DNA from: a virus
Virus record (IMG/VR): IMGVR_UViG_3300030108_003091
Location: 7,562 to 71,561 of that record
Length of the DNA: 64,000 nucleotides
Strand: one strand, 5' to 3'
Position 1 is the stretch's first letter. Every line of letters begins with the position of its first letter. The notes beneath the pieces are model-generated. The model ran no database searches. It was not told the DNA's origin and saw only the letters and a list, made by a program, of their open reading frames with translations. This document shows positions 1-64,000 of the stretch, one piece after another. The position numbers and the translations under genes are program-made.

Positions 1-3
1 ATT

Positions 4-2250
4 ATGCCGATGCTGCATCCATCGTTCATTGTGCGATCACCGGGCTGGCGCAGCGTATTTCTATCTGACCTTGGTAAAGCGTTTCGATACTTTGAGGACC
101 GCTTGAACTGGGAGGAACCAGAGATTCTATGGCGACCAACACCGGAGCAACTGGAGAGTTGGTTGTCTCAGCCCGCACCGTTTTGGGCCTACGATGTTGA
201 GACCGATGGTATCGAAGCTTTGGAGTGCGGTCTACGCACTATTGCTATCGCTACACCTGACCTGGATTACAGAGGTAAGGCAGCACGCGGAACCTACTCA
301 CAAGTCAGTAAGGCTGTGGGTATTGGCCTGCTGTCTGTAGATGGTCGCACACGTTTCTATACGCATGATGATGAGAGGCGCATCAAAGACATTCTACGTC
401 GCGCGTTTACAGATGGTCGTGTGTGGGTGGGACATAACGCTGGATACTACGATCGCATGGTCATCGAGAACCATTTAGGCGTTACTCCTGCACCGTTAGT
501 AGACACGCTGTTCCACGCACGATTCAGAGCGCCGGACTTACCCAAGAGTCTCAAAACAGTAGGCTCGATTCTTACCGACGTTGAACGTTGGGAGACTACA
601 GAGAAGGGCACGAAGATCAGTACAGGATCAGAGGATGATGACGAACTATTGCGGTACAACATCGTGGATACCGTAGTCAACGCACGCATCACTGTACCCC
701 TTATTGATTCATCTACAGAGTCTGGTGCGTTCCGTACAATCCGAAAAGACATTGTACCTACTGGATGGCATGACAGTCGTGCATGGAATCTGAATGAAGT
801 AGACCACGCAACACAAGAAATGTGCGTCAACATGCACAAGAACGGTATTTGGGTTGACCAGAAACTACGAGCCAGCCTTGAAACAGAGTACCAACTGAGT
901 GTGCGTAGTCGGTTCAAAAAGCTGCGTGAACTGATTACACAGGTAGGTGGCAAAGACTTGAGCGAGTCTGCCGTCAACGCTGACGACAACGTCAATCCCG
1001 GCAGTGCTGCACAGATCAGAGACTTGCTCTACGGTAAGTGGGGTCTGAGTATTCCACCACAGATGGACGCCAAAGACTTTTATACTGAGTCAGGGTTACC
1101 CGGTACAGGTGATGCTGTGCTTCGCGGTCACTTGGCCAGCGGTAAACTGAATGAGTTGCAGACTGAGTTCATTCGTGAGTTGCGTCTGTATCGTAGAGAA
1201 AAGAATAAGATCCTCGGTACTACACTCATTCCATTGAATCGACGGGACATTGATCTCAAGAAAGGCGTAGTCCATGAAGACGGTCGCGTGCGTTCGACAT
1301 GGAACGCGCATGTGACCAGTGTGGGCAGGCTTAGTAGTTCTGGACCCAACTTACAAAACCAAGGCAGTCGAAAGGGGCAAGGCAGGCTCAAGGCTATCTT
1401 TGCTGCTGAACCAGGACGCATACTTATCGGTGCTGACTTGGACCAAGCACACCTAAGAATCACAGCTTGTTACTGGCAAATCCCACTATTGCTTGAGTGC
1501 TTCAGTGAAGGTAAAGACCCGCACAACACACTCGCATACGCTACTTTCGGTAATAAGTTCAAGACAGCTTCTGGTTGGGGCTCCGATGGGTTTTCGTTGT
1601 ACAACAAACCAGAAGGGGGTGAGGCCAAAGATATGCGGGACGTGTGCAAGACATTACGGTACGCGTCTATCTATGGTGCTAACCCTGCTACAGCTTGGCA
1701 GGTAATCACCAGCACTGAAACAGGAGACGGTCGTCTGCCTTACGTCGGCATGACTTTGAGAGAAGTACGTATGATGCACGACGCTTGGATGAAATCAGAA
1801 CCTGAGTGGGCCGAGTCATGGGACCGTATGATGCTCATGTACAAGCACCAGGGTTGGATGGAAGAGCCAGTCATGGGTAGGCGCAGCGGTCCTTTAGGTG
1901 ATGGCAAGCTGAATGAAGTGGTGAACTTTCCTATCCTGGCTGCTGAGTCCAGCATCATGCGGCTGGCTGAGATCGCAGTACAAGACGCCTTTCCACATGA
2001 GTTTGCAGGCAAAGGTACAGGTATGATTCACCAATGCCACGACTCTATTGCAGTAGAGATACCGCTGCCTGATGGCTTCGACCCATTGTGGAAACCTCCG
2101 CACCCCAAAGAACGTAAGAACAATCCACTACCGTCTGAGATTGAGAAGGCTCGCCGCATACTTGAAGAATGTATGACGGTTAGTATTCCTGGTTGGGAGG
2201 TCGTAATGACCGCCGAAGGTGACGTGGGCAGAACACTGAAGGACATTTGA
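4..2250 (+). CDS. polA: Family A DNA polymerase with 3'-5' exonuclease; probably 5'-truncated, with the end of a uracil-DNA glycosylase-like domain at its N-terminus
   Basis: ExoI YDVETDG, ExoII GHNAGYYD, ExoIII YNIVD; GRLSSSGPNLQN; motif A ADLDQAHLR; motif B RDVCKTLRYASIYG; motif C HQCHDS. N-terminal LHPSFIVR..W...F..DL.KA resembles the family-4 UDG C-terminal motif. The frame is open at the window edge. Confidence 0.93.
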   Translation: MPMLHPSFIVRSPGWRSVFLSDLGKAFRYFEDRLNWEEPEILWRPTPEQLESWLSQPAPFWAYDVETDGIEALECGLRTIAIATPDLDYRGKAARGTYSQVSKAVGIGLLSVDGRTRFYTHDDERRIKDILRRAFTDGRVWVGHNAGYYDRMVIENHLGVTPAPLVDTLFHARFRAPDLPKSLKTVGSILTDVERWETTEKGTKISTGSEDDDELLRYNIVDTVVNARITVPLIDSSTESGAFRTIRKDIVPTGWHDSRAWNLNEVDHATQEMCVNMHKNGIWVDQKLRASLETEYQLSVRSRFKKLRELITQVGGKDLSESAVNADDNVNPGSAAQIRDLLYGKWGLSIPPQMDAKDFYTESGLPGTGDAVLRGHLASGKLNELQTEFIRELRLYRREKNKILGTTLIPLNRRDIDLKKGVVHEDGRVRSTWNAHVTSVGRLSSSGPNLQNQGSRKGQGRLKAIFAAEPGRILIGADLDQAHLRITACYWQIPLLLECFSEGKDPHNTLAYATFGNKFKTASGWGSDGFSLYNKPEGGEAKDMRDVCKTLRYASIYGANPATAWQVITSTETGDGRLPYVGMTLREVRMMHDAWMKSEPEWAESWDRMMLMYKHQGWMEEPVMGRRSGPLGDGKLNEVVNFPILAAESSIMRLAEIAVQDAFPHEFAGKGTGMIHQCHDSIAVEIPLPDGFDPLWKPPHPKERKNNPLPSEIEKARRILEECMTVSIPGWEVVMTAEGDVGRTLKDI

Positions 2251-2251
2251 T

Positions 2252-2689
2252 ATGAGTACAGCAAACTGGTTCTTGGCGCACAAACGTATGGATGACGATG
2301 CGGACATCAATCATTGGTGCAACAAGCTAACTGAGTCATTGTCACAAGATGGTTGGCCTGCTCTGGTTACGGCGGGCCGCGATGACTATGAAAGTCGCGC
2401 AAAGGCATTGGGTGGTTGGAAAGCATGGGGTCGTGATGTTCCAAGAGCACGAACATTCGACGGCGAAATGCTGTTCCACGGTATCGTTATACCTGCCAAC
2501 GCATTAGACGAAGCACCCACTGTAGGCAAAGCTACGGCACAACTTATTGAGGGATTTATCAACGCGCAGAAACACGCATACGTTTGGTGTCCCGATACAG
2601 ATTCATTCAGGGCAATCATGTCTCTTAACGAAACCGACGAAGACGATTACCGTAACTGGGCAAAACTTGAGTTGAAAGAACAAACTTGA
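2252..2689 (+). CDS. Hypothetical protein, 145 aa
   Basis: Abuts the polymerase stop codon; globular-looking sequence with no recognised motif. Confidence 0.75.
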   Translation: MSTANWFLAHKRMDDDADINHWCNKLTESLSQDGWPALVTAGRDDYESRAKALGGWKAWGRDVPRARTFDGEMLFHGIVIPANALDEAPTVGKATAQLIEGFINAQKHAYVWCPDTDSFRAIMSLNETDEDDYRNWAKLELKEQT

Positions 2690-2714
2690 CAACGTGGTAA
2701 GACGTTGGTAGTTT
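2686..2714 (+). promoter_or_regulatory. sigma70-like promoter
   Basis: TTGACA-17 nt-TAGTTT upstream of a GGAG RBS and ATG 2752. Confidence 0.6.
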
Positions 2715-2751
2715 ACTATGCCAACGTGACAAGAAACTAAATGGAGCAATC

Positions 2752-4731
2752 ATGGCAGCAAAAAACAAAAGCCTTCCGTATGTGAAGCGCGTAACAAGTA
2801 ATATAAAGAGTCCTGACGGTAATGAATGGTCTGTTGACTTGGGCCAGAAGACACTTATTTTGGGTAGCAACACAAGTCGCAAGAGCGCCATCTTGCAGGC
2901 AGTCGAACTGGCTGTATCAGGTGCGGCTGATGACATTGTGGGTCGTTACGGAGTACGTGATCCTAGCCTACTGTTAACGCTGGCGCCTATGGTTAACGTC
3001 GGTGAAGATAAACTGCATAGTTCTGCCAGCTTCTCTGACGAGTCAATGGACGAAGCAACATTCTCAGTCGAGCGTAGCGGTAGCAGAGTTAAGAAACCAT
3101 TTCACAGTACACCGTTTGATGCCAGCAAAGTAATGCCGAGTCGATTGGTCCGATTGGCTTTGTCAGGTGGTGAAAAGACCGCACGAAAGTCATTCCTTGA
3201 GTGGACTGCTGACGGCGTCAGTGACGAAGACGTATTGGCCCGTATCTCTACAAACCTGCATGCGAAGTACAAAGATATTTCAGACAAGTTGAGTAAGGGT
3301 GGAGACAACGGCACAACCATGAACGCTGTGGAGAAGTTGTTGGCGACCATTGAGTACGCTGGCAAACAGCAAAGGGATTCTGCAAAACAACTGAAAGGTG
3401 CTGAAGCTGCGCTTGAATCTGTGGGCGACGAACTACCTGCGTGTCCGACCAAAGAGGACTTAGCAAAAGCAGAGAGTCTTTGTGCTGAAGCGCAATCTGT
3501 TTTCGACGAAGCAGTAAAGGCGCACAGTCTGCCTACCAACAAAGAGATTGAGGTTCAGTTCAACACCGCGAATGTTGCTGCTCAACAACTCAAAGAAAAA
3601 ATGAACGGTATTAACAAAGAGTATGCAGTGCTTATGGATAACGCACGCATCGCTGAAATCTCTGGCCGTTTGTTTGAGTGGTCCGTTAAAAATGAAAAAG
3701 AGAACTGCCCTGCGTGCAACGCGAATCATGGCTTGGAACATAACCGCGTTTTGTTTGATCACTGGCAGAATGTTTGGGCAAGCGAAACACAGGCGGTGCA
3801 ACAACAAGCTGACGAGTTGAAGGCCAGGTTTGATGAGGTATCAGAGATACTGAGTCAACGAGCAGTCGAACTCAATCAGATTGCATCACTTCGAGGCAGA
3901 GGTAGAGACGACGAACCAGGCAACGAAGTGATCAGCTTGGAAGAGGCAAAGCAACAGCTTGAGCGTTGCCAGCAAAACATCGTAAAGCTATCGTCCGATC
4001 AAAACAGGTGGAACGATCTATCTCGAATGCAAGACACAGTACGCGCTATGTCTTTGCAGATTGACACATACAAGGTACTCAAGTCTGAGTGCGAGAAAGC
4101 TGTAGGTGAGTTGCTTGCACACCAAGCGCCTTTGTTCTCTGACCTTGTCACAACGTACCTACCTGACGGTTGGATCTTTGGTATCGACCTGAAGGATGGT
4201 AGTCGTGAAGTGTTTCGCATGGGACTACGTCGAGGCGATAAACTTCATTCAGCATTATCAGGTGCGGAGTCTATTGCAGTAGTATCTGCGATTGCCATGG
4301 CTTCGATTGACACAAACAAGTCGCCCCGCATCATCATCCCCGCTGATCGTGCCTGGGATAGCAACACGCTACGCAACGTCATGGACAGCTTTGCTGACTT
4401 CCCCGGTCAAGTCATTATCGCGACTACGACGAAGCACGCACGCAAGAAACCTCGCGGCTGGACTATCATCAACGCAGACGATTTGTTTGGTTCAGCAGAG
4501 GTAACTGAGTTGGAGGTAAAGGAAGAAACACCGTCAACCGAGTCTGGAGTTTCAGTTCGGTCGGCTCAAATACTTGAAGGTATGGGATTCGAAACCACGC
4601 AAGTTCAACGCATGACCTCTGAGACTGCCGCTGATATAATCAGACAAGGATTAAAGGCTAATCAGGTGACAGTCACCAAAGGAGGTAAGTATCGAGTGAT
4701 TAAGAAGGACAATGTCCTTCCAATGAACTAA
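2752..4731 (+). CDS. Rad50/SbcC-like coiled-coil protein with degenerate ABC-ATPase motifs
   Basis: Walker A-like LILGSNTSRKS, central coiled coils with a CPAC zinc hook, signature-like LSGAE, degenerate Walker B IIIPADR. Confidence 0.75.
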   Translation: MAAKNKSLPYVKRVTSNIKSPDGNEWSVDLGQKTLILGSNTSRKSAILQAVELAVSGAADDIVGRYGVRDPSLLLTLAPMVNVGEDKLHSSASFSDESMDEATFSVERSGSRVKKPFHSTPFDASKVMPSRLVRLALSGGEKTARKSFLEWTADGVSDEDVLARISTNLHAKYKDISDKLSKGGDNGTTMNAVEKLLATIEYAGKQQRDSAKQLKGAEAALESVGDELPACPTKEDLAKAESLCAEAQSVFDEAVKAHSLPTNKEIEVQFNTANVAAQQLKEKMNGINKEYAVLMDNARIAEISGRLFEWSVKNEKENCPACNANHGLEHNRVLFDHWQNVWASETQAVQQQADELKARFDEVSEILSQRAVELNQIASLRGRGRDDEPGNEVISLEEAKQQLERCQQNIVKLSSDQNRWNDLSRMQDTVRAMSLQIDTYKVLKSECEKAVGELLAHQAPLFSDLVTTYLPDGWIFGIDLKDGSREVFRMGLRRGDKLHSALSGAESIAVVSAIAMASIDTNKSPRIIIPADRAWDSNTLRNVMDSFADFPGQVIIATTTKHARKKPRGWTIINADDLFGSAEVTELEVKEETPSTESGVSVRSAQILEGMGFETTQVQRMTSETAADIIRQGLKANQVTVTKGGKYRVIKKDNVLPMN

Positions 4732-4737
4732 AGCAGG

Positions 4738-4771
4738 GAGCCCGGTTGCACTGGGGAGTGCGACCGGGTTC
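4738..4771. terminator. Hairpin between convergent genes
   Basis: GAGCCCGGTTGCACT-GGGG-AGTGCGACCGGGTTC stem-loop; no clear U-tract. Confidence 0.55.
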
Positions 4772-5204
4772 ATCTTTGTGTGTATCCATTGTAGTAAACG
4801 GATTCATCACTCGCGTAGTCACTCTCTTTGTTTGGATGCTCTTTCACATAAGACAAAGCGTATCCATAGATCATGACTACATTTGCTGCACTTGCTACCG
4901 CCTTCACGTCCAGGTTGCCTGAGATATGAATACCGTCGACTACTTTCAGGAAGCTGCCAGCAGCGATTGAAATGACGATCAGGTTGTCTGGACTGGTAGT
5001 GCCGCCCCACTGTAATGTGAGTGTTCGAGCACTACTGTCCGAGTTGTAAGCCCACAAATGTAGTTCATCAAACAACGACTGATTGAACGAAGCATCATGC
5101 GTATGAATCTCCACACCAGTACTTGTGCTGTTGACTTTGATACTTGCGCCACTGTCTGAACCCGTCAGTGTTTGACGAACCATCTTTGTTTCTGGATACG
5201 ACAT
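4770..5204 (-). CDS. Small beta-rich, probably virion-associated protein; paralog of 58355..58744
   Basis: Shares E(L/V)HLWA.N....A.TL.L..GG and C-terminal V.I.G motifs with the tail-region ORF. Confidence 0.7.
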   Translation of the reverse strand: MSYPETKMVRQTLTGSDSGASIKVNSTSTGVEIHTHDASFNQSLFDELHLWAYNSDSSARTLTLQWGGTTSPDNLIVISIAAGSFLKVVDGIHISGNLDVKAVASAANVVMIYGYALSYVKEHPNKESDYASDESVYYNGYTQR

Positions 5205-5209
5205 ATCAA

Positions 5210-5572
5210 CTACTCAGCGAGTCTAATACTTACGCACCGAATGTCACCATCGAGTGTGTGGAAGATGATTGGTGGCAATCCTCTACGAGATCCACGCATG
5301 CGAACATCTAAATCAAACGTACGACGCTTAATCAGCCTCACTGCTTCGTCGAGTTGTTCTTTCGTAGCGAACCTAAACGTCATGGGCTTTGAAGTTCTAA
5401 TGACATTCAAGTCAAAAGATGGTGCTTTGGCCGGTGCTTTTTTCGCTGGCGCTTTCTTGGGTGCAGCCTTTTTAGGTGCAGCTTTCTTCGGTGCAGCTTT
5501 CTTTGCGGGCGCCTTTTTCTTGGCTACGGCTTTTTTCGCTGCGGGCTTCTTTGCTTTCTTTGTCTCTGCCAT
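5210..5572 (-). CDS. Histone H1-like Lys/Ala/Pro-rich DNA-binding protein
   Basis: KKAAPKKAAPKKAAPKK repeats followed by a small globular domain; GGAGG RBS before ATG 5572. Confidence 0.75.
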   Translation of the reverse strand: MAETKKAKKPAAKKAVAKKKAPAKKAAPKKAAPKKAAPKKAPAKKAPAKAPSFDLNVIRTSKPMTFRFATKEQLDEAVRLIKRRTFDLDVRMRGSRRGLPPIIFHTLDGDIRCVSIRLAE

Positions 5573-5651
5573 GTTGCCTCCAAAACGTTTCAATCAAATG
5601 ACGAGTCTGAGATAGTATAACCTGTGCGAAACTCAATACGAATATACCTCC

Positions 5652-5681
5652 TTGACACAACTACACTCGACCCGATACAGT
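5652..5681 (+). promoter_or_regulatory. sigma70-like promoter
   Basis: TTGACA-18 nt-TACAGT. Confidence 0.55.
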
Positions 5682-5682
5682 T

Positions 5683-5774
5683 GGAGTGCCTGCCGGTAGC
5701 GCAACCGGGCCTTGGAAACAAGGGAGTGGGCTCAGGGAACACTTCGTCGTCCGTGTTTACACGGGCGGCGTTTT
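5683..5774 (+). ncRNA. Candidate structured leader or small RNA ending in an intrinsic terminator
   Basis: Closing stem GGAGTG/CACTTC; hairpins CCGGT-AGCGCA-ACCGG and CCTTG-GAAA-CAAGG; then CGTCGTCCGTG-TTTA-CACGGGCGGCG-TTTT. Confidence 0.45.
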
Positions 5775-5816
5775 ACTCTCCCTACTTGACACCCTGAATA
5801 CTAAGGACCTGAACGG

Positions 5817-7904
5817 ATGACCACTGCTGATGTAGAGCACACTGACACTGAACCAAACGCTTTCCAACTTCTACAGAGAGCGATTGACGCTGCAAAAAAG
5901 AAAGACCCTGACGAGAAAACAGACGCTTGGGCTGACATACACAAACCCGAATCCATGTCTGCCCTTGCAGATGGTTGGCGGTTCAATACAGACACCGTAT
6001 CTGGATTGCTTTCGGTACTCGAATCTATACCTGGACAGGTGAGCAGAGCACGTAGCTTACGCAAAGCAGTACAGCGTTTAGCGGAGCAGCAAGCAAGGCG
6101 TGACGCAGAATCTGTAACTCCCGTTGACAATACACCTTCACGTAGCTTGGCAGACGTGTTGGATGGTGGAGCGCCGCCACCATCGGTCGTTCCGCACTCG
6201 ACACTCCAAGACTTGCAGGTGCCCCGTGGCTACTCCATTTCTCCTGCCGGCGTGTCGAAGATGGGTATCAATCTCGATGGCACCGTAGATAACGTGAGGA
6301 TTGCTTCTGCTCCCATCTTTATCGTGGGCCGCACCGAAGACGTACACAGTGGAGAAGCGAAGCGACAGGTGGTGTGGCGGGGTCCGAGTGGTTGGTGCAG
6401 TCGTACTCTTGACCGACGCACCATTATGGACACCGGAAGAATCGTACAACTTTCCAGTATTGAAGCACCGATTAACTCTACTATTGCGGCGCAAATCGTG
6501 ACTTACCTTGCTGACTTTGAAGCTGAGAACCAACACCGGTTCCCTTCAATCAAGTCTGCGAACCGTATGGGCTGGTTACCGAATGGTGGTTTCCTGCTTT
6601 CAGACGGGTACTATGCAACCAGCGAGGCAGAAAAAGAGAAGGCAGACTACGCGCTCACTGCACCCACCGGATTCGAGAGACTGTCTGGTGGATGGCAACC
6701 CAAGGGTGAGCACGCAACTTGGCTTACTGGTGTGGAGTTAGTAACCGACAGCCCCCTAATGATGATCGCACTGTACGCTTCGGCGGCTGCACCATTACTC
6801 AAGATTCTACGTATCTCTGGTTTCGTCGTGGACTTCAGTGGTGAGACAAGTGGTGGTAAGACTACGGCGCTCAAGTTTGCTGCATCCGTATGGGGTCGAC
6901 CTGCTGAGTCTTACCCAACTGCTATGTACTCATGGGATTCAACAAAGGTATGGATTGAACGTACCTGCGGTTTCCTCAACAACCTACCAGTCATCCTCGA
7001 CGAAACCAAGCGCGCTAAGAGCCCGAGCATTGTCCGTGATGTCATCTATGATTTCTGTCAGGGTCAAGGTCGTGGTCGTGGTTCTGTAGATGGTACACGC
7101 GCCACTGATAGCTGGCAGTCTGTTATGATTAGTAGTGGTGAAGGTTCTGCTACATCATTCAGTGAAGACGCAGGAACCCGCGCCCGTGTGATCTCACTCA
7201 AGGGCAAACCGCTTGGAAACAATCCTCGACATGGAGGACAAACCAGTGAAGAACTACAGGCGATCCTCGCGGAGAACTACGGTCACCTTGGTCGCGCAAT
7301 CGTTCGTTACTTGGTTGGCAACCACAAGCACCACGATGCGATTCGTGCCGTGTTCAATGACGCCAGGAACCGTTACGCAAGCATGGCTACGACTGCGGTT
7401 ACTCGGAGAATGTCATCGCATATCGCAGCGCTTGAAGTATCGGCGGCGATCATTCACCAACTGGGTGTACCCCAAGCAGAATGCGACCCCTTCGGTTATC
7501 TTGTTGACGCGGCCATCCAAGCAGGCGTGGAAGCAGACAGACCACTGGTCGCGCTCCAAGACACACTGACATGGTGCGCCACACACAAGGCGCGCTTTTG
7601 GGGCCGCAACGACAAACTGAGCAACGGCGCCGCCCTCATTCCCCCTGCCGGATGGTTGGGTGCATGGGCAAGCGAACCGAGTTGGGAATACATCGCCATA
7701 AGTTCTGTGGAGTTACGCAAGTTCTTGGCGTCGGTAGGTCACCATCCAGGCGAGGTACTGGAGCGTTGGGATGAGCGTGGTTGGCTTATGCGATTGGAGA
7801 ACAGTACCAGTCGCACACGACCCGTAAGGTTGGGTGGTGTACAAGCACGATGCTACTGCATCCGTAGGCACGCAGCGAACATCGCTTTGGGGGAAGCTGA
7901 TTAG
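5817..7904 (+). CDS. DUF927-domain replicative helicase (Cch/SaPI Rep-like)
   Basis: RMGW motif, Walker A GETSGGKTT, Walker B LPVILDE, GQGRGRG, W....ISSGE, ENYGHLG, winged-helix-like C-terminus. Confidence 0.85.
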   Translation: MTTADVEHTDTEPNAFQLLQRAIDAAKKKDPDEKTDAWADIHKPESMSALADGWRFNTDTVSGLLSVLESIPGQVSRARSLRKAVQRLAEQQARRDAESVTPVDNTPSRSLADVLDGGAPPPSVVPHSTLQDLQVPRGYSISPAGVSKMGINLDGTVDNVRIASAPIFIVGRTEDVHSGEAKRQVVWRGPSGWCSRTLDRRTIMDTGRIVQLSSIEAPINSTIAAQIVTYLADFEAENQHRFPSIKSANRMGWLPNGGFLLSDGYYATSEAEKEKADYALTAPTGFERLSGGWQPKGEHATWLTGVELVTDSPLMMIALYASAAAPLLKILRISGFVVDFSGETSGGKTTALKFAASVWGRPAESYPTAMYSWDSTKVWIERTCGFLNNLPVILDETKRAKSPSIVRDVIYDFCQGQGRGRGSVDGTRATDSWQSVMISSGEGSATSFSEDAGTRARVISLKGKPLGNNPRHGGQTSEELQAILAENYGHLGRAIVRYLVGNHKHHDAIRAVFNDARNRYASMATTAVTRRMSSHIAALEVSAAIIHQLGVPQAECDPFGYLVDAAIQAGVEADRPLVALQDTLTWCATHKARFWGRNDKLSNGAALIPPAGWLGAWASEPSWEYIAISSVELRKFLASVGHHPGEVLERWDERGWLMRLENSTSRTRPVRLGGVQARCYCIRRHAANIALGEAD

Positions 7905-8191
7905 GCTTCGATGGTTGGTGTCTTCATGTTTGTGTAGTCACCAAGAACCATGGTAGCCCATACCCAACACATCAACTCATCTAATGAACTCACAGGATCA
8001 TCGGCTGTAAGTCGGCATACTTCCCGGTTGTCGATGGTTAGTTTGGCTGTTGCCAGATCAGCAGTCTCATACACAACGCTGATCTTTGCCTCTGTGTCCA
8101 GCCAGTTCGATAGTTTCTTTTCGTACTCGACTGCATCACGGCAGGCTTGAAACAAACAAAGCATTCTATCCAGTGGTTCTGCTGATTCCAT
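7901..8191 (-). CDS. Hypothetical protein
   Basis: AGGAG RBS before ATG 8191; promoter just upstream. Confidence 0.6.
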   Translation of the reverse strand: MESAEPLDRMLCLFQACRDAVEYEKKLSNWLDTEAKISVVYETADLATAKLTIDNREVCRLTADDPVSSLDELMCWVWATMVLGDYTNMKTPTIEA

Positions 8192-8237
8192 TCTCGCAAT
8201 CTCTCCTATTGCATCATACAACTTTTTGAGTCTTACT

Positions 8238-8266
8238 ACCATACTCAACTTATACCACCTTGTCAA
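8238..8266 (-). promoter_or_regulatory. sigma70-like promoter
   Basis: TTGACA-17 nt-TATGGT on the minus strand. Confidence 0.55.
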
Positions 8267-8350
8267 CTTACTTACCCCACAAAAACGTACATTTAACTCG
8301 AAGGGAAAGCATAACACTTGACTACGTGGTATGTTACTTACGAGGATTCT

Positions 8351-8902
8351 ATGTCTGATGATGAGATAACACTACCTCCGGTAGACGATGACACCAATGT
8401 ATCCCCTGCGAATCAACCGTTGCAGGTACTCCCGCGAGTCGTAACTGCGCCAGGAGAAAACGAAGTTGTGGCTATGCTCGCGGAGCAAAGCAAGTACGCA
8501 GAGGATGACGAGACTAAAGCTGTAGCCATTCGGTTACTTGAGTCTGGTTACACCGTACAGAGTGTGGCTCGTAGACTACAACTGCGTACCACTACAGTCT
8601 GGTGCTGGTCGAATGAACCTGATGTTCGTGCCGCTGTAGAGGCTGGTAAGGCGCGAAGGCAGGCGATCCTCGGCCAAGAACTTGAAGACGCAGCAGAAGA
8701 CGCTCTGAATGCTTTGGTGTCTATTGTCGGTGATGATGCAGTCAACCCACGTGATCGGGTCAAGGCAGCATCCGAGATATTGGATCGTTGCGGTATCTCA
8801 CCAAACCAACAGGAAGGCGGGCAAGCTACTGCGGTTGCAGTCGACATTGACTTTGACGAGCGCCTTGCACGTATTGTGGCTACTTCACAGACCAAAGAAT
8901 GA
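8351..8902 (+). CDS. HTH protein, terminase small subunit-like
   Basis: HTH (GYTVQSVARRLQLRTTTVWCW) followed by a helical region and RVKAASEILDR, typical of TerS-like proteins; GAGGA RBS. Confidence 0.55.
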   Translation: MSDDEITLPPVDDDTNVSPANQPLQVLPRVVTAPGENEVVAMLAEQSKYAEDDETKAVAIRLLESGYTVQSVARRLQLRTTTVWCWSNEPDVRAAVEAGKARRQAILGQELEDAAEDALNALVSIVGDDAVNPRDRVKAASEILDRCGISPNQQEGGQATAVAVDIDFDERLARIVATSQTKE

Positions 8903-8949
8903 CACGTAGCCACTAATCATGATAGGCTTAATCAAACTCTGGAGTTATC

Positions 8950-9363
8950 ATGCACGCTGGACCTAAAGCTATCTTGGTTATCAAAAGGAAGGAAGCTATG
9001 ATGCCTGACTTCTCTGGTCCTGGTTATCTCAAAGCCAAAAAGAAAATGGTGCATAGTTGTCCAGACGATGAGGATGAAGCCTATGCCAGCGAGCCCATGA
9101 CTACGGATGACACCTACGACGAACCGGACGAAGGTGACGCTGATCCTCCCATGGATGACATGGACATTGATGCCAAGCTGAAGCAAATGAAGGACATGGC
9201 ATCGGAGATCATGGAGATTTCTAAGCAGCTTGAGAAGGCATCGAAGATGCACAAGGGCCAAGCTGATAAACTTAAAGTCATGGCGAAGGACCATGACGAA
9301 GCTATGGGTGGTGAAAGCTACGGTATGGGTGGCGCCAGCTATAAAATGAAGAAAGAGAAATAG
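8950..9363 (+). CDS. Acidic, Met-rich hypothetical protein
   Basis: GGAG RBS; D/E-rich middle and a coiled-coil segment. Confidence 0.65.
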   Translation: MHAGPKAILVIKRKEAMMPDFSGPGYLKAKKKMVHSCPDDEDEAYASEPMTTDDTYDEPDEGDADPPMDDMDIDAKLKQMKDMASEIMEISKQLEKASKMHKGQADKLKVMAKDHDEAMGGESYGMGGASYKMKKEK

Positions 9364-9436
9364 GCTACCTTCGTTACGCCATAGGAAGCAAACGCAACAA
9401 AGGTAGCCCCACCAAGGCTACCACCCCTCGGCGAAC

Positions 9437-9712
9437 TTAGTCAGCCAAGCTGCTAAGTATCTTGTCAAGTCGGTCAAAGTACGGACTGTTCCTTGGTTCC
9501 TTCCGTACAGACTCAGGCATTTCATTGATGATTTCGCGTATTTCTTCCATACCTGCAAGGTTTACGTCACTAACCAACTCACGCATCCCGCCGTCCAATC
9601 GGCCGGATACTTCGTGTAGTTTATCTATTGACTGTGCGATCAGAGACAGTACGGACTCTAACTCACGCTCTACAGTTTCAATGTCTTGCTTCAATGTATC
9701 AATAACACTCAT
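9437..9712 (-). CDS. Hypothetical coiled-coil protein
   Basis: Last gene of the coupled leftward array; ATGA overlap with the upstream gene. Confidence 0.7.
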   Translation of the reverse strand: MSVIDTLKQDIETVERELESVLSLIAQSIDKLHEVSGRLDGGMRELVSDVNLAGMEEIREIINEMPESVRKEPRNSPYFDRLDKILSSLAD

Positions 9713-9912
9713 CGGATTATCTCTTTGGCTTCACGCATTAGTTTGTCACCCTCACAATCGAAGCACCTTGTCTTAACGTTATGTTTGTTAACGTACGGTC
9801 CAAGACGTTTTCCGCAATCGGAGCAGTGGGTGTAGTATCGGGGAAAGTACGGTCCAGCTACATAGCTTGTGAGTATCACAGCATGCACCATAGGAACCCG
9901 TAGTTCGGGCAT
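9709..9912 (-). CDS. Small zinc-ribbon protein
   Basis: CSDC...CFDC; ends overlap neighbours. Confidence 0.55.
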   Translation of the reverse strand: MPELRVPMVHAVILTSYVAGPYFPRYYTHCSDCGKRLGPYVNKHNVKTRCFDCEGDKLMREAKEIIR

Positions 9913-10193
9913 TCAATCAGCACCATCATTTTGCCCGTCTTTGGATCGGCCCAATCAAGTATTGCTGCGTCATGCTCTTGACCACAATCTTCGATCGGAC
10001 ACGTCTGCTTCAAGCGATAAACAATGTCGACCTTGTGACTGCCCATGTCTTCGGGTAACACTACGTACTTCACTACTTCAGCGCTGTCTTCTCCAAGCGC
10101 AGTGTACCCGTGAACCTCTTGGACTGTACCGTCTTCCAGCTTTCTTGCGCCAATGTCTTGCCCTGGTATGTATACAAAGTTCTCAACACTCAT
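9876..10193 (-). CDS. Hypothetical Cys-containing protein
   Basis: GGAGG RBS, ATGA overlap, CPIEDC motif. Confidence 0.65.
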   Translation of the reverse strand: MSVENFVYIPGQDIGARKLEDGTVQEVHGYTALGEDSAEVVKYVVLPEDMGSHKVDIVYRLKQTCPIEDCGQEHDAAILDWADPKTGKMMVLIECPNYGFLWCML

Positions 10194-10564
10194 TTTGCCT
10201 CCATGTTTTTTGCGGCCTTACGCATGGCGCGAGCCAGTTTTGAAATGTCTTTGTCGTTGTAGTCTCCGCACATTACGTCAACGCGCCCATCAAACAACGG
10301 CTTCCAATAACAATCACTTGAGCACTCTCCGTACAACCACATGAGCGCGTACATAAACCCAAGCGGGTTATCTAAATCTACTCGCCAGTTAGTTCCCTTG
10401 GTTGTCATCGGACCATCTTTGGGTGTCATTACTGTGATGGTGTAGCCACCACGACCTGACCCCAAGGCGATCACCGACTTGTCTCCGCATCCGGCGACTA
10501 CCGGAATGACCGGGACACCGGGCTCAATCGGAATGAACGGTATTACTTTCTGCCAGTTACTCAT
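10190..10564 (-). CDS. Hypothetical protein
   Basis: GGAGG RBS and ATGA overlap at 10561-10564. Confidence 0.65.
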   Translation of the reverse strand: MSNWQKVIPFIPIEPGVPVIPVVAGCGDKSVIALGSGRGGYTITVMTPKDGPMTTKGTNWRVDLDNPLGFMYALMWLYGECSSDCYWKPLFDGRVDVMCGDYNDKDISKLARAMRKAAKNMEAK

Positions 10565-10773
10565 CCTTCGCCTCCCTTTCTTCGTGCGTTGAATCGTTTC
10601 TCTGTACACTTGATACAGTTACACAGATGTTTTGTTTCTTGGTCCCAATCGGGCACGACGTGGTAGAACTTCTCCCCACCTTCCAGGCGCGTTAGTTGCT
10701 CGTCCGTGATCGCTACCGCCGTGGGCTCACTCAGGGTCCACGTCTCCCCGTCGTCCAGTACATAGACAATCAT
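10561..10773 (-). CDS. Hypothetical early protein
   Basis: Starts at a GGAGGTGATTGATG junction. Confidence 0.65.
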   Translation of the reverse strand: MIVYVLDDGETWTLSEPTAVAITDEQLTRLEGGEKFYHVVPDWDQETKHLCNCIKCTEKRFNARRKGGEG

Positions 10774-11117
10774 CAATCACCTCCGGAGAGTATTTGATTT
10801 TGTTTCAACTTTTTACGGTGCGGGAGCGGGATCGTTTCGCCTAATGGATACTGTATGGTCGCCTTGGTTAACCAATCGGCCAGCCCTTTTTTGTCCGTTG
10901 GTACGTCAATCTTTGTAAGCGTGAAGTGTTCCCATTTATAGACATAGTGATCGACCTCCCAATCAGTGTAGGCTCCCATTGTATCCACGTGGGTCTGGGG
11001 AGACAGTTCCCGGTATCTGGCCAGCGCTTCCCGCTTCGATCCAAAAACCTCACATAGCATGTGCGCAAAGTCTTTATCTCCACCGTTAACGTCAAAACTT
11101 AGTGCGTACAGTTTCAT
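10773..11117 (-). CDS. Hypothetical early protein
   Basis: Starts at a GGAAGGTGAGTGATG junction; ends GGD. Confidence 0.7.
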   Translation of the reverse strand: MKLYALSFDVNGGDKDFAHMLCEVFGSKREALARYRELSPQTHVDTMGAYTDWEVDHYVYKWEHFTLTKIDVPTDKKGLADWLTKATIQYPLGETIPLPHRKKLKQNQILSGGD

Positions 11118-11341
11118 CACTCACCTTCCAACAGGACCGCTACGTCCTCTTTGGAAGGGACACCATCACCGTTGTCGTGCCAAGGATCACCGGGGTTCAG
11201 GAGCCTGCCGGTGTGGAAGCAGAACATGTCATAGTACCTGTCGGGGTCGTCCTCGGCACGCATGCCAAACTTCCAGTTTAGCACCACGTTTACACGGCGA
11301 CTGTATGGATACCTGTATCGTATGACTACTGCACTTGGCAT
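11117..11341 (-). CDS. Hypothetical early protein
   Basis: Starts at an exact GGAGGTGAGTGATG junction; ends EGE. Confidence 0.7.
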   Translation of the reverse strand: MPSAVVIRYRYPYSRRVNVVLNWKFGMRAEDDPDRYYDMFCFHTGRLLNPGDPWHDNGDGVPSKEDVAVLLEGE

Positions 11342-11709
11342 CACTCACCTCCAAACATTCGATCTGGCAGTTTTGCGTTTTCCCAAACCTCATGGGCTCG
11401 GTCGAATAGTTCATTCAACTCTGTAGGATCGATGTTCATTGACTCTACAATAGGTTCAGAATCAAAGTTCTCTTGTGTTGCAGCGATCTCGCATAGCAAA
11501 CGTGCAAACTGTATTAGGTCTAAGCATATTGCTTGGTCGTTATTTGCCGGTGCGTCATGCCAAACGTCAACAGCGCGATCAAATAACTCAGATATATCTA
11601 AAGGTGTTAGATCCATAGAAGCGCATAGCGCATCGATGTTAAGGTTATCTTGCGTTGCCTGAATCTCACTTATCAGGCGAGCAAACTGTATTAGATTGTT
11701 ACTCCACAT
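11341..11709 (-). CDS. Hypothetical protein made of two tandem ~55-aa repeats
   Basis: LIQFARL..EI.ATQ.N.......SM...P....ELFDRA..VW occurs twice. Confidence 0.8.
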   Translation of the reverse strand: MWSNNLIQFARLISEIQATQDNLNIDALCASMDLTPLDISELFDRAVDVWHDAPANNDQAICLDLIQFARLLCEIAATQENFDSEPIVESMNIDPTELNELFDRAHEVWENAKLPDRMFGGE

Positions 11710-12248
11710 CACTCACCTCCTACGGGGTTCATTGATTCTGACAGAGCATCCATCGCATCGTTGGTTGCCTCATGGTCTGCATCAGGCATTGATTGTTTGA
11801 GCCGGTCAATGCTTTCCTTCAACCATTTCTTTGCGTTGCCAGGTTTACCACATTCATAGGGCTCGTCTTTTGCAGCGTTCTCCATAGTCCACAGTACGTA
11901 TTCCATGTGACCGATCGGGATCTCTACCGGAGCATGATGGCGCGTCTTGTCGGCCGCACACTTCTCGTCGCACTCGTCGCATACGTACTCACCCATCGTT
12001 AAGTCTACGTCGGTCAGGTACTCGTCAGAGTGTGTCTCGCCGCACACGTCACACTCGAACGCATGCTCGCTGACACAATGAGTACACCAGTCTTCACCAT
12101 AGATGTCAGTCATCTTGTCTACATGCTCACGCTCTCCGCACTTGTCGCACTCTGGATTGTTTTCCTTCCATCGTTCATGGCGAGCATCTTCACGCTGTTC
12201 GTGCTTCCATCGAGCGTATGCGTATCTGTTGTGGTAGCTATATTTCAT
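11709..12248 (-). CDS. Multi-CxxC zinc-finger protein
   Basis: CDKC, CTHC, CDVC, CDEC; junction motif at both ends. Confidence 0.75.
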   Translation of the reverse strand: MKYSYHNRYAYARWKHEQREDARHERWKENNPECDKCGEREHVDKMTDIYGEDWCTHCVSEHAFECDVCGETHSDEYLTDVDLTMGEYVCDECDEKCAADKTRHHAPVEIPIGHMEYVLWTMENAAKDEPYECGKPGNAKKWLKESIDRLKQSMPDADHEATNDAMDALSESMNPVGGE

Positions 12249-12251
12249 CAC

Positions 12252-12479
12252 TCACCTCTCCGCCGGGTAGCCGGTGTCGTTCATTACGCTGACACGTTCA
12301 GGGTTCAACTCATGCATCATTATGCCTATGTACCCACGGTCTTCGTCGCTGCCGCCGTGCTTTTCTGCTTCGTTCGCAGCATCTTCGGCATCGCCAATCG
12401 TGCTGTATGTTCCAAGCACATTGTACTGTGTGCCATTGTCTTGTGACCATTCTCGAATCACTTGGTAGATGTAGGTCAT
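12252..12479 (-). CDS. Hypothetical early protein
   Basis: Junction motif at the start. Confidence 0.7.
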   Translation of the reverse strand: MTYIYQVIREWSQDNGTQYNVLGTYSTIGDAEDAANEAEKHGGSDEDRGYIGIMMHELNPERVSVMNDTGYPAER

Positions 12480-12730
12480 CACTCACCTCCCTTGCATTCA
12501 TGGTCAGCATCAATGTCGTGCGACTCGTCGCAGTGTACACAGATGGCTTGCTCACCTTCTCCAAGCATGTCCATGTCTTTGAACGTTTGAACTACGGAAT
12601 CGAATAAGCCGGTTTCTTTGACGTATCGTATGCACAACTCTTGGTGTAGAGCCTTTTGTAGTTCTTGATACGTCATACTATCTATGGTCATGCGTGCGAT
12701 ATACGCTCTGTTCTCTGCGTTGTTTTCCAT
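12479..12730 (-). CDS. Hypothetical protein with C-terminal CxxC/H zinc motif
   Basis: CVHCDESH...HEC; ends GGE. Confidence 0.7.
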   Translation of the reverse strand: MENNAENRAYIARMTIDSMTYQELQKALHQELCIRYVKETGLFDSVVQTFKDMDMLGEGEQAICVHCDESHDIDADHECKGGE

Positions 12731-13170
12731 CACTCACCTCCAGCTTTGGTGTGTTGCTCTGACACAGCTTCGCGCAAGTCATTCTTAACTGTGATACGCA
12801 TACTGCCGGGTCGTGTGAACACCCACGTTTCTTGTGCTGCATCTTTGGCTACACGCTTCACGTGGTCAAGGCTCTCACGATAATGGTGCGCCCGCTCTGC
12901 TGCATCCTGCACAATCTCTACACCGTCCGGTGTGTCGAGCACTGCTGCCAGGATAGCCCATGCGTTCAATGGAATGGCTGCATCCTTGCCTGGTGGCGTA
13001 GCGTGCAACTCATAGTGTAGGTCAATCAGTAAACTTCCCTTGTACGTGCGCCCCGGCTGAATGTACTTGCGTGCGGACTTGCACTCTTTGGTGCCCTTGT
13101 CGGCCAGCTTGGACAGCGCGAGCACTGCATCCACTGGTAGGTTCTCAAGCGTATTGTTGTCTTGGCTCAT
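12730..13170 (-). CDS. Hypothetical early protein
   Basis: Junction motif at both ends. Confidence 0.75.
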   Translation of the reverse strand: MSQDNNTLENLPVDAVLALSKLADKGTKECKSARKYIQPGRTYKGSLLIDLHYELHATPPGKDAAIPLNAWAILAAVLDTPDGVEIVQDAAERAHHYRESLDHVKRVAKDAAQETWVFTRPGSMRITVKNDLREAVSEQHTKAGGE

Positions 13171-13517
13171 CACTCACCTCCCACGATAACTTGACCGGCT
13201 ACAATGTTGAATGTTGGTTCACTCATCCAGCAATCGCCTCCGTGTGCGTCGAACTCGGCAGACTCATACATGCTCGGCTTCCACGCAATCGTGACGTTTA
13301 GTGTGTCACCATCGACCAGTGGAAAGTCTCGACCGAATCCACTCCGACCGTCCCAACCCAAGTCACCCGGTCGATTGTTACTTGTGTATTGTTTGCCGCT
13401 GAGTGTTCCGAAAGCAAACTCGACATGATGCTTTCGCGGGTTCCATCCGGCTAACTTGAGCAGCGCATTGATTTGTTTTCTCAATGCCTGCTGATTGACT
13501 ATATGTTTTTGGCTCAT
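13170..13517 (-). CDS. Hypothetical early protein
   Basis: A/C-rich leader with GGAG RBS; TTGACA at 13597-13592 upstream; ends GGE. Confidence 0.75.
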   Translation of the reverse strand: MSQKHIVNQQALRKQINALLKLAGWNPRKHHVEFAFGTLSGKQYTSNNRPGDLGWDGRSGFGRDFPLVDGDTLNVTIAWKPSMYESAEFDAHGGDCWMSEPTFNIVAGQVIVGGE

Positions 13518-13651
13518 GGCCTTGCTCCCTTGTTGGTTTGGTAGATGGATGATTCATCATCCAGTATAGGGTATAACACGTTGGTATAGGCTGTCAACCC
13601 TTTATTTGAAAATAGTTCTCAAGTGGATGAGTAATCCAGGCCCCGTAACTG

Positions 13652-14617
13652 TTACTTGGTTAGCCGAATCAAAGACTCGGGTACACCATCGACAATCGAG
13701 GTTAGATGTCTCATCACACATTCCGGCACTTCAATCGGTAGGACTTTCAATGCACAGAGTAAGATGTCAGCTTGGATGGTTATTTCCTCACGGTCATTGG
13801 ACTCGTCAAAGAAAGTACGCTGCCACTCAAGATATTCTGACTGAGTTTTAGACGCTTGACGCATCATCCGTTCCATCACTGGTTGCCACATGTCCTGTGA
13901 GATTAGTGTTTCTTTGTGCTGTTCAAGATGATGGAACAAAACAGCATCGTACCATTTCATCCAGATAACTTTAGTCCACTTATCGAACGCCGTAGTATCT
14001 TCGTAAAGGCCAGTGGGGTTGGAGAAAATGTTACAGCCCCACTCCCACCAAGCGCTCATCCATCCTTCAAGCATATCCTGTTCGTCTGTGTCCACTGAGT
14101 AGTTACAAAACACGTCGTCTAACTCTAAGTATCCTGACACAAATGACTGGACGTTATCTTCTGGTCTGTTTGCTATGTAACCAGACACCCACAGATTTAA
14201 GCATCGGGTCAAAGACATAGCGGCAGACTCGCACTCGCAGGCAAGACAATCAGGCACATGTTCGGGCTGATCCGTTTCATCGAACAGAATAACTGTCGCA
14301 GCTTTAGCCGACGTTGGTAGTGTGCCACCAAACAACTCACTATCCATAGGCGGTAACTCACATTGGATATAGTCACCCGGCTTTATCCAATGTGAGCAGT
14401 TAGGTGACCTGCCGGGATGAGCATAGTGTTTTTTGTGGTTGTCTTTTTCCGTGTTTACAGGTGTTTCTGTATAGTAGTTGTAGCAAAGTACCTTACTCTC
14501 AGTCTCCTGCACTTGTCGGAAACAAGATAACTTACTTTGGCTGGCATATTTGTAGATACAGTCAGCGATAATGTTGACCAGTGTTGGTTCTCTTAATGGT
14601 GCTGCTTGGTTGCTCAT
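13652..14617 (-). CDS. Hypothetical protein, ~321 aa, Trp/Cys-rich
   Basis: Long ORF starting at a GGGGATGAGTGATG junction. Confidence 0.75.
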   Translation of the reverse strand: MSNQAAPLREPTLVNIIADCIYKYASQSKLSCFRQVQETESKVLCYNYYTETPVNTEKDNHKKHYAHPGRSPNCSHWIKPGDYIQCELPPMDSELFGGTLPTSAKAATVILFDETDQPEHVPDCLACECESAAMSLTRCLNLWVSGYIANRPEDNVQSFVSGYLELDDVFCNYSVDTDEQDMLEGWMSAWWEWGCNIFSNPTGLYEDTTAFDKWTKVIWMKWYDAVLFHHLEQHKETLISQDMWQPVMERMMRQASKTQSEYLEWQRTFFDESNDREEITIQADILLCALKVLPIEVPECVMRHLTSIVDGVPESLIRLTK

Positions 14618-14808
14618 CACTCATCCCCTTCGTCCAGGCGCTCGCCGGATTGAATCTCATAGTGCCGGACCTGACCTGTCGGCATGAACTCCACTGACGC
14701 TACAGTTTCCTCGGTCTTGATACGTTGTAGGGTTTTAGCTAAAGCATCCTTGTAGCTGGTTGCATCAACCCTATCTTCAATGGTTACTTGGTAGGTATCA
14801 ATAGGCAT
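14617..14808 (-). CDS. Hypothetical early protein
   Basis: Exact junction motif at the start. Confidence 0.65.
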   Translation of the reverse strand: MPIDTYQVTIEDRVDATSYKDALAKTLQRIKTEETVASVEFMPTGQVRHYEIQSGERLDEGDE

Positions 14809-15002
14809 CACTCACCTCCATAGTTGGGGTTTGGCTCTCGTCGTTCGATGATTCGGTACCAACCACCCTCGTTTTCGTTGTACGCCTTGAGTTCGTCGCG
14901 GACTTCGCGCCAAGATTCGCTTGCGCTCAGGTCTTCAAAACCGTGGCCGTAGCCATAGTTTCCTTGCAGGACGTATAGATATAGGTACTTATTCGCTGAC
15001 AT
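14808..15002 (-). CDS. Hypothetical early protein
   Basis: TAATG overlap; ends GGE. Confidence 0.7.
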   Translation of the reverse strand: MSANKYLYLYVLQGNYGYGHGFEDLSASESWREVRDELKAYNENEGGWYRIIERREPNPNYGGE

Positions 15003-15196
15003 TACTTTTCTCCAAAGGTAGATTGAAGCCGAACCATGCGGACAAACGCTTCTCCTGCTTGCATAGGATTATTCTTTGCAATCGCTTTGTTGATATGGTC
15101 CCGATGCGCTTCTGCTGCTTCACGATTGTCGTAGTAGATCCATGGCATCACCGATCCATCTAACAAACTGCTTAGGAATAGTACGTGGACATTCAT
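15002..15196 (-). CDS. Hypothetical early protein
   Basis: Starts at a GAGGTGAGTAATG junction. Confidence 0.65.
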   Translation of the reverse strand: MNVHVLFLSSLLDGSVMPWIYYDNREAAEAHRDHINKAIAKNNPMQAGEAFVRMVRLQSTFGEK

Positions 15197-15483
15197 TACT
15201 CACCTCTGGCAAATGCGGCCAACTCATTCATGCGAATACGCATAGCCAAGTCAACCTGTTGTGGTTGCATGTCAGGAAACAAGCACTCACCCTTCATGTA
15301 CGCATCTTCCAAGACTTTAGTTTCATATCGACGGCGCTCTACCAGTCGAAGCACCTTGCCCAAGTTTTCATCGGTTAGTTTTCTGGAACCATCAATCCAT
15401 TCCTCCAGTAAACCAAGTGCTGAATTGTTTACCTCGAATGATACGGGCATCACGCAGCCGTCACACTTTCCACACTTTCTCAT
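15196..15483 (-). CDS. Hypothetical protein with N-terminal CxxCxxC
   Basis: Exact junction motif; CGKCDGC. Confidence 0.65.
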   Translation of the reverse strand: MRKCGKCDGCVMPVSFEVNNSALGLLEEWIDGSRKLTDENLGKVLRLVERRRYETKVLEDAYMKGECLFPDMQPQQVDLAMRIRMNELAAFARGE

Positions 15484-15941
15484 CACTCACCTCCCTTGGT
15501 TAGTGCGTGTTGACTCCAGAATGTCGCAGCCTCAATAGCTTCGTGTGGCTTCATACCGGAATCCCACCACTCACGCGGTGATGGTGCATCGGCTTGCGTA
15601 CCGTACGCTGTGAATAGCATTAGGGTGCCATCATCCACGCGCATGCCACACACAACCATGTTGCGGGCTGGACGTGATGGCGCGTCAATCAGGCGCGATG
15701 GTCCCGGTCGGTTGTTCCGTTTCTCATACGTTACCTGGTCCTCTGTTACCGGCTCATCACCCACCGATGGACCGTACAGAGAGCACGGGAGACTCGGACA
15801 TTCATCCGGTAACTCCAGCACCTTTAGCAGAAACGAACCGTCCCACTCTGCAAGTGCTTGGTCAATGAAGGTTAGGTGTGTAGCGTCAAGGCCGTGGTCA
15901 TCGTGTGCGAGTACGATTCCGTTTGGTGTGACAGTAGACAT
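15483..15941 (-). CDS. Hypothetical protein with conserved-looking motifs
   Basis: GGGAG RBS before ATG 15941; LYGP, SRL, FTAYG, PREWWD, FWSQHAL. Confidence 0.75.
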   Translation of the reverse strand: MSTVTPNGIVLAHDDHGLDATHLTFIDQALAEWDGSFLLKVLELPDECPSLPCSLYGPSVGDEPVTEDQVTYEKRNNRPGPSRLIDAPSRPARNMVVCGMRVDDGTLMLFTAYGTQADAPSPREWWDSGMKPHEAIEAATFWSQHALTKGGE

Positions 15942-16022
15942 GATAGGCTCCCTTGTTTTGTTAATGGTAGATGGTGGTTGCTTTGGTAGAGCAGGCAACC
16001 AGTCTGCTTCCCCACTCACCGA

Positions 16023-16712
16023 TTAGTCCAACCGAACCGGCATGATTAAAAACTGTACTGACGTTATAGAATCGAGATCGCTGCGAACGTGGCCGTTATC
16101 AGAATATCTGTCATCTGGTTCCCATACGGTAGGATCACAATCGTTACCGGTAAACCGTACCGACCAGGTACGGTCGCGACCCAACTTGAGCGCCGTATTG
16201 ATACCTTGGAGCATGTAAAGATAACCGGAGTTAAACCCTGCCCGAGTTACCTTCCCGTCATTGTCCAACCGGAGCACACTAACGTCAGGGAACTGGTTGC
16301 ATGAACTCGCGGCATCCTCCCCACTGACAGCTACGTGACCCTTGGACGCAATCACAACACTGACGTCGCTTTCACCGCCCACGTACTTCTCAGGGTTAGG
16401 CGTAGTAGTAAACACCACCGGCTCAGTAGGTGCGGCTATGTTGGTTTCAATGGTCAGCATAACCGAACCATTGGTAGCTATGTATCGGGCTCGCCCTAAC
16501 TCGCTGTGCTTATCTTTGCGTTCGTCGTCGATGGCTTCGCAGTAAATCTGTGTAAGCCCCGGCTGACTGCTCGCATGCTTGCCCATGATGATAGGCTTCA
16601 TAGCTTTAGCAATCTCAAGGGGTAGGTGGCCCATGTACTTTTGCTTAGGCTTCACCGGCTCAGTCACGGTAGGCTCATCAGCGGTATCTTCGTATTCGTT
16701 ATCGTAGGTCAT
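16023..16712 (-). CDS. DNA polymerase III beta-clamp-like protein, truncated
   Basis: ATNG..L (cf. ATDGHRL), FPD.SVL, GFNSGYL and C-terminal FLIMPVR are DnaN hallmarks; only 229 aa. Confidence 0.7.
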   Translation of the reverse strand: MTYDNEYEDTADEPTVTEPVKPKQKYMGHLPLEIAKAMKPIIMGKHASSQPGLTQIYCEAIDDERKDKHSELGRARYIATNGSVMLTIETNIAAPTEPVVFTTTPNPEKYVGGESDVSVVIASKGHVAVSGEDAASSCNQFPDVSVLRLDNDGKVTRAGFNSGYLYMLQGINTALKLGRDRTWSVRFTGNDCDPTVWEPDDRYSDNGHVRSDLDSITSVQFLIMPVRLD

Positions 16713-16901
16713 GTCTTCCTCATAGGTTTGGTAGATTTAGTGGATGCGCACAGTCTCCTGTAGTTGGTTTGTTAGTTCTACTTTGCTACGTTCTCACCGG
16801 TTGCCTGTCTCAACCGGGTCGCCCGTATGTCACCCTGCACGCACAATGACTTGCAATAGTAGAGTTAGTATTGATAGGAAAGGTTCAGGCTGTGGCGCTC
16901 A

Positions 16902-17135
16902 TTACCATGATGGCTCTCCGTGTTGCGCAGCCTCAACGCCATCCAGAAAGGCATGCATGCGGTAGTATGTTTCGGTCTTGGTTCCGATTGGCGTGATGGC
17001 ACGCCTTCCGCCGGTTTCGTTCAGCATGGATAGGCAAACTCCGCCGCTTGTATGGTCGAGCATATAGGTTCCGACACCGGCCGCATTGATACGGTCGACA
17101 ACGTTTTCGAGGTTTTCTAACTTGATGCGGTGCAT
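16902..17135 (-). CDS. Hypothetical early protein
   Basis: GGAG RBS; overlaps the upstream gene. Confidence 0.65.
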   Translation of the reverse strand: MHRIKLENLENVVDRINAAGVGTYMLDHTSGGVCLSMLNETGGRRAITPIGTKTETYYRMHAFLDGVEAAQHGEPSW

Positions 17136-17347
17136 GACTGCTCCAAGGTTTCGACGTAGTAACGTTGACCGGGCTTCTCATTGACGAGGTATGCCCGTTC
17201 GTTGGGTTTGGTGGTAGGCTTGCCAATGTGAATGGCGCCCTCTTGAATCTTGCGCTTGACTGTCTTCAGCGTATTACTGTAGCCGTACGGCCTGTAGTAT
17301 GAGACTGCTGCGCTAAGAGTAGGAAAGTATGCGGTTCCTCTAATCAT
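17117..17347 (-). CDS. Hypothetical early protein
   Basis: GGAG RBS and ATGA overlap. Confidence 0.65.
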   Translation of the reverse strand: MIRGTAYFPTLSAAVSYYRPYGYSNTLKTVKRKIQEGAIHIGKPTTKPNERAYLVNEKPGQRYYVETLEQSCTASS

Positions 17348-17544
17348 GCTGGCTCCGAGTTATCGAGTAGGGCTTGAGTCTGTACAGCACTGATACGCTG
17401 TATGAATGGGACGTCAGGGTCGTTAGGGTTAGGTCGAATGAGTAAGTACCCGTCGGGCGTTACGTTGAGATAGAAAGTGTACTGAGAAAAACGGTTCAGT
17501 ACGCGCTTGTACTTTTTGAACATGGTCATTTTGTTAGCGGTCAT
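17344..17544 (-). CDS. Hypothetical protein, first gene of the leftward array
   Basis: AAGGA RBS; downstream of the promoter at 17632. Confidence 0.6.
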   Translation of the reverse strand: MTANKMTMFKKYKRVLNRFSQYTFYLNVTPDGYLLIRPNPNDPDVPFIQRISAVQTQALLDNSEPA

Positions 17545-17603
17545 GGTGCTTCCTTTTCTGGTAGGTCTGTTGGTGGGTAGGTTTTCAACCAACCCTCCCA
17601 AAC

Positions 17604-17632
17604 AATATGCTCTCATTGTAGAACCATGTCAA
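17604..17632 (-). promoter_or_regulatory. sigma70-like promoter for the leftward early array
   Basis: TTGACA-17 nt-CATATT. Confidence 0.55.
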
Positions 17633-17760
17633 GGTGGTATGGTGAGAAAGTTTGAAGAAAAGCCGTAAGTGGTTGTTATTATTACAGAACTTTTTTTGAT
17701 TTTCTTTTGCTGCTGTTCGTTTTCGTTGACGTTCCGAGCAGTACCGCGCGGTATGTTCTC

Positions 17761-18270
17761 GGATACATGGCATGTATAAGTCTTGTCTCGTCAAGAGTTA
17801 GGGTGTTACACCTTGGGTGTACCAGCGTAAGTACCTGTTATCGTTGGGTTTTTGGGTCATTTGCCGACACCCTGTTACACCCTGTTACACCCTGGGTGTC
17901 CCACCATATGCCAGGTTAAACCTGCTATACCTCCGAGTGTTACACCTTGAGGGGTACAGGGTATACATAGAACCTGTGAACAGCTTCGTTTCTTGATGTT
18001 TTGTATCGAAGCTGTGCGTAACTTCCAGACTTCTATGTCCAAATGAAAATAGGTGTAACAGGTGTAACACTTTTAAATAAGTGAGGTTAAACCTACATAG
18101 TTATGTTACACTTTGGGTGTAACAAAGGTGTACCAAAGGTGTAACGGTCTGAACTTATACATGGCAAGTATAATAAAATAACAAGCGTTATGAAAAGATA
18201 CATGGCATGTATCCGTAAACCTGTGACATTTTGTCAATCCGTCAATCCGCCGTGACAATCTGTCAATCCT
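17761..18270. repeat. Iteron cluster, candidate replication origin
   Basis: TGTTACAC at 17804, 17873, 17883, 17938, 18104; inverted GTGTAACA at 18053, 18062, 18117; AGGTTAAACCT at 17913 and 18084; ATACATGGCA(T/A)GTAT at 17763, 18157, 18198; GTCAATCC x3 at 18233-18269. Confidence 0.7.
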
Positions 18271-18422
18271 ACGTGGCTTATAACTTAGCTGAACTTATGT
18301 TCAGTGGTTGTTCTCTGATTGTCTTACTCTCTGGAAGTTACGGTTAGCTTTCACTTGGTAGGGTCCGCACATGGGGCCCCTTTCATTCCCGCTCACGGCC
18401 GCTCAACCTGCCGGCCGGCCGG

Positions 18423-18517
18423 ACGCGCGCACGTACGCACACGCACGCACGCACGCACGCACGGGCACGCGCACACGTGCGCACACGCACACGCGTACAC
18501 GCGCACACACGCGCGCG
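18423..18517. repeat. 95-bp alternating purine-pyrimidine tract (Z-DNA-prone)
   Basis: CG/CA/TG alternation with a single break at 18464. Confidence 0.85.
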
Positions 18518-18537
18518 AGATTATAAGGTGGCGCCGG

Positions 18538-18762
18538 TTAGTCGTAGTGCGGCTCCCACCCGTCGCAATCCTCGGACCCGTAGAACCTGCCCGTGCTGTC
18601 CATGCCAAGCCAAGCGTAGTCGTCGACTTGACTATCAATCCAGTCGAACAGCGTTGAAAGGCTGGCCCATGTTCGTCTGACTTTACCGATTTTGGCGTCG
18701 TTCCTTTTCGCGAGTTCATGCGTGATGGTGTTGAATGCGTAGAACCGTTTTCTGGTTTTCAT
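18538..18762 (-). CDS. Hypothetical protein, 74 aa
   Basis: GGAGG RBS before the ATG. Confidence 0.6.
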   Translation of the reverse strand: MKTRKRFYAFNTITHELAKRNDAKIGKVRRTWASLSTLFDWIDSQVDDYAWLGMDSTGRFYGSEDCDGWEPHYD

Positions 18763-18870
18763 TTTTGCCTCCTGCTACCCAATACAACGGGGGGTCTATT
18801 TTTCTCGGACATGGCCTCGACTGGCTGTGAGTCGAGCGCGGAAAAAAAATAACTTTCCAACCTTTACCCC

Positions 18871-18900
18871 TTGACACCCTGGTATATGTTCTGATACGCT
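18871..18900 (+). promoter_or_regulatory. sigma70-like promoter
   Basis: TTGACA-18 nt-TACGCT, preceded by an A-rich UP-like tract. Confidence 0.55.
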
Positions 18901-18950
18901 TGGGAGGCCGTGCATTCTGTACGGTTAAAACCAACAATAGGAAGTCTGAT

Positions 18951-19148
18951 ATGTTCGATAGATTCGATGAGAACGAAACCACACGCTGCGTTTGCGGCGA
19001 AGAAATGGACGGCGACGTCTACACGTTCGACGGTGAGGCTATTTGCCTCGGATGCTTCGAGGAAGCGGTACATTTTGCATGTATCGCTGCAGTCGCCGCA
19101 GCATCCGAGACAACGCGCCAGGAAGCCATCGCGGGAGGTGTGGCATGA
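18951..19148 (+). CDS. Small zinc-finger protein
   Basis: CVC...CLGC; AGGA RBS. Confidence 0.6.
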   Translation: MFDRFDENETTRCVCGEEMDGDVYTFDGEAICLGCFEEAVHFACIAAVAAASETTRQEAIAGGVA

Positions 19149-19207
19149 GCCCGACCAACCCACAACCAACCAACCAATCAACCAATAACCCGCAAGAGGG
19201 AAAGACA

Positions 19208-20860
19208 ATGGAAGCAAAAAAGCAATTTAACTTAGTCGATAAGCACGGAATACTCGCGACGGGCGACTTTGAGCAAGTGGGCCGAGCCTGGATGAAGTTA
19301 GGTGGTCCAGAGTCAGAATATCGAATGGTACCCGTCGACGAAGACGAGCCAAAGCCAGAGCCCGAGCCCGAGCCCGAATATCCAGCTAACTGGCGAACAG
19401 TCAACGTCGGACCAACCGACGACGACCCCACCAAACCGTCCCAAGTGACAAGTCGCGGCAGTTTCGTTTGCGATAATAGCTTGACGCTCGAGGAAGATAC
19501 CGACGACGACCCCACCGAAGAAGTGCAGACGAGCGACCCGGTGACGGTCACACCATCGGTTACGGTCGGACAGCGTAACCCGGTGACAGTCGACCGTAGC
19601 CCGGTGATAGTCGACACCCGTACCCGAGCAGAGCAGACCGCCGATGCAGAAGCCGACACCGCACAATGGGAGAAAATGGGCCTAACGGGTCCACGGTTAT
19701 GGCAGGTCGCAGGGACGCAGATGGGAGCGGGAGCCGTGGCAAAGTGGAACCGTGAACGCCGCGACCTGGCCAACCTTCCACGGTTGACCGATGCCGCTGC
19801 AGAGATACGGTCCAAGGTCAAGGCAGAACGCCGCGAAGACCTGACCGTAGATGAACCGCACAAACTACGTCTCGAGAACGACGGCGGGGTATTAGTCCTG
19901 CATCATCCAGACTGGCAGACCAGAGACGCGATGCGCCTGGAGCCCGTTGGAATGCGTGCTTTTCTGTCCAACTATGGACGGAGCACGGCTAAAGGTACCA
20001 GCCCTATCCTACCTCCCATGAGTTTTCTGCAATCGTGTACTCCTGATGAGGTTGTAAAGCTATGGAACAGTCGAGCCCCGCGTATTATGGCTGGACCGTC
20101 CCGCATATTGCGTACCCGTATAGCCCCTGATGGCTATTACCGCTCCGTGTTCGCTGTAGTCTCGGAGCAGTACGCAGCGGTCGATATTGACCAGACTGTC
20201 CAGATGTTAGCCGATACCATCGGCCCCGATGCGACGGCCGAACTTGCGTACAATGCGACGGATACCGTTTTGCACTACGAGGTTGCCAGCATGCGGGACC
20301 AACCGCCCACCGTTGGCGAGTTCTGGAAAGTCGGGTTTAAAGGCAGCACGGGAGACGCTGCGAACAAGCCATCGAGAGGTGGCGGGTTCGCTGTTCGTGT
20401 TGAGTGTATGAACGGTATTCTGATGTCGGCAGATATTGACCCGTTCAACCAGCGCCACCGAGGTAGCCGTCAAGAGGTGGCCGACAAAATCCGCGAAGCT
20501 ATCCGCGAGTCGTGGGAAAACCTTCAGCCAGTGTGGGCCGGGTTCTCTAACCGTTGGGAAGTCATGGCGGACACTGCCGCTGTGGACGTATTCGGAGGGG
20601 TTGACGTGGCGGACGCAATCGCCGCCATGGTCGCCAAGACCACCGAGGGCAAGGCGCTTGTCAAAGCGTCCGAGGTTGAACGGGATGCACTGGTTCAAAT
20701 GCTCCTGCACACCCATAGCGCAGAGCCGGGGGAAACCGTGGCCGACGTGGTCAACGCTGTTACCAGGCTGCATGAGTCGAAGCTACCCGTGGCACGCGTC
20801 GCAGCCGTGGAAGCGGTAGCGGGTCGCATGGTCGAGGCATGGTCTGGAGGTATCGCATGA
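19208..20860 (+). CDS. DUF932-like protein with a long acidic, Pro-rich N-terminal extension
   Basis: R.VFAVVSEQY..VD and R..C.NG....RH.G motifs typical of DUF932/DUF945; PEPEPE and TDDDP repeats in the N-terminus. Confidence 0.65.
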   Translation: MEAKKQFNLVDKHGILATGDFEQVGRAWMKLGGPESEYRMVPVDEDEPKPEPEPEPEYPANWRTVNVGPTDDDPTKPSQVTSRGSFVCDNSLTLEEDTDDDPTEEVQTSDPVTVTPSVTVGQRNPVTVDRSPVIVDTRTRAEQTADAEADTAQWEKMGLTGPRLWQVAGTQMGAGAVAKWNRERRDLANLPRLTDAAAEIRSKVKAERREDLTVDEPHKLRLENDGGVLVLHHPDWQTRDAMRLEPVGMRAFLSNYGRSTAKGTSPILPPMSFLQSCTPDEVVKLWNSRAPRIMAGPSRILRTRIAPDGYYRSVFAVVSEQYAAVDIDQTVQMLADTIGPDATAELAYNATDTVLHYEVASMRDQPPTVGEFWKVGFKGSTGDAANKPSRGGGFAVRVECMNGILMSADIDPFNQRHRGSRQEVADKIREAIRESWENLQPVWAGFSNRWEVMADTAAVDVFGGVDVADAIAAMVAKTTEGKALVKASEVERDALVQMLLHTHSAEPGETVADVVNAVTRLHESKLPVARVAAVEAVAGRMVEAWSGGIA

Positions 20861-20973
20861 TAGAGCCTGCAGACGCGTTTTTCGGGTTCGTGGTCCTCTG
20901 TCACGTTGGCTGCATGGTCCTATTGGGTCACCTTGTCTGCGATACGTGGGAGTATTTGAACCGCCCACGATAG
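20857..20973 (+). CDS. Small hydrophobic peptide, 38 aa, below the ORF track cutoff
   Basis: GGAGG RBS and ATGA overlap; MIEPADAFFGFVVLCHVGCMVLLGHLVCDTWEYLNRPR; followed by a terminator. Confidence 0.45.
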   Translation: MIEPADAFFGFVVLCHVGCMVLLGHLVCDTWEYLNRPR

Positions 20974-20993
20974 CGAACACCGCACCATCACAA

Positions 20994-21026
20994 GCCCGTC
21001 ACGGTTGAGCCGTGGCGGGTTTTTTT
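20994..21026 (+). terminator. Rho-independent terminator
   Basis: GCCCGTCACGG-TTGAG-CCGTGGCGGGT followed by a T run. Confidence 0.85.
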
Positions 21027-21514
21027 ATGTCGCCTGGTAGCTTTTCACCTGATGAGAATAGCGGCCTAACAGGGCGCGTTCGCAGTCAGGTAAACCCCGT
21101 TAGGACCGAACCACGCAAGCCGGGGAAAGGCCTACAGTTCCGTAGAGCGTAAACACTAACTTAGATGCTTCGCTCTACCTCAAGCCCGCGCGCGCAGCCG
21201 TACCCGCGCCCACGTCGCGTATGTATAGTGCCGAACGTTTGTTCAGTGCCGACTGAACTACCGCCGCGAATCAATCGACCCACCGCCGCGAGAGGTAGCC
21301 CTACCAGAACAACGAAACCCGCCACGCGTAACGGTGAGAAGGCTACGCGTGACCGTGTGAGGGCAAGACGTCGAGCCGTCAGACCACCCCCCCTACACCC
21401 CGCCAAGCCGCCAAGGGGGTCCCTTGCCGGGGGGACCTTTCCTTTTCCAAAAATATTTTCAAAACACCTTGCCACGTTGGTATGGTATGGTTACCTGGAA
21501 CACAGGAGGGCAGA

Positions 21515-22147
21515 ATGGCTGCAACAAAAAAGACAACCAAGAAGACAACGACCAAGGCTCCATCGAAACCACGGCGTTCGCGTGTAGGGATTACCCTGGA
21601 ACCAAGGGAACTATCACGGATTGATGCGCTGATTGATACAGTGAGTCACAGCGAAGCTGCCAGAGAGTTTGGCGTAGAGGTAGATCGGAGCCTGGTACTG
21701 CGGATTGCAGTGATTCGGGGCCTGCAGGTCATGGAAGCCGGGGCTGCGAGCCCACGGTCGGTCATTACAGACCAGTTAGTGAATAAACCAGAACCCAAAA
21801 AGGTAAAGAAAAAGGCTGCAGTGGAGCCCCAAGACGACGAACCGGAGCCTGAGAAGGACGAAAACGGGAATGTGAAGCCGCCTGAAGGGTGGAATGAGTG
21901 GATTTCGGGTGAGCGTATCCCCGAATCGCACGAAGGCGTCCATGAATACTACACAAAGAACGGTTGGAAACGGTTTTGGGGTAAGGCAGGCGACGAAACC
22001 ATCGTGTTTTACTGGACGGGTGACCCGCGATTGCAGGGATTGGCGCTATATGATGGCGAAGGACCGGACAAATCGCCTGTTTTAGAGCAAAAAGTAGGGC
22101 CGTACGGGACCGGGCACCTTATTCCTCACTCATGGAGCGCAAGATAG
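21515..22147 (+). CDS. Putative DNA-binding regulator with ribbon-helix-helix-like N-terminus
   Basis: Basic tail, then RVGITL...ELSRID...RSLVLR.A..RGL; AGGAGG RBS. Confidence 0.55.
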   Translation: MAATKKTTKKTTTKAPSKPRRSRVGITLEPRELSRIDALIDTVSHSEAAREFGVEVDRSLVLRIAVIRGLQVMEAGAASPRSVITDQLVNKPEPKKVKKKAAVEPQDDEPEPEKDENGNVKPPEGWNEWISGERIPESHEGVHEYYTKNGWKRFWGKAGDETIVFYWTGDPRLQGLALYDGEGPDKSPVLEQKVGPYGTGHLIPHSWSAR

Positions 22148-22532
22148 CCGCCAAATCAGGGGTCATTTGCGGTTTGTAGGACGAATCTACGCCGATTGAC
22201 TCTTGTAGTAGGGCACAACTGCGGATCATGAAGGCATAGAAGTCAAACCACGGCACATCTACGGGTTTCATGCTGTTTAGAGTTGGACAATCCACTTCTG
22301 CGCGGGTCTCATACACGGAACAGAGGTAGATTGGCCGACCATCCGGCGATTCTGCGTCAACAAGGTAGGCACACCGCCCTGTTTCGTCGTATGGCAGCGT
22401 AGTTTCTACTGTGTGCATGACTTTGCAGCACGCACCGCACTGAGTACACGGATATGTCGGCTCTACCACGTTTGTATTTTCTTGCTCGCGCACAAGTCTC
22501 TCCTGGCCGCGCCTCTTGACAGGGTATTCCAC
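22119..22532 (-). CDS. YkgJ-family cysteine-cluster protein
   Basis: CTQCGACC, then C..L, CSVYETR...C. Confidence 0.75.
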   Translation of the reverse strand: MEYPVKRRGQERLVREQENTNVVEPTYPCTQCGACCKVMHTVETTLPYDETGRCAYLVDAESPDGRPIYLCSVYETRAEVDCPTLNSMKPVDVPWFDFYAFMIRSCALLQESIGVDSSYKPQMTPDLAAILRSMSEE

Positions 22533-22543
22533 GGTGTTATAGT
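22516..22543 (+). promoter_or_regulatory. sigma70-like promoter
   Basis: TTGACA-16 nt-TATAGT with an extended -10 TG. Confidence 0.55.
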
Positions 22544-22559
22544 TGTCAACGGAGTAATC

Positions 22560-22766
22560 ATGCCACTATACGTTTACAAATGCGAAGTATGCGAAAACAA
22601 AGTAGAGATCCTGCAGGCATTCGGTGATCCGAGCCCGCATTGTAGTGTATGTGCTCTGGATCGCGGTACATCGACCCCGATGAAAAAACAAGTGGCCCTA
22701 ACCAGCTTTACGTTGAAGGGTGGTGGTTGGGCCAAAGACAACTATGGGCTAAAGAATGATAAGTAA
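22560..22766 (+). CDS. FmdB-family zinc-ribbon protein
   Basis: MPLYVYKCEVC...CSVC...F.LKGGGW..D.Y. Confidence 0.85.
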   Translation: MPLYVYKCEVCENKVEILQAFGDPSPHCSVCALDRGTSTPMKKQVALTSFTLKGGGWAKDNYGLKNDK

Positions 22767-23043
22767 GATGTTTTTGCTTTTGCTTTTGTGTATGAGTCAA
22801 CCAGCCGCTGCGACAAAGTCTGTTGAGGGCCAAGTGACTGCGCAACTAAGTGATAGTTTGTGGGTTCTACAGTACGAGAACAAACGATACGCGTGTAAGA
22901 CTACGCACTTATGCAAAGACTTTAGAGTCGACATGCGTTTCATTCCGTTGTTCAAGTTTACGCGGGAGAAAGAGTTGCTTGACTACGTAACGGTGGAGCA
23001 TAGGTGGCACGATTGTGTAGTGAATAGTTGTCAGGTGTACTGA
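22756..23043 (+). CDS. Hypothetical exported protein
   Basis: Signal peptide-like N-terminus MISKMFLLLLLCMSQPAAA. Confidence 0.55.
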   Translation: MISKMFLLLLLCMSQPAAATKSVEGQVTAQLSDSLWVLQYENKRYACKTTHLCKDFRVDMRFIPLFKFTREKELLDYVTVEHRWHDCVVNSCQVY

Positions 23044-23537
23044 TGCCTGATCATTCATTAGACGACATAGTTCACTCTATACAATCGGCAGTTATCGCGG
23101 CGACTGATATTGCGGAGCGTCACGAACTCGATTCGATAATGAACCAAGAGTTTTGGGAACTCAAGGTTGATGAGGATGGGAACCCAATCAAGGGTGACAA
23201 TGGAATGGAGGTGTACGCACCAAAGATGGTCAACATGGAGATACCCATGTGGGAAGACGGCACGTTGGTTAAGAGGCAGGTGCCCGTACCATTGCAGTCG
23301 CTGACTACCGGACAAAGTTTGCGTGTAGATACGCTTGAAGTTGAAATGTCTGTTGAGATTTCAGGTCTGACCGCAGATAAGAAAAAAGGAAAACTCATGG
23401 TTCGACCATGCGCGAATACACCGTCGTGGTTTAAAAAAGAAAGCAATGCTGCTAAACTAAAGCTGATCTTCAGGGGCAGTGAGCCGCCAGAAGGTTATGC
23501 AAGAATCGACGATCAACTTATCAAACTGCTTCCGTAG
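23043..23537 (+). CDS. DUF2589-family protein
   Basis: L.DI...IQ.AV..A, VPL.SL, C-terminal F...EPPEG.ARI.D. Confidence 0.75.
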   Translation: MPDHSLDDIVHSIQSAVIAATDIAERHELDSIMNQEFWELKVDEDGNPIKGDNGMEVYAPKMVNMEIPMWEDGTLVKRQVPVPLQSLTTGQSLRVDTLEVEMSVEISGLTADKKKGKLMVRPCANTPSWFKKESNAAKLKLIFRGSEPPEGYARIDDQLIKLLP

Positions 23538-23546
23538 GAGAGCATC

Positions 23547-24155
23547 ATGGCAGATTCCGGCCTCGTAAAAATGTCAGACCAGTTTGGTGGTCTACCAATG
23601 GAACAACTTATTGGTGGTCCGCTCAAAGCAGCCTGTAACGCACAAACCCTTCTGGCTAAGGCGTCGAGCGACTTCATCAAAGATGTCGGACTCGATGACG
23701 ATGGCAAGGGCAACATGGCTGCACGGACTGTGGACTTTTCGTTCAACAAGCCTGTACAGGATGCTGCCGGTAACACGACGATGGAAAAGGTGGACCTTCA
23801 GGTTCCACTGCTCGCCATCATCAATACACCAAGCTTGTCAGTCAAGGAAGCTGAAGTGCGCTTCACCATGGAAGTAAAGTCTTCTACGTCAAGCAAGCAA
23901 ACTTCTGATAGCAAGGCTGACCTTACAGCTAAGGCTAAGTACAATGCCGGCCTGTTCTCCTGTGAAGTGACCGTTCATGGTTCTGTAGCGAATCACAGCG
24001 AGAACACCCGTAGCAGCGACAACAGCGCCAAGTATGATGTTAAAGTAGTCGCACGTGACGATGGACCTCCAGAGGGCTTGAGCCGCGTTCTGGATATGTT
24101 TAATGATGCTATTGCACCTACTCAGGGTGCAGCACAACCTAAAAAAGTAGGATAA
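23547..24155 (+). CDS. DUF2589-family protein
   Basis: FGGLPMEQLIGGPL.AAC.AQ, VPLLAI..P.L, F.MEVKSS, PEGLSRVLD. Confidence 0.85.
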   Translation: MADSGLVKMSDQFGGLPMEQLIGGPLKAACNAQTLLAKASSDFIKDVGLDDDGKGNMAARTVDFSFNKPVQDAAGNTTMEKVDLQVPLLAIINTPSLSVKEAEVRFTMEVKSSTSSKQTSDSKADLTAKAKYNAGLFSCEVTVHGSVANHSENTRSSDNSAKYDVKVVARDDGPPEGLSRVLDMFNDAIAPTQGAAQPKKVG

Positions 24156-24159
24156 TAAG

Positions 24160-24756
24160 ATGGCCGACAAAGACATGAACCCTGCGGGTGAAATGCGTGA
24201 TCCTGACGAAATGATTCGTCAAATGAAGACCAAAGCTAGGGAAGAGAAACAAAAAGAGCAAGAGATGCTCAACTCCTTTAACCAGGCACCAATGCCGACA
24301 CGCGGGGCACAACCTGGGGAACCAGGATCGGGAATGTCTGAATCGATTCCGCGCATCGGCGCACCAGGAACGGGGTTTGATGATCCGATTACAAGCGCAA
24401 GTATGAAGCTGGCAAGTGGTATCTACGAAGGCGCGGGCGGGTACGAATATGAGGTCATGCCTGGTGGTGAGATTAAAATCCTTAAAGCACCAAAAGATCG
24501 CGGTGTTGGCGTTACATTAAAGCTTGGGCACCCGGCACATGAGGCCATTTTTGATGAGTTGTCTGAGGGCGGAGCCAAACCAAAAGATATGTCGAGCGAA
24601 CCTGCAGACAAGTCTGATGATGACCGCGATCGCGCAGAAGACTCGAAGTCTCTTTCTGAAATGGTGAAAGACGAAAAAGATGAGTCTAAAATAGCCATGA
24701 GCCCCGAAGCAAAAACGGCTTTTGATCGCGTCAAAGTTTTCAGTGACCTTCAATAG
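24160..24756 (+). CDS. Hypothetical low-complexity protein
   Basis: Directly follows the DUF2589 pair; AGGA RBS. Confidence 0.7.
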   Translation: MADKDMNPAGEMRDPDEMIRQMKTKAREEKQKEQEMLNSFNQAPMPTRGAQPGEPGSGMSESIPRIGAPGTGFDDPITSASMKLASGIYEGAGGYEYEVMPGGEIKILKAPKDRGVGVTLKLGHPAHEAIFDELSEGGAKPKDMSSEPADKSDDDRDRAEDSKSLSEMVKDEKDESKIAMSPEAKTAFDRVKVFSDLQ

Positions 24757-24942
24757 TCAATAACGTCCCGGTTTTCCCCCCACCCATATCGCTCGGTCCC
24801 ACGCTCGGGATCGGAGCATGGGCGATTCCTGCCGGGTGGGGGGAAGACTTTATCTGGTCATTCTTACCGGCCCTTGATACAATCGACATAGCCGGTAAGC
24901 TGAACGTTGTCTTGCATTGTTTTGTTGCCTTTCCGACCGGCT

Positions 24943-24980
24943 ACCGTCCAGTAGTACACCGCACTGCTGGACGGTTTTTT
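24943..24980 (+). terminator. Rho-independent terminator at the convergence point
   Basis: ACCGTCCAGTAG-loop-CTGCTGGACGGT followed by a T run. Confidence 0.7.
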
Positions 24981-24981
24981 C

Positions 24982-25950
24982 TTACGCTTTGTGTAAGTCA
25001 GCGGCCTCTTGCATATACTGACGACGCAGCAAATCCATACGCTCGTCAAAGTTAAGGTCTGTTTGCTCTGTTGTGTTTGCTGCAGGACTTGCGCCCATGT
25101 TCATCATTTCAACAGCTTCAGGTACAGGTTCAGGTGTTGCTGGTTCAGGCTCAGTAACTTCTGGTTCAGGTGCTGGATAGCCCGCGAGAACCATACGCAG
25201 AGCGTCTTCCTTAGGAATGCCGCTAGCAACTTGAACGCACAAAGCGTATAGAGCGTCTTTGTCGTTGTAAACGTGATCTGCCTCTGCTTGAATCCATTGT
25301 TCGAAGTTGTCGACTTCTGCATCAAGTGCTGCTTGCTCTCGTTGCGCCTCAAGTTGCTCTAACTGACGCGACCTTTCTTCTGCCGCTTCTCGCGCAGCAA
25401 TCAACTCGTCGATACTGCTCGCGTGTTCTGTTTGCTGTTTGAGCACTGACTGTTCATGTTCTTTTCGAAGTGCTTCAAGTGCTGCAGTATGGTTCGCACG
25501 AAGCAACTCCAGTTCACGTTGCTTCTCTGCCATCGGGTCAACGTCACCGTGAAGCCACTTCTGCACTCGAAGTTCTGTGTCACGGATTTCTTTTTCTCTG
25601 TTCTCCAGTGCACGCCGTTTCAGTGCGGCCTCTTGAAACGCCTTAGTGTAGCCGCGTTCGTAGTTGCGATACTTTGCGGTCATACCTCTCTGTACAACGT
25701 CTCTTACGGCGTCGTCTAAGTCAGAAAACCACTGCTCTTGCTGGATAGATTCAAGTTCGCCGTTCCAGTCAAGAACTTGAGGCGCCTCTTCAAGCGCATC
25801 AGCCGCAGTCTCTCCAGTGTCAATAGACTCAGAATCAGCAGATACTTCTACGGACTCCGATACGTCTGACGTTTCAACTGACTCCGTTGAGTCAACAGCT
25901 TCGCTGGAAGTTGCCTCGTCAGCAACTTCATTTTCATATTCAAACATCAC
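24982..25950 (-). CDS. Putative capsid scaffolding protein
   Basis: Acidic disordered N-terminus, ERGYTK..QE motif, long coiled coil; downstream of the portal gene. Confidence 0.6.
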   Translation of the reverse strand: MMFEYENEVADEATSSEAVDSTESVETSDVSESVEVSADSESIDTGETAADALEEAPQVLDWNGELESIQQEQWFSDLDDAVRDVVQRGMTAKYRNYERGYTKAFQEAALKRRALENREKEIRDTELRVQKWLHGDVDPMAEKQRELELLRANHTAALEALRKEHEQSVLKQQTEHASSIDELIAAREAAEERSRQLEQLEAQREQAALDAEVDNFEQWIQAEADHVYNDKDALYALCVQVASGIPKEDALRMVLAGYPAPEPEVTEPEPATPEPVPEAVEMMNMGASPAANTTEQTDLNFDERMDLLRRQYMQEAADLHKA

Positions 25951-25977
25951 TTCCCCTGTTGTTTGATTGGTTGTTGT

Positions 25978-26556
25978 TTACTTGTTTTTACGTGCTGCTT
26001 TAGCCGCAGAGTGTACAGCTTTGCCTATGGCACCTGTTCCTGGCGACGACGCGCCTGTCAATGCGCTCAGTGGTGTCATTGCACTAAGAACTTCGCGCAT
26101 CGCACCAGGCTTCATCGAAGACCCACCGTAGCCCATCTTCATTGAGCCACCACCTTCATTCATTGCGTCTGCTTCTGCTTCTGCTTGAGTGTCTTGCGTG
26201 TTTGCGGCAAGCTTTTCGATCTGCATACGCATTTGCATGTCACCCATGAGCATTTCAGCGATTTGCATTGGAGACTTACCCTGTAACTGAGGCATCATTT
26301 GTGCTGCGGCAAAGATTTGAGCCGCGCGTTCAGGAGAAACTTGCAGCATTTCTTGAATGGGTTGCAAGTCAGGCTCTGCCGTATCTTTTGTTTCATCACC
26401 TTCTGGAATGTCTGTAGCGTCAACAGCCGTTGGCCCCAAAGAATCTTGTACGGTAGCGAAAAGATTATCCAGCATTAGCGAGTCCGCTTCGTCAGCCAAA
26501 GCCTTCATATCTCTTTCAGGAATCATTTCTTGTGGTTTTTCGGTCTCTTCGGCCAT
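25978..26556 (-). CDS. Hypothetical Gln/Met-rich protein
   Basis: AAGGAG RBS; lies in the head operon. Confidence 0.7.
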   Translation of the reverse strand: MAEETEKPQEMIPERDMKALADEADSLMLDNLFATVQDSLGPTAVDATDIPEGDETKDTAEPDLQPIQEMLQVSPERAAQIFAAAQMMPQLQGKSPMQIAEMLMGDMQMRMQIEKLAANTQDTQAEAEADAMNEGGGSMKMGYGGSSMKPGAMREVLSAMTPLSALTGASSPGTGAIGKAVHSAAKAARKNK

Positions 26557-26599
26557 GGGGATCTCCTTTGTCTACGTGGTTGTAACATACCACGTAGGA

Positions 26600-26788
26600 T
26601 TAGTCAGTTGTGGGTTTCTGTTTTACAGGTTTCTTCTTTTTCGCGAGTTGCCACGCTTTTGTTAGTCCGTGACTTGCGATGCTTTTGCCTGTCAGTATTC
26701 TACGCTCTTTGCTTCTCATATGCTCATAGACGTACGCATCTTGGTGCGGCATGTCCATAATATGACGTAGCTTACCTTCGTTCAACAT
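26600..26788 (-). CDS. Hypothetical basic protein
   Basis: TAATG overlap with the upstream gene. Confidence 0.55.
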   Translation of the reverse strand: MLNEGKLRHIMDMPHQDAYVYEHMRSKERRILTGKSIASHGLTKAWQLAKKKKPVKQKPTTD

Positions 26789-27270
26789 TACTCAATGCCT
26801 TTCACCAAGTCAGCCGCAGAAGCTATTTTTTGTTTCGACTTACCTGCAGCAATAAGTTCTTGGCTACGCCTTTTCTGGTGTTCCTTGATACCTTTACGCA
26901 TGTTATCGTCAATACCGTGGCTCTTGCGTTGCATGAAGGAACGGTGTCTAAGTTCGTCTAATCGCGTGCTTTTTTGTGAGTCGCTCTCATGGCTAATCTC
27001 TACACGCTTACCTGGAAACTTCTTTTCGATGGCAGCTACGCATCGGTCGTAGTCTTCTTTTGTTTCTGCGGTACCAAGTACACCGAAGTCGACTGGAGCA
27101 AATGAGCCATAGCCCTGACCGTGGATCGCAAAGCTAAATCCACGAAAACTCATCTTACGTTCGCTACCACATACAGGACAATCATCAGGCCCATCGGCGC
27201 GTTTGTACATAGCTTCGTGCTCAAAGTAGTCACAGCCCGTACACTCTACGTTGTTGATTATGTAACTCAT
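26788..27270 (-). CDS. FmdB-like zinc-ribbon protein
   Basis: ECTGC...CPVCG near the N-terminus. Confidence 0.65.
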   Translation of the reverse strand: MSYIINNVECTGCDYFEHEAMYKRADGPDDCPVCGSERKMSFRGFSFAIHGQGYGSFAPVDFGVLGTAETKEDYDRCVAAIEKKFPGKRVEISHESDSQKSTRLDELRHRSFMQRKSHGIDDNMRKGIKEHQKRRSQELIAAGKSKQKIASAADLVKGIE

Positions 27271-28415
27271 TTATCTTTATTCCTGTCATACGCTTCAAAC
27301 ATTCGACTAAACTCTTCGGCACCTTTTCTCGCTTCGTCTTCTCGCGCTTTGTTTATCGCAGCTTGTTCTGGATCATCATGTTCACGAAATACATTGTTTT
27401 CACTTCCTTCCTGTCCGTAGTCATCGGGACGAAGGAATACAGCGCCGTCATTGTGTACTTGCCTTGTATACGGTTTCCCGTTTACTTCTACGCTCGATTC
27501 TTCTATAGGTTCTGATTGGTGGTACTTATAGTAGTTTTCTCGCGCTGCGCTTTGCCCTGCTGCCCGCAACTCATCGGCACTCATGTTTTCTGCGCCAGGT
27601 ATGAATGGTCCGTATATCTCTGCGTTAGTGTTGAGTATTGCTTCAGTGTCTTCGTCTATTGCACTTCTTTCGCCACCATCTTCACTTTTTCTGTCTTCGT
27701 CAGCTTCTATCGTTTGTCTTACAATGTCGCGAGCAGCTTCCTTCCTTTCCTCCATAAGTTTTCTAAACTCTTCACTGTTTACGTCTTCAGACCCAATTTC
27801 TTCAGTTTTTGTTTGTAGGTCATCTTGCGACTCCATAAGTTCGTTTTGAATGATGTCTTCTCGCGGGAGCGGGTCATCATCACTCACTGGATCTCGTTTG
27901 TCTGCATCTTCAAAAAACTTCCTGAACGCAGCTTTACCATCAGATTCTTCTGATTGATTACTCATACTTAGGTTTGTACGAGGACTACCGAAACTAAAAC
28001 TTTTTTGGAGTTCTCTTTTTTGTGCGTCAAGTTTTTCGGCAAAGTCAGGGTTTTTGCGACGAAATACAGCGGCCGCGTATTTACGTTGCTGAGTGGGGGT
28101 GCCTTTGGGCACGGTTACAGTGCCTGTACCTGCCTCACCCTTATCATCAAGACTAATCTGTGTACGCATGTCTTCCAGTACGTTTCCGGCAGTTGTTGAG
28201 CCTGAGATAGCGCCCGGTTCTTTTTCGTCTTCATCGTCAAGAGAAGCACCACCAATGGCTGTGCGTTCTTTGAAGTAGCTGTCAGGTAGTCGTTGACCTT
28301 TCTTGTACGCTGCTTGACCACGCTTAATAACTTTAGCCTGACGCGCTTTGTTCTTTGCGCCTGCAGTGTACTTCTGAGGTAGTCCTAGTTTGTATGGTTG
28401 GGTTTTCTTTCCCAC
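27267..28415 (-). CDS. Hypothetical protein with basic N-terminus and acidic body
   Basis: 382-aa ORF, GTG start after a GAGGTGA RBS. Confidence 0.75.
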   Translation of the reverse strand: MGKKTQPYKLGLPQKYTAGAKNKARQAKVIKRGQAAYKKGQRLPDSYFKERTAIGGASLDDEDEKEPGAISGSTTAGNVLEDMRTQISLDDKGEAGTGTVTVPKGTPTQQRKYAAAVFRRKNPDFAEKLDAQKRELQKSFSFGSPRTNLSMSNQSEESDGKAAFRKFFEDADKRDPVSDDDPLPREDIIQNELMESQDDLQTKTEEIGSEDVNSEEFRKLMEERKEAARDIVRQTIEADEDRKSEDGGERSAIDEDTEAILNTNAEIYGPFIPGAENMSADELRAAGQSAARENYYKYHQSEPIEESSVEVNGKPYTRQVHNDGAVFLRPDDYGQEGSENNVFREHDDPEQAAINKAREDEARKGAEEFSRMFEAYDRNKDK

Positions 28416-28418
28416 GAA

Positions 28419-28736
28419 TCACCTCAAGTCTGTATCGTGCTTTTTAGAGCCTCGAATGAAGCTGTTGACCCTACCCATGGCCCAAGCAGCCATCGACACA
28501 CCTTTACGTGAACCAGAAGATAGGTAAGCGCCCTGACCGCGACGATACACTTTGACTAGTGTGCCGTAGGACTTACCTGACTTCTTTGCTTTCTCGCGCA
28601 AAGTCTTCTTGGTCGACTCACTTAACGGTTTGGCTTTTGACTTAGTCTTAGACTTGGATTTAGAGCCACTTTTCTTTTTAGATGTCTTACGCTTTGTTTT
28701 CAGTGCAGACGTAATCATGTCACGTTTAGTTGCCAT
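28419..28736 (-). CDS. Basic viral protein, DUF5824-like
   Basis: L.KVY.RG.GAY.SSGSR.G.....WA..RV.SF motif. Confidence 0.7.
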   Translation of the reverse strand: MATKRDMITSALKTKRKTSKKKSGSKSKSKTKSKAKPLSESTKKTLREKAKKSGKSYGTLVKVYRRGQGAYLSSGSRKGVSMAAWAMGRVNSFIRGSKKHDTDLR

Positions 28737-29044
28737 TACCACTTCACCTTGTCAGCCCAATAAGCCGCACTCATTTTACCTTTTGCGATGTTCTTGCGGT
28801 GCCTTGATTTAAAACTTGCCCGCTTTTTCTTCATGCGATCAGACTCACCTTTTTTGGGCTTGCCTGCTGTGCTGGCGCCTTGTTGACCAAACCGTATCAG
28901 CTTGATTCTGTCACCCTCTTGAGCCAATACAATATGGCTTTTGGTCGGGTGTTTAGGTGTGCGTTTTGGTTTGTTCACACCTTGAAGTCGGTGCTTTTTG
29001 ATCAGCATCGCTTTACGTATTTGGTCTCGTTTTGACAGCGCCAT
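28736..29044 (-). CDS. Basic phage protein, DUF6321/DUF5754-like
   Basis: K.IRFGQQG...R.SFK.RH...SAAYWA.K.KW. Confidence 0.7.
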   Translation of the reverse strand: MALSKRDQIRKAMLIKKHRLQGVNKPKRTPKHPTKSHIVLAQEGDRIKLIRFGQQGASTAGKPKKGESDRMKKKRASFKSRHRKNIAKGKMSAAYWADKVKW

Positions 29045-29053
29045 ATCAAGTCC

Positions 29054-30772
29054 CTACTCTTGCCGTATCGGTGCGCCACCGCCAGCGGCTAGTGCGTCTT
29101 CGGGCTCGGTTAACGCTTGCTCTTCGGGGTTTAGTTCGACGACGTTTTGGTCGAGTGCTTGTTGCGTTTCTGTTAGTGCCCGATCCGCACCGGCAGGCGA
29201 CTGAGCACCTGCAATCATCAACTCTTGTTGCTGCGCGGCGGCTGCGCTCATTGCAGCATCCTTTGGCGGCATCAGTACGTTCTTTGATAGACCAATACCT
29301 TCGATTAGTTCTTCGGTAAGTCTGCGTACGTCAACGTGCGGGCTTTGTACAAGCATTGGGAGCATCTGAATCATAGACTCCAATACAACTGCGGGGTTGC
29401 GTTGCATTGGATGGTGTGTGGTCATTTCAAAGTCGACCAGTACGTCTGCGATTGAGTCCAATGTAACTGTGTCCCACCTACGTTCTCCTGTGACGCGTAC
29501 CGTTTTGGGCTCACTCATGTAAAGCTTAGACAAGTAAAAAGCTTTCGCCGCCACGTCTTGAAGCGCGTCGTTGAGGTGTCCTTCGCGAGTGGCGAGTCGG
29601 TTCCGCATTTGGGAGTCGATGATTGCCATTTCGGTCGCGGTCCTGGCTCCAGTAACCTGTCCTCGGGCGGCTTCAGCAAGTGCAGAAATAAAAGCAGCAT
29701 CGTCTTCCTGTCGAGCGATGAACTCTTTAACTCCCTGCGGTGAATCAGGCATCGGCATTGGGTAAAACAAAGTAGCTAAGTTTCTGATTGTTTCACTGTT
29801 CTCAGGCGCTACACCGATGAACGCTCCGGTAGATGACTCAACCGCTTTGTTCAAGTCCTCTTCTGTGATCCGTCCTGCATCGTACAGAATCCTCGGGATC
29901 ATCAAATATGTGATCTGTTTCATGTGGCTGAGTAGATCGTTGACCGTTTGCTGTTGGTCAAGAATCAACTGCACTTCACTAAGACCGAGGCAGTCAACGC
30001 CAGAATGGTTCAAGCTGAACATCGAATAGGGAATGTAGTCAATCTTGTCTTGGAACACTACCGCGTTAGCTTGCTTGACGTAGTGCTGTACAATGTTCTT
30101 TTGTCGGTCGTAGTACTCCCATACCGTTACCCACTGAAAAGAGTCTCGTACCGTGTTCTTTTGGTTCTTTTGTGATCGGTCGAGCAACCAGCTTGGAAAC
30201 CGATCAGGTTTGATGTCACCAAGTTTATCTGACTTGTATCGGCCTGACTGCACACGGGCCTTGAACTCGGGCCAAGGCATCACTGTGGCTTCTAACCAAT
30301 AACGAATGTCGTCTACGTCCCGCACAGTCATATCGAAAAACAATGCGCTTGGGTCAACCACTTTGATGACGGGCTTGTCCTCAACACTGCTCCAACCAGT
30401 TTTGAAGATGCCCCGCTTACAAAGAACCGCGTCAATGAGTGCCGTAGCTGCGCGTCTACGCATTTTGTTCGACTGGAATACGTACTCCATAAACCCATTG
30501 ATTGCTGGTGCTGCGTCTTCGCTCTGCGGGTTTCTTGCGTTTGCAGCCACAACGGGGTTGGGTCCAAGTAACGCAGAGACCGCCGTATCTGCGATGGCGT
30601 ACACAAGGTTCTTTGAACTTAGTAGTGAGTTGTTTACGTCACCAATGTCTGAGTTTTCTTTGTTCGCAAAAAAGTCTCCGCGATAGAAACGTCGTGCGCG
30701 GTCAAAAGATTTCTTTTCGTTCTTTTGGTAGAACGAAAGGTGTTTGTCGATGAGTTGACTAAGTTTATCCAT
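29054..30772 (-). CDS. Portal protein, P22/podovirus-like
   Basis: ~570 aa downstream of the terminase; G..K.GW, DP..LFFD, RG......TATE. Confidence 0.85.
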   Translation of the reverse strand: MDKLSQLIDKHLSFYQKNEKKSFDRARRFYRGDFFANKENSDIGDVNNSLLSSKNLVYAIADTAVSALLGPNPVVAANARNPQSEDAAPAINGFMEYVFQSNKMRRRAATALIDAVLCKRGIFKTGWSSVEDKPVIKVVDPSALFFDMTVRDVDDIRYWLEATVMPWPEFKARVQSGRYKSDKLGDIKPDRFPSWLLDRSQKNQKNTVRDSFQWVTVWEYYDRQKNIVQHYVKQANAVVFQDKIDYIPYSMFSLNHSGVDCLGLSEVQLILDQQQTVNDLLSHMKQITYLMIPRILYDAGRITEEDLNKAVESSTGAFIGVAPENSETIRNLATLFYPMPMPDSPQGVKEFIARQEDDAAFISALAEAARGQVTGARTATEMAIIDSQMRNRLATREGHLNDALQDVAAKAFYLSKLYMSEPKTVRVTGERRWDTVTLDSIADVLVDFEMTTHHPMQRNPAVVLESMIQMLPMLVQSPHVDVRRLTEELIEGIGLSKNVLMPPKDAAMSAAAAQQQELMIAGAQSPAGADRALTETQQALDQNVVELNPEEQALTEPEDALAAGGGAPIRQE

Positions 30773-31115
30773 TGTTGCCGCTACCATCCTGCATTTGATT
30801 CGCCATTGTTAGCGCACTTTGTATAATCTGTCTTGGTGTGCTTCCACCTGTTTGTGCCATTACAGTCGATGTCTGACCAGAACTCAGACCCATTTGACGG
30901 AGCGCTTTTTTCAACAGTTGATTTTGTTTCGACGATAGCGCGCCTCGCTCGATAAAACCAGATTTATCTCCGGTGGTTACAAACGCCGCTTTTTCGTCGG
31001 CAGACATGTTCTTTCGGAACATTGCGTCAAGACCGCGCAACCCCCGCTTTAGCATGTTGCCTGATTGAGCCTTGAAGTCTTTACGCGCTGACTCGGTTTT
31101 GAAGACTTTGCCCAT
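30765..31115 (-). CDS. Hypothetical protein
   Basis: Starts at a GGAGGTGGGTGATG junction. Confidence 0.65.
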   Translation of the reverse strand: MGKVFKTESARKDFKAQSGNMLKRGLRGLDAMFRKNMSADEKAAFVTTGDKSGFIERGALSSKQNQLLKKALRQMGLSSGQTSTVMAQTGGSTPRQIIQSALTMANQMQDGSGNNG

Positions 31116-31372
31116 CACCCACCTCCACTAATAATGCGTGCAACGGGTTTAGGTACCGGCGCGTTTTTCAGATTTTTTGAGTTTTTGTAATCGACTATAT
31201 TGTTTTGTCCGCGATCTGATTCGGCAAAAATCTTTACCTTGTGTTCAGGTGCTTCGACCAAAGTTTGTACAATATTGTTGCCTCGGTCGTCGATTTCGTA
31301 CAGTTTTCGGCTATCGATAGTGCCTATAGTTGCAGCGACGGCTTTCGTTTTTGTGTAGTCGTACAGTGCCAT
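31115..31372 (-). CDS. Hypothetical protein
   Basis: Abuts the terminase stop codon; GGAGG RBS. Confidence 0.65.
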   Translation of the reverse strand: MALYDYTKTKAVAATIGTIDSRKLYEIDDRGNNIVQTLVEAPEHKVKIFAESDRGQNNIVDYKNSKNLKNAPVPKPVARIISGGG

Positions 31373-33040
31373 TTAGCCTCCAAATCGAGATACGGGTTTG
31401 TATGGGTTTCTGTAACGCATTTTCTCTGAATGCTTTATCTTGTCAAGGTCCTTGATTGTGACTTGACCCGGTACGTACGGCGATGATGGTACATCATTTT
31501 GTACTTTGTTGAACTTCCTTTTCGACAAAATATCAGCCGCCATAACCGCTGTTCGGGCTCGGTCAAAGTGGTGTGTCGTACCATCGAGACCTTTGGCTCG
31601 TTTCTTTCGGCTACCGTCGTAGTTTACGAGTTGGTGCAAAAGACCTCGACTACGTACTTCAATGTCACCTTGCCGGATCATGCGCACTAAACGCGCTTCT
31701 GCCTCTTGGATTCGTTTGTCTGTTGCGTACCAACCAGGATGACTGCGATCCGTCCACAGTAAGTTCTTAGCGTTAGAGTCACGTAAGATAGCAATACACG
31801 CTGTTGCGTTAGATTCGACGATGAGCATGGCGCCACCGTAGTGCTTTTGCACCATGAGTAGTCGACGAGCAAACTTCGCGGGGTCCTCACGCTCTTCCCA
31901 AAAAGCTACCTCACGTCTTTCTTCTGCGTCCCATACAGTCAATGCGGACTTGTCACCTCGGGCACCAAAACCAGCAGGGTCAGCCGTGATGATATACTTG
32001 GTGTTTGGTTTGGGTGGGTCCAGTTCGTTGCACCCGTAAGATCCGACACCAGGGTCGTTGACTGCTTTTGCCAATGCAGGCTTGAGCACGTCCACCGGCA
32101 TGACAGGGTTTAGTGAGCCAATCCAACCATCATAGGGGTCGGACGGATACTTAGACGTAAACAGTCGAGGATCACCCGCAAACTCTGTTTCAAGACCTAA
32201 CCGTCTGAACGCAAGGTTCTCGTTGGTCATGCCAGGGTGACGGGCTCTGTATGCAATCTCTGAGTCTGTGGGAACAAATCCCTCTGCGGGTACACGACAA
32301 CTATCGTCGTCCCACCAGTTTAGGAACAACGGAGTAAACCGACCCTTACCTTCCATGGTGGAGTGCCACATTTGTTCGTGGTGTGAGCCAGCCCGACCAG
32401 GAGTAGATTCCAAGATGACCCGTGCGTTGGGTCGTTTGTTGATTGTGGGGAAGATGTTGACCGCTGCTTTGCGCTGCCATTGTGCTTCACCAAACTCTGT
32501 GATGATGAGCCTATCAATAGAACGACCAACTGCGGGGGAGCGCCCACCTGCCGTGAGTACTTTAATGCCTCCACCGTGCAGGAAATGTATTTGAGTCGCC
32601 CCGGCCTTGCGGCCAGGGGCCAAAGGCATTCTTACGTCACTTGGTAATCTATGATAGGCAAACAAGATTCGTTCGAACACGTCTTCGGCCGTGTCTTGCC
32701 GCTCTGCGATTAGCGTACCCTTTACACCGCTTAAATACATGCAGTCTCGTAGTAAGAGCATGACGCTGATAGTTGTGATCTTAGCCTGACGAAACTTATT
32801 CACCATTGTCCAACGGTTGTTCGCATATGCGTGCAGTAGTCTTCGTTGTGTTGGTGTAGGGTTCATGTACCCTGTAGACTCGTCTTCTCGCACAATCTGA
32901 CACATGGATACAAACGCGTCAGGTGTAGAAAACATGGCTTGTATCTTGACCATGTTGAGTCCGTCTACGTGAGCAAGCTTTGCTCCACTCGGTAAGCCTA
33001 TTGGTCTTGAACCTTCAACACTTGCTTTCGCCTTCGCCAT
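31373..33040 (-). CDS. terL: Terminase large subunit
   Basis: P-loop-like KFRQAKITT, Walker B LIITE, coupling motif ESTP, RNase H-fold ITADPAG..GD.SA, IVESN. Confidence 0.9.
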   Translation of the reverse strand: MAKAKASVEGSRPIGLPSGAKLAHVDGLNMVKIQAMFSTPDAFVSMCQIVREDESTGYMNPTPTQRRLLHAYANNRWTMVNKFRQAKITTISVMLLLRDCMYLSGVKGTLIAERQDTAEDVFERILFAYHRLPSDVRMPLAPGRKAGATQIHFLHGGGIKVLTAGGRSPAVGRSIDRLIITEFGEAQWQRKAAVNIFPTINKRPNARVILESTPGRAGSHHEQMWHSTMEGKGRFTPLFLNWWDDDSCRVPAEGFVPTDSEIAYRARHPGMTNENLAFRRLGLETEFAGDPRLFTSKYPSDPYDGWIGSLNPVMPVDVLKPALAKAVNDPGVGSYGCNELDPPKPNTKYIITADPAGFGARGDKSALTVWDAEERREVAFWEEREDPAKFARRLLMVQKHYGGAMLIVESNATACIAILRDSNAKNLLWTDRSHPGWYATDKRIQEAEARLVRMIRQGDIEVRSRGLLHQLVNYDGSRKKRAKGLDGTTHHFDRARTAVMAADILSKRKFNKVQNDVPSSPYVPGQVTIKDLDKIKHSEKMRYRNPYKPVSRFGG

Positions 33041-33100
33041 TGCACCACCTATGCAACCATGGTATCACGGAAGTCGAACAAAGCACATTAGGAAGTAGCT

Positions 33101-33250
33101 ATGTCTATCGGAAGTGATGTTGCCAACACGACCCGCCCCAACAGGAAAGGTAGTGACGACGACAAAAAAGAAAGGCGCAAAATGCTCACAGTTACAATGG
33201 AGCAGTTGAAGCAAAAGCGGGACAAAAAGAAGTCGGGCTACTCGAAATAA
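33101..33250 (+). CDS. Small basic protein, 49 aa
   Basis: AGGA RBS; MSIGSDVANTTRPNRKGSDDDKKERRKM...; below the ORF track cutoff. Confidence 0.4.
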   Translation: MSIGSDVANTTRPNRKGSDDDKKERRKMLTVTMEQLKQKRDKKKSGYSK

Positions 33251-33420
33251 CCTTTAAAGTTGTAGATTAAGTTACCCGTTAACTTGTCAATATGCTTTAC
33301 GTAGTGTAGAAGTAATGTACGCACCCCCCAAGTTTGTTCGGGTAGCCGCAAGGTCCGTGTGGGTTGGTCAGGGCAGGCGGCGGTTGAATCGAACTACTTA
33401 AAATATAACTAAGGTGCAAA

Positions 33421-34494
33421 ATGTCCATTTCGACAGAACTATTGAACTCCACCTTTGAGGATCTTCGTGGTCCTCTGGTGAACTCATTTGTTCGTAGCAG
33501 CGAACTGTTCGAAGCACTCGACAAGAAAGCGCGGATTCCCATGGAAGGCGGTACACTCATTGAGCGTACATTCTCCGGTGGTGCTCCTGCTCGCGGTGTC
33601 GGTATTTATGTTGGTGATGAACTTCTCAACATGACCCGTCGTCAAGAGATCCGTAAGTTTCAAATCGAGCCTCATCGACTTGCTGTTGCGATTAACATTC
33701 CCAAGAAAGAACTTCAGATGAACAGCGGTAAGCTGGCCATCATTCGTCTCATCGAAGAGTATCCCAAGACTGTTCTTGAAGGTGCCAAGGCTGATATTAA
33801 CTCTTACCTGCTCACAGGTACGAGTCGCGGTATCGTCTTCAACACTTCTGAGTTGTCTGGTTTGCTTTCTCTGAACGGTGATGTTTCTACCGGTATCGGT
33901 ACAGGTATCACTCATGGTCTACTTGATTGGCAACCCCCTGCCAACCAAAGTGACAAGGTTCAGAATGTGACCAAGAGCAATAGCTACTTCCACTTCAACC
34001 AGTATGCCGACATCGGCACCTACACGACAGATGGTACTAAGACGCTTCGTAAGCTGTATCGTCAGTGTGCTCATTTTGCTGGTGGTCTTGGTAAGGGTCC
34101 TGACCTTGTTATCTTCGATGACGACACTTTTGCTAACTTCGAGAACGACAAGCTAAACAACGTGCGTGTCCAACTCGTAGAAGACAAGACTGAAAAGAGC
34201 ACCATGCTCGGACTTAGCCTTGGAATCGCAGAAGTTCTTTCATCACTTGACTTGGACACTTCACTTATGACTTCGTCTGCAGCTACTGGTGCAACTTCTG
34301 CGCCTTCTGCTGGAGCAGGTTACATGCTCAACACTGACTTCATTGAGTTTGCAATGGCGGAAGCACCGACCATTAGCGAGTTCAAAGAGCGTGTTGGTGA
34401 CCAAGATGTCGTGACTGCTGTGTTCACTATGCAAGGAAACATGATCTGTACCAAGACTCCCGCTCAAGGGTGTGTTGCTGGAGGTGCCGCATGA
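33421..34494 (+). CDS. Major capsid protein
   Basis: 357 aa; first gene of the structural operon; GG..I motif, MNSGK..II.L, biased codon usage. Confidence 0.8.
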   Translation: MSISTELLNSTFEDLRGPLVNSFVRSSELFEALDKKARIPMEGGTLIERTFSGGAPARGVGIYVGDELLNMTRRQEIRKFQIEPHRLAVAINIPKKELQMNSGKLAIIRLIEEYPKTVLEGAKADINSYLLTGTSRGIVFNTSELSGLLSLNGDVSTGIGTGITHGLLDWQPPANQSDKVQNVTKSNSYFHFNQYADIGTYTTDGTKTLRKLYRQCAHFAGGLGKGPDLVIFDDDTFANFENDKLNNVRVQLVEDKTEKSTMLGLSLGIAEVLSSLDLDTSLMTSSAATGATSAPSAGAGYMLNTDFIEFAMAEAPTISEFKERVGDQDVVTAVFTMQGNMICTKTPAQGCVAGGAA

Positions 34495-35039
34495 GTAATC
34501 AGTTTTCATCCGGCGCTTCTGTCGTTGATGGTGAGGTTTCAAAAGATTGGCCTTTGTCTCAATATGATGATGAAGTCTATCCATTGGGAACTCGTCGAGT
34601 ACAACTTGCGGACGAAGTAAACGCGGCTAACTCTACTCACTACGGTGATCGGGAATGGGTCTTCGTTTACAACGACGAAACGTCAACTGACTTTGCGGAA
34701 GGTGACTTGATCAAAATCGATACAACGTCAGCTACTGTGTCAGAACGGTATGCACCGTTTCACGGGATCTTGTCTAATGCCGCAGCAACGTCTGCCGGTT
34801 TGATGCTAGGTGTTGCAGGTGGCGCAATTGCGGCAGGCAAGTACGGTTGGGTAGTCAGTCGTGGTGTTTGCGAGGCCAAGGGTGACGGTAGCGTCAACCA
34901 AGGCGAGTCGATTGTGTCTCACACTTCAGGTCAGGTTGATACCATGGCTTCTGGTGAGGAAGCTGCAATCATTGGTGTTGCTCTTGAGGACGATGGATCT
35001 GCCGGTGACAAGTTCACCGTTAAGGTCTTCATTCCGTAG
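34491..35039 (+). CDS. Capsid decoration/cement protein
   Basis: ATGA overlap with the capsid gene; YPLG, GVA..AIAAG.YGW....G, IGVALE. Confidence 0.7.
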   Translation: MSNQFSSGASVVDGEVSKDWPLSQYDDEVYPLGTRRVQLADEVNAANSTHYGDREWVFVYNDETSTDFAEGDLIKIDTTSATVSERYAPFHGILSNAAATSAGLMLGVAGGAIAAGKYGWVVSRGVCEAKGDGSVNQGESIVSHTSGQVDTMASGEEAAIIGVALEDDGSAGDKFTVKVFIP

Positions 35040-35062
35040 TCACTGACTTCGTGATACAATAA

Positions 35063-35097
35063 GCGGGAACCTCTCAACGGGGTTCCCGTTTTTTCTT
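35063..35097 (+). terminator. Rho-independent terminator after the capsid genes
   Basis: GCGGGAACCTC-TCAAC-GGGGTTCCCGT followed by a T run. Confidence 0.8.
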
Positions 35098-35107
35098 TGG
35101 AGGTAAA

Positions 35108-37786
35108 GTGAGCACTTCTCTCAAGTCAATCAGGCAGCAACTATTGTCAATGCGCGCTTGGCATAGTGAAGGAAAAACGCTTGACAAGAAGATTAACGAC
35201 GCTGTTAACCAGGCACTTGATAGGCTTGCAGGCGACGTACCCGAAGCACTTGTGCCCGATGAACAGCACGTTGTTTTGCAACGCCCCTACACCACAGGAC
35301 AGACTGGTGGGTACGTCGTACCTCATCCCACCGATAAAAGATTGCTGGTGTTTGTGGATAAAAATGGTTTGCCCCTTGATTCTGCTCGTACGTCAACTAC
35401 TTGGAGACCTCGATGCACAGGTGAGTGGGACGGTATCATGCACATTGAGGTCAAAGATCCGCGAGGTCGCTGGCATCGTCGACAATGTCGCGAGTTTTTT
35501 TACCTCACAGATACTCCCAACTATAGACTTTCGTTTCAAAACGTTAGGGCAACGGGCAAGGCTACATTTGGGCAGATTGTTGGCTATAAAGGTTTAGTAG
35601 CTGAAGCTGATGCGCTAAATAAATACGTAGTTGAAGGTAAAAAAGTTCTTAGACGAAACTATGGCTATGTCGCTACCCAAAAAGACAATGGAGTTGCAGA
35701 AGCTAAGTCAGTTGAAAAGTTAATCGAGAGTTTGTTTTCGAGAGAAGGTGATGCCGCTTTATCTAACTTGAAGGTACGTGATGGTGCGTCGATACAAGAA
35801 CAGATCGCATTTGCGGAGAAAAACGGTCTGAATGTGAACGAGTTGGACGAACAGTTTGTTTCCCAAGTATACGCAAGAGCACGAAGTACGGGATCTAAGT
35901 TTGTCACGTATAATGCTTACGGAACGGGTCCTGTGGTTAACCACACACTCGAAAGAATATTTGGTGGAGAAGTCAGTTACGACAGCACGGTAAGATACGC
36001 GACGAGAGCGGTAAACAACAGGATTTATTTCCGTAACGAACTAAGAACAGACGACTCTATATATACGAACGTTCAAAAAGAAATAGACTACACGGCTGAA
36101 GGTGCTCTCTCTAAAAACGAAAACTTTATTCTTAGTAAAGATTTGAACTTCGAAAACGAAGACTTTGAGTACCGACTAACAGGCGCTGTGAGACAAAGAG
36201 AAGCTGACAGCTTAAATCTACAAGGGAGAGTTTCGCGAGGCCCTGTAACAATACGGAACCCCGCTCGTATTTACATGGTGACGTTGGACAGACCTTGGAT
36301 AAATAACACTGATGGTTACGAGGTAGAAATAAGCGCTAGCAAAGACAGTGCTGCATTGGAGGCTCTTGTAGAAGAAATGCGGAACATTGATCCAGAGTTG
36401 TACCTAAAAATAATAAAATCAGGTCTTTCGAAAGACTTAATTTTCTTTGGCCACAATTCTGTGTCTGTTTCTTTCGAGCCATTAGAGTTTCGTATTTATC
36501 AGCCAGAGTTTTTTCTGCGCGACGACGTAACTGAACTGCATGAGCCTGCAGTTGTTTATGATGAAACTGAGCAGCAAGTTTGGGCGATTGACACTGCTGG
36601 CGCTGATCGTGCTGGTATGCGAGATTTTCAGGGTGATACCGAAGGTCGTCCCGTTCGTATGTATCGAGGCAGACATTTTCAACTGCCTGCCCCGACTGAA
36701 GCACCGAAGGTAAGATACAGTGCTGCAGCATCTTGGTTAGAAACCCAAGTTCGTAACACCGGGAGTAGCCCTACCCCCTATACCAAAGGCGGGAAAGCTA
36801 TTATCACTAGTTCTGTTGATGCAGGACCTTTCTTTGGTGCGTTAAATCGAGGATCAGTAGAGTCGCTCAAACAAGGAACTTGGTCTATTTGCTACACCTA
36901 CGTTTGGGGTCGACGTGACAAAGAGTGGCAGCAATCACCAAATATTGCACCAAATGGTCATCGAGGTATGTCGCCTGAGATTCAGATTAACTGGGCTCAC
37001 CGTCAAGGGTTGGTCAGTTCTTTGGGTAGTTTGTTTGGCGGTCCAGAGACTTCAACGACAGGTATACATGATCCAACATGGGAAAGTGCGCCGTCGCCTG
37101 TAGCAACTGTATCTCTTAATCCTGCGTCGGTGCTTGCGGAAGGTGCTATTCAAGTACAGGCAACAAACATTGATGCAATGATGGGTTTTTCTGATCCTGG
37201 TCAGCACCGATTTGGTCGTACAGGTATGAGGTTGCGCTTCTACGTTTCGCACCGTGGGTATGGAAACAACCTTCCCGGCGGTCCTGATGGTGCTATGGCC
37301 AATACAGAAACGAATGACAAGTTTTATCTGCTGTGTGAGGTAGAACCGACTTACGACTTTTTCGGTGATAACCCGCAAGCAGGGTGTTCATTTTTGTGGA
37401 CAGGTAACTGTTTGTACGACATAGAACGTCCGTTACGTCACAGCACTGGTTATTACGCGTATAGGACTTATCCCGCACAAGATGCTCGGTATGAACTTGA
37501 CCTGCGTGTTTCTCGGTTACCAGGAAAGCTTATAGATGACCAAGATACTCCACCGATTCAACGTGACGCTGTTCCTGCTTTAGTCGAACTGGCAGCTTAC
37601 TACGTAGCTTTGTTAGACGGAGCAGATCAAAGTGGTGCTCAAGTACACTTAGACAGGTATGAGTCGTTAACAAGAAAGTTTCGGGCTCGATACGCAAATC
37701 CCGCTAAGATTGTCGAGCCTACTTCGATTATCGGTGGCACACCGTATCGGTCAAGATTTAATCTTTTCGGTAACTTCAAGTCTTAG
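35108..37786 (+). CDS. Head-tail adaptor (tail tubular protein A-like) with a very large insertion
   Basis: Adaptor-like N-terminus (SL..IR..L...IN.A.N.AL) and C-terminus (YP...Y.L.....P..L..D.D.P.I.....ALV..A). Confidence 0.55.
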   Translation: MSTSLKSIRQQLLSMRAWHSEGKTLDKKINDAVNQALDRLAGDVPEALVPDEQHVVLQRPYTTGQTGGYVVPHPTDKRLLVFVDKNGLPLDSARTSTTWRPRCTGEWDGIMHIEVKDPRGRWHRRQCREFFYLTDTPNYRLSFQNVRATGKATFGQIVGYKGLVAEADALNKYVVEGKKVLRRNYGYVATQKDNGVAEAKSVEKLIESLFSREGDAALSNLKVRDGASIQEQIAFAEKNGLNVNELDEQFVSQVYARARSTGSKFVTYNAYGTGPVVNHTLERIFGGEVSYDSTVRYATRAVNNRIYFRNELRTDDSIYTNVQKEIDYTAEGALSKNENFILSKDLNFENEDFEYRLTGAVRQREADSLNLQGRVSRGPVTIRNPARIYMVTLDRPWINNTDGYEVEISASKDSAALEALVEEMRNIDPELYLKIIKSGLSKDLIFFGHNSVSVSFEPLEFRIYQPEFFLRDDVTELHEPAVVYDETEQQVWAIDTAGADRAGMRDFQGDTEGRPVRMYRGRHFQLPAPTEAPKVRYSAAASWLETQVRNTGSSPTPYTKGGKAIITSSVDAGPFFGALNRGSVESLKQGTWSICYTYVWGRRDKEWQQSPNIAPNGHRGMSPEIQINWAHRQGLVSSLGSLFGGPETSTTGIHDPTWESAPSPVATVSLNPASVLAEGAIQVQATNIDAMMGFSDPGQHRFGRTGMRLRFYVSHRGYGNNLPGGPDGAMANTETNDKFYLLCEVEPTYDFFGDNPQAGCSFLWTGNCLYDIERPLRHSTGYYAYRTYPAQDARYELDLRVSRLPGKLIDDQDTPPIQRDAVPALVELAAYYVALLDGADQSGAQVHLDRYESLTRKFRARYANPAKIVEPTSIIGGTPYRSRFNLFGNFKS

Positions 37787-37844
37787 TTTTAGTATTTACT
37801 CCACCCTGTTATAGTTGTTTCGCAACACAACGTAAGGAGATTGC

Positions 37845-38312
37845 ATGTCATTCACACTACCTCGACCGACGATTGGTGACACACTTGAGCGCCAAAACCT
37901 TGATGGTCAAATCGAAGAGGCGATGGTTATTAGCCTCAAGTACAGTAAAGAAGATCCTGGTTTCTGGCATTCAGTGCTGATCACTCGTAATGGTTTTGAG
38001 TTTCTCTCTGGTCACAAAAACCCGATTACTCACACTGACTGGCGCCCGAAAGGTTGGGTATACCACAGTCAAATCAACGCTTTCTTGCCTGTAGGGGCAA
38101 GCACTCAAGTTGGAAGTGCCGAGATTGTTTTTGACGAAGGCACTGAACCAGAGCAGGCCAAAGAGTTACCCCTACCTCCACCTGTAGCGGGTGAAAAGTA
38201 CATGTCTTGGCGAGCGCGCGCTTACAAAGCTGTACCGGATCTAAAGGGTAATCCACAAGCGCCCGAGATTTTGTCTCTTACTTGGAAGAAACGATCGCAA
38301 GCATCATTCTAA
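37845..38312 (+). CDS. Hypothetical protein
   Basis: AAGGAG RBS; TGTTATAGT extended -10 upstream. Confidence 0.7.
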   Translation: MSFTLPRPTIGDTLERQNLDGQIEEAMVISLKYSKEDPGFWHSVLITRNGFEFLSGHKNPITHTDWRPKGWVYHSQINAFLPVGASTQVGSAEIVFDEGTEPEQAKELPLPPPVAGEKYMSWRARAYKAVPDLKGNPQAPEILSLTWKKRSQASF

Positions 38313-38323
38313 AGGATTGAACC

Positions 38324-40741
38324 TTGGCTTCTCCAGCACAACAACAAGTACTTCAGTGGGTCATCCCGCCTGGGCAGGCCGAGGTTCAATATTCTCCGCA
38401 AGCATTGGGTCAGAAAGTACGGAACTTTGATACAACAAGAGACGGTACACTACGTACTGTTTCTTTGATTGCACCGTATGAAGTATCGACCGGCAAAACT
38501 TTGCGTGTGTCAGGTTTTTCGCGTACAGGTGAGCCTGAACTGTTTTGCGATAACAAAAGCTTGCTGGCTCCTTTGGGCACCGTGTTTCACGCAAGGTTGT
38601 TTGATAAGTGCTCGGATATGCTGTTGGTGTCTGCCGGTAACCGCTTGTTAATGCACAAGCCATGGGGTAACTTCGAGTCCTCTGATGAGGTTGTTTCTCC
38701 GTATACAAGACCGCGTTTTTACCCCGTAATAACTGACTTATCGAAAAATAGTGGCGGCGGCTCTACGCTGGCAGGTTCTGTTAGTTTTCCTGATCAGTTC
38801 GTTACAATGAATGACTATGTCATTTTTAACAACGGGGTCGACCAAGCATACATTATCACGCCTGAAGGTATTCCTTTTAAACTTGGATTCAACATGACCC
38901 CGAGCGCGCCGATCGCAGAGGGTCCTACGGGCGTAGATATTGTTGGTCGAGATAGCTATTACCCTAACTCTCACGGTTATTCTTGGGAGGGTAAGATCGG
39001 GACTGCAGGAGATACCTTATCCAGTGATGGCGGCGGTATACTTGCAGGCGAGTTTCATTATCACCTACAGTACGAAGACCAGTTCGGTAACCGCTCTGCT
39101 ACGTCAGCGAAATCTAACACAGTAAAGATTGAGCCTCACACTGCCTCACCGCTAAGAGGTTCCGTGAAAGGTAACGCTGATGACGCAGTAGCCAGCACTA
39201 TCTCGGCTATTGAAAAGACTTTGGGTGTTGAGATCAAAGACGTACAGCGTCAGTTTTTAGTTCGTTGCAGTTTACCCGCTACAAAGGCTGCTTCAAGTGG
39301 TATGCTTAGATTATCCTTACTCGGGAATGCGTTTAGTGGTACTGTTTCTTGGAATACGACGGGTAGATCACACAGAGAGCGATTAGACCCAAGTGACGTA
39401 ATCGCGGTGAACTTATACAGAACACCAGATATTTTGAACGTTGGTCCGACTCCAAGACTTGTTGCTCGTATTCCTGCGTCTAACGATTTTTCTTTTCCTG
39501 ACAATGTTTCAGACGCTGAACTTGGTGATGACATGGTACAGACTGTTCCTGTACCTATATTTAAAGTCATGTGCGTGCATCAAGGCCGATTGATCATCGG
39601 GAATATCTCAGGCGCTCCAGGCATGGTGATGAGGTCTGAGCCTGGATTCCCCGGCACGTTCTCTGCCGTCGATTTTGTTTTTCCTGACAGTGGTGGCGAA
39701 GAGATTACAGCTTTGTATTCGCACAATAATCAACTTATGGCGTTTACTGAGACAAGCATCTACGCCATGGACGACTTTGCTGCACCCACACCTATTGTCC
39801 GTGGGATTGGTTGTGTAGCGCCGCAAAGTATCCAAGTAATGCGCGATGGGTCTCTAATCTGGTTAGGTCGTGATGGTTTTTACGCCATGAATAGCAGCGG
39901 GATTAACCAGATTAGTAAGACTATCGACAGGACCATGAAAACTTTGGTCAATAGAAACAGATTCAGGATGGCTACGTCTGTAATCGATCCTGACAGCGGC
40001 GAGTATCGTTGCGCTTTGTGTCCTGCGGGGCTGACTGACCAGAGTAAGGTCTTGTGTTTCGATGGTACTTACTGGCGAGAAGTTGACTACAAGATGCACA
40101 TTTCCAGTTTTGCCGTGACTCAAGATCAAAGAGAACTATGTTTGATTCTTGGCGCGGCTAAACACTTGGCAAAAGAGTCAGGAGATATACTATCTGAACC
40201 AACAAAAAGAAACATACCCTTGCAAGATGCAGCTTTTAAGCGAGGGCCAAGTGTCTACGTGACCAACAGGGAGACGCTTGCAAGCAGTAATCGGTGCGGT
40301 TTTTCTTTCGACGCTGTGTATCGATCAGGTTGGCTTAGGGCTGATCAAAATGCGTTGACTCCGGTGAATATACGCACAATGTATATCGGGTTGGTCGATA
40401 CCGAAAACGCTGACTTCACAGTTACGTTTTTCAAAAATGGTTCGACAAAACCTGTGGCGACTCAACTCATCACAGCAGTAGGGCTTGATGGTGATACCGG
40501 GATCGTTTCAAACACAGGTGACCTTGCTGTTTTAGGTGAGGGTAGTAGGACTCAGAGACCGAGAATCTTTTGGCGTAAGATACCGGTGAATATCAGCACA
40601 GCTAACAGTTGGTGTTTTGAAATTACAACTTCAGTTGACTCTAGGGGCGGCGCTGTTGAGATTGCCTCTTTTGCATTTGATATATCTGTCGCAACTGGTG
40701 GTAACCCAAGAGCAAGAATACCTGGACGCAAGGACAAATAA
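38324..40741 (+). CDS. Tail nozzle / DNA stabilization protein (tail tubular B, P22 gp10-like)
   Basis: ~800 aa; HQGRL...SEPG.P..F, GEEITAL, GIGCVAP.SI, G.Y...ISK.I beta-propeller motifs. Confidence 0.75.
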   Translation: MASPAQQQVLQWVIPPGQAEVQYSPQALGQKVRNFDTTRDGTLRTVSLIAPYEVSTGKTLRVSGFSRTGEPELFCDNKSLLAPLGTVFHARLFDKCSDMLLVSAGNRLLMHKPWGNFESSDEVVSPYTRPRFYPVITDLSKNSGGGSTLAGSVSFPDQFVTMNDYVIFNNGVDQAYIITPEGIPFKLGFNMTPSAPIAEGPTGVDIVGRDSYYPNSHGYSWEGKIGTAGDTLSSDGGGILAGEFHYHLQYEDQFGNRSATSAKSNTVKIEPHTASPLRGSVKGNADDAVASTISAIEKTLGVEIKDVQRQFLVRCSLPATKAASSGMLRLSLLGNAFSGTVSWNTTGRSHRERLDPSDVIAVNLYRTPDILNVGPTPRLVARIPASNDFSFPDNVSDAELGDDMVQTVPVPIFKVMCVHQGRLIIGNISGAPGMVMRSEPGFPGTFSAVDFVFPDSGGEEITALYSHNNQLMAFTETSIYAMDDFAAPTPIVRGIGCVAPQSIQVMRDGSLIWLGRDGFYAMNSSGINQISKTIDRTMKTLVNRNRFRMATSVIDPDSGEYRCALCPAGLTDQSKVLCFDGTYWREVDYKMHISSFAVTQDQRELCLILGAAKHLAKESGDILSEPTKRNIPLQDAAFKRGPSVYVTNRETLASSNRCGFSFDAVYRSGWLRADQNALTPVNIRTMYIGLVDTENADFTVTFFKNGSTKPVATQLITAVGLDGDTGIVSNTGDLAVLGEGSRTQRPRIFWRKIPVNISTANSWCFEITTSVDSRGGAVEIASFAFDISVATGGNPRARIPGRKDK

Positions 40742-42816
40742 TGGCTTACGAGTTTCCCAAACACGTTCTTAAATCAAAAGAGGTTCTTGACCCTGACAAA
40801 CTAACTTCTGAACTATCTCCCGCTACAGAACAACTATCAGGTCAACTGAACTCAAATAACTTGAGCGGTAAAGGGTTTAAGCTGGATAGAAACCTGATGC
40901 CGTACGGTTCTGTGCTGCGTTATGGATACGCTTACCATTTGGGCAATGCAGATTTTAGGTATGAAGGTGTGGGTAGTGGTGAAGGCGATCCTGCTGAACT
41001 CCCAAAATACCCAAGTTCGTATATTACGGGTTCTCATTGGAACACAAAACTGGCGACGGCAATGACCATATCGCAACCATGTCGGTTGTGGATCTCAGGT
41101 ATAGCGCAATATCTTTGGTATGCGTTTGTTGCACAACAAAGACCCCCATTTCCAGGTCATTGTTGGCAGTACGGTGACTTGATTGATGGAGACGATTATC
41201 CAACTCAATATTCTGGTGGTCTGAACGAATACCCAAGAAGACTCTATGGTGCTCGGGTTCAATGGGCGATTCGAGTAAACGGAATGATTGTTACTGAGTC
41301 TATTACTGGTTGTATGGATGATAATCAGCAAGCCACTGTACCGATTAAGTTGACGGTAGACCGATTACTCAAAGACGATCAGTTTCCCGGTCCTTCAGGG
41401 GAAAAGACCCCGCAACGCTCGTCTCTTGGTGTAATCGCGTGGCCATCTAGGATTGGTTGTACTGTTGACGTACCTGTAGGGCGCTGCGTCGTCGAGTTGG
41501 TTTGTAGACGGCTCAAAGATTCTAGATTCGAAAAACAATACGGACTACCTGACGACGACACAAACTCTATCGGAGTATTTAATGTTAGTCAGATAGTGTT
41601 CCAAATACCTACAAGAGTTGGTTCGGCTCCTACGTATGATTCAGTCGATGTCCCTGCCTTCGGAGACCAAGAACTTTTTGGTCGTGGAACTCTTTACAGG
41701 TCAAGATTACAAGTTCTGGAAAATACCTTGGGCAGCTTACGTCCAGGCAATCTTCAGCCAGGAGCACTTCGACCAGAGCACTTCGATCAGGGTGTTGTTG
41801 TGGACGGAAGTTTCGTGTCTTTACATGCTATGTCAGATTACGGTTACAGTGGTTTTCTTTACCAGAATCGAAGACCTGACAGAGAGTTAGCTAAAACCCT
41901 TAGCGATGAAGGGGAAGGCGTAAATCCTAACAGACAATCGATTGTCTACGATACAAGCAACAGCACTGGCTTAGTTACTGGTTGGGCTATGTGGGGAGTG
42001 AAAAACAGCTTGGGGCCAGTATTAGATGAGTTCGACGCTCTATTGTATGACCATGATTATCTTGGTTCAGGGGCTATAGGAGGTGGTATGGATCAGCCTG
42101 AGTCAGTTACAGGCACAAATAATAGTTATCACCCTGACGTGATTAGAGCGGGTGAGGAAGATTGGAGAAATACGAGTCAAGGCTGGGCGTGTTTACGCAA
42201 AGAGTTTAAGTTTCATAAAAACAGGCGTAGAGGTTTGTTGATTACGGCCGATGTTCAACTTCTGTCTATCATAGGTAACTACAGTCATTTTGTTAAAACA
42301 GACATTAGTGCCGCAAAAGGTGCTTACGCAAACGCAGGAATGTACGCATTTTTTCGCCTCGGGTACCATAAAAAAGGTGACCCTGATAAAATGTGGACGA
42401 TACTCACTAGGTCAGAGGTTTTTGTGAACTACTTCAACAACTGGCGACGGCACCCGCTAGTTTTAGATGATTCCGCTGGCGGTGCTTTCAAAGATGTTCG
42501 GCCGTTACCTTCACACGGAAATGTAAGTTTGCAGGTTCTTGTGACTCAACCTTGGTACGAGCAACAAGGTGCTCAAGTAGCGCCTTTCATTACACGTCCT
42601 GATGGTAGTGATGTTAACGACGCACTAACTGACGACTACACGATTGACGGGGTAGCTTTGTTTGTTGCCGGCGCAGAAAACTTTACTATGGTTGCTCCGA
42701 GAGTGGGTCTTAGTGGTGCTAACCTTTCTGCGTCACTGATTGATTTTGGTGCTGAGACTGTCATATCAACCCATATGTCTGCGGAAGCTTTATTGTTAGC
42801 GGATTCGGAGTACTAA
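40741..42816 (+). CDS. Putative tail/structural protein
   Basis: TAATG overlap; beta-rich; lies in the tail module. Confidence 0.6.
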   Translation: MAYEFPKHVLKSKEVLDPDKLTSELSPATEQLSGQLNSNNLSGKGFKLDRNLMPYGSVLRYGYAYHLGNADFRYEGVGSGEGDPAELPKYPSSYITGSHWNTKLATAMTISQPCRLWISGIAQYLWYAFVAQQRPPFPGHCWQYGDLIDGDDYPTQYSGGLNEYPRRLYGARVQWAIRVNGMIVTESITGCMDDNQQATVPIKLTVDRLLKDDQFPGPSGEKTPQRSSLGVIAWPSRIGCTVDVPVGRCVVELVCRRLKDSRFEKQYGLPDDDTNSIGVFNVSQIVFQIPTRVGSAPTYDSVDVPAFGDQELFGRGTLYRSRLQVLENTLGSLRPGNLQPGALRPEHFDQGVVVDGSFVSLHAMSDYGYSGFLYQNRRPDRELAKTLSDEGEGVNPNRQSIVYDTSNSTGLVTGWAMWGVKNSLGPVLDEFDALLYDHDYLGSGAIGGGMDQPESVTGTNNSYHPDVIRAGEEDWRNTSQGWACLRKEFKFHKNRRRGLLITADVQLLSIIGNYSHFVKTDISAAKGAYANAGMYAFFRLGYHKKGDPDKMWTILTRSEVFVNYFNNWRRHPLVLDDSAGGAFKDVRPLPSHGNVSLQVLVTQPWYEQQGAQVAPFITRPDGSDVNDALTDDYTIDGVALFVAGAENFTMVAPRVGLSGANLSASLIDFGAETVISTHMSAEALLLADSEY

Positions 42817-42823
42817 GTTAATC

Positions 42824-43882
42824 ATGGCATTTTATTTAGCCGACAGTACGATTTACAACGACGGTAGAAACCTAGATACTACTGCGCACGCACGCAATCT
42901 CTACAACCCGTCAGACCTTGCAACCAGCATTTACGGTCGATTGAACGGTAACATTTCAAATATGTCTTTTCGTTCGCGGTCATTTCGCGGAGAGTATTAT
43001 TGGCCTAACTTAATGGCGCGGTGTTTTGGTACTGCATCTTTGCAGCCTGTAGAGTACTTTAGTGACTCGAAACCAGATGGTTCCAGTCCAATATCTAGTA
43101 GTTATGCACCTGAAGAGTATGGGACCATAGCAGGAACTTCTATCAAGTTTTTCCTGCCTTACCAATCAATGTGTTTGATAGACATATCTACTTATTTGTC
43201 TATTTGGCGGCACTTTTATGTTAACGATAGCGGCGGCTACGAGTATGATACTGAAAGAAAAGACGTTTATTCTCATCAGGCAAGATTAAGGCTTGTCGTA
43301 GATAATTTAGTCGTACAAGAAAGAGGTCTTCCTTTCAGCGCACAAGCAAGTCCTGCTAATCGAGACACTAACTTACTTAGAGAGTTTGATACCAAAGGTG
43401 AATCTGTAGGTGATGTTCGTATGCACGAAGTTACCCAAGGTTTCTACTACGCAATGCACGCACAGTTATTTTTGCGTCCTGGGTGGCACGAAGCGCACAT
43501 AGACTACAAGTTGAGTGCGGACGGTAGGTCTATGAATGCCACGATTAAACGCGGCGCCAAGACTCTTGATACAACTGTAATGATGTATGACAGGTTGTTT
43601 TGCGGTATCAGAAATGCGCGTGTTCTAAGTTTATACAGTGAACTAGCGCCTACCGGTTCTTTGAAGCCGCTCGACGATTCAGCAGTACTCATGGACACCG
43701 AAATCGAGGAGGATGGTGGTACAAGGCAACTTTGGGTGGAGTCTGATCGACTTTCCCTGCGGGACGATTTTTTGGTTTTAGATTTATACGATAAGTACGA
43801 AATCGAACTGAACTATCTTTCGACAGGAGAGATCCTCAGACACTCCGCTGACTTTGTGGATACAACAACGGATGATGATTAG
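42824..43882 (+). CDS. Putative tail/structural protein
   Basis: Position and beta-rich composition. Confidence 0.55.
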   Translation: MAFYLADSTIYNDGRNLDTTAHARNLYNPSDLATSIYGRLNGNISNMSFRSRSFRGEYYWPNLMARCFGTASLQPVEYFSDSKPDGSSPISSSYAPEEYGTIAGTSIKFFLPYQSMCLIDISTYLSIWRHFYVNDSGGYEYDTERKDVYSHQARLRLVVDNLVVQERGLPFSAQASPANRDTNLLREFDTKGESVGDVRMHEVTQGFYYAMHAQLFLRPGWHEAHIDYKLSADGRSMNATIKRGAKTLDTTVMMYDRLFCGIRNARVLSLYSELAPTGSLKPLDDSAVLMDTEIEEDGGTRQLWVESDRLSLRDDFLVLDLYDKYEIELNYLSTGEILRHSADFVDTTTDDD

Positions 43883-43902
43883 AGATTGATTTAGGTGATG
43901 CT

Positions 43903-44661
43903 ATGTATTTATTTTTCCCAAAACTAAAGCCTTGGCAATACGTCTTACTGTTCTGTACGTTTGTTATTTGTTGGGTGTTTGGGGCACCTCTTGAAGCAAG
44001 TGCTGATGGAATGGTGTACGCTACCCCGTTGGCGATTATTGGTGCGGGTGTTGCGTTAGGTGCTTTGGCTGGTGGAGCGCAGCTTCTCGGCCAACATATT
44101 GCACGAAAGAAATACGAAAAGAGTGACATCGGTAAAGCAGAAGCCGCGATTCTAAAAGAGCAGGCAAAGATTGCTCAGACACCTCTGAGTGAACTTGGTC
44201 TCAGTGACGCACAGAAACGTAAAGCAGTAACTATGGCATTAGAGCAAGCGCGCTCACAAAAGAAACAGCTTGAGTCACAACAAGCCCGTGCGCGAGATAT
44301 TCGTGGTCCGGCACGTTCTGGTGTTGAAGCAATCCAAGATACAAAACTTCGGGAAGCTATGTTGCAGGCTGGAGCAGCGGCACGTACAGATATTGAAGCA
44401 CAATCAGCACAGTTGGCTTTGGCGCGTAAGCAAGGCGCTCAAGGTGTAGTACTGCCTGCCGCACAACAAAGGTTGGCTCAAATGACCAGAACTGCGGAAC
44501 TGTTTGGTTCGACACTTGCTGGCGGCGCTTTGGGTGGTCTGGAAGCTACAAGCGGCTCTTTCGGCGGCGGCGGCGGTGGCGGTGCTGGCGGCGGTGGCGG
44601 TGGAGGAAATAAGGGCAACGTTCCAGGGAGCCAAACCGTAATCACAACTGCTAAAGACTAA
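43903..44661 (+). CDS. Putative DNA-ejection (internal virion) protein with hydrophobic segments
   Basis: N-terminal transmembrane-like segments, Gly/Ala-rich helix, Ala/Gln coiled coil, poly-Gly tail. Confidence 0.6.
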   Translation: MYLFFPKLKPWQYVLLFCTFVICWVFGAPLEASADGMVYATPLAIIGAGVALGALAGGAQLLGQHIARKKYEKSDIGKAEAAILKEQAKIAQTPLSELGLSDAQKRKAVTMALEQARSQKKQLESQQARARDIRGPARSGVEAIQDTKLREAMLQAGAAARTDIEAQSAQLALARKQGAQGVVLPAAQQRLAQMTRTAELFGSTLAGGALGGLEATSGSFGGGGGGGAGGGGGGGNKGNVPGSQTVITTAKD

Positions 44662-44681
44662 GTAGTTAAAAGGAACCAATC

Positions 44682-47600
44682 ATGTCTACACAACCACAAG
44701 TCACACATGAACTATTGATGAGACAACTCAAAAGGTTGGGCATCGACACAACGGTAGACCAGTCTGGTAATCCTATCGTGATGAAAAGCTATACTGATCT
44801 TGCTGAGATTTTAGCTGATTACAAAGCCAAAAAAACGACGGCTGCGACTAAAGCAAGATTTGATGAGTTTCGACTGCGGCTAAAGGAAAGGGACTCTTTA
44901 CGTAAAGCTTTTGTGGATCTCAGAGAAGCTGATGTCAGAGACACAAACAAGGTGCTTGAGGTAGCTGCTAACGCGGTCAACAAACTATCTACCGAGCAAG
45001 TCAAGATACAGAACGCAAAAGACTACGGTGTTAGTACAGTTTTTAGCAATCTCAGAAACAAGGTAGATCCTGCAGGATTTGCCGGCACAAAGGGTCAGGA
45101 AAGACAGCTTGTATCCGCACTGATAGGCACGCTTGAAGATCCAGCTTTGGCTGACAAAGTTAGAAACACGTCTCTCCCAAGTTTATACAATAGGATTGAA
45201 TCAGAGTTTGGTGTTGATCTTACAAGCGAAGAGTTTCTTAACAGCGTTGGTTCGGGAAATCAGCGAGGTAGACTTGAAGACTTAAACGCACTCATGCTGG
45301 AGAACAGACAGTCACAAATCTACACACTTAATAAACTTGAGAGAGACATAGACGTAGCGAGAAAATCGCGCGATAGTCTGTTGAAACTGAAACCTTCTCA
45401 AGTAGATGAGGCATTTGCAGAACTTAAAAAGATTGAGGGTGCTGTAAACTCAGCGACGAAAACACTCGATGCTTCAAGCATTGGTCTTAACAAAGATGAC
45501 TTAGAGGCTTTCGATATTCAAGTCGCAGAAGAGGACGCATTCGAACAACTGCTGATGGGTCGTTTGCAGAAACTGGATGACCAACTCAATAAGGGCGAAG
45601 GTATTGGTCGAAAAGAGCAGATAAGGCGGAATGTCGCGCAAGCCATCGGCAGAGATAACTTTGTTGATTGGGCCTTGGACAATGGCTACACCAAGGATGA
45701 CTTGGGTAGAGTTGACTTTGATTCAGAAGGCAAGCCAATCATGTCTACGTATCAAGCGGGACGTAAAGGGCTTCAGGCCGTAAAGCATTACGAATACCAA
45801 CTGAAACACCCAAATCGTCAAAGTCGTTTCTTTGGTCGCGGTCCAGCGACAAACGAAATGCACATATTTGATGTCACTATTTCAGAAGGTTCAGCAGAGC
45901 GACTAAAGCATTCTGACGGTAAGTGGCGTTTTATCGAGACTGAAATCGGACCTAGATTCATCAAAGACTCCGAAGCAAAAAACTACCTTATGAGTTATCA
46001 AAACTCGTCTGTCACTATCGGAATGGGCAGAGATGAAAACGGTGTCGAGAAAGGTTACTTAGAATCTAACGGCAGGTATTTTGAAATCGATCCTAACACT
46101 GGCAACCCTATTGATGGTTTGACTTACGTAGAAGTCGAGAAACCTGCAGGGGGTTTTAGTGGTGAGCCCGCAGTCATCGAAGACTCTGACGGTGACGCAG
46201 AACGGTTCATGAAGATCGATGATATCTTGGAAAGCAGAAGCTTTGCTGGAATCCGTGACGCAACTGACACTGACGTAGACAGTTTCAAAACAAAATACGC
46301 TGATTTAGGGATAGCTGAAACAGACCAACCACCAGCAGACGGATTTGAGCGCGTAACCGCTATGCGTAGAAAGACGCATGCTTTGGGTGTTGCGGACGGA
46401 CGAAAGCTTGGTCGGAACTTTGTAAGCTACGTCAACATGGACACAGGCGAAGTTTTCCGTATTGATCCAGAGAAAGTTCAGAACCTACAGGTACACGAAA
46501 CTCGGTCAGACACCAACCTAAAAGACCTGCGCAACTTTATTCGTAGTCAAAGAATGGGTCGTATCAAAAAGCGTATGGACGTTGACCCAACAGGTGAAAT
46601 ACGCGACATACCAGGAACAACTGGTTTGAAGGGCGAGTACTTCGAAACCAATAAAACGAACTTTGTTGATGGCTTGGAACGATTGTTAAGCGGGCCTGAT
46701 ATGAAACGGACGCGGGCAGAAAGTGCTGCGTCTGAGGCAGCATTGGCGCTCGGAGAAAGAGTGGATGATGCGACAGCAGACATTGATCCTACCGATGATC
46801 CAGAAGATATAACTGAGGCTGTAGAAGACCGTGATGAACTTATTGCACTCGCAGAGCAAAAGGTTTTGGATGAAAAAGAGGCTGCGCGCAACTTATTTGC
46901 TACTCCTGCCGAATCAGACATCGTAGTAGAACCGTTGAGTGATCAAGACCAAAAACTTATCGCAGAAGTAAATCAAAGATTGAGTGACCCACTACCATTA
47001 AGACAACTGACAAGAATGCGCGATACGGTTCAGCGACAGTTAGAAAGTGGTTCGATTACTTCTGAAGTAGCAGAAATACTTACGACAAACATTCAGAAAA
47101 GCATTGATGAAACTACCAAAAAAACAAAAGAGGCAAAAGAAGCGCAAGAAACGGATAGAGCGAGAAGACTCGCACAAGCACAAGAGTTAGCTGAACCTCC
47201 AGCGTCTCCTGCAGCGCCTCCTACAGAAGCAGTTGAAGCCCCTGCGCCTGCAAAGCCACCACCGCCACCTGGCGGCGAAAGCCAGGAAGTCATCGAACAA
47301 AAAGGCGTAAAAGCTAGACGGGCGCGTAAAATAGAAGAGGCTCAACGTGCAGCTAAAGGAGCACTTGCTCAGATGCAAGTTGCTTATGATCAAGAGCAAG
47401 AGGCCTTAGCGCGTCAGGCTGACGCTGCCGCCGAAGATAAAAAACGTGATCCAGAAGAAACAGCCGCAAATGTGAAGCGAGATAACCCTGAACTATACAA
47501 GGCCGCGCAACAAGCTGTTGCCAGTACAAAAGCGGAAGAGCGAGAAAAAGAGCGCGCAGAAATGATCGCAAATATTCAATCAAAAGAAATGCTTGGGGCT

Positions 47601-47984
47601 CCACCGCAGACAGATATGATTCGCGCTGCGATGGCAGGACAAACACCACCTCCTGCGTCTCCACCACCTACGGATGATGACGAGGAAGATGACGGCGGTG
47701 CAAGCCTCAAGAAAAGTGCCGTCAAAAATGCTCGCCAAAAAGAGTTAGAAAAGCTGAGTGCAGCACAACAAGGCCGAGAAAGTGAAAACAGCTTGAAGCG
47801 TGACATCACAGCGCAAGGCGGTCCAGGTATGGCTTCGCCCACAGATACTGACCCCATGGTCGGTTCGGGTGTGATTGCTCCGAGTGCTGACGATAAGCTG
47901 ATGGCAGAGGCAAAATCGCTAGTCAGAAACAACCTTGAGATACGTGATATGCTCATGGGCAATCCACCGAGTAGGTCTAAGTAA
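44682..47984 (+). CDS. Large internal virion/ejection protein
   Basis: 1100 aa, helical and charged; lies between the tail genes and the giant protein. Confidence 0.6.
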   Translation: MSTQPQVTHELLMRQLKRLGIDTTVDQSGNPIVMKSYTDLAEILADYKAKKTTAATKARFDEFRLRLKERDSLRKAFVDLREADVRDTNKVLEVAANAVNKLSTEQVKIQNAKDYGVSTVFSNLRNKVDPAGFAGTKGQERQLVSALIGTLEDPALADKVRNTSLPSLYNRIESEFGVDLTSEEFLNSVGSGNQRGRLEDLNALMLENRQSQIYTLNKLERDIDVARKSRDSLLKLKPSQVDEAFAELKKIEGAVNSATKTLDASSIGLNKDDLEAFDIQVAEEDAFEQLLMGRLQKLDDQLNKGEGIGRKEQIRRNVAQAIGRDNFVDWALDNGYTKDDLGRVDFDSEGKPIMSTYQAGRKGLQAVKHYEYQLKHPNRQSRFFGRGPATNEMHIFDVTISEGSAERLKHSDGKWRFIETEIGPRFIKDSEAKNYLMSYQNSSVTIGMGRDENGVEKGYLESNGRYFEIDPNTGNPIDGLTYVEVEKPAGGFSGEPAVIEDSDGDAERFMKIDDILESRSFAGIRDATDTDVDSFKTKYADLGIAETDQPPADGFERVTAMRRKTHALGVADGRKLGRNFVSYVNMDTGEVFRIDPEKVQNLQVHETRSDTNLKDLRNFIRSQRMGRIKKRMDVDPTGEIRDIPGTTGLKGEYFETNKTNFVDGLERLLSGPDMKRTRAESAASEAALALGERVDDATADIDPTDDPEDITEAVEDRDELIALAEQKVLDEKEAARNLFATPAESDIVVEPLSDQDQKLIAEVNQRLSDPLPLRQLTRMRDTVQRQLESGSITSEVAEILTTNIQKSIDETTKKTKEAKEAQETDRARRLAQAQELAEPPASPAAPPTEAVEAPAPAKPPPPPGGESQEVIEQKGVKARRARKIEEAQRAAKGALAQMQVAYDQEQEALARQADAAAEDKKRDPEETAANVKRDNPELYKAAQQAVASTKAEEREKERAEMIANIQSKEMLGAPPQTDMIRAAMAGQTPPPASPPPTDDDEEDDGGASLKKSAVKNARQKELEKLSAAQQGRESENSLKRDITAQGGPGMASPTDTDPMVGSGVIAPSADDKLMAEAKSLVRNNLEIRDMLMGNPPSRSK

Positions 47985-48976
47985 TGGGTCTTTCAAAAGA
48001 AAAACAAGCAGAACTGTTGGCTGCGTTGCAGGCAACTCCTGTCGAACCTGCACGCGCTGTTTCTGGTACCGACAAGAAAAGAGGTTCAAGTAGCCCACCA
48101 GCAAATGTTGCAACTAAAAGCCCGCCTGAACCTGAACTCGACGAAGACCCACCTTTGCCAAGTGAGTCAGTATCAAACGTAAAGTCCGCACTTGAGCGCG
48201 CTAACATGATTGCCGGCAGTGTAAGTGATGCACGCAAGAAAGCTGACGCTGACGCTACCGCTGCAAGACTTAGACTCGAATCAGCCGGTCCAGACGACAC
48301 CGCTATTATGCGAGGTCGTTTAGAAGGTGCCAAAGCAAGAGGTGCTAAGAGTGTACGTGAAGCAGAAGCTGCGATAAAAACACCGCTTAGTGATGCCGGC
48401 AAGATTACTATACCAAAACTGCCTTTACCCGAAGACGACCCTAAAAGTATCATTCGATCTGCAGCGCGTATTGCGGCTAAACAGAATCAGGTAAAAAATA
48501 CCTCGAACGCAGCAAACGCAAACCGAGAAAGCAAGATCCGTGAACTGGCTGAGATTAGGCAAAAGTTTCAGAACATGGACCCCGCAAAAGGACCGTTTCC
48601 GATTGTCGGCTCTGATAAGATTAGAGTCGAGGGTTTAGAGCAAGAAATCGACGAGTTGGATCTGCAAATACGTAACTTGGATAACTTGGAAATAGCATTG
48701 GAGTCTATTCGCACTAAGACACTTGGTAGTTTGCCGGAAGATGACAAGACGTTTCAGGAATACCTAAAACAAGAAAAAGAAAAACTAGAAGGCGAGCCAA
48801 CAGAGTTTGACCCTGAACGTTCTCGACAAGCAGAAGCAACGCTAAGAAACCTTACGGAACAGGAAAGATTCGACAAGGAATATGACGAGCAGGCGTTTCG
48901 TACGTCTCGCGGTCTTCCGTCACCACCAGCGCGCACGTCCGTCATCCGTCTTCGTCCAGAAGTTGATGGTGAGTAG
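47984..48976 (+). CDS. Hypothetical coiled-coil virion protein
   Basis: TAATG overlap with the upstream gene. Confidence 0.6.
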   Translation: MGLSKEKQAELLAALQATPVEPARAVSGTDKKRGSSSPPANVATKSPPEPELDEDPPLPSESVSNVKSALERANMIAGSVSDARKKADADATAARLRLESAGPDDTAIMRGRLEGAKARGAKSVREAEAAIKTPLSDAGKITIPKLPLPEDDPKSIIRSAARIAAKQNQVKNTSNAANANRESKIRELAEIRQKFQNMDPAKGPFPIVGSDKIRVEGLEQEIDELDLQIRNLDNLEIALESIRTKTLGSLPEDDKTFQEYLKQEKEKLEGEPTEFDPERSRQAEATLRNLTEQERFDKEYDEQAFRTSRGLPSPPARTSVIRLRPEVDGE

Positions 48977-48980
48977 TTAA

Positions 48981-51900
48981 ATGTCAAACGGCCCTTACAT
49001 CGACCCTGAAAGTCGTCAGAGAGAAATCGAAGGTCTCTCTGAAAGGTTAAAAGTTCCACAGGAAGAAGCCGCACGCCTACTGGATGAAAGTTTGGCGCGA
49101 ATGGATGCTGAACCGGAACCAGTTGAAGTACCTGAGATTGAACCGCCGAAGCCAATAAAGCGGCCTGAGACTGAACCACCCAAGATTGAGGTGCCTGAGA
49201 TCGAGGCACCTAAACCTTTGAACGTTACCAGCGGCTACGGTGAAATGTCCGAAAGACGGAACTTCCCACATCGCGGTATTGATATTGCATTACCTGAAGG
49301 CACACCGATTAAGTCTTTGTCGTCAGGCACAGTTACACGAATCGTAAAGAACGAGGATGGTGACGCAGGTGGTTTGCGTATTTTTGTTCGTGATAACGAT
49401 GGAATAGAAACTCGCTACATGCACGCAAGCGGGTTTCCAGAAGGTCTTGAAGTAGGCTCACAAGTCAACAAAGACCAAGTAATCATGATGTCCGGTAACA
49501 CTGGTAGGTCGACTGGGCCCCACCTTCACTTAGAGACGGGCAAGATTGGTGACGACGGACAGTTTATTAGAAGCAATCCGGCTGAAGTGTACTCAGACTT
49601 GTTTAAAGGCGCTGACCCAAAGGAAGTGCCGAGAGAAGTACCGGAACACTTAAAGCCTGACTTCAAACTTGAGATACCTACCTTACTGGCCGGTCTTGAG
49701 TTTGCTCGCAGACGAGTCATCGCAGGAAGAGGCGAAGAATCCAGTATTCCTCAAGAGATCAAACGGCATGCACAACAGATTGGTCTTGACGTAAAGCAAC
49801 TACAGGAAGCAGCATCGACCCAAGGTATATCGCTTGGGTACATGGTGGATGAGGTAGGTCGGAAAGGTCGATCATCGGATGACGTTATCGGTGAAGCCAG
49901 AGAGCGTGGTGTCGCAGCTTTTCTTGACCCCGAGCAACGCGCAGCACGGCAAAAGCGTGGCGCACTGGCTGACCAAGACGCAGTCAAAAAGTATCAAGAG
50001 ACAGGTGACCACACGTTTTTGTTAGATGAGTTTGGTCAGGGCATCTATGAGCATGACGAGGCTATGCCTTTCTTTGGCGGGCAAGCCATTGAGTTCGGTG
50101 AAGTAGCCAAGCCCGACGAAGACATGTATAAGGTTGCGTCGGTTATCAGCGAAGCTGTCATGAAAGACAAACAAGCCTCGTCGCTTGTCAATGCCCTTTC
50201 TGACAAGTACACAGGCGCGAGAGACTACGCTAAAAAACGTGCGAGCCAATACCTCAAACAACGTAACTTGACTCCTAAAGATGAAGAATACCTTGAAATG
50301 TCGCGTAAGTTCTATGACCGGGCAATCCGAGAGATTGTTGCGCTCAAGACAGTTGGTATGTGGACTGGACCCATCATCGTGCCTGAAGAGGAACTGTTGG
50401 AGTCACAGTCGAATCGGGACTTATCTGATCGGTTCTTTGACGCGCTCAAACCTACAGTAGAGATTGTAGGTATTCGTTCGTTCGGTCAACAGTCTGAACT
50501 TGTACTCCGCGAAGAGAACCCACTGCTTTACTTTTTCAACCTGATTGACATGGCTCAGTCGGCTGCAACTGGCGCACTAACGACAGAAGGTGACGCGTTA
50601 GAAGGCGCTATCGAAGGTATGGAGTTGCGGCGTAACTTTTTCGAAGCTGCAATCGATAGTGAGTTTGCTGAGAAAAATGCTGCGACAAAGACACTCGCAT
50701 TTGTTGGTGGGGGTCTTGCAACAATACTGACACCTGACGCATTGGTTGGTGCCGGTGGTGTAGCAAAGCTGACAAACAAAGTTGTGCAACTCGTAACAAC
50801 ACAAGCTGCCGCAAAAAAAGCAGGACAGCTTTTGTCCGACATTTCTCTTGCGCGACAAGCAGAGGATTACGACAAAGCATCACTTCTTGAGGCTGAACTA
50901 CGTAGAGAGTTCAAACAAAAAGGTGGGGTAGCTGACCTATTAGACGTTCTTGACGGTGAAGCTGCACAGTTTATCGCCAAGAACAACCCTGAAATGTTGG
51001 ACACGTCATTCATCCAAAAGCTTGCTGTGATCGATCGGTCTTTGCCAGAAGACTCATTTTTATCTGCGCGGGCACTGGCACTACACCCATCGGTAAGAAA
51101 GCCAAGATTGTCTGCTGGACGAGGTGAGGGGAAAGTTCAGGCTGTTGGTTACGGCGGCATGGACACGGATATTGACGAGGCCGTTGGTCTGTATGAGTAT
51201 GGCAATATCATTGACGAGTTGCAGGCGATAAAGAAACAACTGCAGCAATCCGCGACAAAAGGCAAGCTACCTCAACTGCAAAAAACTTCTGCGTCTAACA
51301 TCGCAAAGCTTGAAAAACTGGTTGATGCTGCAAATGATCCCGAAGGTGCTCAGTTTATCGCACGACTGAAAGAATCTTTGGCTGATGCGATTGACGACCC
51401 GAAAGCTTGGGACAATAGGTTTCATGGCGACGGTAATCTTGAGAGTGAGTTGGCGAAGATTACGGGCTTGCGCGGACCTACGCAGGAAGAGATTGCGGCA
51501 GCGACGGGTAAAGAACTTACAAAACTCAATAAAGCAAAAGAGACTGCTAAGAACAAACGCAGAGAGATTCACGATGAGATTGGTAAGATCACTACTCAAG
51601 CTAAGAATGTAGAAGATCCCCTTGCACTGATTGATCGTGCTATTGACACAGTTAAAGCTAACAACGAATCTCGCGGAGTAGCCGCTAAACTACTAAGTGA
51701 GACTGTTCTTGGTTCGCGAAAACTCAAACCAATCACGCGTGACCCCACAAAAGACTTAGCGGCAAACGCAGTCGAGTTGAGTAGCGAAGCCAACGTACTC
51801 GCGAGTAAACTTGAAACTGCTTACGAGATCACAGAAGATCAGGCTCAAGCGTTAGCGGGACTCATGGACGCACGTTCAAGAGCCTGGAGCACAGCTACAG

Positions 51901-54900
51901 GTAAGCCCGCACGGGATTACTTTAACGAAGGTATCTCAGGGATTGTCAAAGGCGAAGACATAAAGAAACCTTTGTTCGAAATGAACGAAATGGACGATGG
52001 CTTGGTTGAACTCACAACCAAAGAAATCAAAGATGCGAACGGGTTCGGACTCATATTCCGTGTACAGGATGACGCTCTAACTGTGAGCAGTGTAAACATA
52101 CCTCAAGCGCAACGCGGTAAGGGTATTGGTACAGCACTGTACGGACGCGCACTACAGCATGCAAAGTCTCTTGGTAAAGGATTCGCCAGTGACGTAAGCC
52201 CAAGCCCCGAAGCAATCCGTGTATATGAGCGCCTCATCAAACGAGGTGTACCGTTACGTAGGCGACAAGTAGACTTACCTGACGGAACAACGTCTCGTCA
52301 GTACGTTATCTCTACAGACGATCTCGCCAAAGTTGATCTGACAGGTGTCGAACTTATTACGCTTAGACCTGCAGTGGATATTGCGTCTGACGGTCGCGCG
52401 ATTCTAAACGCGTTTACGGAGCCAACATTCCGTGGTGCAGTGCGTGGTATGGCGCATGTGTTTCGTCGTGACTTAGAAGACTACGACTTGCGTGTAATCG
52501 AAGAATGGTGCGGAGTTAAAAACGGACGATGGACTGAACAAGCAGAAGCAAAGTGGGCCAGCGGTTTTGAGAACTATTTAGCTGAAGGTGTTGCGCCAAA
52601 TAATCAAGTCCAAACTGTGTTCGATAAGTTCAAAGTTTGGATGTCAGAAGCTTACCGCAACGTAGTAGGTAAACCTGTCGTCCAAAGAATGCCCGACAAC
52701 GTTCGTGACATCATGAACAAACTGCTTACCGAAAGTCCACCTAATGAACCACCGTTCAAACGTACGCTTGCTGCGATGAGCATCGGTGATCCAAGCAAAA
52801 TCACCAAAACTAATATTGACCCATTGATGGAGTTGGCAAAAGCTGCACGCAAACAAGGCATGCGAAACTCAGAACCAAACCTGATGCTTTCATCTTTGGA
52901 GGCAAACGGTCAGGTCACTTTCCGTAAACCCATCGAAATCAATGGCATAAGCAAGAACGTATGGACAAAAGAAGACTTAGCTGAACTGCAGTTAAGTTTA
53001 GAGACGAAAGCGCGTATCACGAAGCAAATGGAAGACGCGCCAGAGATTCAGTTGAGGGGTGCCCCGAGTGCTGAAGCGGCCGAGTCAATCGACGAAAAGA
53101 TTATTGCTGAAGTGGGTGGTGAAGGTGTACTTCGCGGAGTTGCTAAGTTTGCTGTCTATGCTGTCCTCGGTGGAGACCATGTCGGTGTAGCACTACGCAG
53201 AATGCGTCCAGAGCATAGACAATCTGTGTTGGCAGCTACGCGGTCTACAGAACAGGCTATTGGTGACGCAGTAACGCTGGTATCTCAAACAGGTACGAAA
53301 GGCGGCATGACTCGATTGCATGAGTTCCTTGGCGGCGAACTTACCAAGTTTAAGTCCGGCAGGGATGCCTTGTCGTCAGGCAAAGACTTTATGGGTATGT
53401 CCTTAACGACAATACGTCAGTCTTTCTTAGACTTAGACAACGTTGCTTTTCGCGGTCGAAAGCTTGGCGACTTCCTACGTGAAATGGTTCAAGCCATGGA
53501 TGGTCCTGCAGGACCCAAGAAAGGTTACGAAGCTTTCGCAGGTAAGAGTAAGAATAACAAAGAAGCTGTACAAGAAATCTTTGCTCGGTTGGGCGCGAAA
53601 AAACAAAACCAACTTATGAGCGACCTGTTCAACGCATTCGGTGCTGCTGGAGCGAAACGGCCGCAAGAGGCTATGTTTCTCAAAGTTATGATGGAAGCCG
53701 CGAATGTTCACCCTGGTAGACTGGCGGGCCTCAAAGGTGCTGAACGTGCGGAAGAGGTCTTCTCTGCGATTGAGAACATTTACGGCGGCTCAAAAGGTAG
53801 AGAGGCTGCGCTGCGCGCTTCTGTTTTGTTTGCCGGTCATGGTGAAGCGGCTCACGCCAGAAGTGTTTGGGCGGGGCTTGGGTTGGCTGTTGACGACAAG
53901 ATGATGGATGCTTGGCAGTCTTGGTTGATGGGCGAAAAGATTGATCCAGAACTGATACCTCAAATGCACGCTATGGTTCGAAACTATGGACTGAGACCTG
54001 AGTTTATCGACGACACCGTGCTTGAAGCAGGGTTTCATATCCCAAAGGTCGCACGCGAAAGACTTACAAATGCTCTCGCAAAAGCCGGTATCTTAGACGA
54101 TCCAAACAAAATAACTGACCTAACAGATACGGGGATATTCTTTAAGAGTGTCTACACTTACATGAAAACCCGAATGACTCGCGGCGGGTTTCTCGTCCGG
54201 CAGCGGTATTTCTTGATGAACACTGTAGACCACTTCAGTCAAATGGCAATGGTTGCGGGGTTCAGACCCGCACTTGTATCTACAGTCAGGCTTTCATTCC
54301 AGAACTTGATGGTGTTTCCTGGTTTCGCGCATACACTAGGTCTTGTCGATAAGTTGGGCGGCGTTCAAGCAGGAGAAAAACTACGAAAAGTCCTACAAGC
54401 TGGTGGTGACAGAACCGCAAACCTCGTAGGTCGGTTTCTCAATGTGTCTAAGTATCGTGTGGAAGTGAACCCAATCTTGGAAGGTGTTGCGAAGGACGGT
54501 AGTAAAGTATTCAGTTTGATGGATTCTAAAACGGGTCAGACAAGATTCTACAACTACGCAGATATTCGTCGTATCGCTGTCGAAGAGGGAATCTTTGCAA
54601 GCTTCGATACAAGAGCATTAGAGCGCGCGATTAACACTGGTGTACGTGTTGAGTACAAAAAGTTTTTAGACAAAGCGCCCGCGCCAATATCGAACGCTGT
54701 GGATAACATCAAAGGTGGCTTTGGTTTTTTCACAGATAACGTAGCGAAGACTGCAGAATGTTGGTCTGAGCGCGAACGTATTGGTGCCATGGTTACTCTA
54801 ATGGAAGCCGGTATGGAGCCAAGACAAGCAGCAAGGCTCGCGATTAACGGCTTGTTTGACTACGCAGGAACAATGTCAAAGCTGGATAGGAACTGGGTGG

Positions 54901-56237
54901 TCAACCTAATGTTCCCGTTTTGGGCTTTCCAGAAAAATGCCAACAGACTTATTCTACGGCAAATGTTTACACCGCAGGGTGCATATAAAATGGGTGTTTT
55001 GCGCCGAGCCTACACCGTTAGTGCTGATGCAATCACTGAACTTTTGTACGAACGGGTTGCTGATCCCTACGGCATCGATGCAGATCGAATGCCGGTAGAG
55101 TTGAAAGAGAAGTATTACTTCCTGAGAGGTATCATTGAGAATGGCTACGGACCTCTTGACCAGTTGAAAAACGCTCCCATGGGTGATTCTATACTTAAAG
55201 GTATAGAGGAACAGTACGGACCAATAGAAATGATTGACGCAGAAACGCGTAAGTTTCTTGAGCAGGGTTACGGCGGTTACTCGAAAACACCTGCAGATGT
55301 TCGTGACGCAGTGAGGTTGTATCTTGCAGGCGTAACCAGCGGTATGCCCGACGAACTTGGATCGAAGCGCGCAACTCCCGACCAACGTGTTGAACTTAAC
55401 TTTCGACTGGCTGATCGAATGGGTCAACTGCGGCCAAGAACTGCAGAAGGTGAAACGTTCTCTGACTACTACAACGCTAGACCTGGCAAGAGCGCCCGAC
55501 GTAACTTTCACAGAGACAGGGTGGGTATTCCAATCAAACCTGCCATGACAGAAGACGTAAGAAAGTTTTTGCGTATGGCCGAAGACGATCCTGTAATCGG
55601 TTTTGACGACGTTTACTTGGAAGCTTTGTATCCAGACAGCACGATCTATGCCGGTTTTCGTCACGCAGCGGCGGTAATCGCAGTACCGATTATCATGGGT
55701 AGGGGCCTTATCAAAGACTTGGCAGGCAGTCCCGAAGACGAGGCAATCAGCGATATGATGTATCGCACTGCACTGGATATGGCTGGTGATCCGTTGGACT
55801 CACCTATTCCAAGTCTTATGTTATCGGCAACGACCGAGGTAGATTCCAGGCCGAGACGACTCAACGTTGAGTTCGCAAAAACACTTCGCAACTTAAAAGA
55901 CATGGGACTTCCGTTACCATCGATCACGATTGTAAAGGCGACCGAAGACAGATTTGCTCCGAAAGGTGAAGGTGTCATTAAACGAGAACGTGCTTACATG
56001 ATGGGCGGCACAGGCTCTATGATCTTTTCTTTGACACCGCTTGGAGAACTCAATGACATCATGTCACGACTTGAGCAAGCACCCATACAAGAAAAGATGG
56101 GTATTCAAGGTGAACTACTCAAATGGGCCGAAGTTGTGATGGGTCTTCAAGTTGTTGAAACATCGCGTCAAGTGTCAGCGAGAGCAGACGCACCTAAGTT
56201 TAAGATGATTACAACAGCCCCCCCTACACCTAAGTAA
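48981..56237 (+). CDS. Giant polyvalent internal virion protein: M23 peptidase, GNAT-like domain and degenerate zincin-like domain
   Basis: HRGID...YMH...GNTGRSTGPHLH (M23); QRGKGIGTALY (GNAT motif A); FDY..MS..DR...MFPFW.FQ in the C-terminal region, typical of ejection proteins. Confidence 0.8.
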   Translation: MSNGPYIDPESRQREIEGLSERLKVPQEEAARLLDESLARMDAEPEPVEVPEIEPPKPIKRPETEPPKIEVPEIEAPKPLNVTSGYGEMSERRNFPHRGIDIALPEGTPIKSLSSGTVTRIVKNEDGDAGGLRIFVRDNDGIETRYMHASGFPEGLEVGSQVNKDQVIMMSGNTGRSTGPHLHLETGKIGDDGQFIRSNPAEVYSDLFKGADPKEVPREVPEHLKPDFKLEIPTLLAGLEFARRRVIAGRGEESSIPQEIKRHAQQIGLDVKQLQEAASTQGISLGYMVDEVGRKGRSSDDVIGEARERGVAAFLDPEQRAARQKRGALADQDAVKKYQETGDHTFLLDEFGQGIYEHDEAMPFFGGQAIEFGEVAKPDEDMYKVASVISEAVMKDKQASSLVNALSDKYTGARDYAKKRASQYLKQRNLTPKDEEYLEMSRKFYDRAIREIVALKTVGMWTGPIIVPEEELLESQSNRDLSDRFFDALKPTVEIVGIRSFGQQSELVLREENPLLYFFNLIDMAQSAATGALTTEGDALEGAIEGMELRRNFFEAAIDSEFAEKNAATKTLAFVGGGLATILTPDALVGAGGVAKLTNKVVQLVTTQAAAKKAGQLLSDISLARQAEDYDKASLLEAELRREFKQKGGVADLLDVLDGEAAQFIAKNNPEMLDTSFIQKLAVIDRSLPEDSFLSARALALHPSVRKPRLSAGRGEGKVQAVGYGGMDTDIDEAVGLYEYGNIIDELQAIKKQLQQSATKGKLPQLQKTSASNIAKLEKLVDAANDPEGAQFIARLKESLADAIDDPKAWDNRFHGDGNLESELAKITGLRGPTQEEIAAATGKELTKLNKAKETAKNKRREIHDEIGKITTQAKNVEDPLALIDRAIDTVKANNESRGVAAKLLSETVLGSRKLKPITRDPTKDLAANAVELSSEANVLASKLETAYEITEDQAQALAGLMDARSRAWSTATGKPARDYFNEGISGIVKGEDIKKPLFEMNEMDDGLVELTTKEIKDANGFGLIFRVQDDALTVSSVNIPQAQRGKGIGTALYGRALQHAKSLGKGFASDVSPSPEAIRVYERLIKRGVPLRRRQVDLPDGTTSRQYVISTDDLAKVDLTGVELITLRPAVDIASDGRAILNAFTEPTFRGAVRGMAHVFRRDLEDYDLRVIEEWCGVKNGRWTEQAEAKWASGFENYLAEGVAPNNQVQTVFDKFKVWMSEAYRNVVGKPVVQRMPDNVRDIMNKLLTESPPNEPPFKRTLAAMSIGDPSKITKTNIDPLMELAKAARKQGMRNSEPNLMLSSLEANGQVTFRKPIEINGISKNVWTKEDLAELQLSLETKARITKQMEDAPEIQLRGAPSAEAAESIDEKIIAEVGGEGVLRGVAKFAVYAVLGGDHVGVALRRMRPEHRQSVLAATRSTEQAIGDAVTLVSQTGTKGGMTRLHEFLGGELTKFKSGRDALSSGKDFMGMSLTTIRQSFLDLDNVAFRGRKLGDFLREMVQAMDGPAGPKKGYEAFAGKSKNNKEAVQEIFARLGAKKQNQLMSDLFNAFGAAGAKRPQEAMFLKVMMEAANVHPGRLAGLKGAERAEEVFSAIENIYGGSKGREAALRASVLFAGHGEAAHARSVWAGLGLAVDDKMMDAWQSWLMGEKIDPELIPQMHAMVRNYGLRPEFIDDTVLEAGFHIPKVARERLTNALAKAGILDDPNKITDLTDTGIFFKSVYTYMKTRMTRGGFLVRQRYFLMNTVDHFSQMAMVAGFRPALVSTVRLSFQNLMVFPGFAHTLGLVDKLGGVQAGEKLRKVLQAGGDRTANLVGRFLNVSKYRVEVNPILEGVAKDGSKVFSLMDSKTGQTRFYNYADIRRIAVEEGIFASFDTRALERAINTGVRVEYKKFLDKAPAPISNAVDNIKGGFGFFTDNVAKTAECWSERERIGAMVTLMEAGMEPRQAARLAINGLFDYAGTMSKLDRNWVVNLMFPFWAFQKNANRLILRQMFTPQGAYKMGVLRRAYTVSADAITELLYERVADPYGIDADRMPVELKEKYYFLRGIIENGYGPLDQLKNAPMGDSILKGIEEQYGPIEMIDAETRKFLEQGYGGYSKTPADVRDAVRLYLAGVTSGMPDELGSKRATPDQRVELNFRLADRMGQLRPRTAEGETFSDYYNARPGKSARRNFHRDRVGIPIKPAMTEDVRKFLRMAEDDPVIGFDDVYLEALYPDSTIYAGFRHAAAVIAVPIIMGRGLIKDLAGSPEDEAISDMMYRTALDMAGDPLDSPIPSLMLSATTEVDSRPRRLNVEFAKTLRNLKDMGLPLPSITIVKATEDRFAPKGEGVIKRERAYMMGGTGSMIFSLTPLGELNDIMSRLEQAPIQEKMGIQGELLKWAEVVMGLQVVETSRQVSARADAPKFKMITTAPPTPK

Positions 56238-56276
56238 ATAAAAGTGTTACTCTAACCGCAGCGATCGGAGACAGAT

Positions 56277-56711
56277 ATGGCAAATCTTTGGAACGTGATG
56301 GGTTACGCCTATCACAATAACGCATCGATTAGTGGAAACGCAGCACCCTTTGCCGTTACGCGTGATGCTACTAACTCTAAACTTTCAGCCGAGTTTCCGC
56401 GCAACTGCGAGATTGAATCAGTAGAAATATTTCTTACCTCGATTGCTGGTGGCGCTTCTGATGTCACAATGTATTTAGCGAGAGACTCGACTGGAGACGT
56501 TGCAATCACACCTGGAGGCACAACAGGGGCAACACAAACAATCACGTCAGGGTTTACCAGTAATACAGGCTCTGTGGTATTCGAAGTTGAGTCAGACTTT
56601 AACTTTGATGATAGCGTGACTAACGCTACAGCAGGTACACTTTACGTCGTACTTAGAACAGACGCAGGTACAGCTACCGCAGATGTTCGTGTGAACTGGC
56701 GAGGTATCTAA
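56277..56711 (+). CDS. Small beta-rich structural protein
   Basis: GGAG RBS; Thr/Ser/Gly-rich. Confidence 0.65.
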   Translation: MANLWNVMGYAYHNNASISGNAAPFAVTRDATNSKLSAEFPRNCEIESVEIFLTSIAGGASDVTMYLARDSTGDVAITPGGTTGATQTITSGFTSNTGSVVFEVESDFNFDDSVTNATAGTLYVVLRTDAGTATADVRVNWRGI

Positions 56712-58345
56712 TGAGCAACGGTTCAGTGTTTAGCAACAACATCAGAGTAGATGCTTCTGGAAACGCCACGATAACAGGCAACTTGACTGTTCAGGGCACA
56801 ACGACAACTATCTCTACAACAAATAGTGTCATAGCTGACAAACTTCTTGAGTTGGCAAACGGTGCTAGCGGGTCTGCTTCAGGTGATGCAGGTCTTGTTA
56901 TTGAGCGCGGTAGCGACACCAACGTATTTATTGGGTGGGACGAAAGCGAAGACAAAGTCACATTCGCTACAGGTTCGTTCACAGGCGCCAGCACAGGCGA
57001 TCTCTCGCTTACAGACGCTGCAATCAAAACAGGAGCAATCACAGCTTCTGGTGATATTTCAACGACCGGTGAAATCAAAACAGCGAAAGTCGCATTTACC
57101 GATGGCGACGATGCAATCACGATCGCAGATGGCGGCGGGATCACAGCAAACACCAGTCTGACTCTTGCTAGCGGCGCCACAGTTACCGCGATCAATGACG
57201 AAGACAATATGACGAGCAACAGTGCGACTGCGCTGGCTACGCAGCAAAGTATCAAAGCCTACGTTGATTCTCAGACGTCCGGTGCCGGTAATATGGACAA
57301 CTGGATTCTTGAGGACGACAGCGGGGATGAAGTCACAGTATCCAACGGCAAGGAAGTAAAGTTCATTGGTTCGGGTATCACGACCAACTGGACAGACACT
57401 GATAACGGTACTGATGCAGACCCATACGATCTGACATTTACTGTAGATGCAGACCAGACGGGTATCACTTCAGTATTGAACGCAAGTTTGGTGATCGGCC
57501 GTGACGCTGACAACGATATTGACTTTAGTACGGACAACAACATCATCTTCCGTGCTGCTGCTGCCGATCAGATTGTTCTGAAAGACGGTGTGCTTGAGCC
57601 TGTAACGGACGCAGATATTGATCTTGGGTCATCCAGCAAGCAGTTCAAGGACGGGCACTTTCACGGCACACTCGAAGCTGACGCGATCACCGTCAACGGT
57701 TCAGCCCTTGCTGCATCAGCTACGACGGACACTACAAACGCTTCCAACATTGGATCAGGAACGTTAAATGCATCACGCATGGCAGCGTCTCAAACGGCCA
57801 TTAACTCCGTTAAGAACACGTCTCTCGTAGTGGGTCGAGACGCAGACAACTTGATTGACTTTGCAACTGACAACGAAATCAAGCTTCGAGTTGCAGGTGC
57901 CGACACAGCAAAGATTACAAACGCAAATACTGGTGACGTTGTAATCGATGTCTTGACTGCCGATAAGAACTTCACCATTAAGGGTACAGACGATTCAAGT
58001 GCAATCACTGCTCTTGACATTGACATGGCTGCTGCAGGTGCCGCTACGTTCAATAGCACCGTAACTGCGACCAGGTTCATCATTGGTAGCGCGTCGGTTA
58101 GCGAAGCGAACCTTGAGATTTTGGACGGGGCTAACGTTACTACTACCGAGTTGAACTTGCTCGACGGTGGTACAAGCGTCGGTAGTTCGATTACAATCGC
58201 TGACTCAGATGGCTTTATCGTCAACGACGGCGGTACAATGAAGACCATCCCGGCATCAGACATCAAGACTTACGCTGGCGGTGGTGGTGGGTCAGTAACT
58301 GCTAATGACGCAAGTTTAATCTTGGCGACACGAATCTTTTCATAG
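56711..58345 (+). CDS. Tail fiber protein
   Basis: GNLTVQGTTTT, GL.IERG......GWDE, ATQQSIKAYVD, duplicated GRDADN.IDF.TDN, TTTELNLLDG. Confidence 0.8.
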   Translation: MSNGSVFSNNIRVDASGNATITGNLTVQGTTTTISTTNSVIADKLLELANGASGSASGDAGLVIERGSDTNVFIGWDESEDKVTFATGSFTGASTGDLSLTDAAIKTGAITASGDISTTGEIKTAKVAFTDGDDAITIADGGGITANTSLTLASGATVTAINDEDNMTSNSATALATQQSIKAYVDSQTSGAGNMDNWILEDDSGDEVTVSNGKEVKFIGSGITTNWTDTDNGTDADPYDLTFTVDADQTGITSVLNASLVIGRDADNDIDFSTDNNIIFRAAAADQIVLKDGVLEPVTDADIDLGSSSKQFKDGHFHGTLEADAITVNGSALAASATTDTTNASNIGSGTLNASRMAASQTAINSVKNTSLVVGRDADNLIDFATDNEIKLRVAGADTAKITNANTGDVVIDVLTADKNFTIKGTDDSSAITALDIDMAAAGAATFNSTVTATRFIIGSASVSEANLEILDGANVTTTELNLLDGGTSVGSSITIADSDGFIVNDGGTMKTIPASDIKTYAGGGGGSVTANDASLILATRIFS

Positions 58346-58354
58346 GAATATCAA

Positions 58355-58744
58355 ATGGCTACTTTTACACGCGAATGTTTGTCTCCTGGCGGGACTCAAG
58401 GTAATGGAATCGGAATCGTTGTTAACGGCACAACCGAAACCGACATTCACGAATGCAACGACAATGCAACGACGACCTACCATGAGGTTCATTTGTGGGC
58501 GACAAACATTGGAACCAGTGCTCATACATTGATTCTTTTAGTTGGCGGTGAGGATAATGCTGCCGCTGCTGTTGCTCAACAGAAAAACTTTATCATTCAG
58601 CCAAACGAAACGCTTTATGTCTCGCCTGGATTTACGCTTCGAGGCGTCAATGGCACACACGTTGAGATTCAAGCAAAGTTAGCTACAAACACGAATAATG
58701 AAGTCATTATTCATGGCCACGTAAACAAGATTGACCAGAGTTAG
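58355..58744 (+). CDS. Small structural protein; paralog of 4770..5204
   Basis: HEVHLWATN motif. Confidence 0.7.
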   Translation: MATFTRECLSPGGTQGNGIGIVVNGTTETDIHECNDNATTTYHEVHLWATNIGTSAHTLILLVGGEDNAAAAVAQQKNFIIQPNETLYVSPGFTLRGVNGTHVEIQAKLATNTNNEVIIHGHVNKIDQS

Positions 58745-58746
58745 TA

Positions 58747-59679
58747 ATGAGCATTGATCGTTCGCCAGGAAACTTTAGTCATACCAGTTTGGGTAGGAAC
58801 TGGCATGCTCGTAAAGGTTGGCGTCGATTTCATTTCAATGACTCCCGTTGTAGGCAACAAAATGACCAAGGCGTAACTGTAGGCAGTAATGCTGCTGTAC
58901 CTTGCACCGTAGACGAAACTTCTGGCAACACCGTTATTACGTTTTTAGGAACTCACAGTGGCGGTACTCTTTTTTCTATGGACGGTCTTGTCGCTGGAAT
59001 GCCACTGCTGACCGACGAAGGCAGTGTTCTTACATTCGACAAACCGTTTGTACTGAAAACAATGATTGAGTTGGTTTCAATAAGCGGAGATCATTCTGAT
59101 ACTAGTGGCGAAAATATGACTCAACCTCAAATAGTTATGGGGTTGACCATGGAAACAGGTGTCGATTTCGCAAACCTCTCATCGAGATATATTAGTTCTG
59201 GAGTAAGAATACGTGCCCGAAGCAGTCAAAGTGAACTTGTAAATCACTCATCTGACTTTTATACCGAGCAAACCCAAGACTCATCTAGCCCAAGCACTAA
59301 ATTTGGGAGTGCAAATCCTACGGGCACGACCACTCAAGGGTGCAGCCTTTTTATCAGCGAGTTTCAGATTGGCCCTGACTTGTCTACAACTACCAATAAC
59401 ACTCGATTATTTAGACAAGCATTTCAAACTTCAGGGAACAACTACGCGACACCTCAACTTCAAATCACAGACGTTGACACCTCAAATCACAACGGTTTTA
59501 ACAATGCCAATACTCCCGTCACGTTGTTCGCAGCAGTTCAGGATATTGAAACGAACACATTTGGATCTGAGGTTGGCGGAAATGAACCTGACAATACCCC
59601 CTGTGTTTTAACATGTCGGCTTTGGTACATGGTAGAAGCTGATTTTTATAACGGTTTTGGTGGGAGCGGATCAGTATGA
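58747..59679 (+). CDS. Putative fiber or receptor-binding protein; paralog of the next gene
   Basis: Shares GWR.F, G.PL, TF..PF.LKT..E..SI.GD and TCRL.Y.V...GGSG with 59676..60521. Confidence 0.65.
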   Translation: MSIDRSPGNFSHTSLGRNWHARKGWRRFHFNDSRCRQQNDQGVTVGSNAAVPCTVDETSGNTVITFLGTHSGGTLFSMDGLVAGMPLLTDEGSVLTFDKPFVLKTMIELVSISGDHSDTSGENMTQPQIVMGLTMETGVDFANLSSRYISSGVRIRARSSQSELVNHSSDFYTEQTQDSSSPSTKFGSANPTGTTTQGCSLFISEFQIGPDLSTTTNNTRLFRQAFQTSGNNYATPQLQITDVDTSNHNGFNNANTPVTLFAAVQDIETNTFGSEVGGNEPDNTPCVLTCRLWYMVEADFYNGFGGSGSV

Positions 59680-60521
59680 ATCGAGTACCAGGAAGTATCA
59701 CTAACCGTGGTGTTGGTATGCGGAGACGCAAACACTTGGGTTGGCGCAAGTTTGATTTGAAGGAACCCGGTATTCAAACATCAGATCCGCATAGTATGGT
59801 TGCGTCTGAAGCAACCACAAACGGAAACTCAGTTGTGACTCTAGCCACTACTGTTACTGAAAGTACTCACCACGGCATTTTGTTTAAGGTCTATGGTGTA
59901 CCCCTTACAAACAACTATGGAGATCCAATAACTTTCACCACACCGTTTTGCTTAAAAACACAGGTTGAGTTTATTTCCATAACTGGAGATTACTTCGGTA
60001 ACTCTGAACCAATACCTTGTTTTGGGTTGGGTATTGGTCAAAAGGATTCTGATTTTAATCTTACCGACAATCATTGGATTATGACCGGGCTTTTAGTCAA
60101 TAGTACTGCAGACCCGCCAGCGATGAGAATGTATAATACTAGATCGAGTGGTGACGTAGGTTTTACCTATAACCAGACATCCAGCACAAATCCGGCAAAC
60201 GCTTTGATGCACACAACATTTTATGTCGGTCCCGCAGTCGGATCAAACAGAGACGCTGAAAGTGTGTCTACGATAATGAATGCAACAAAGTTTTCTGGTG
60301 ACTCTTATGCGTATACGTCAGGAGCACAGGGCGCCAAGTACGATCATCATAACGATGCTTCAACGTTTGATTCTGATGGTCAGGTTTACTTGTATGCGTT
60401 TTTTGGTACTAAGAATGCTGCTTATGATTTTAGTAGTAGCGGTACGCCACCTGTTATTACTTGCAGGCTACGGTATTTAGTTACGTCCGATCCCGGTGGA
60501 TGGGGAGGCAGTGGAACATGA
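59676..60521 (+). CDS. Putative fiber or receptor-binding protein; paralog of the previous gene
   Basis: Same shared motifs; ATGA overlap. Confidence 0.65.
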   Translation: MNRVPGSITNRGVGMRRRKHLGWRKFDLKEPGIQTSDPHSMVASEATTNGNSVVTLATTVTESTHHGILFKVYGVPLTNNYGDPITFTTPFCLKTQVEFISITGDYFGNSEPIPCFGLGIGQKDSDFNLTDNHWIMTGLLVNSTADPPAMRMYNTRSSGDVGFTYNQTSSTNPANALMHTTFYVGPAVGSNRDAESVSTIMNATKFSGDSYAYTSGAQGAKYDHHNDASTFDSDGQVYLYAFFGTKNAAYDFSSSGTPPVITCRLRYLVTSDPGGWGGSGT

Positions 60522-60721
60522 CACCTGATGATATTAACAACTCTCAAACTCGGGCATATGTGTATGAAAGTGACTGTTCTTCCCTGCACGATGGCGTGGG
60601 TATAACTTGGACAGAAACTACTGTTAGTGCCAGAATAGAGCAATCGATTTGGGACCAAGCGTTAGCATCTGCCGATGACGCCCTTGTTTTGGTACAATGG
60701 CTCGAATCACTTAGACCTTAG
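60518..60721 (+). CDS. Small hypothetical protein
   Basis: ATGA overlap; GGAGG RBS. Confidence 0.55.
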   Translation: MTPDDINNSQTRAYVYESDCSSLHDGVGITWTETTVSARIEQSIWDQALASADDALVLVQWLESLRP

Positions 60722-60795
60722 AGGTAAGTCAAGTATTTACTACTTGAAACCAAACCAGTTAACACACATAATAGAGACACTCCAAGGAGCCGACG

Positions 60796-61191
60796 ATGGC
60801 CTTCAAAACTGCCGACTTTGATAGCACAATCTTGCCTTACAAGATTCTCCACGATGACGACGTAAGTACTGCTGCCGCAACTACTGCTACGATTCGTACT
60901 GATATGACAAATGGTGAATCTGGTCAGCTTCTCTCTGTTGATGTCAATAACAACAGCGGTAACCCGATTTACTTCAAGATGACGTTCACTGAAGAGGCGC
61001 CCGTTGTTGGTACTACAGAGGCGCAGCTTGTACTGAAGATACCTGCTACAACGGCGGTTCAATACACAATGCCGGAAGGAATCGACTTTACTAACCTGTG
61101 CATGTGGGCCGTAACCTCCGCAGCAAAGACAGGTACAAGCCCCGCACCTAACGGCAACGCTAAAGTACTTGCCACACTTATTACCTCGTAG
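60796..61191 (+). CDS. Beta-sandwich structural protein, paralog 1 of 4
   Basis: Y.K...P.....PEGI.F motif; AAGGAG RBS. Confidence 0.7.
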   Translation: MAFKTADFDSTILPYKILHDDDVSTAAATTATIRTDMTNGESGQLLSVDVNNNSGNPIYFKMTFTEEAPVVGTTEAQLVLKIPATTAVQYTMPEGIDFTNLCMWAVTSAAKTGTSPAPNGNAKVLATLITS

Positions 61192-61200
61192 GAGATTACA

Positions 61201-61575
61201 ATGTCTTTTTCTGCCGCCAGTATCGGTGACAATCTCGCTGATTTCCTTATTACAGACACGCTTGCCAACGCACAATCCGCAAACGCAAACGTTACCGGCA
61301 AGACTTCTGGTACATATTTCTGCGTCTATGCAGACAATACTTCTAGTCAGGTAGTTACTTTTGTTAAGGTTGTGGATAACTCCAGCGCTACACCCAATAG
61401 TACAGTCCCTGATTGGGTTTACTACTTCCCTGTAGGTAAAGCCGTTTCTTACACAATCGGTGCAGGTATCGCTTACTCATCTGGACTTTCGTTTTGGACA
61501 ACTTCTACGGTGGCAAGCGGTTCTGCTCAAACAGACCCCGCAGTAGACGTAACTGTCCGCATTCTCGCATCTTGA
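61201..61575 (+). CDS. Beta-sandwich structural protein, paralog 2 of 4
   Basis: DN...FVK..D...GI.Y..GLSFW. Confidence 0.7.
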   Translation: MSFSAASIGDNLADFLITDTLANAQSANANVTGKTSGTYFCVYADNTSSQVVTFVKVVDNSSATPNSTVPDWVYYFPVGKAVSYTIGAGIAYSSGLSFWTTSTVASGSAQTDPAVDVTVRILAS

Positions 61576-61582
61576 GGTTCAC

Positions 61583-61774
61583 GTGAAAGACTTTATCGAC
61601 AAACTTTTTTGTTCTCAAAAACGAGTTTCATGGCGTCGTCTTGCTGTGTTGGTACTTGGTACTGGACTTCTCGCAGGCGGCTTGCTGGAATCTGAACAGT
61701 GGCTCTACCTCTCATTGGCGTACATTGCGGGTGACTCTGCCGAAAAAGCTATGGCGGCAATCTCTAAGAAGTAA
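61583..61774 (+). CDS. Small two-TM membrane protein, holin-like
   Basis: S.RRL.V TM1, W..L..AYI.G TM2; GTG start with GAGG RBS. Confidence 0.65.
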   Translation: MKDFIDKLFCSQKRVSWRRLAVLVLGTGLLAGGLLESEQWLYLSLAYIAGDSAEKAMAAISKK

Positions 61775-61777
61775 TGT

Positions 61778-62158
61778 ATGGCACTATTCGTAACGGAGTT
61801 TGATCGTTCATTCAAACATCGAGTGGTTTACTCCGATGACTGCACAGCTACGATCAGCACCAACGTTGCTGGTGGTCCTTGTGTTCTGAAGTCAATCATT
61901 GTTGATAACATTGAAGGCTCGAACATTAACTGGGTACGCTGCGCTAACGGAACGTCTGCATCTTTAGGTTCAGACGAAGTACGGGTCAGTGTACCTTGCC
62001 CAAAGACAACAAAGAGAACGTTTAGCTTTCCTGAAGGTATACCCTTCGAAAACGGGCTTTCTTTTTGGTGTTCAGGTTCGAGCACGATTACTTCAGGCAC
62101 AGCGCCCAACACAACAATCCAAACGGGCAAAATCAAAGTCACGTTGGTCTTGGGGTAA
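61778..62158 (+). CDS. Beta-sandwich structural protein, paralog 3 of 4
   Basis: VDN...FPEGIPFENGLSFW. Confidence 0.7.
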   Translation: MALFVTEFDRSFKHRVVYSDDCTATISTNVAGGPCVLKSIIVDNIEGSNINWVRCANGTSASLGSDEVRVSVPCPKTTKRTFSFPEGIPFENGLSFWCSGSSTITSGTAPNTTIQTGKIKVTLVLG

Positions 62159-62161
62159 GCT

Positions 62162-62530
62162 ATGGCATTTTCTGCAAGTTCGACATTCAAACGACTGGTC
62201 AACAGTGTTTACGTTGACACAAACGTAGGTATCACAGCACAAACCAACATCACTGGTGCTGCTGCAACATTCTACGGCGCCGAAGTAGACAACCGAATGA
62301 ACCAAAGCAGGGCAGTTTTCCTGAAGCTGTATGACACTGGTTCAGCTTCAAACAACACCGACCCGACATTACTGTTATACGTGCCTCCAGGCGAGGTAGG
62401 TCGGTTTGTTTTTGCCGAGGGTGTTAGCTTTGCTACGGCCCTTACTTTACTGGTTACGACAACTGCAAGCACGTCCTCGTCGCCACGTAAGCCAGAAAAC
62501 AACGTAGCAGTAAGAGTTCTTGCGGTGTAA
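62162..62530 (+). CDS. Beta-sandwich structural protein, paralog 4 of 4
   Basis: VDN...FLKLYD...FAEGVSF..AL. Confidence 0.7.
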   Translation: MAFSASSTFKRLVNSVYVDTNVGITAQTNITGAAATFYGAEVDNRMNQSRAVFLKLYDTGSASNNTDPTLLLYVPPGEVGRFVFAEGVSFATALTLLVTTTASTSSSPRKPENNVAVRVLAV

Positions 62531-62532
62531 GG

Positions 62533-62928
62533 ATGGAAAAGATGGAACCTGTAACTTTGACAACGGTAACTGTTCTCGCGGCTTTGGGGGTGGGTTTTGG
62601 TGCTGGTTGGGGTCTCAAACCCGACGCAGGCGCCAAAGCGATTGAGGCGCAAACAGAAGCGATCAAAGAGTTGAATAACGGCAACGAAGCGTTGGTCACT
62701 AAAGTTCAAGAGGTAGCGGTCGAAGATGCTAAGAGGGAGTCCGTTATCGCTGATAAACTTACAGACATGCCACCACCTTGTATCAAGGAAGTGGGTGGAG
62801 ACCCCATGTCGCTTCAGTGTATGTGGGCATTGTGTATTCGTACTGGCGAAACAGATAAGCAACGATGTGAGCCGTCCAAGTTGACGGATAAGCTACTCGG
62901 GTCTTATAGTTGTACTGAACCTGAGTGA
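62533..62928 (+). CDS. Membrane-anchored coiled-coil protein, spanin-like
   Basis: N-terminal TM, coiled coil, Cys-rich C-terminus; lies in the lysis region. Confidence 0.5.
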   Translation: MEKMEPVTLTTVTVLAALGVGFGAGWGLKPDAGAKAIEAQTEAIKELNNGNEALVTKVQEVAVEDAKRESVIADKLTDMPPPCIKEVGGDPMSLQCMWALCIRTGETDKQRCEPSKLTDKLLGSYSCTEPE

Positions 62929-62939
62929 CGGGAGTTATC

Positions 62940-63242
62940 ATGGATTTTAAAGATATGGTGGTGCCTGGGATCACTCTGGTATTTGCTACTGGTATTGCAT
63001 TTGCGTCTTTTGAATCTGCTGCTCAAGATGTCGATGAACTTGGTACACGTGTCAGTGCGCTCGAAAACAAGAAAGCTGTAAGTGTAGGAAAGCAAGAAGT
63101 TGTTGACGTTAAAATCGAAGGTGTGGAAAAACGTCTTGATAAGATGGAAGAACTTATGGCTAAAATGCTTGAGGTCCAACAACGCCAAGCGATTAACCAA
63201 GCCAAGATTTGTGCCGCCACCAACGCCGATTGTAGTCAGTAA
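62940..63242 (+). CDS. Membrane-anchored coiled-coil protein, lysis accessory
   Basis: N-terminal hydrophobic helix followed by a coiled coil; GGAG RBS. Confidence 0.55.
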   Translation: MDFKDMVVPGITLVFATGIAFASFESAAQDVDELGTRVSALENKKAVSVGKQEVVDVKIEGVEKRLDKMEELMAKMLEVQQRQAINQAKICAATNADCSQ

Positions 63243-63243
63243 C

Positions 63244-63819
63244 ATGCGTCCATTTCTTTTAGACTATGTCGAATCTCTCGGTCACGCTGTATTTGAGTCA
63301 GGTGAGTACAACCTGAACATCATTGGTATCCGAAGCCGTGACCACCAAGCCAACAGCTTTGACGACCGCATTTGCGTCGTGTTTCGTGATGAGCAAGGCT
63401 GGATTACCCGTACATGGGAATGCACAACTGAGCCCGGTAAATACTGGCTGGAGAATCCCACTCGCGTTGAAGGAACTGCTATCCTTGTGCCTGGGCAATA
63501 CCGATCTGTTTGGAAGATCGATAAGCACCAGGGGAAGTACGATGCGCTCTGTCAGAGGAACGGTACGGTCAAAACTTACCGGGATAGCAATAAAGACGAC
63601 GTTGTTGACCTTGACGTACAGTCTATTACTGAAGGCTATTATGGAATCAATATCCACAAAGCGGGATCAGCGTCGACGCAAGTAGACAAGTGGTCTGCTG
63701 GTTGCCAAGTATTCAGTCATAGCAAAGACTTTGACGAGTTCATGTCGATTTGCTACGCAGCCCGAGAAAAGTGGGGCAACGCTTTCACGTACACTTTGAT
63801 TGACGAACCGGAGTTTTGA
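63244..63819 (+). CDS. Putative endolysin with an L,D-transpeptidase-like His/Cys catalytic motif
   Basis: LNIIGIR, FDD, TT.PG, GINIH.A...WSAGCQV; flanked by holin-like genes. Confidence 0.7.
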   Translation: MRPFLLDYVESLGHAVFESGEYNLNIIGIRSRDHQANSFDDRICVVFRDEQGWITRTWECTTEPGKYWLENPTRVEGTAILVPGQYRSVWKIDKHQGKYDALCQRNGTVKTYRDSNKDDVVDLDVQSITEGYYGINIHKAGSASTQVDKWSAGCQVFSHSKDFDEFMSICYAAREKWGNAFTYTLIDEPEF

Positions 63820-64000
63820 TGGAGGCCCTGATAGACACACTGCTATCAGGGGGTCACTTAGGCGTTTTTGCCGCGTTTCTGGTGTATCAGTTCATGGCTA
63901 TGCAAAAACGGCTTGATAAGCTAGTAGAAGGCTTCCAAGAGCAACTGGATGAGATCCGTAAAGAGTACGACTCACGCTCAGAGAAAATGCGTGAACGTTA
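63819..64000 (+). CDS. Holin-like protein (BhlA/UviB-type), 3'-truncated
   Basis: TGATG overlap; MEALIDTLLSGGHLGVFAAFLVYQF TM segment followed by a coiled coil. Confidence 0.55.
   Translation, partial: MEALIDTLLSGGHLGVFAAFLVYQFMAMQKRLDKLVEGFQEQLDEIRKEYDSRSEKMRER

What the first reader, a model, noticed from the sequence alone, without database searches (positions are those of the whole stretch)
1420..2060. Phage PolA with a rewired active site: steric-gate Glu to His and minor-groove Gln to Leu
Seen: motif A reads D-L-D-Q-A-H-L-R (His codon 1450-1452) where family A has DYSQIELR, and N-F-P-I-L-A-A-E-S-S replaces NAPMQGTAAD. The catalytic Asp residues, R668 (GRLSS), K758, Y766 and all three exonuclease motifs are intact, and position 762 is Tyr as in T7. 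Established: Klenow E710 is the steric gate that excludes rNTPs, and Q849 reads the minor groove. Inference: the two changes plus a new Glu at the 852-equivalent look like co-adaptation rather than decay. The enzyme may accept rNTPs or prime synthesis (no primase is seen in the window, and SCCmec pairs an A-family primase with a Cch-type helicase), or it may be tuned to a modified base.
Basis: partly seen in the sequence, partly recalled or inferred. Interest (0 to 1): 0.78.

Follow-up and report, generated by a model that had tools for sequence, protein, structure and literature searches.

The report
Phage DNA polymerase with histidine sugar-gate
The only DNA polymerase of this uncultured marine phage has histidine where Pol I-type enzymes normally have the glutamate that keeps RNA building blocks out, and this is one of four linked active-site changes that are conserved across many uncultured phages and arose more than once.

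Summary
Window 1-2250 holds the last 749 codons of a 939-aa UDG / 3'-5' exonuclease / family A polymerase fusion. It is the only polymerase found in a 71.5-kb phage genome rated 100% complete.

A HMMER alignment to Klenow places His674 (CAC, 1450-1452) on the steric-gate Glu, Leu836 on the motif-6 Gln, and Glu839 three residues later on an Ala. I found a fourth linked site: Val631 sits on the Thr of the TGR motif.

- All 121 close homologues keep H, L and E.
- Among 144 more distant cluster representatives with all three sites read, 69 are H-(L/I)-E. The other 75 are E/D-Q/S with no Glu at the third site. None is mixed.
- The same holds in IMG/VR loci: 74 HLE, 73 EQx, 0 mixed.
- A tree built without these columns needs three switches. 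One single His clade is rejected (AU p = 0.014).

The co-adaptation idea is therefore strongly supported. Priming, rNTP use and modified-base readings are not. Glu-type relatives share the same replication module, the known A-family primase keeps Glu, and no primase or modification gene was found.

Earlier agents of this scan noted the same signature on other genomes. My literature searches found no description of it.

The parts
1..2250 (+). C-terminal 749 codons plus stop of the 939-aa UDG / 3'-5' exo / PolA gene. The start codon lies 569 nt upstream of the window (genome 6992-9811).
   Evidence: Pfam UDG (aa 42-205) and DNA_pol_A (aa 510-878, 96.6 bits against a cut-off of 34.3). AF2 model pLDDT 93.7. 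Best fold match is Klenow 8oo6.
16..24 (+). H196-P197-S198, the C-terminal motif of the family-4 UDG-like domain. The rest of that domain lies upstream of the window.
   Evidence: H in 44 His-type and 65 Glu-type representatives; P in 61 and 75. The motif name is recalled.
193..669 (+). 3'-5' exonuclease motifs: D255/E257 (193-201), N336/D341 (436-453), Y409/D413 (655-669).
   Evidence: Invariant or nearly so in both polymerase types.
1321..1329 (+). V631-G632-R633, the TGR motif with Val on the Thr position. This is the fourth member of the linked set. R633 is invariant.
   Evidence: Alignment to Klenow 'tgr'. Association scan: His-type V47/P15/I5, Glu-type T46/S17/G7. R633 invariant.
1435..1458 (+). 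Motif A, D669-L-D-Q-A-H674-L-R. It holds the catalytic Asp and has His (1450-1452) on the steric-gate Glu position.
1636..1674 (+). Motif B (O-helix): R736, K740, Y744 (Klenow F762 position), Y748 (Y766 position).
1924..1947 (+). Motif 6, N832-F-P-I-L836-A-A-E839. Leu lies on the minor-groove Gln position, and the new Glu is one helix turn later.
   Evidence: Both lie in helix 827-853 of the model.
2038..2046 (+). Motif C, H870-D871-S872 (HDS where Klenow has HDE).
   Evidence: S, A or Q dominate in both types, and only 3 of 149 representatives keep E.
2252..2689 (+). 145-aa ORF immediately downstream. It has an alpha/beta fold, not an OB fold.
   Evidence: AF2 pLDDT 94.7. Best VIA-align rows are NDT, TIR, SEFIR and ThsB folds at Z 6-7, a range the tool calls common. 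Present in 47 of 80 His-type and 14 of 77 Glu-type loci.
5817..7904 (+). 695-aa DUF927 / Cch-type helicase. It is context for the priming question.
   Evidence: Pfam DUF927 5.6e-39 plus Cch HTH. phrog_8841 'DNA primase/helicase' matches aa 132-684 only. Found in 37 of 80 His-type loci and 0 of 77 Glu-type loci.

Best explanation
This is the phage's replicative DNA polymerase, a single chain with a family-4 UDG-like domain, a proofreading 3'-5' exonuclease and a Pol I-type polymerase.

Its active site carries an alternative, co-adapted wiring of the polar cluster under the primer end and the incoming sugar. In ordinary Pol I enzymes that cluster is built from the TGR Thr/Arg, the motif-A Glu and the motif-6 Gln. 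Here four things have changed together:
- The carboxylate has moved from motif A to helix Q (Glu839).
- His674 takes the gate position under the sugar.
- The Thr has become hydrophobic (Val631).
- The Gln has become hydrophobic (Leu836).

Shown: the four changes are real, conserved, always occur together, and switched as a block several times on the same replisome background.

Inferred:
- His674 pairs with Glu839.
- Glu839 replaces the gate Glu as the partner of the invariant Arg633.
- The His ring still blocks a 2'-OH, much as the aromatic gates of other polymerase families do.
- The enzyme therefore remains a dNTP-selective, proofreading replicase.
- Direct reading of the template-side minor groove by the Gln is lost or done another way, so fidelity or lesion handling may differ in degree.
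For: Identity as a replicase:
- Pfam, fold and motif evidence.
- All exonuclease and catalytic residues are conserved.
- It is the only PolA hit, with no PolB hit, in a genome rated 100% complete.

Linkage of the sites:
- 121 of 121 close homologues carry H, L and E.
- 69 of 69 His-type and 0 of 75 Glu-type representatives carry L/I plus E.
- 74 HLE loci against 73 EQx loci, none mixed.
- Three more loci read V/P-H-L-E, beside 24 that read T/G-E-Q-G/S.
- The TGR site has the next highest association after the three sites themselves (0.95 against their 1.0), and follows the His state in five of the six separately checked His-type rows, the sixth having a gap there.

Independent switches:
- An IQ-TREE tree of 55 rows, built without the four columns, needs 3 changes, all forced by starred branches.
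- The AU test rejects one single His clade (p = 0.0139).
- Locus L164 (VHLE) has as its nearest polymerase in my set L100 (53% identity), a locus from the Glu-type scan whose own site calls I did not read out. It carries the same module genes.

Purifying selection: synonymous codon variation at all four sites.

Physical proximity in known enzymes: a review of Bst polymerase states that Q797, R615, E658 and D830 lie close together in an electrostatic interaction (passage of PMC10520511). In the model, His674 lies in the first turn of the helix after the motif-A strand, and L836 and E839 are one turn apart on one helix.

Same role as Glu-type enzymes: the shared module.

Sugar selection probably kept: Tyr at the 762 position.
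Against: - No coordinates of the model could be read, so the His-Glu and Arg-Glu contacts are not measured. Only three of the four positions have literature support for proximity.
- No member of this clade has been assayed or cultured. The best match in 50,697 phage records is about 21-27% identical.
- The loss of the Gln is not obviously neutral. The same review reports that Q849A in Klenow changes its error spectrum (less prone to T:G misinsertion) and that mutations of the Q849, R668, E710 and D882 counterparts impair substrate binding or catalysis.
- The His-type loci from IMG/VR are mostly one lineage, so counts of sequences overstate independent evidence. The real count of events is about three.
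- The AU p-value is modest. It comes from a quick LG+G4 tree of 55 of 143 rows.
Confidence: 0.6

Rival explanations
1. The four-residue set changes what the enzyme accepts. One version is relaxed or different sugar selection (rNTPs or 2'-modified nucleotides). Another is relaxed minor-groove checking that helps it copy modified DNA or extend past the abasic sites its own UDG domain would make.
For: - The two best-known selectivity positions of family A are both replaced.
- The Gln that reads the template-side minor groove is lost in every His-type enzyme.
- The UDG-like domain keeps its conserved Cys, Pro and His residues.
- In another UDG-PolA family, UDG-made abasic sites are bypassed by the polymerase (abstract of PMC13697223).
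- Recurrent origin suggests a selectable property.
Against: - Glu-type relatives have the same UDG domain and the same module, so UDG coupling does not explain the switch.
- Tyr at the 762 position argues against rNTP use.
- No dUTPase, PurZ-like or thymidylate-synthase-like gene was found in the complete genome, and Pfam scans of 48 ORFs gave no modification enzyme. Many ORFs have no known family, so this is weak.
Confidence: 0.25
2. The polymerase primes its own synthesis, alone or with the downstream small protein and the Cch-type helicase, as SCCmec CcPol-MP-Cch2 does.
For: - No Prim-Pol, Toprim_2, Toprim_3 or DnaG zinc-ribbon domain in six frames of a complete genome.
- A DUF927/Cch helicase lies 3.6 kb downstream.
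- The gene order of polymerase, then small ORF, then helicase recalls the SCCmec operon (PMC7581432 and PMC10061031, passages).
Against: - CcPol keeps the gate Glu and Phe762, so priming by an A-family enzyme does not call for His.
- This enzyme has a full, conserved exonuclease and a UDG domain, unlike CcPol.
- The small ORF is alpha/beta, not an OB fold.
- Glu-type loci share the module and also show no primase among the clusters I scanned.
- DUF927 is absent from 77 of 77 Glu-type loci, yet the small ORF is present in 14 of them.
Confidence: 0.07
3. The changes are decay, a sequencing error, or an inactive polymerase remnant.
For: Three positions usually treated as near-invariant differ from Klenow: the gate Glu, the motif-6 Gln and the motif-C Glu.
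Against: - Invariant in 121 of 121 homologues from many samples, with synonymous codon variation.
- Catalytic Asp residues, the O-helix and the exonuclease are intact.
- It is the only polymerase in a complete genome.
- The model is confident.
Confidence: 0.02

Closest known systems
Bacterial DNA polymerase I large fragments (E. coli Klenow, Bst BF, KlenTaq)
   Same: - Same exonuclease-plus-polymerase fold: Foldseek E 1.5e-27 and TM 0.80 to 8oo6.
- Motif A and C Asp, TGR Arg, and O-helix Arg, Lys and Tyr are all present.
   Different: - About 17-20% identity.
- An N-terminal UDG domain instead of a 5' nuclease.
- Val, His, Leu and Glu in place of the TGR Thr, gate Glu, motif-6 Gln and following Ala.
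- HDS in place of HDE.
- Tyr at the 762 position.
Glu-type members of the same uncultured UDG-PolA superfamily (for example P0148, 43% identical)
   Same: - Same three-domain architecture and conserved UDG and exonuclease residues.
- Same neighbouring replication genes.
- HDS/HDA motif C.
   Different: - They keep T/S/G-E-Q-A/G at the four sites.
- No DUF927 helicase within 10 kb in 77 of 77 loci.
N4-like UDG-PolA, cluster #17 of Czernecki et al. 2023 (PMC10201439; passages read)
   Same: - N-terminal family-4 UDG-like domain fused to exonuclease and polymerase.
- A phage replicase, in a genome of similar size.
   Different: - N4 gp39 has Glu at the gate ('DFASLEDR') and shares only 33% identity over 199 residues with this protein.
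- The paper says cluster #17 has lost the UDG catalytic residues. Here the conserved UDG positions are kept.
- No N4-type virion RNA polymerase was seen. The 2418-aa ORF matched peptidase and endolysin families only.
SP15/YerA41/phiLo-like UDG-PolA (Missoury et al. 2026, PMC13697223; abstract and passages read)
   Same: UDG domain fused to a replicative family A polymerase. That work shows the UDG can act on template dU ahead of synthesis.
   Different: - Those enzymes are larger, with big insertions.
- They come from phages with hypermodified thymine and are described with the standard E710-type gate.
- SP-15 polymerase is only a distant fold match here (rank 47).
SCCmec CcPol-MP-Cch2 primase-helicase (PMC7581432, PMC10061031)
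   Same: A family A polymerase gene, then a small ORF, then a Cch/DUF927-type helicase.
   Different: - CcPol lacks most of the exonuclease and keeps the gate Glu.
- MP is an OB-fold SSB, whereas the small ORF here is alpha/beta.
- The helicase here is not adjacent to the polymerase.

Membership tests
Family A DNA polymerase (Pfam PF00476, Pol I fold) | Significant match to the family profile and the Pol I fold | tested here: met
   96.6 bits against a cut-off of 34.3. Foldseek to Klenow, Bst and Taq: E 1e-24 to 1e-27, TM 0.76-0.82.
Family A DNA polymerase (Pfam PF00476, Pol I fold) | Catalytic Asp of motif A and motif C; TGR Arg; O-helix Arg, Lys and Tyr | tested here: met
   D669, D871, R633, R736, K740 and Y748 are conserved.
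Family A DNA polymerase (Pfam PF00476, Pol I fold) | Steric-gate Glu in motif A (position A2 of Czernecki 2023) | tested here: not met
   His674, in 121 of 121 close homologues and 71 of 149 representatives.
Family A DNA polymerase (Pfam PF00476, Pol I fold) | Motif-6 Gln (minor-groove reader) and Thr of the TGR motif | tested here: not met
   Leu836 and Val631. Czernecki 2023 reports only one cluster, with Ala, that departs from the TGR Thr.
Family A DNA polymerase (Pfam PF00476, Pol I fold) | Second carboxylate of motif C (HDE) | tested here: not met
   HDS here. Only 3 of 149 representatives keep Glu, in both types taken together.
Proofreading 3'-5' exonuclease (DEDDy type) | Exo I, II and III acidic residues and the Tyr | tested here: met
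   D255, E257, N336, D341, Y409 and D413 are conserved in both types.
Family-4 UDG-like domain | Profile match plus the conserved Cys set and the Pro/His motifs | tested here: met
   Pfam UDG 1.4e-11. PDB sequence hits to family-4 UDGs 1l9g, 1vk2 and 1ui0. C18, C21, C95, C134, P54 and H196/P197 are conserved. Activity was not tested.
N4-like UDG-PolA (cluster #17) | Clusters by sequence with N4 gp39; UDG catalytic residues lost | tested here: not met
   Only a local 33% match over 199 aa to N4 gp39. The conserved UDG positions are kept. The authors' CLANS clustering was not rerun.
SCCmec-type CcPol-MP primase | Truncated exonuclease; OB-fold SSB partner encoded next to the polymerase | tested here: not met
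   Full exonuclease. The downstream ORF is alpha/beta by DSSP, with no OB-fold entry among the listed rows.
SP15-like UDG-PolA | Large insertions; co-occurring X-family polymerase and DNA ligase | tested here: inconclusive
   No ligase or PolX hit among the 48 ORFs scanned with Pfam. Not all ORFs were scanned, and no dedicated search was made.

The most novel reading that the evidence does not exclude
Family A polymerases have a second, independently evolved way of choosing the sugar. A His held by a helix-Q Glu acts as a planar gate, in place of the near-universal Glu, and the Gln minor-groove check is lost. This gives measurably different sugar, analogue or lesion selectivity in a very large group of ocean phage replicases.
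Probability: 0.25. Interest if true: 0.8.

Novelty: new variant of a known kind. Interest (0 to 1): 0.62.

Why it matters
The motif-A Glu and motif-6 Gln are textbook fixed points of Pol I-type enzymes, and they are the basis of much polymerase engineering. This finding points to a natural, widespread and repeatedly evolved alternative.

- At least 71 of the 149 nearest 50%-identity clusters carry it, out of 490 clusters with E below 1e-30.
- The alternative comes with its own compensating partner residues.
- It therefore gives a ready-made, testable case of how an active-site hydrogen-bond network can be rebuilt.
- It is also a new scaffold for asking what the Glu gate and the minor-groove Gln really contribute to sugar selection and fidelity.

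It also shows that the replicases of an abundant group of uncultured 70-kb marine phages lie outside the 19 described PolA clusters.

Tried and rejected
Steps that led nowhere:
- Model coordinates. The AF2 model is confident, but no coordinate file reached the script box. His-Glu and Arg-Glu distances could not be measured.
- Cultured relatives. tblastn of the whole protein and of its last 340 residues against 50,697 phage records gave nothing above about 27% identity. BFVD gave only unnamed or uncultured close matches. A scan of GTDB genome contigs with P0002 found no relative. The host is therefore unknown.
- Gene context of the nested His-type group. Single-protein scans with P0203 and P0264 found nothing. 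An alignment of four sequences found one useful locus, L164.
- Genes linked to the switch. Clusters specific to Glu-type or His-type loci mostly had no Pfam family; the hits were DUF932 and DUF7227. They probably reflect lineage.
- Protein Atlas. No usable hit for the 145-aa ORF. For the 212-aa ORF, only a DUF669 lead carried by 24% of one cluster's members.
- Literature. Searches for E615H, E710H, E658H, E480H and E2335H, for the motif strings, and for Klenow residue names found no paper. Keown 2022 has no mention of the gate. In Czernecki 2023, the passages found with the terms 'steric gate', 'histidine', 'position A2' and 'TGR' do not describe a His gate. I did not see its figures or supplements, where a logo might show one. 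About 1.7 million PMC articles are outside the search.

Rows left out of the counts:
- Two loci, L198 and L205, gave odd letters at the key sites. They are partial or very distant matches, so I left them out as uninformative.
- In the same call, 13 loci had incomplete reads.
- In one search, 13 of 160 loci were incomplete.
- In one search, 8 of 151 rows with under 70% coverage were dropped.
- The tree used 55 of 143 rows: 19 chosen by me, 36 drawn at random.

Rejected readings: decay or sequencing error, an N4-like member, and a CcPol-type primase, for the reasons given under rival explanations and the membership test.
Full report
**What is there.** The window is bases 7562-71561 of a single 71,561-bp virus record that CheckV rates 100% complete. 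The ORF that runs off the window's left edge (1..2250) is the end of a 939-aa gene starting 569 nt upstream.

Pfam finds a UDG-superfamily domain (aa 42-205) and DNA_pol_A (aa 510-878, 96.6 bits against a cut-off of 34.3). Between them lie conserved DEDDy exonuclease motifs. An AlphaFold2 model built on 81 sequences is confident (pLDDT 93.7, pTM 0.91). Its best solved match is the Klenow fragment (8oo6, E 1.5e-27, TM 0.80 on the target), followed by other Pol I enzymes.

Six-frame searches found this as the only PolA and found no PolB. The rest of the genome has an SU10/P22-like portal, a terminase, a major head protein and a 2418-aa protein with a peptidase-like N-terminus. This is a tailed phage, and this gene is its replicase.

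**The observation.** The HMMER alignment to Klenow chains places His674 on the gate Glu, Leu836 on the motif-6 Gln, Glu839 on the Ala three residues later, Ser872 on the Glu of HDE, and Val631 on the Thr of TGR. Klenow residue numbers in this report are recalled.

**Is it real and selected?** A word-indexed search found 195 relatives, of which the best 120 were listed. With the window's own protein that makes 121 sequences of 60-94% identity, and H674, L836, E839 and S872 are invariant in all 121.

In the 80 IMG/VR loci of this lineage, the four codons vary synonymously while the residues stay:
- His: CAC 69, CAT 11.
- Leu: four different codons.
- Glu: GAG 57, GAA 17.
- Site 631: four Val codons and four Pro codons.

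Sequencing error and decay are excluded.

**The linked set.** A full HMMER scan of 1.84 billion cluster representatives gave 490 clusters below 1e-30. I placed the best 150, plus the query, on a family profile, and 149 could be typed.

| Gate residue | Representatives | With all three sites read | Result |
|---|---|---|---|
| His | 71 | 69 | 69 of 69 have Leu/Ile plus Glu |
| Glu (one Asp) | 78 | 75 | 74 Gln, 1 Ser; none has Glu at the third site |

Two scans of IMG/VR gave 160 loci: 74 HLE, 73 EQ(G/A/S/C), 13 incomplete and none mixed. A third scan added three V/P-H-L-E loci and 24 T/G-E-Q-G/S loci, with 15 incomplete or unreliable.

A column-by-column association scan then showed that the TGR Thr position has the next highest association after the three sites themselves (0.95 against their 1.0). 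His-type enzymes have V47/P15/I5 there, and Glu-type enzymes have T46/S17/G7. By contrast, HDS/HDA in motif C and Tyr at the 762 position are common to both types.

**Independence.** In a FastTree of 143 rows built without three of the columns (674, 836, 839), 61 of 65 His-type rows fall on one side of a branch. Four nest among Glu-type rows. An IQ-TREE (quick, LG+G4) of 55 rows, with all four columns removed, needs three changes, all forced by well-supported branches. The AU test rejects a single His clade (difference in lnL 56.5, p = 0.0139).

The nested group also carries Val or Pro at the TGR site. Its one IMG/VR representative, L164 (VHLE), has as its nearest polymerase in my set L100 (53% identity), a locus from the Glu-type scan whose own site calls I did not read out. 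L164 sits in the same gene module. Because Klenow and N4 gp39 carry Glu, and by recall other described Pol I enzymes do too, Glu-type is most simply the ancestral state. I did not root the tree.

**Mechanism.** A review of Bst polymerase says that the counterparts of the Gln, the TGR Arg, the gate Glu and the motif-C Asp lie close together in an electrostatic interaction, and that the sugar of the incoming nucleotide sits above the gate Glu (PMC10520511, passages). In the model, His674 is in the first turn of the helix after the motif-A strand. Leu836 and Glu839 are one turn apart on the next palm helix.

The set keeps one carboxylate and the invariant Arg633 but moves the carboxylate. It puts an imidazole at the gate and turns the two other polar residues hydrophobic.

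My reading, which is inference, is a rebuilt network of Arg633, Glu839 and His674 that still closes the space for a 2'-OH. Tyr at the 762 position fits retained discrimination, because the same review reports that this change in Bst nearly abolished rCTP use. The direct Gln contact to the template minor groove is what must be lost or replaced, so a shift in fidelity or lesion handling is the most likely functional difference.

*Priming.* The genome has no recognisable primase domain. The DUF927 helicase carries a PHROG label 'primase/helicase', but only its helicase part (aa 132-684) matches. Several results speak against priming by the polymerase:
- Glu-type loci share the SNF2 helicase, PD-(D/E)XK nuclease, AAA_24 protein, 212-aa protein, 145-aa protein and 659-aa ATPase.
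- CcPol, the proven A-family primase, keeps the gate Glu.
- The small ORF after the polymerase is a confident alpha/beta domain. It gives only middling matches to NDT, TIR and SEFIR folds (Z 6-7) and is not an OB fold.

*Modified bases.* No dUTPase, adenylosuccinate-synthetase-like or thymidylate-synthase-like gene was found, and nothing of that kind appeared in 48 ORFs scanned with Pfam. Many ORFs remain without a family, so this absence is weak evidence.

**Comparison with known families.** The protein is a family A polymerase by profile and fold, but it fails three residue-level hallmarks.

It is not an N4-like cluster #17 member. N4 gp39 has Glu and matches only locally at 33%, and that cluster is described as having lost UDG catalytic residues, whereas the conserved UDG positions are kept here.

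It is also unlike the SP15/YerA41 group.

Czernecki 2023 states that other UDG-PolAs outside cluster #17 were left unclassified. It reports only one departure, to Ala, from the TGR Thr.

My paper searches found no description of a His gate. I could not see the figures or supplements of these papers.

**Earlier notes of this scan.** A look-up by sequence showed that other agents had reported the same His-gate set on other genomes. They described four substitutions that always occur together, that arose more than once, and that are not tied to priming. I reached the same points from my own calls here. Those notes are not independent evidence. One note mentioned an NDT/TIR-like ORF after the polymerase, which my fold of the 145-aa ORF partly agrees with.

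**Verdict.** The co-adaptation inference is strongly supported and widened to four sites. The proposals about priming, rNTP use and modified bases are not supported but remain biochemically untested. This is a new variant of a known kind of enzyme, and its interest for polymerase enzymology is fairly high.

Noticed in passing
window 2252-2689 (+): The 145-aa ORF right after the polymerase folds with high confidence (pLDDT 94.7) as a small alpha/beta domain. Its best, only middling, structural matches are nucleoside 2'-deoxyribosyltransferase, TIR, SEFIR and ThsB folds (Z 6-7). It is conserved next to both His-type (47 of 80) and Glu-type (14 of 77) polymerases. Its function is unknown.
   Followed up: partly
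window 2038-2046 (+) and homologues: Motif C is HDS or HDA instead of HDE across the whole UDG-PolA superfamily, in both gate types. Only 3 of 149 representatives keep the Glu.
   Followed up: partly
window 5817-7904 (+): A DUF927/Cch-type helicase with a C-terminal Cch HTH. Its first 131 residues match no family. It occurs in 37 of 80 His-type loci and in none of 77 Glu-type loci within 10 kb. This is probably a lineage effect. No primase domain was found anywhere in the complete genome.
   Followed up: partly
homologues P0098, P0109, P0114, P0213, P0269 and others: Many polymerases of this superfamily are 1200-3175 aa long and match the query in 2-6 separate stretches. Some carry an HNH-type domain (PF13392). 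This suggests frequent intein or other insertions in the polymerase gene.
   Followed up: no
window 48981-56237 (+): A 2418-aa ORF whose residues about 80-205 match metallo-endopeptidase and endolysin families. The rest has no family. It may be an ejected virion protein with a cell-wall-degrading domain.
   Followed up: no
window 23028-24155 (+): Two adjacent DUF2589 paralogues (169 and 202 aa).
   Followed up: no
window 5210-5593 (-): A 127-aa ORF with a Lys/Ala/Pro-rich N-terminal half. It gives a weak match, below the cut-off, to the histone H1-like nucleoprotein HC2.
   Followed up: no
L001 6257-6892 (genome coordinates, just upstream of the polymerase): A 212-aa ORF conserved beside both polymerase types (56 His-type and 45 Glu-type loci). 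An Atlas look-alike cluster carries DUF669 in 24% of its members. It may be the single-strand-binding partner of the AAA_24 (Sak4-like) protein.
   Followed up: partly
genome ends (L001 about 160-200 and window about 63800-64000): The last roughly 190 bases of the record repeat, with mismatches, a stretch near its start. The ORFs at 125-502 and 71377-71562 fall in one cluster. This could be a diverged terminal repeat or an assembly overlap.
   Followed up: no
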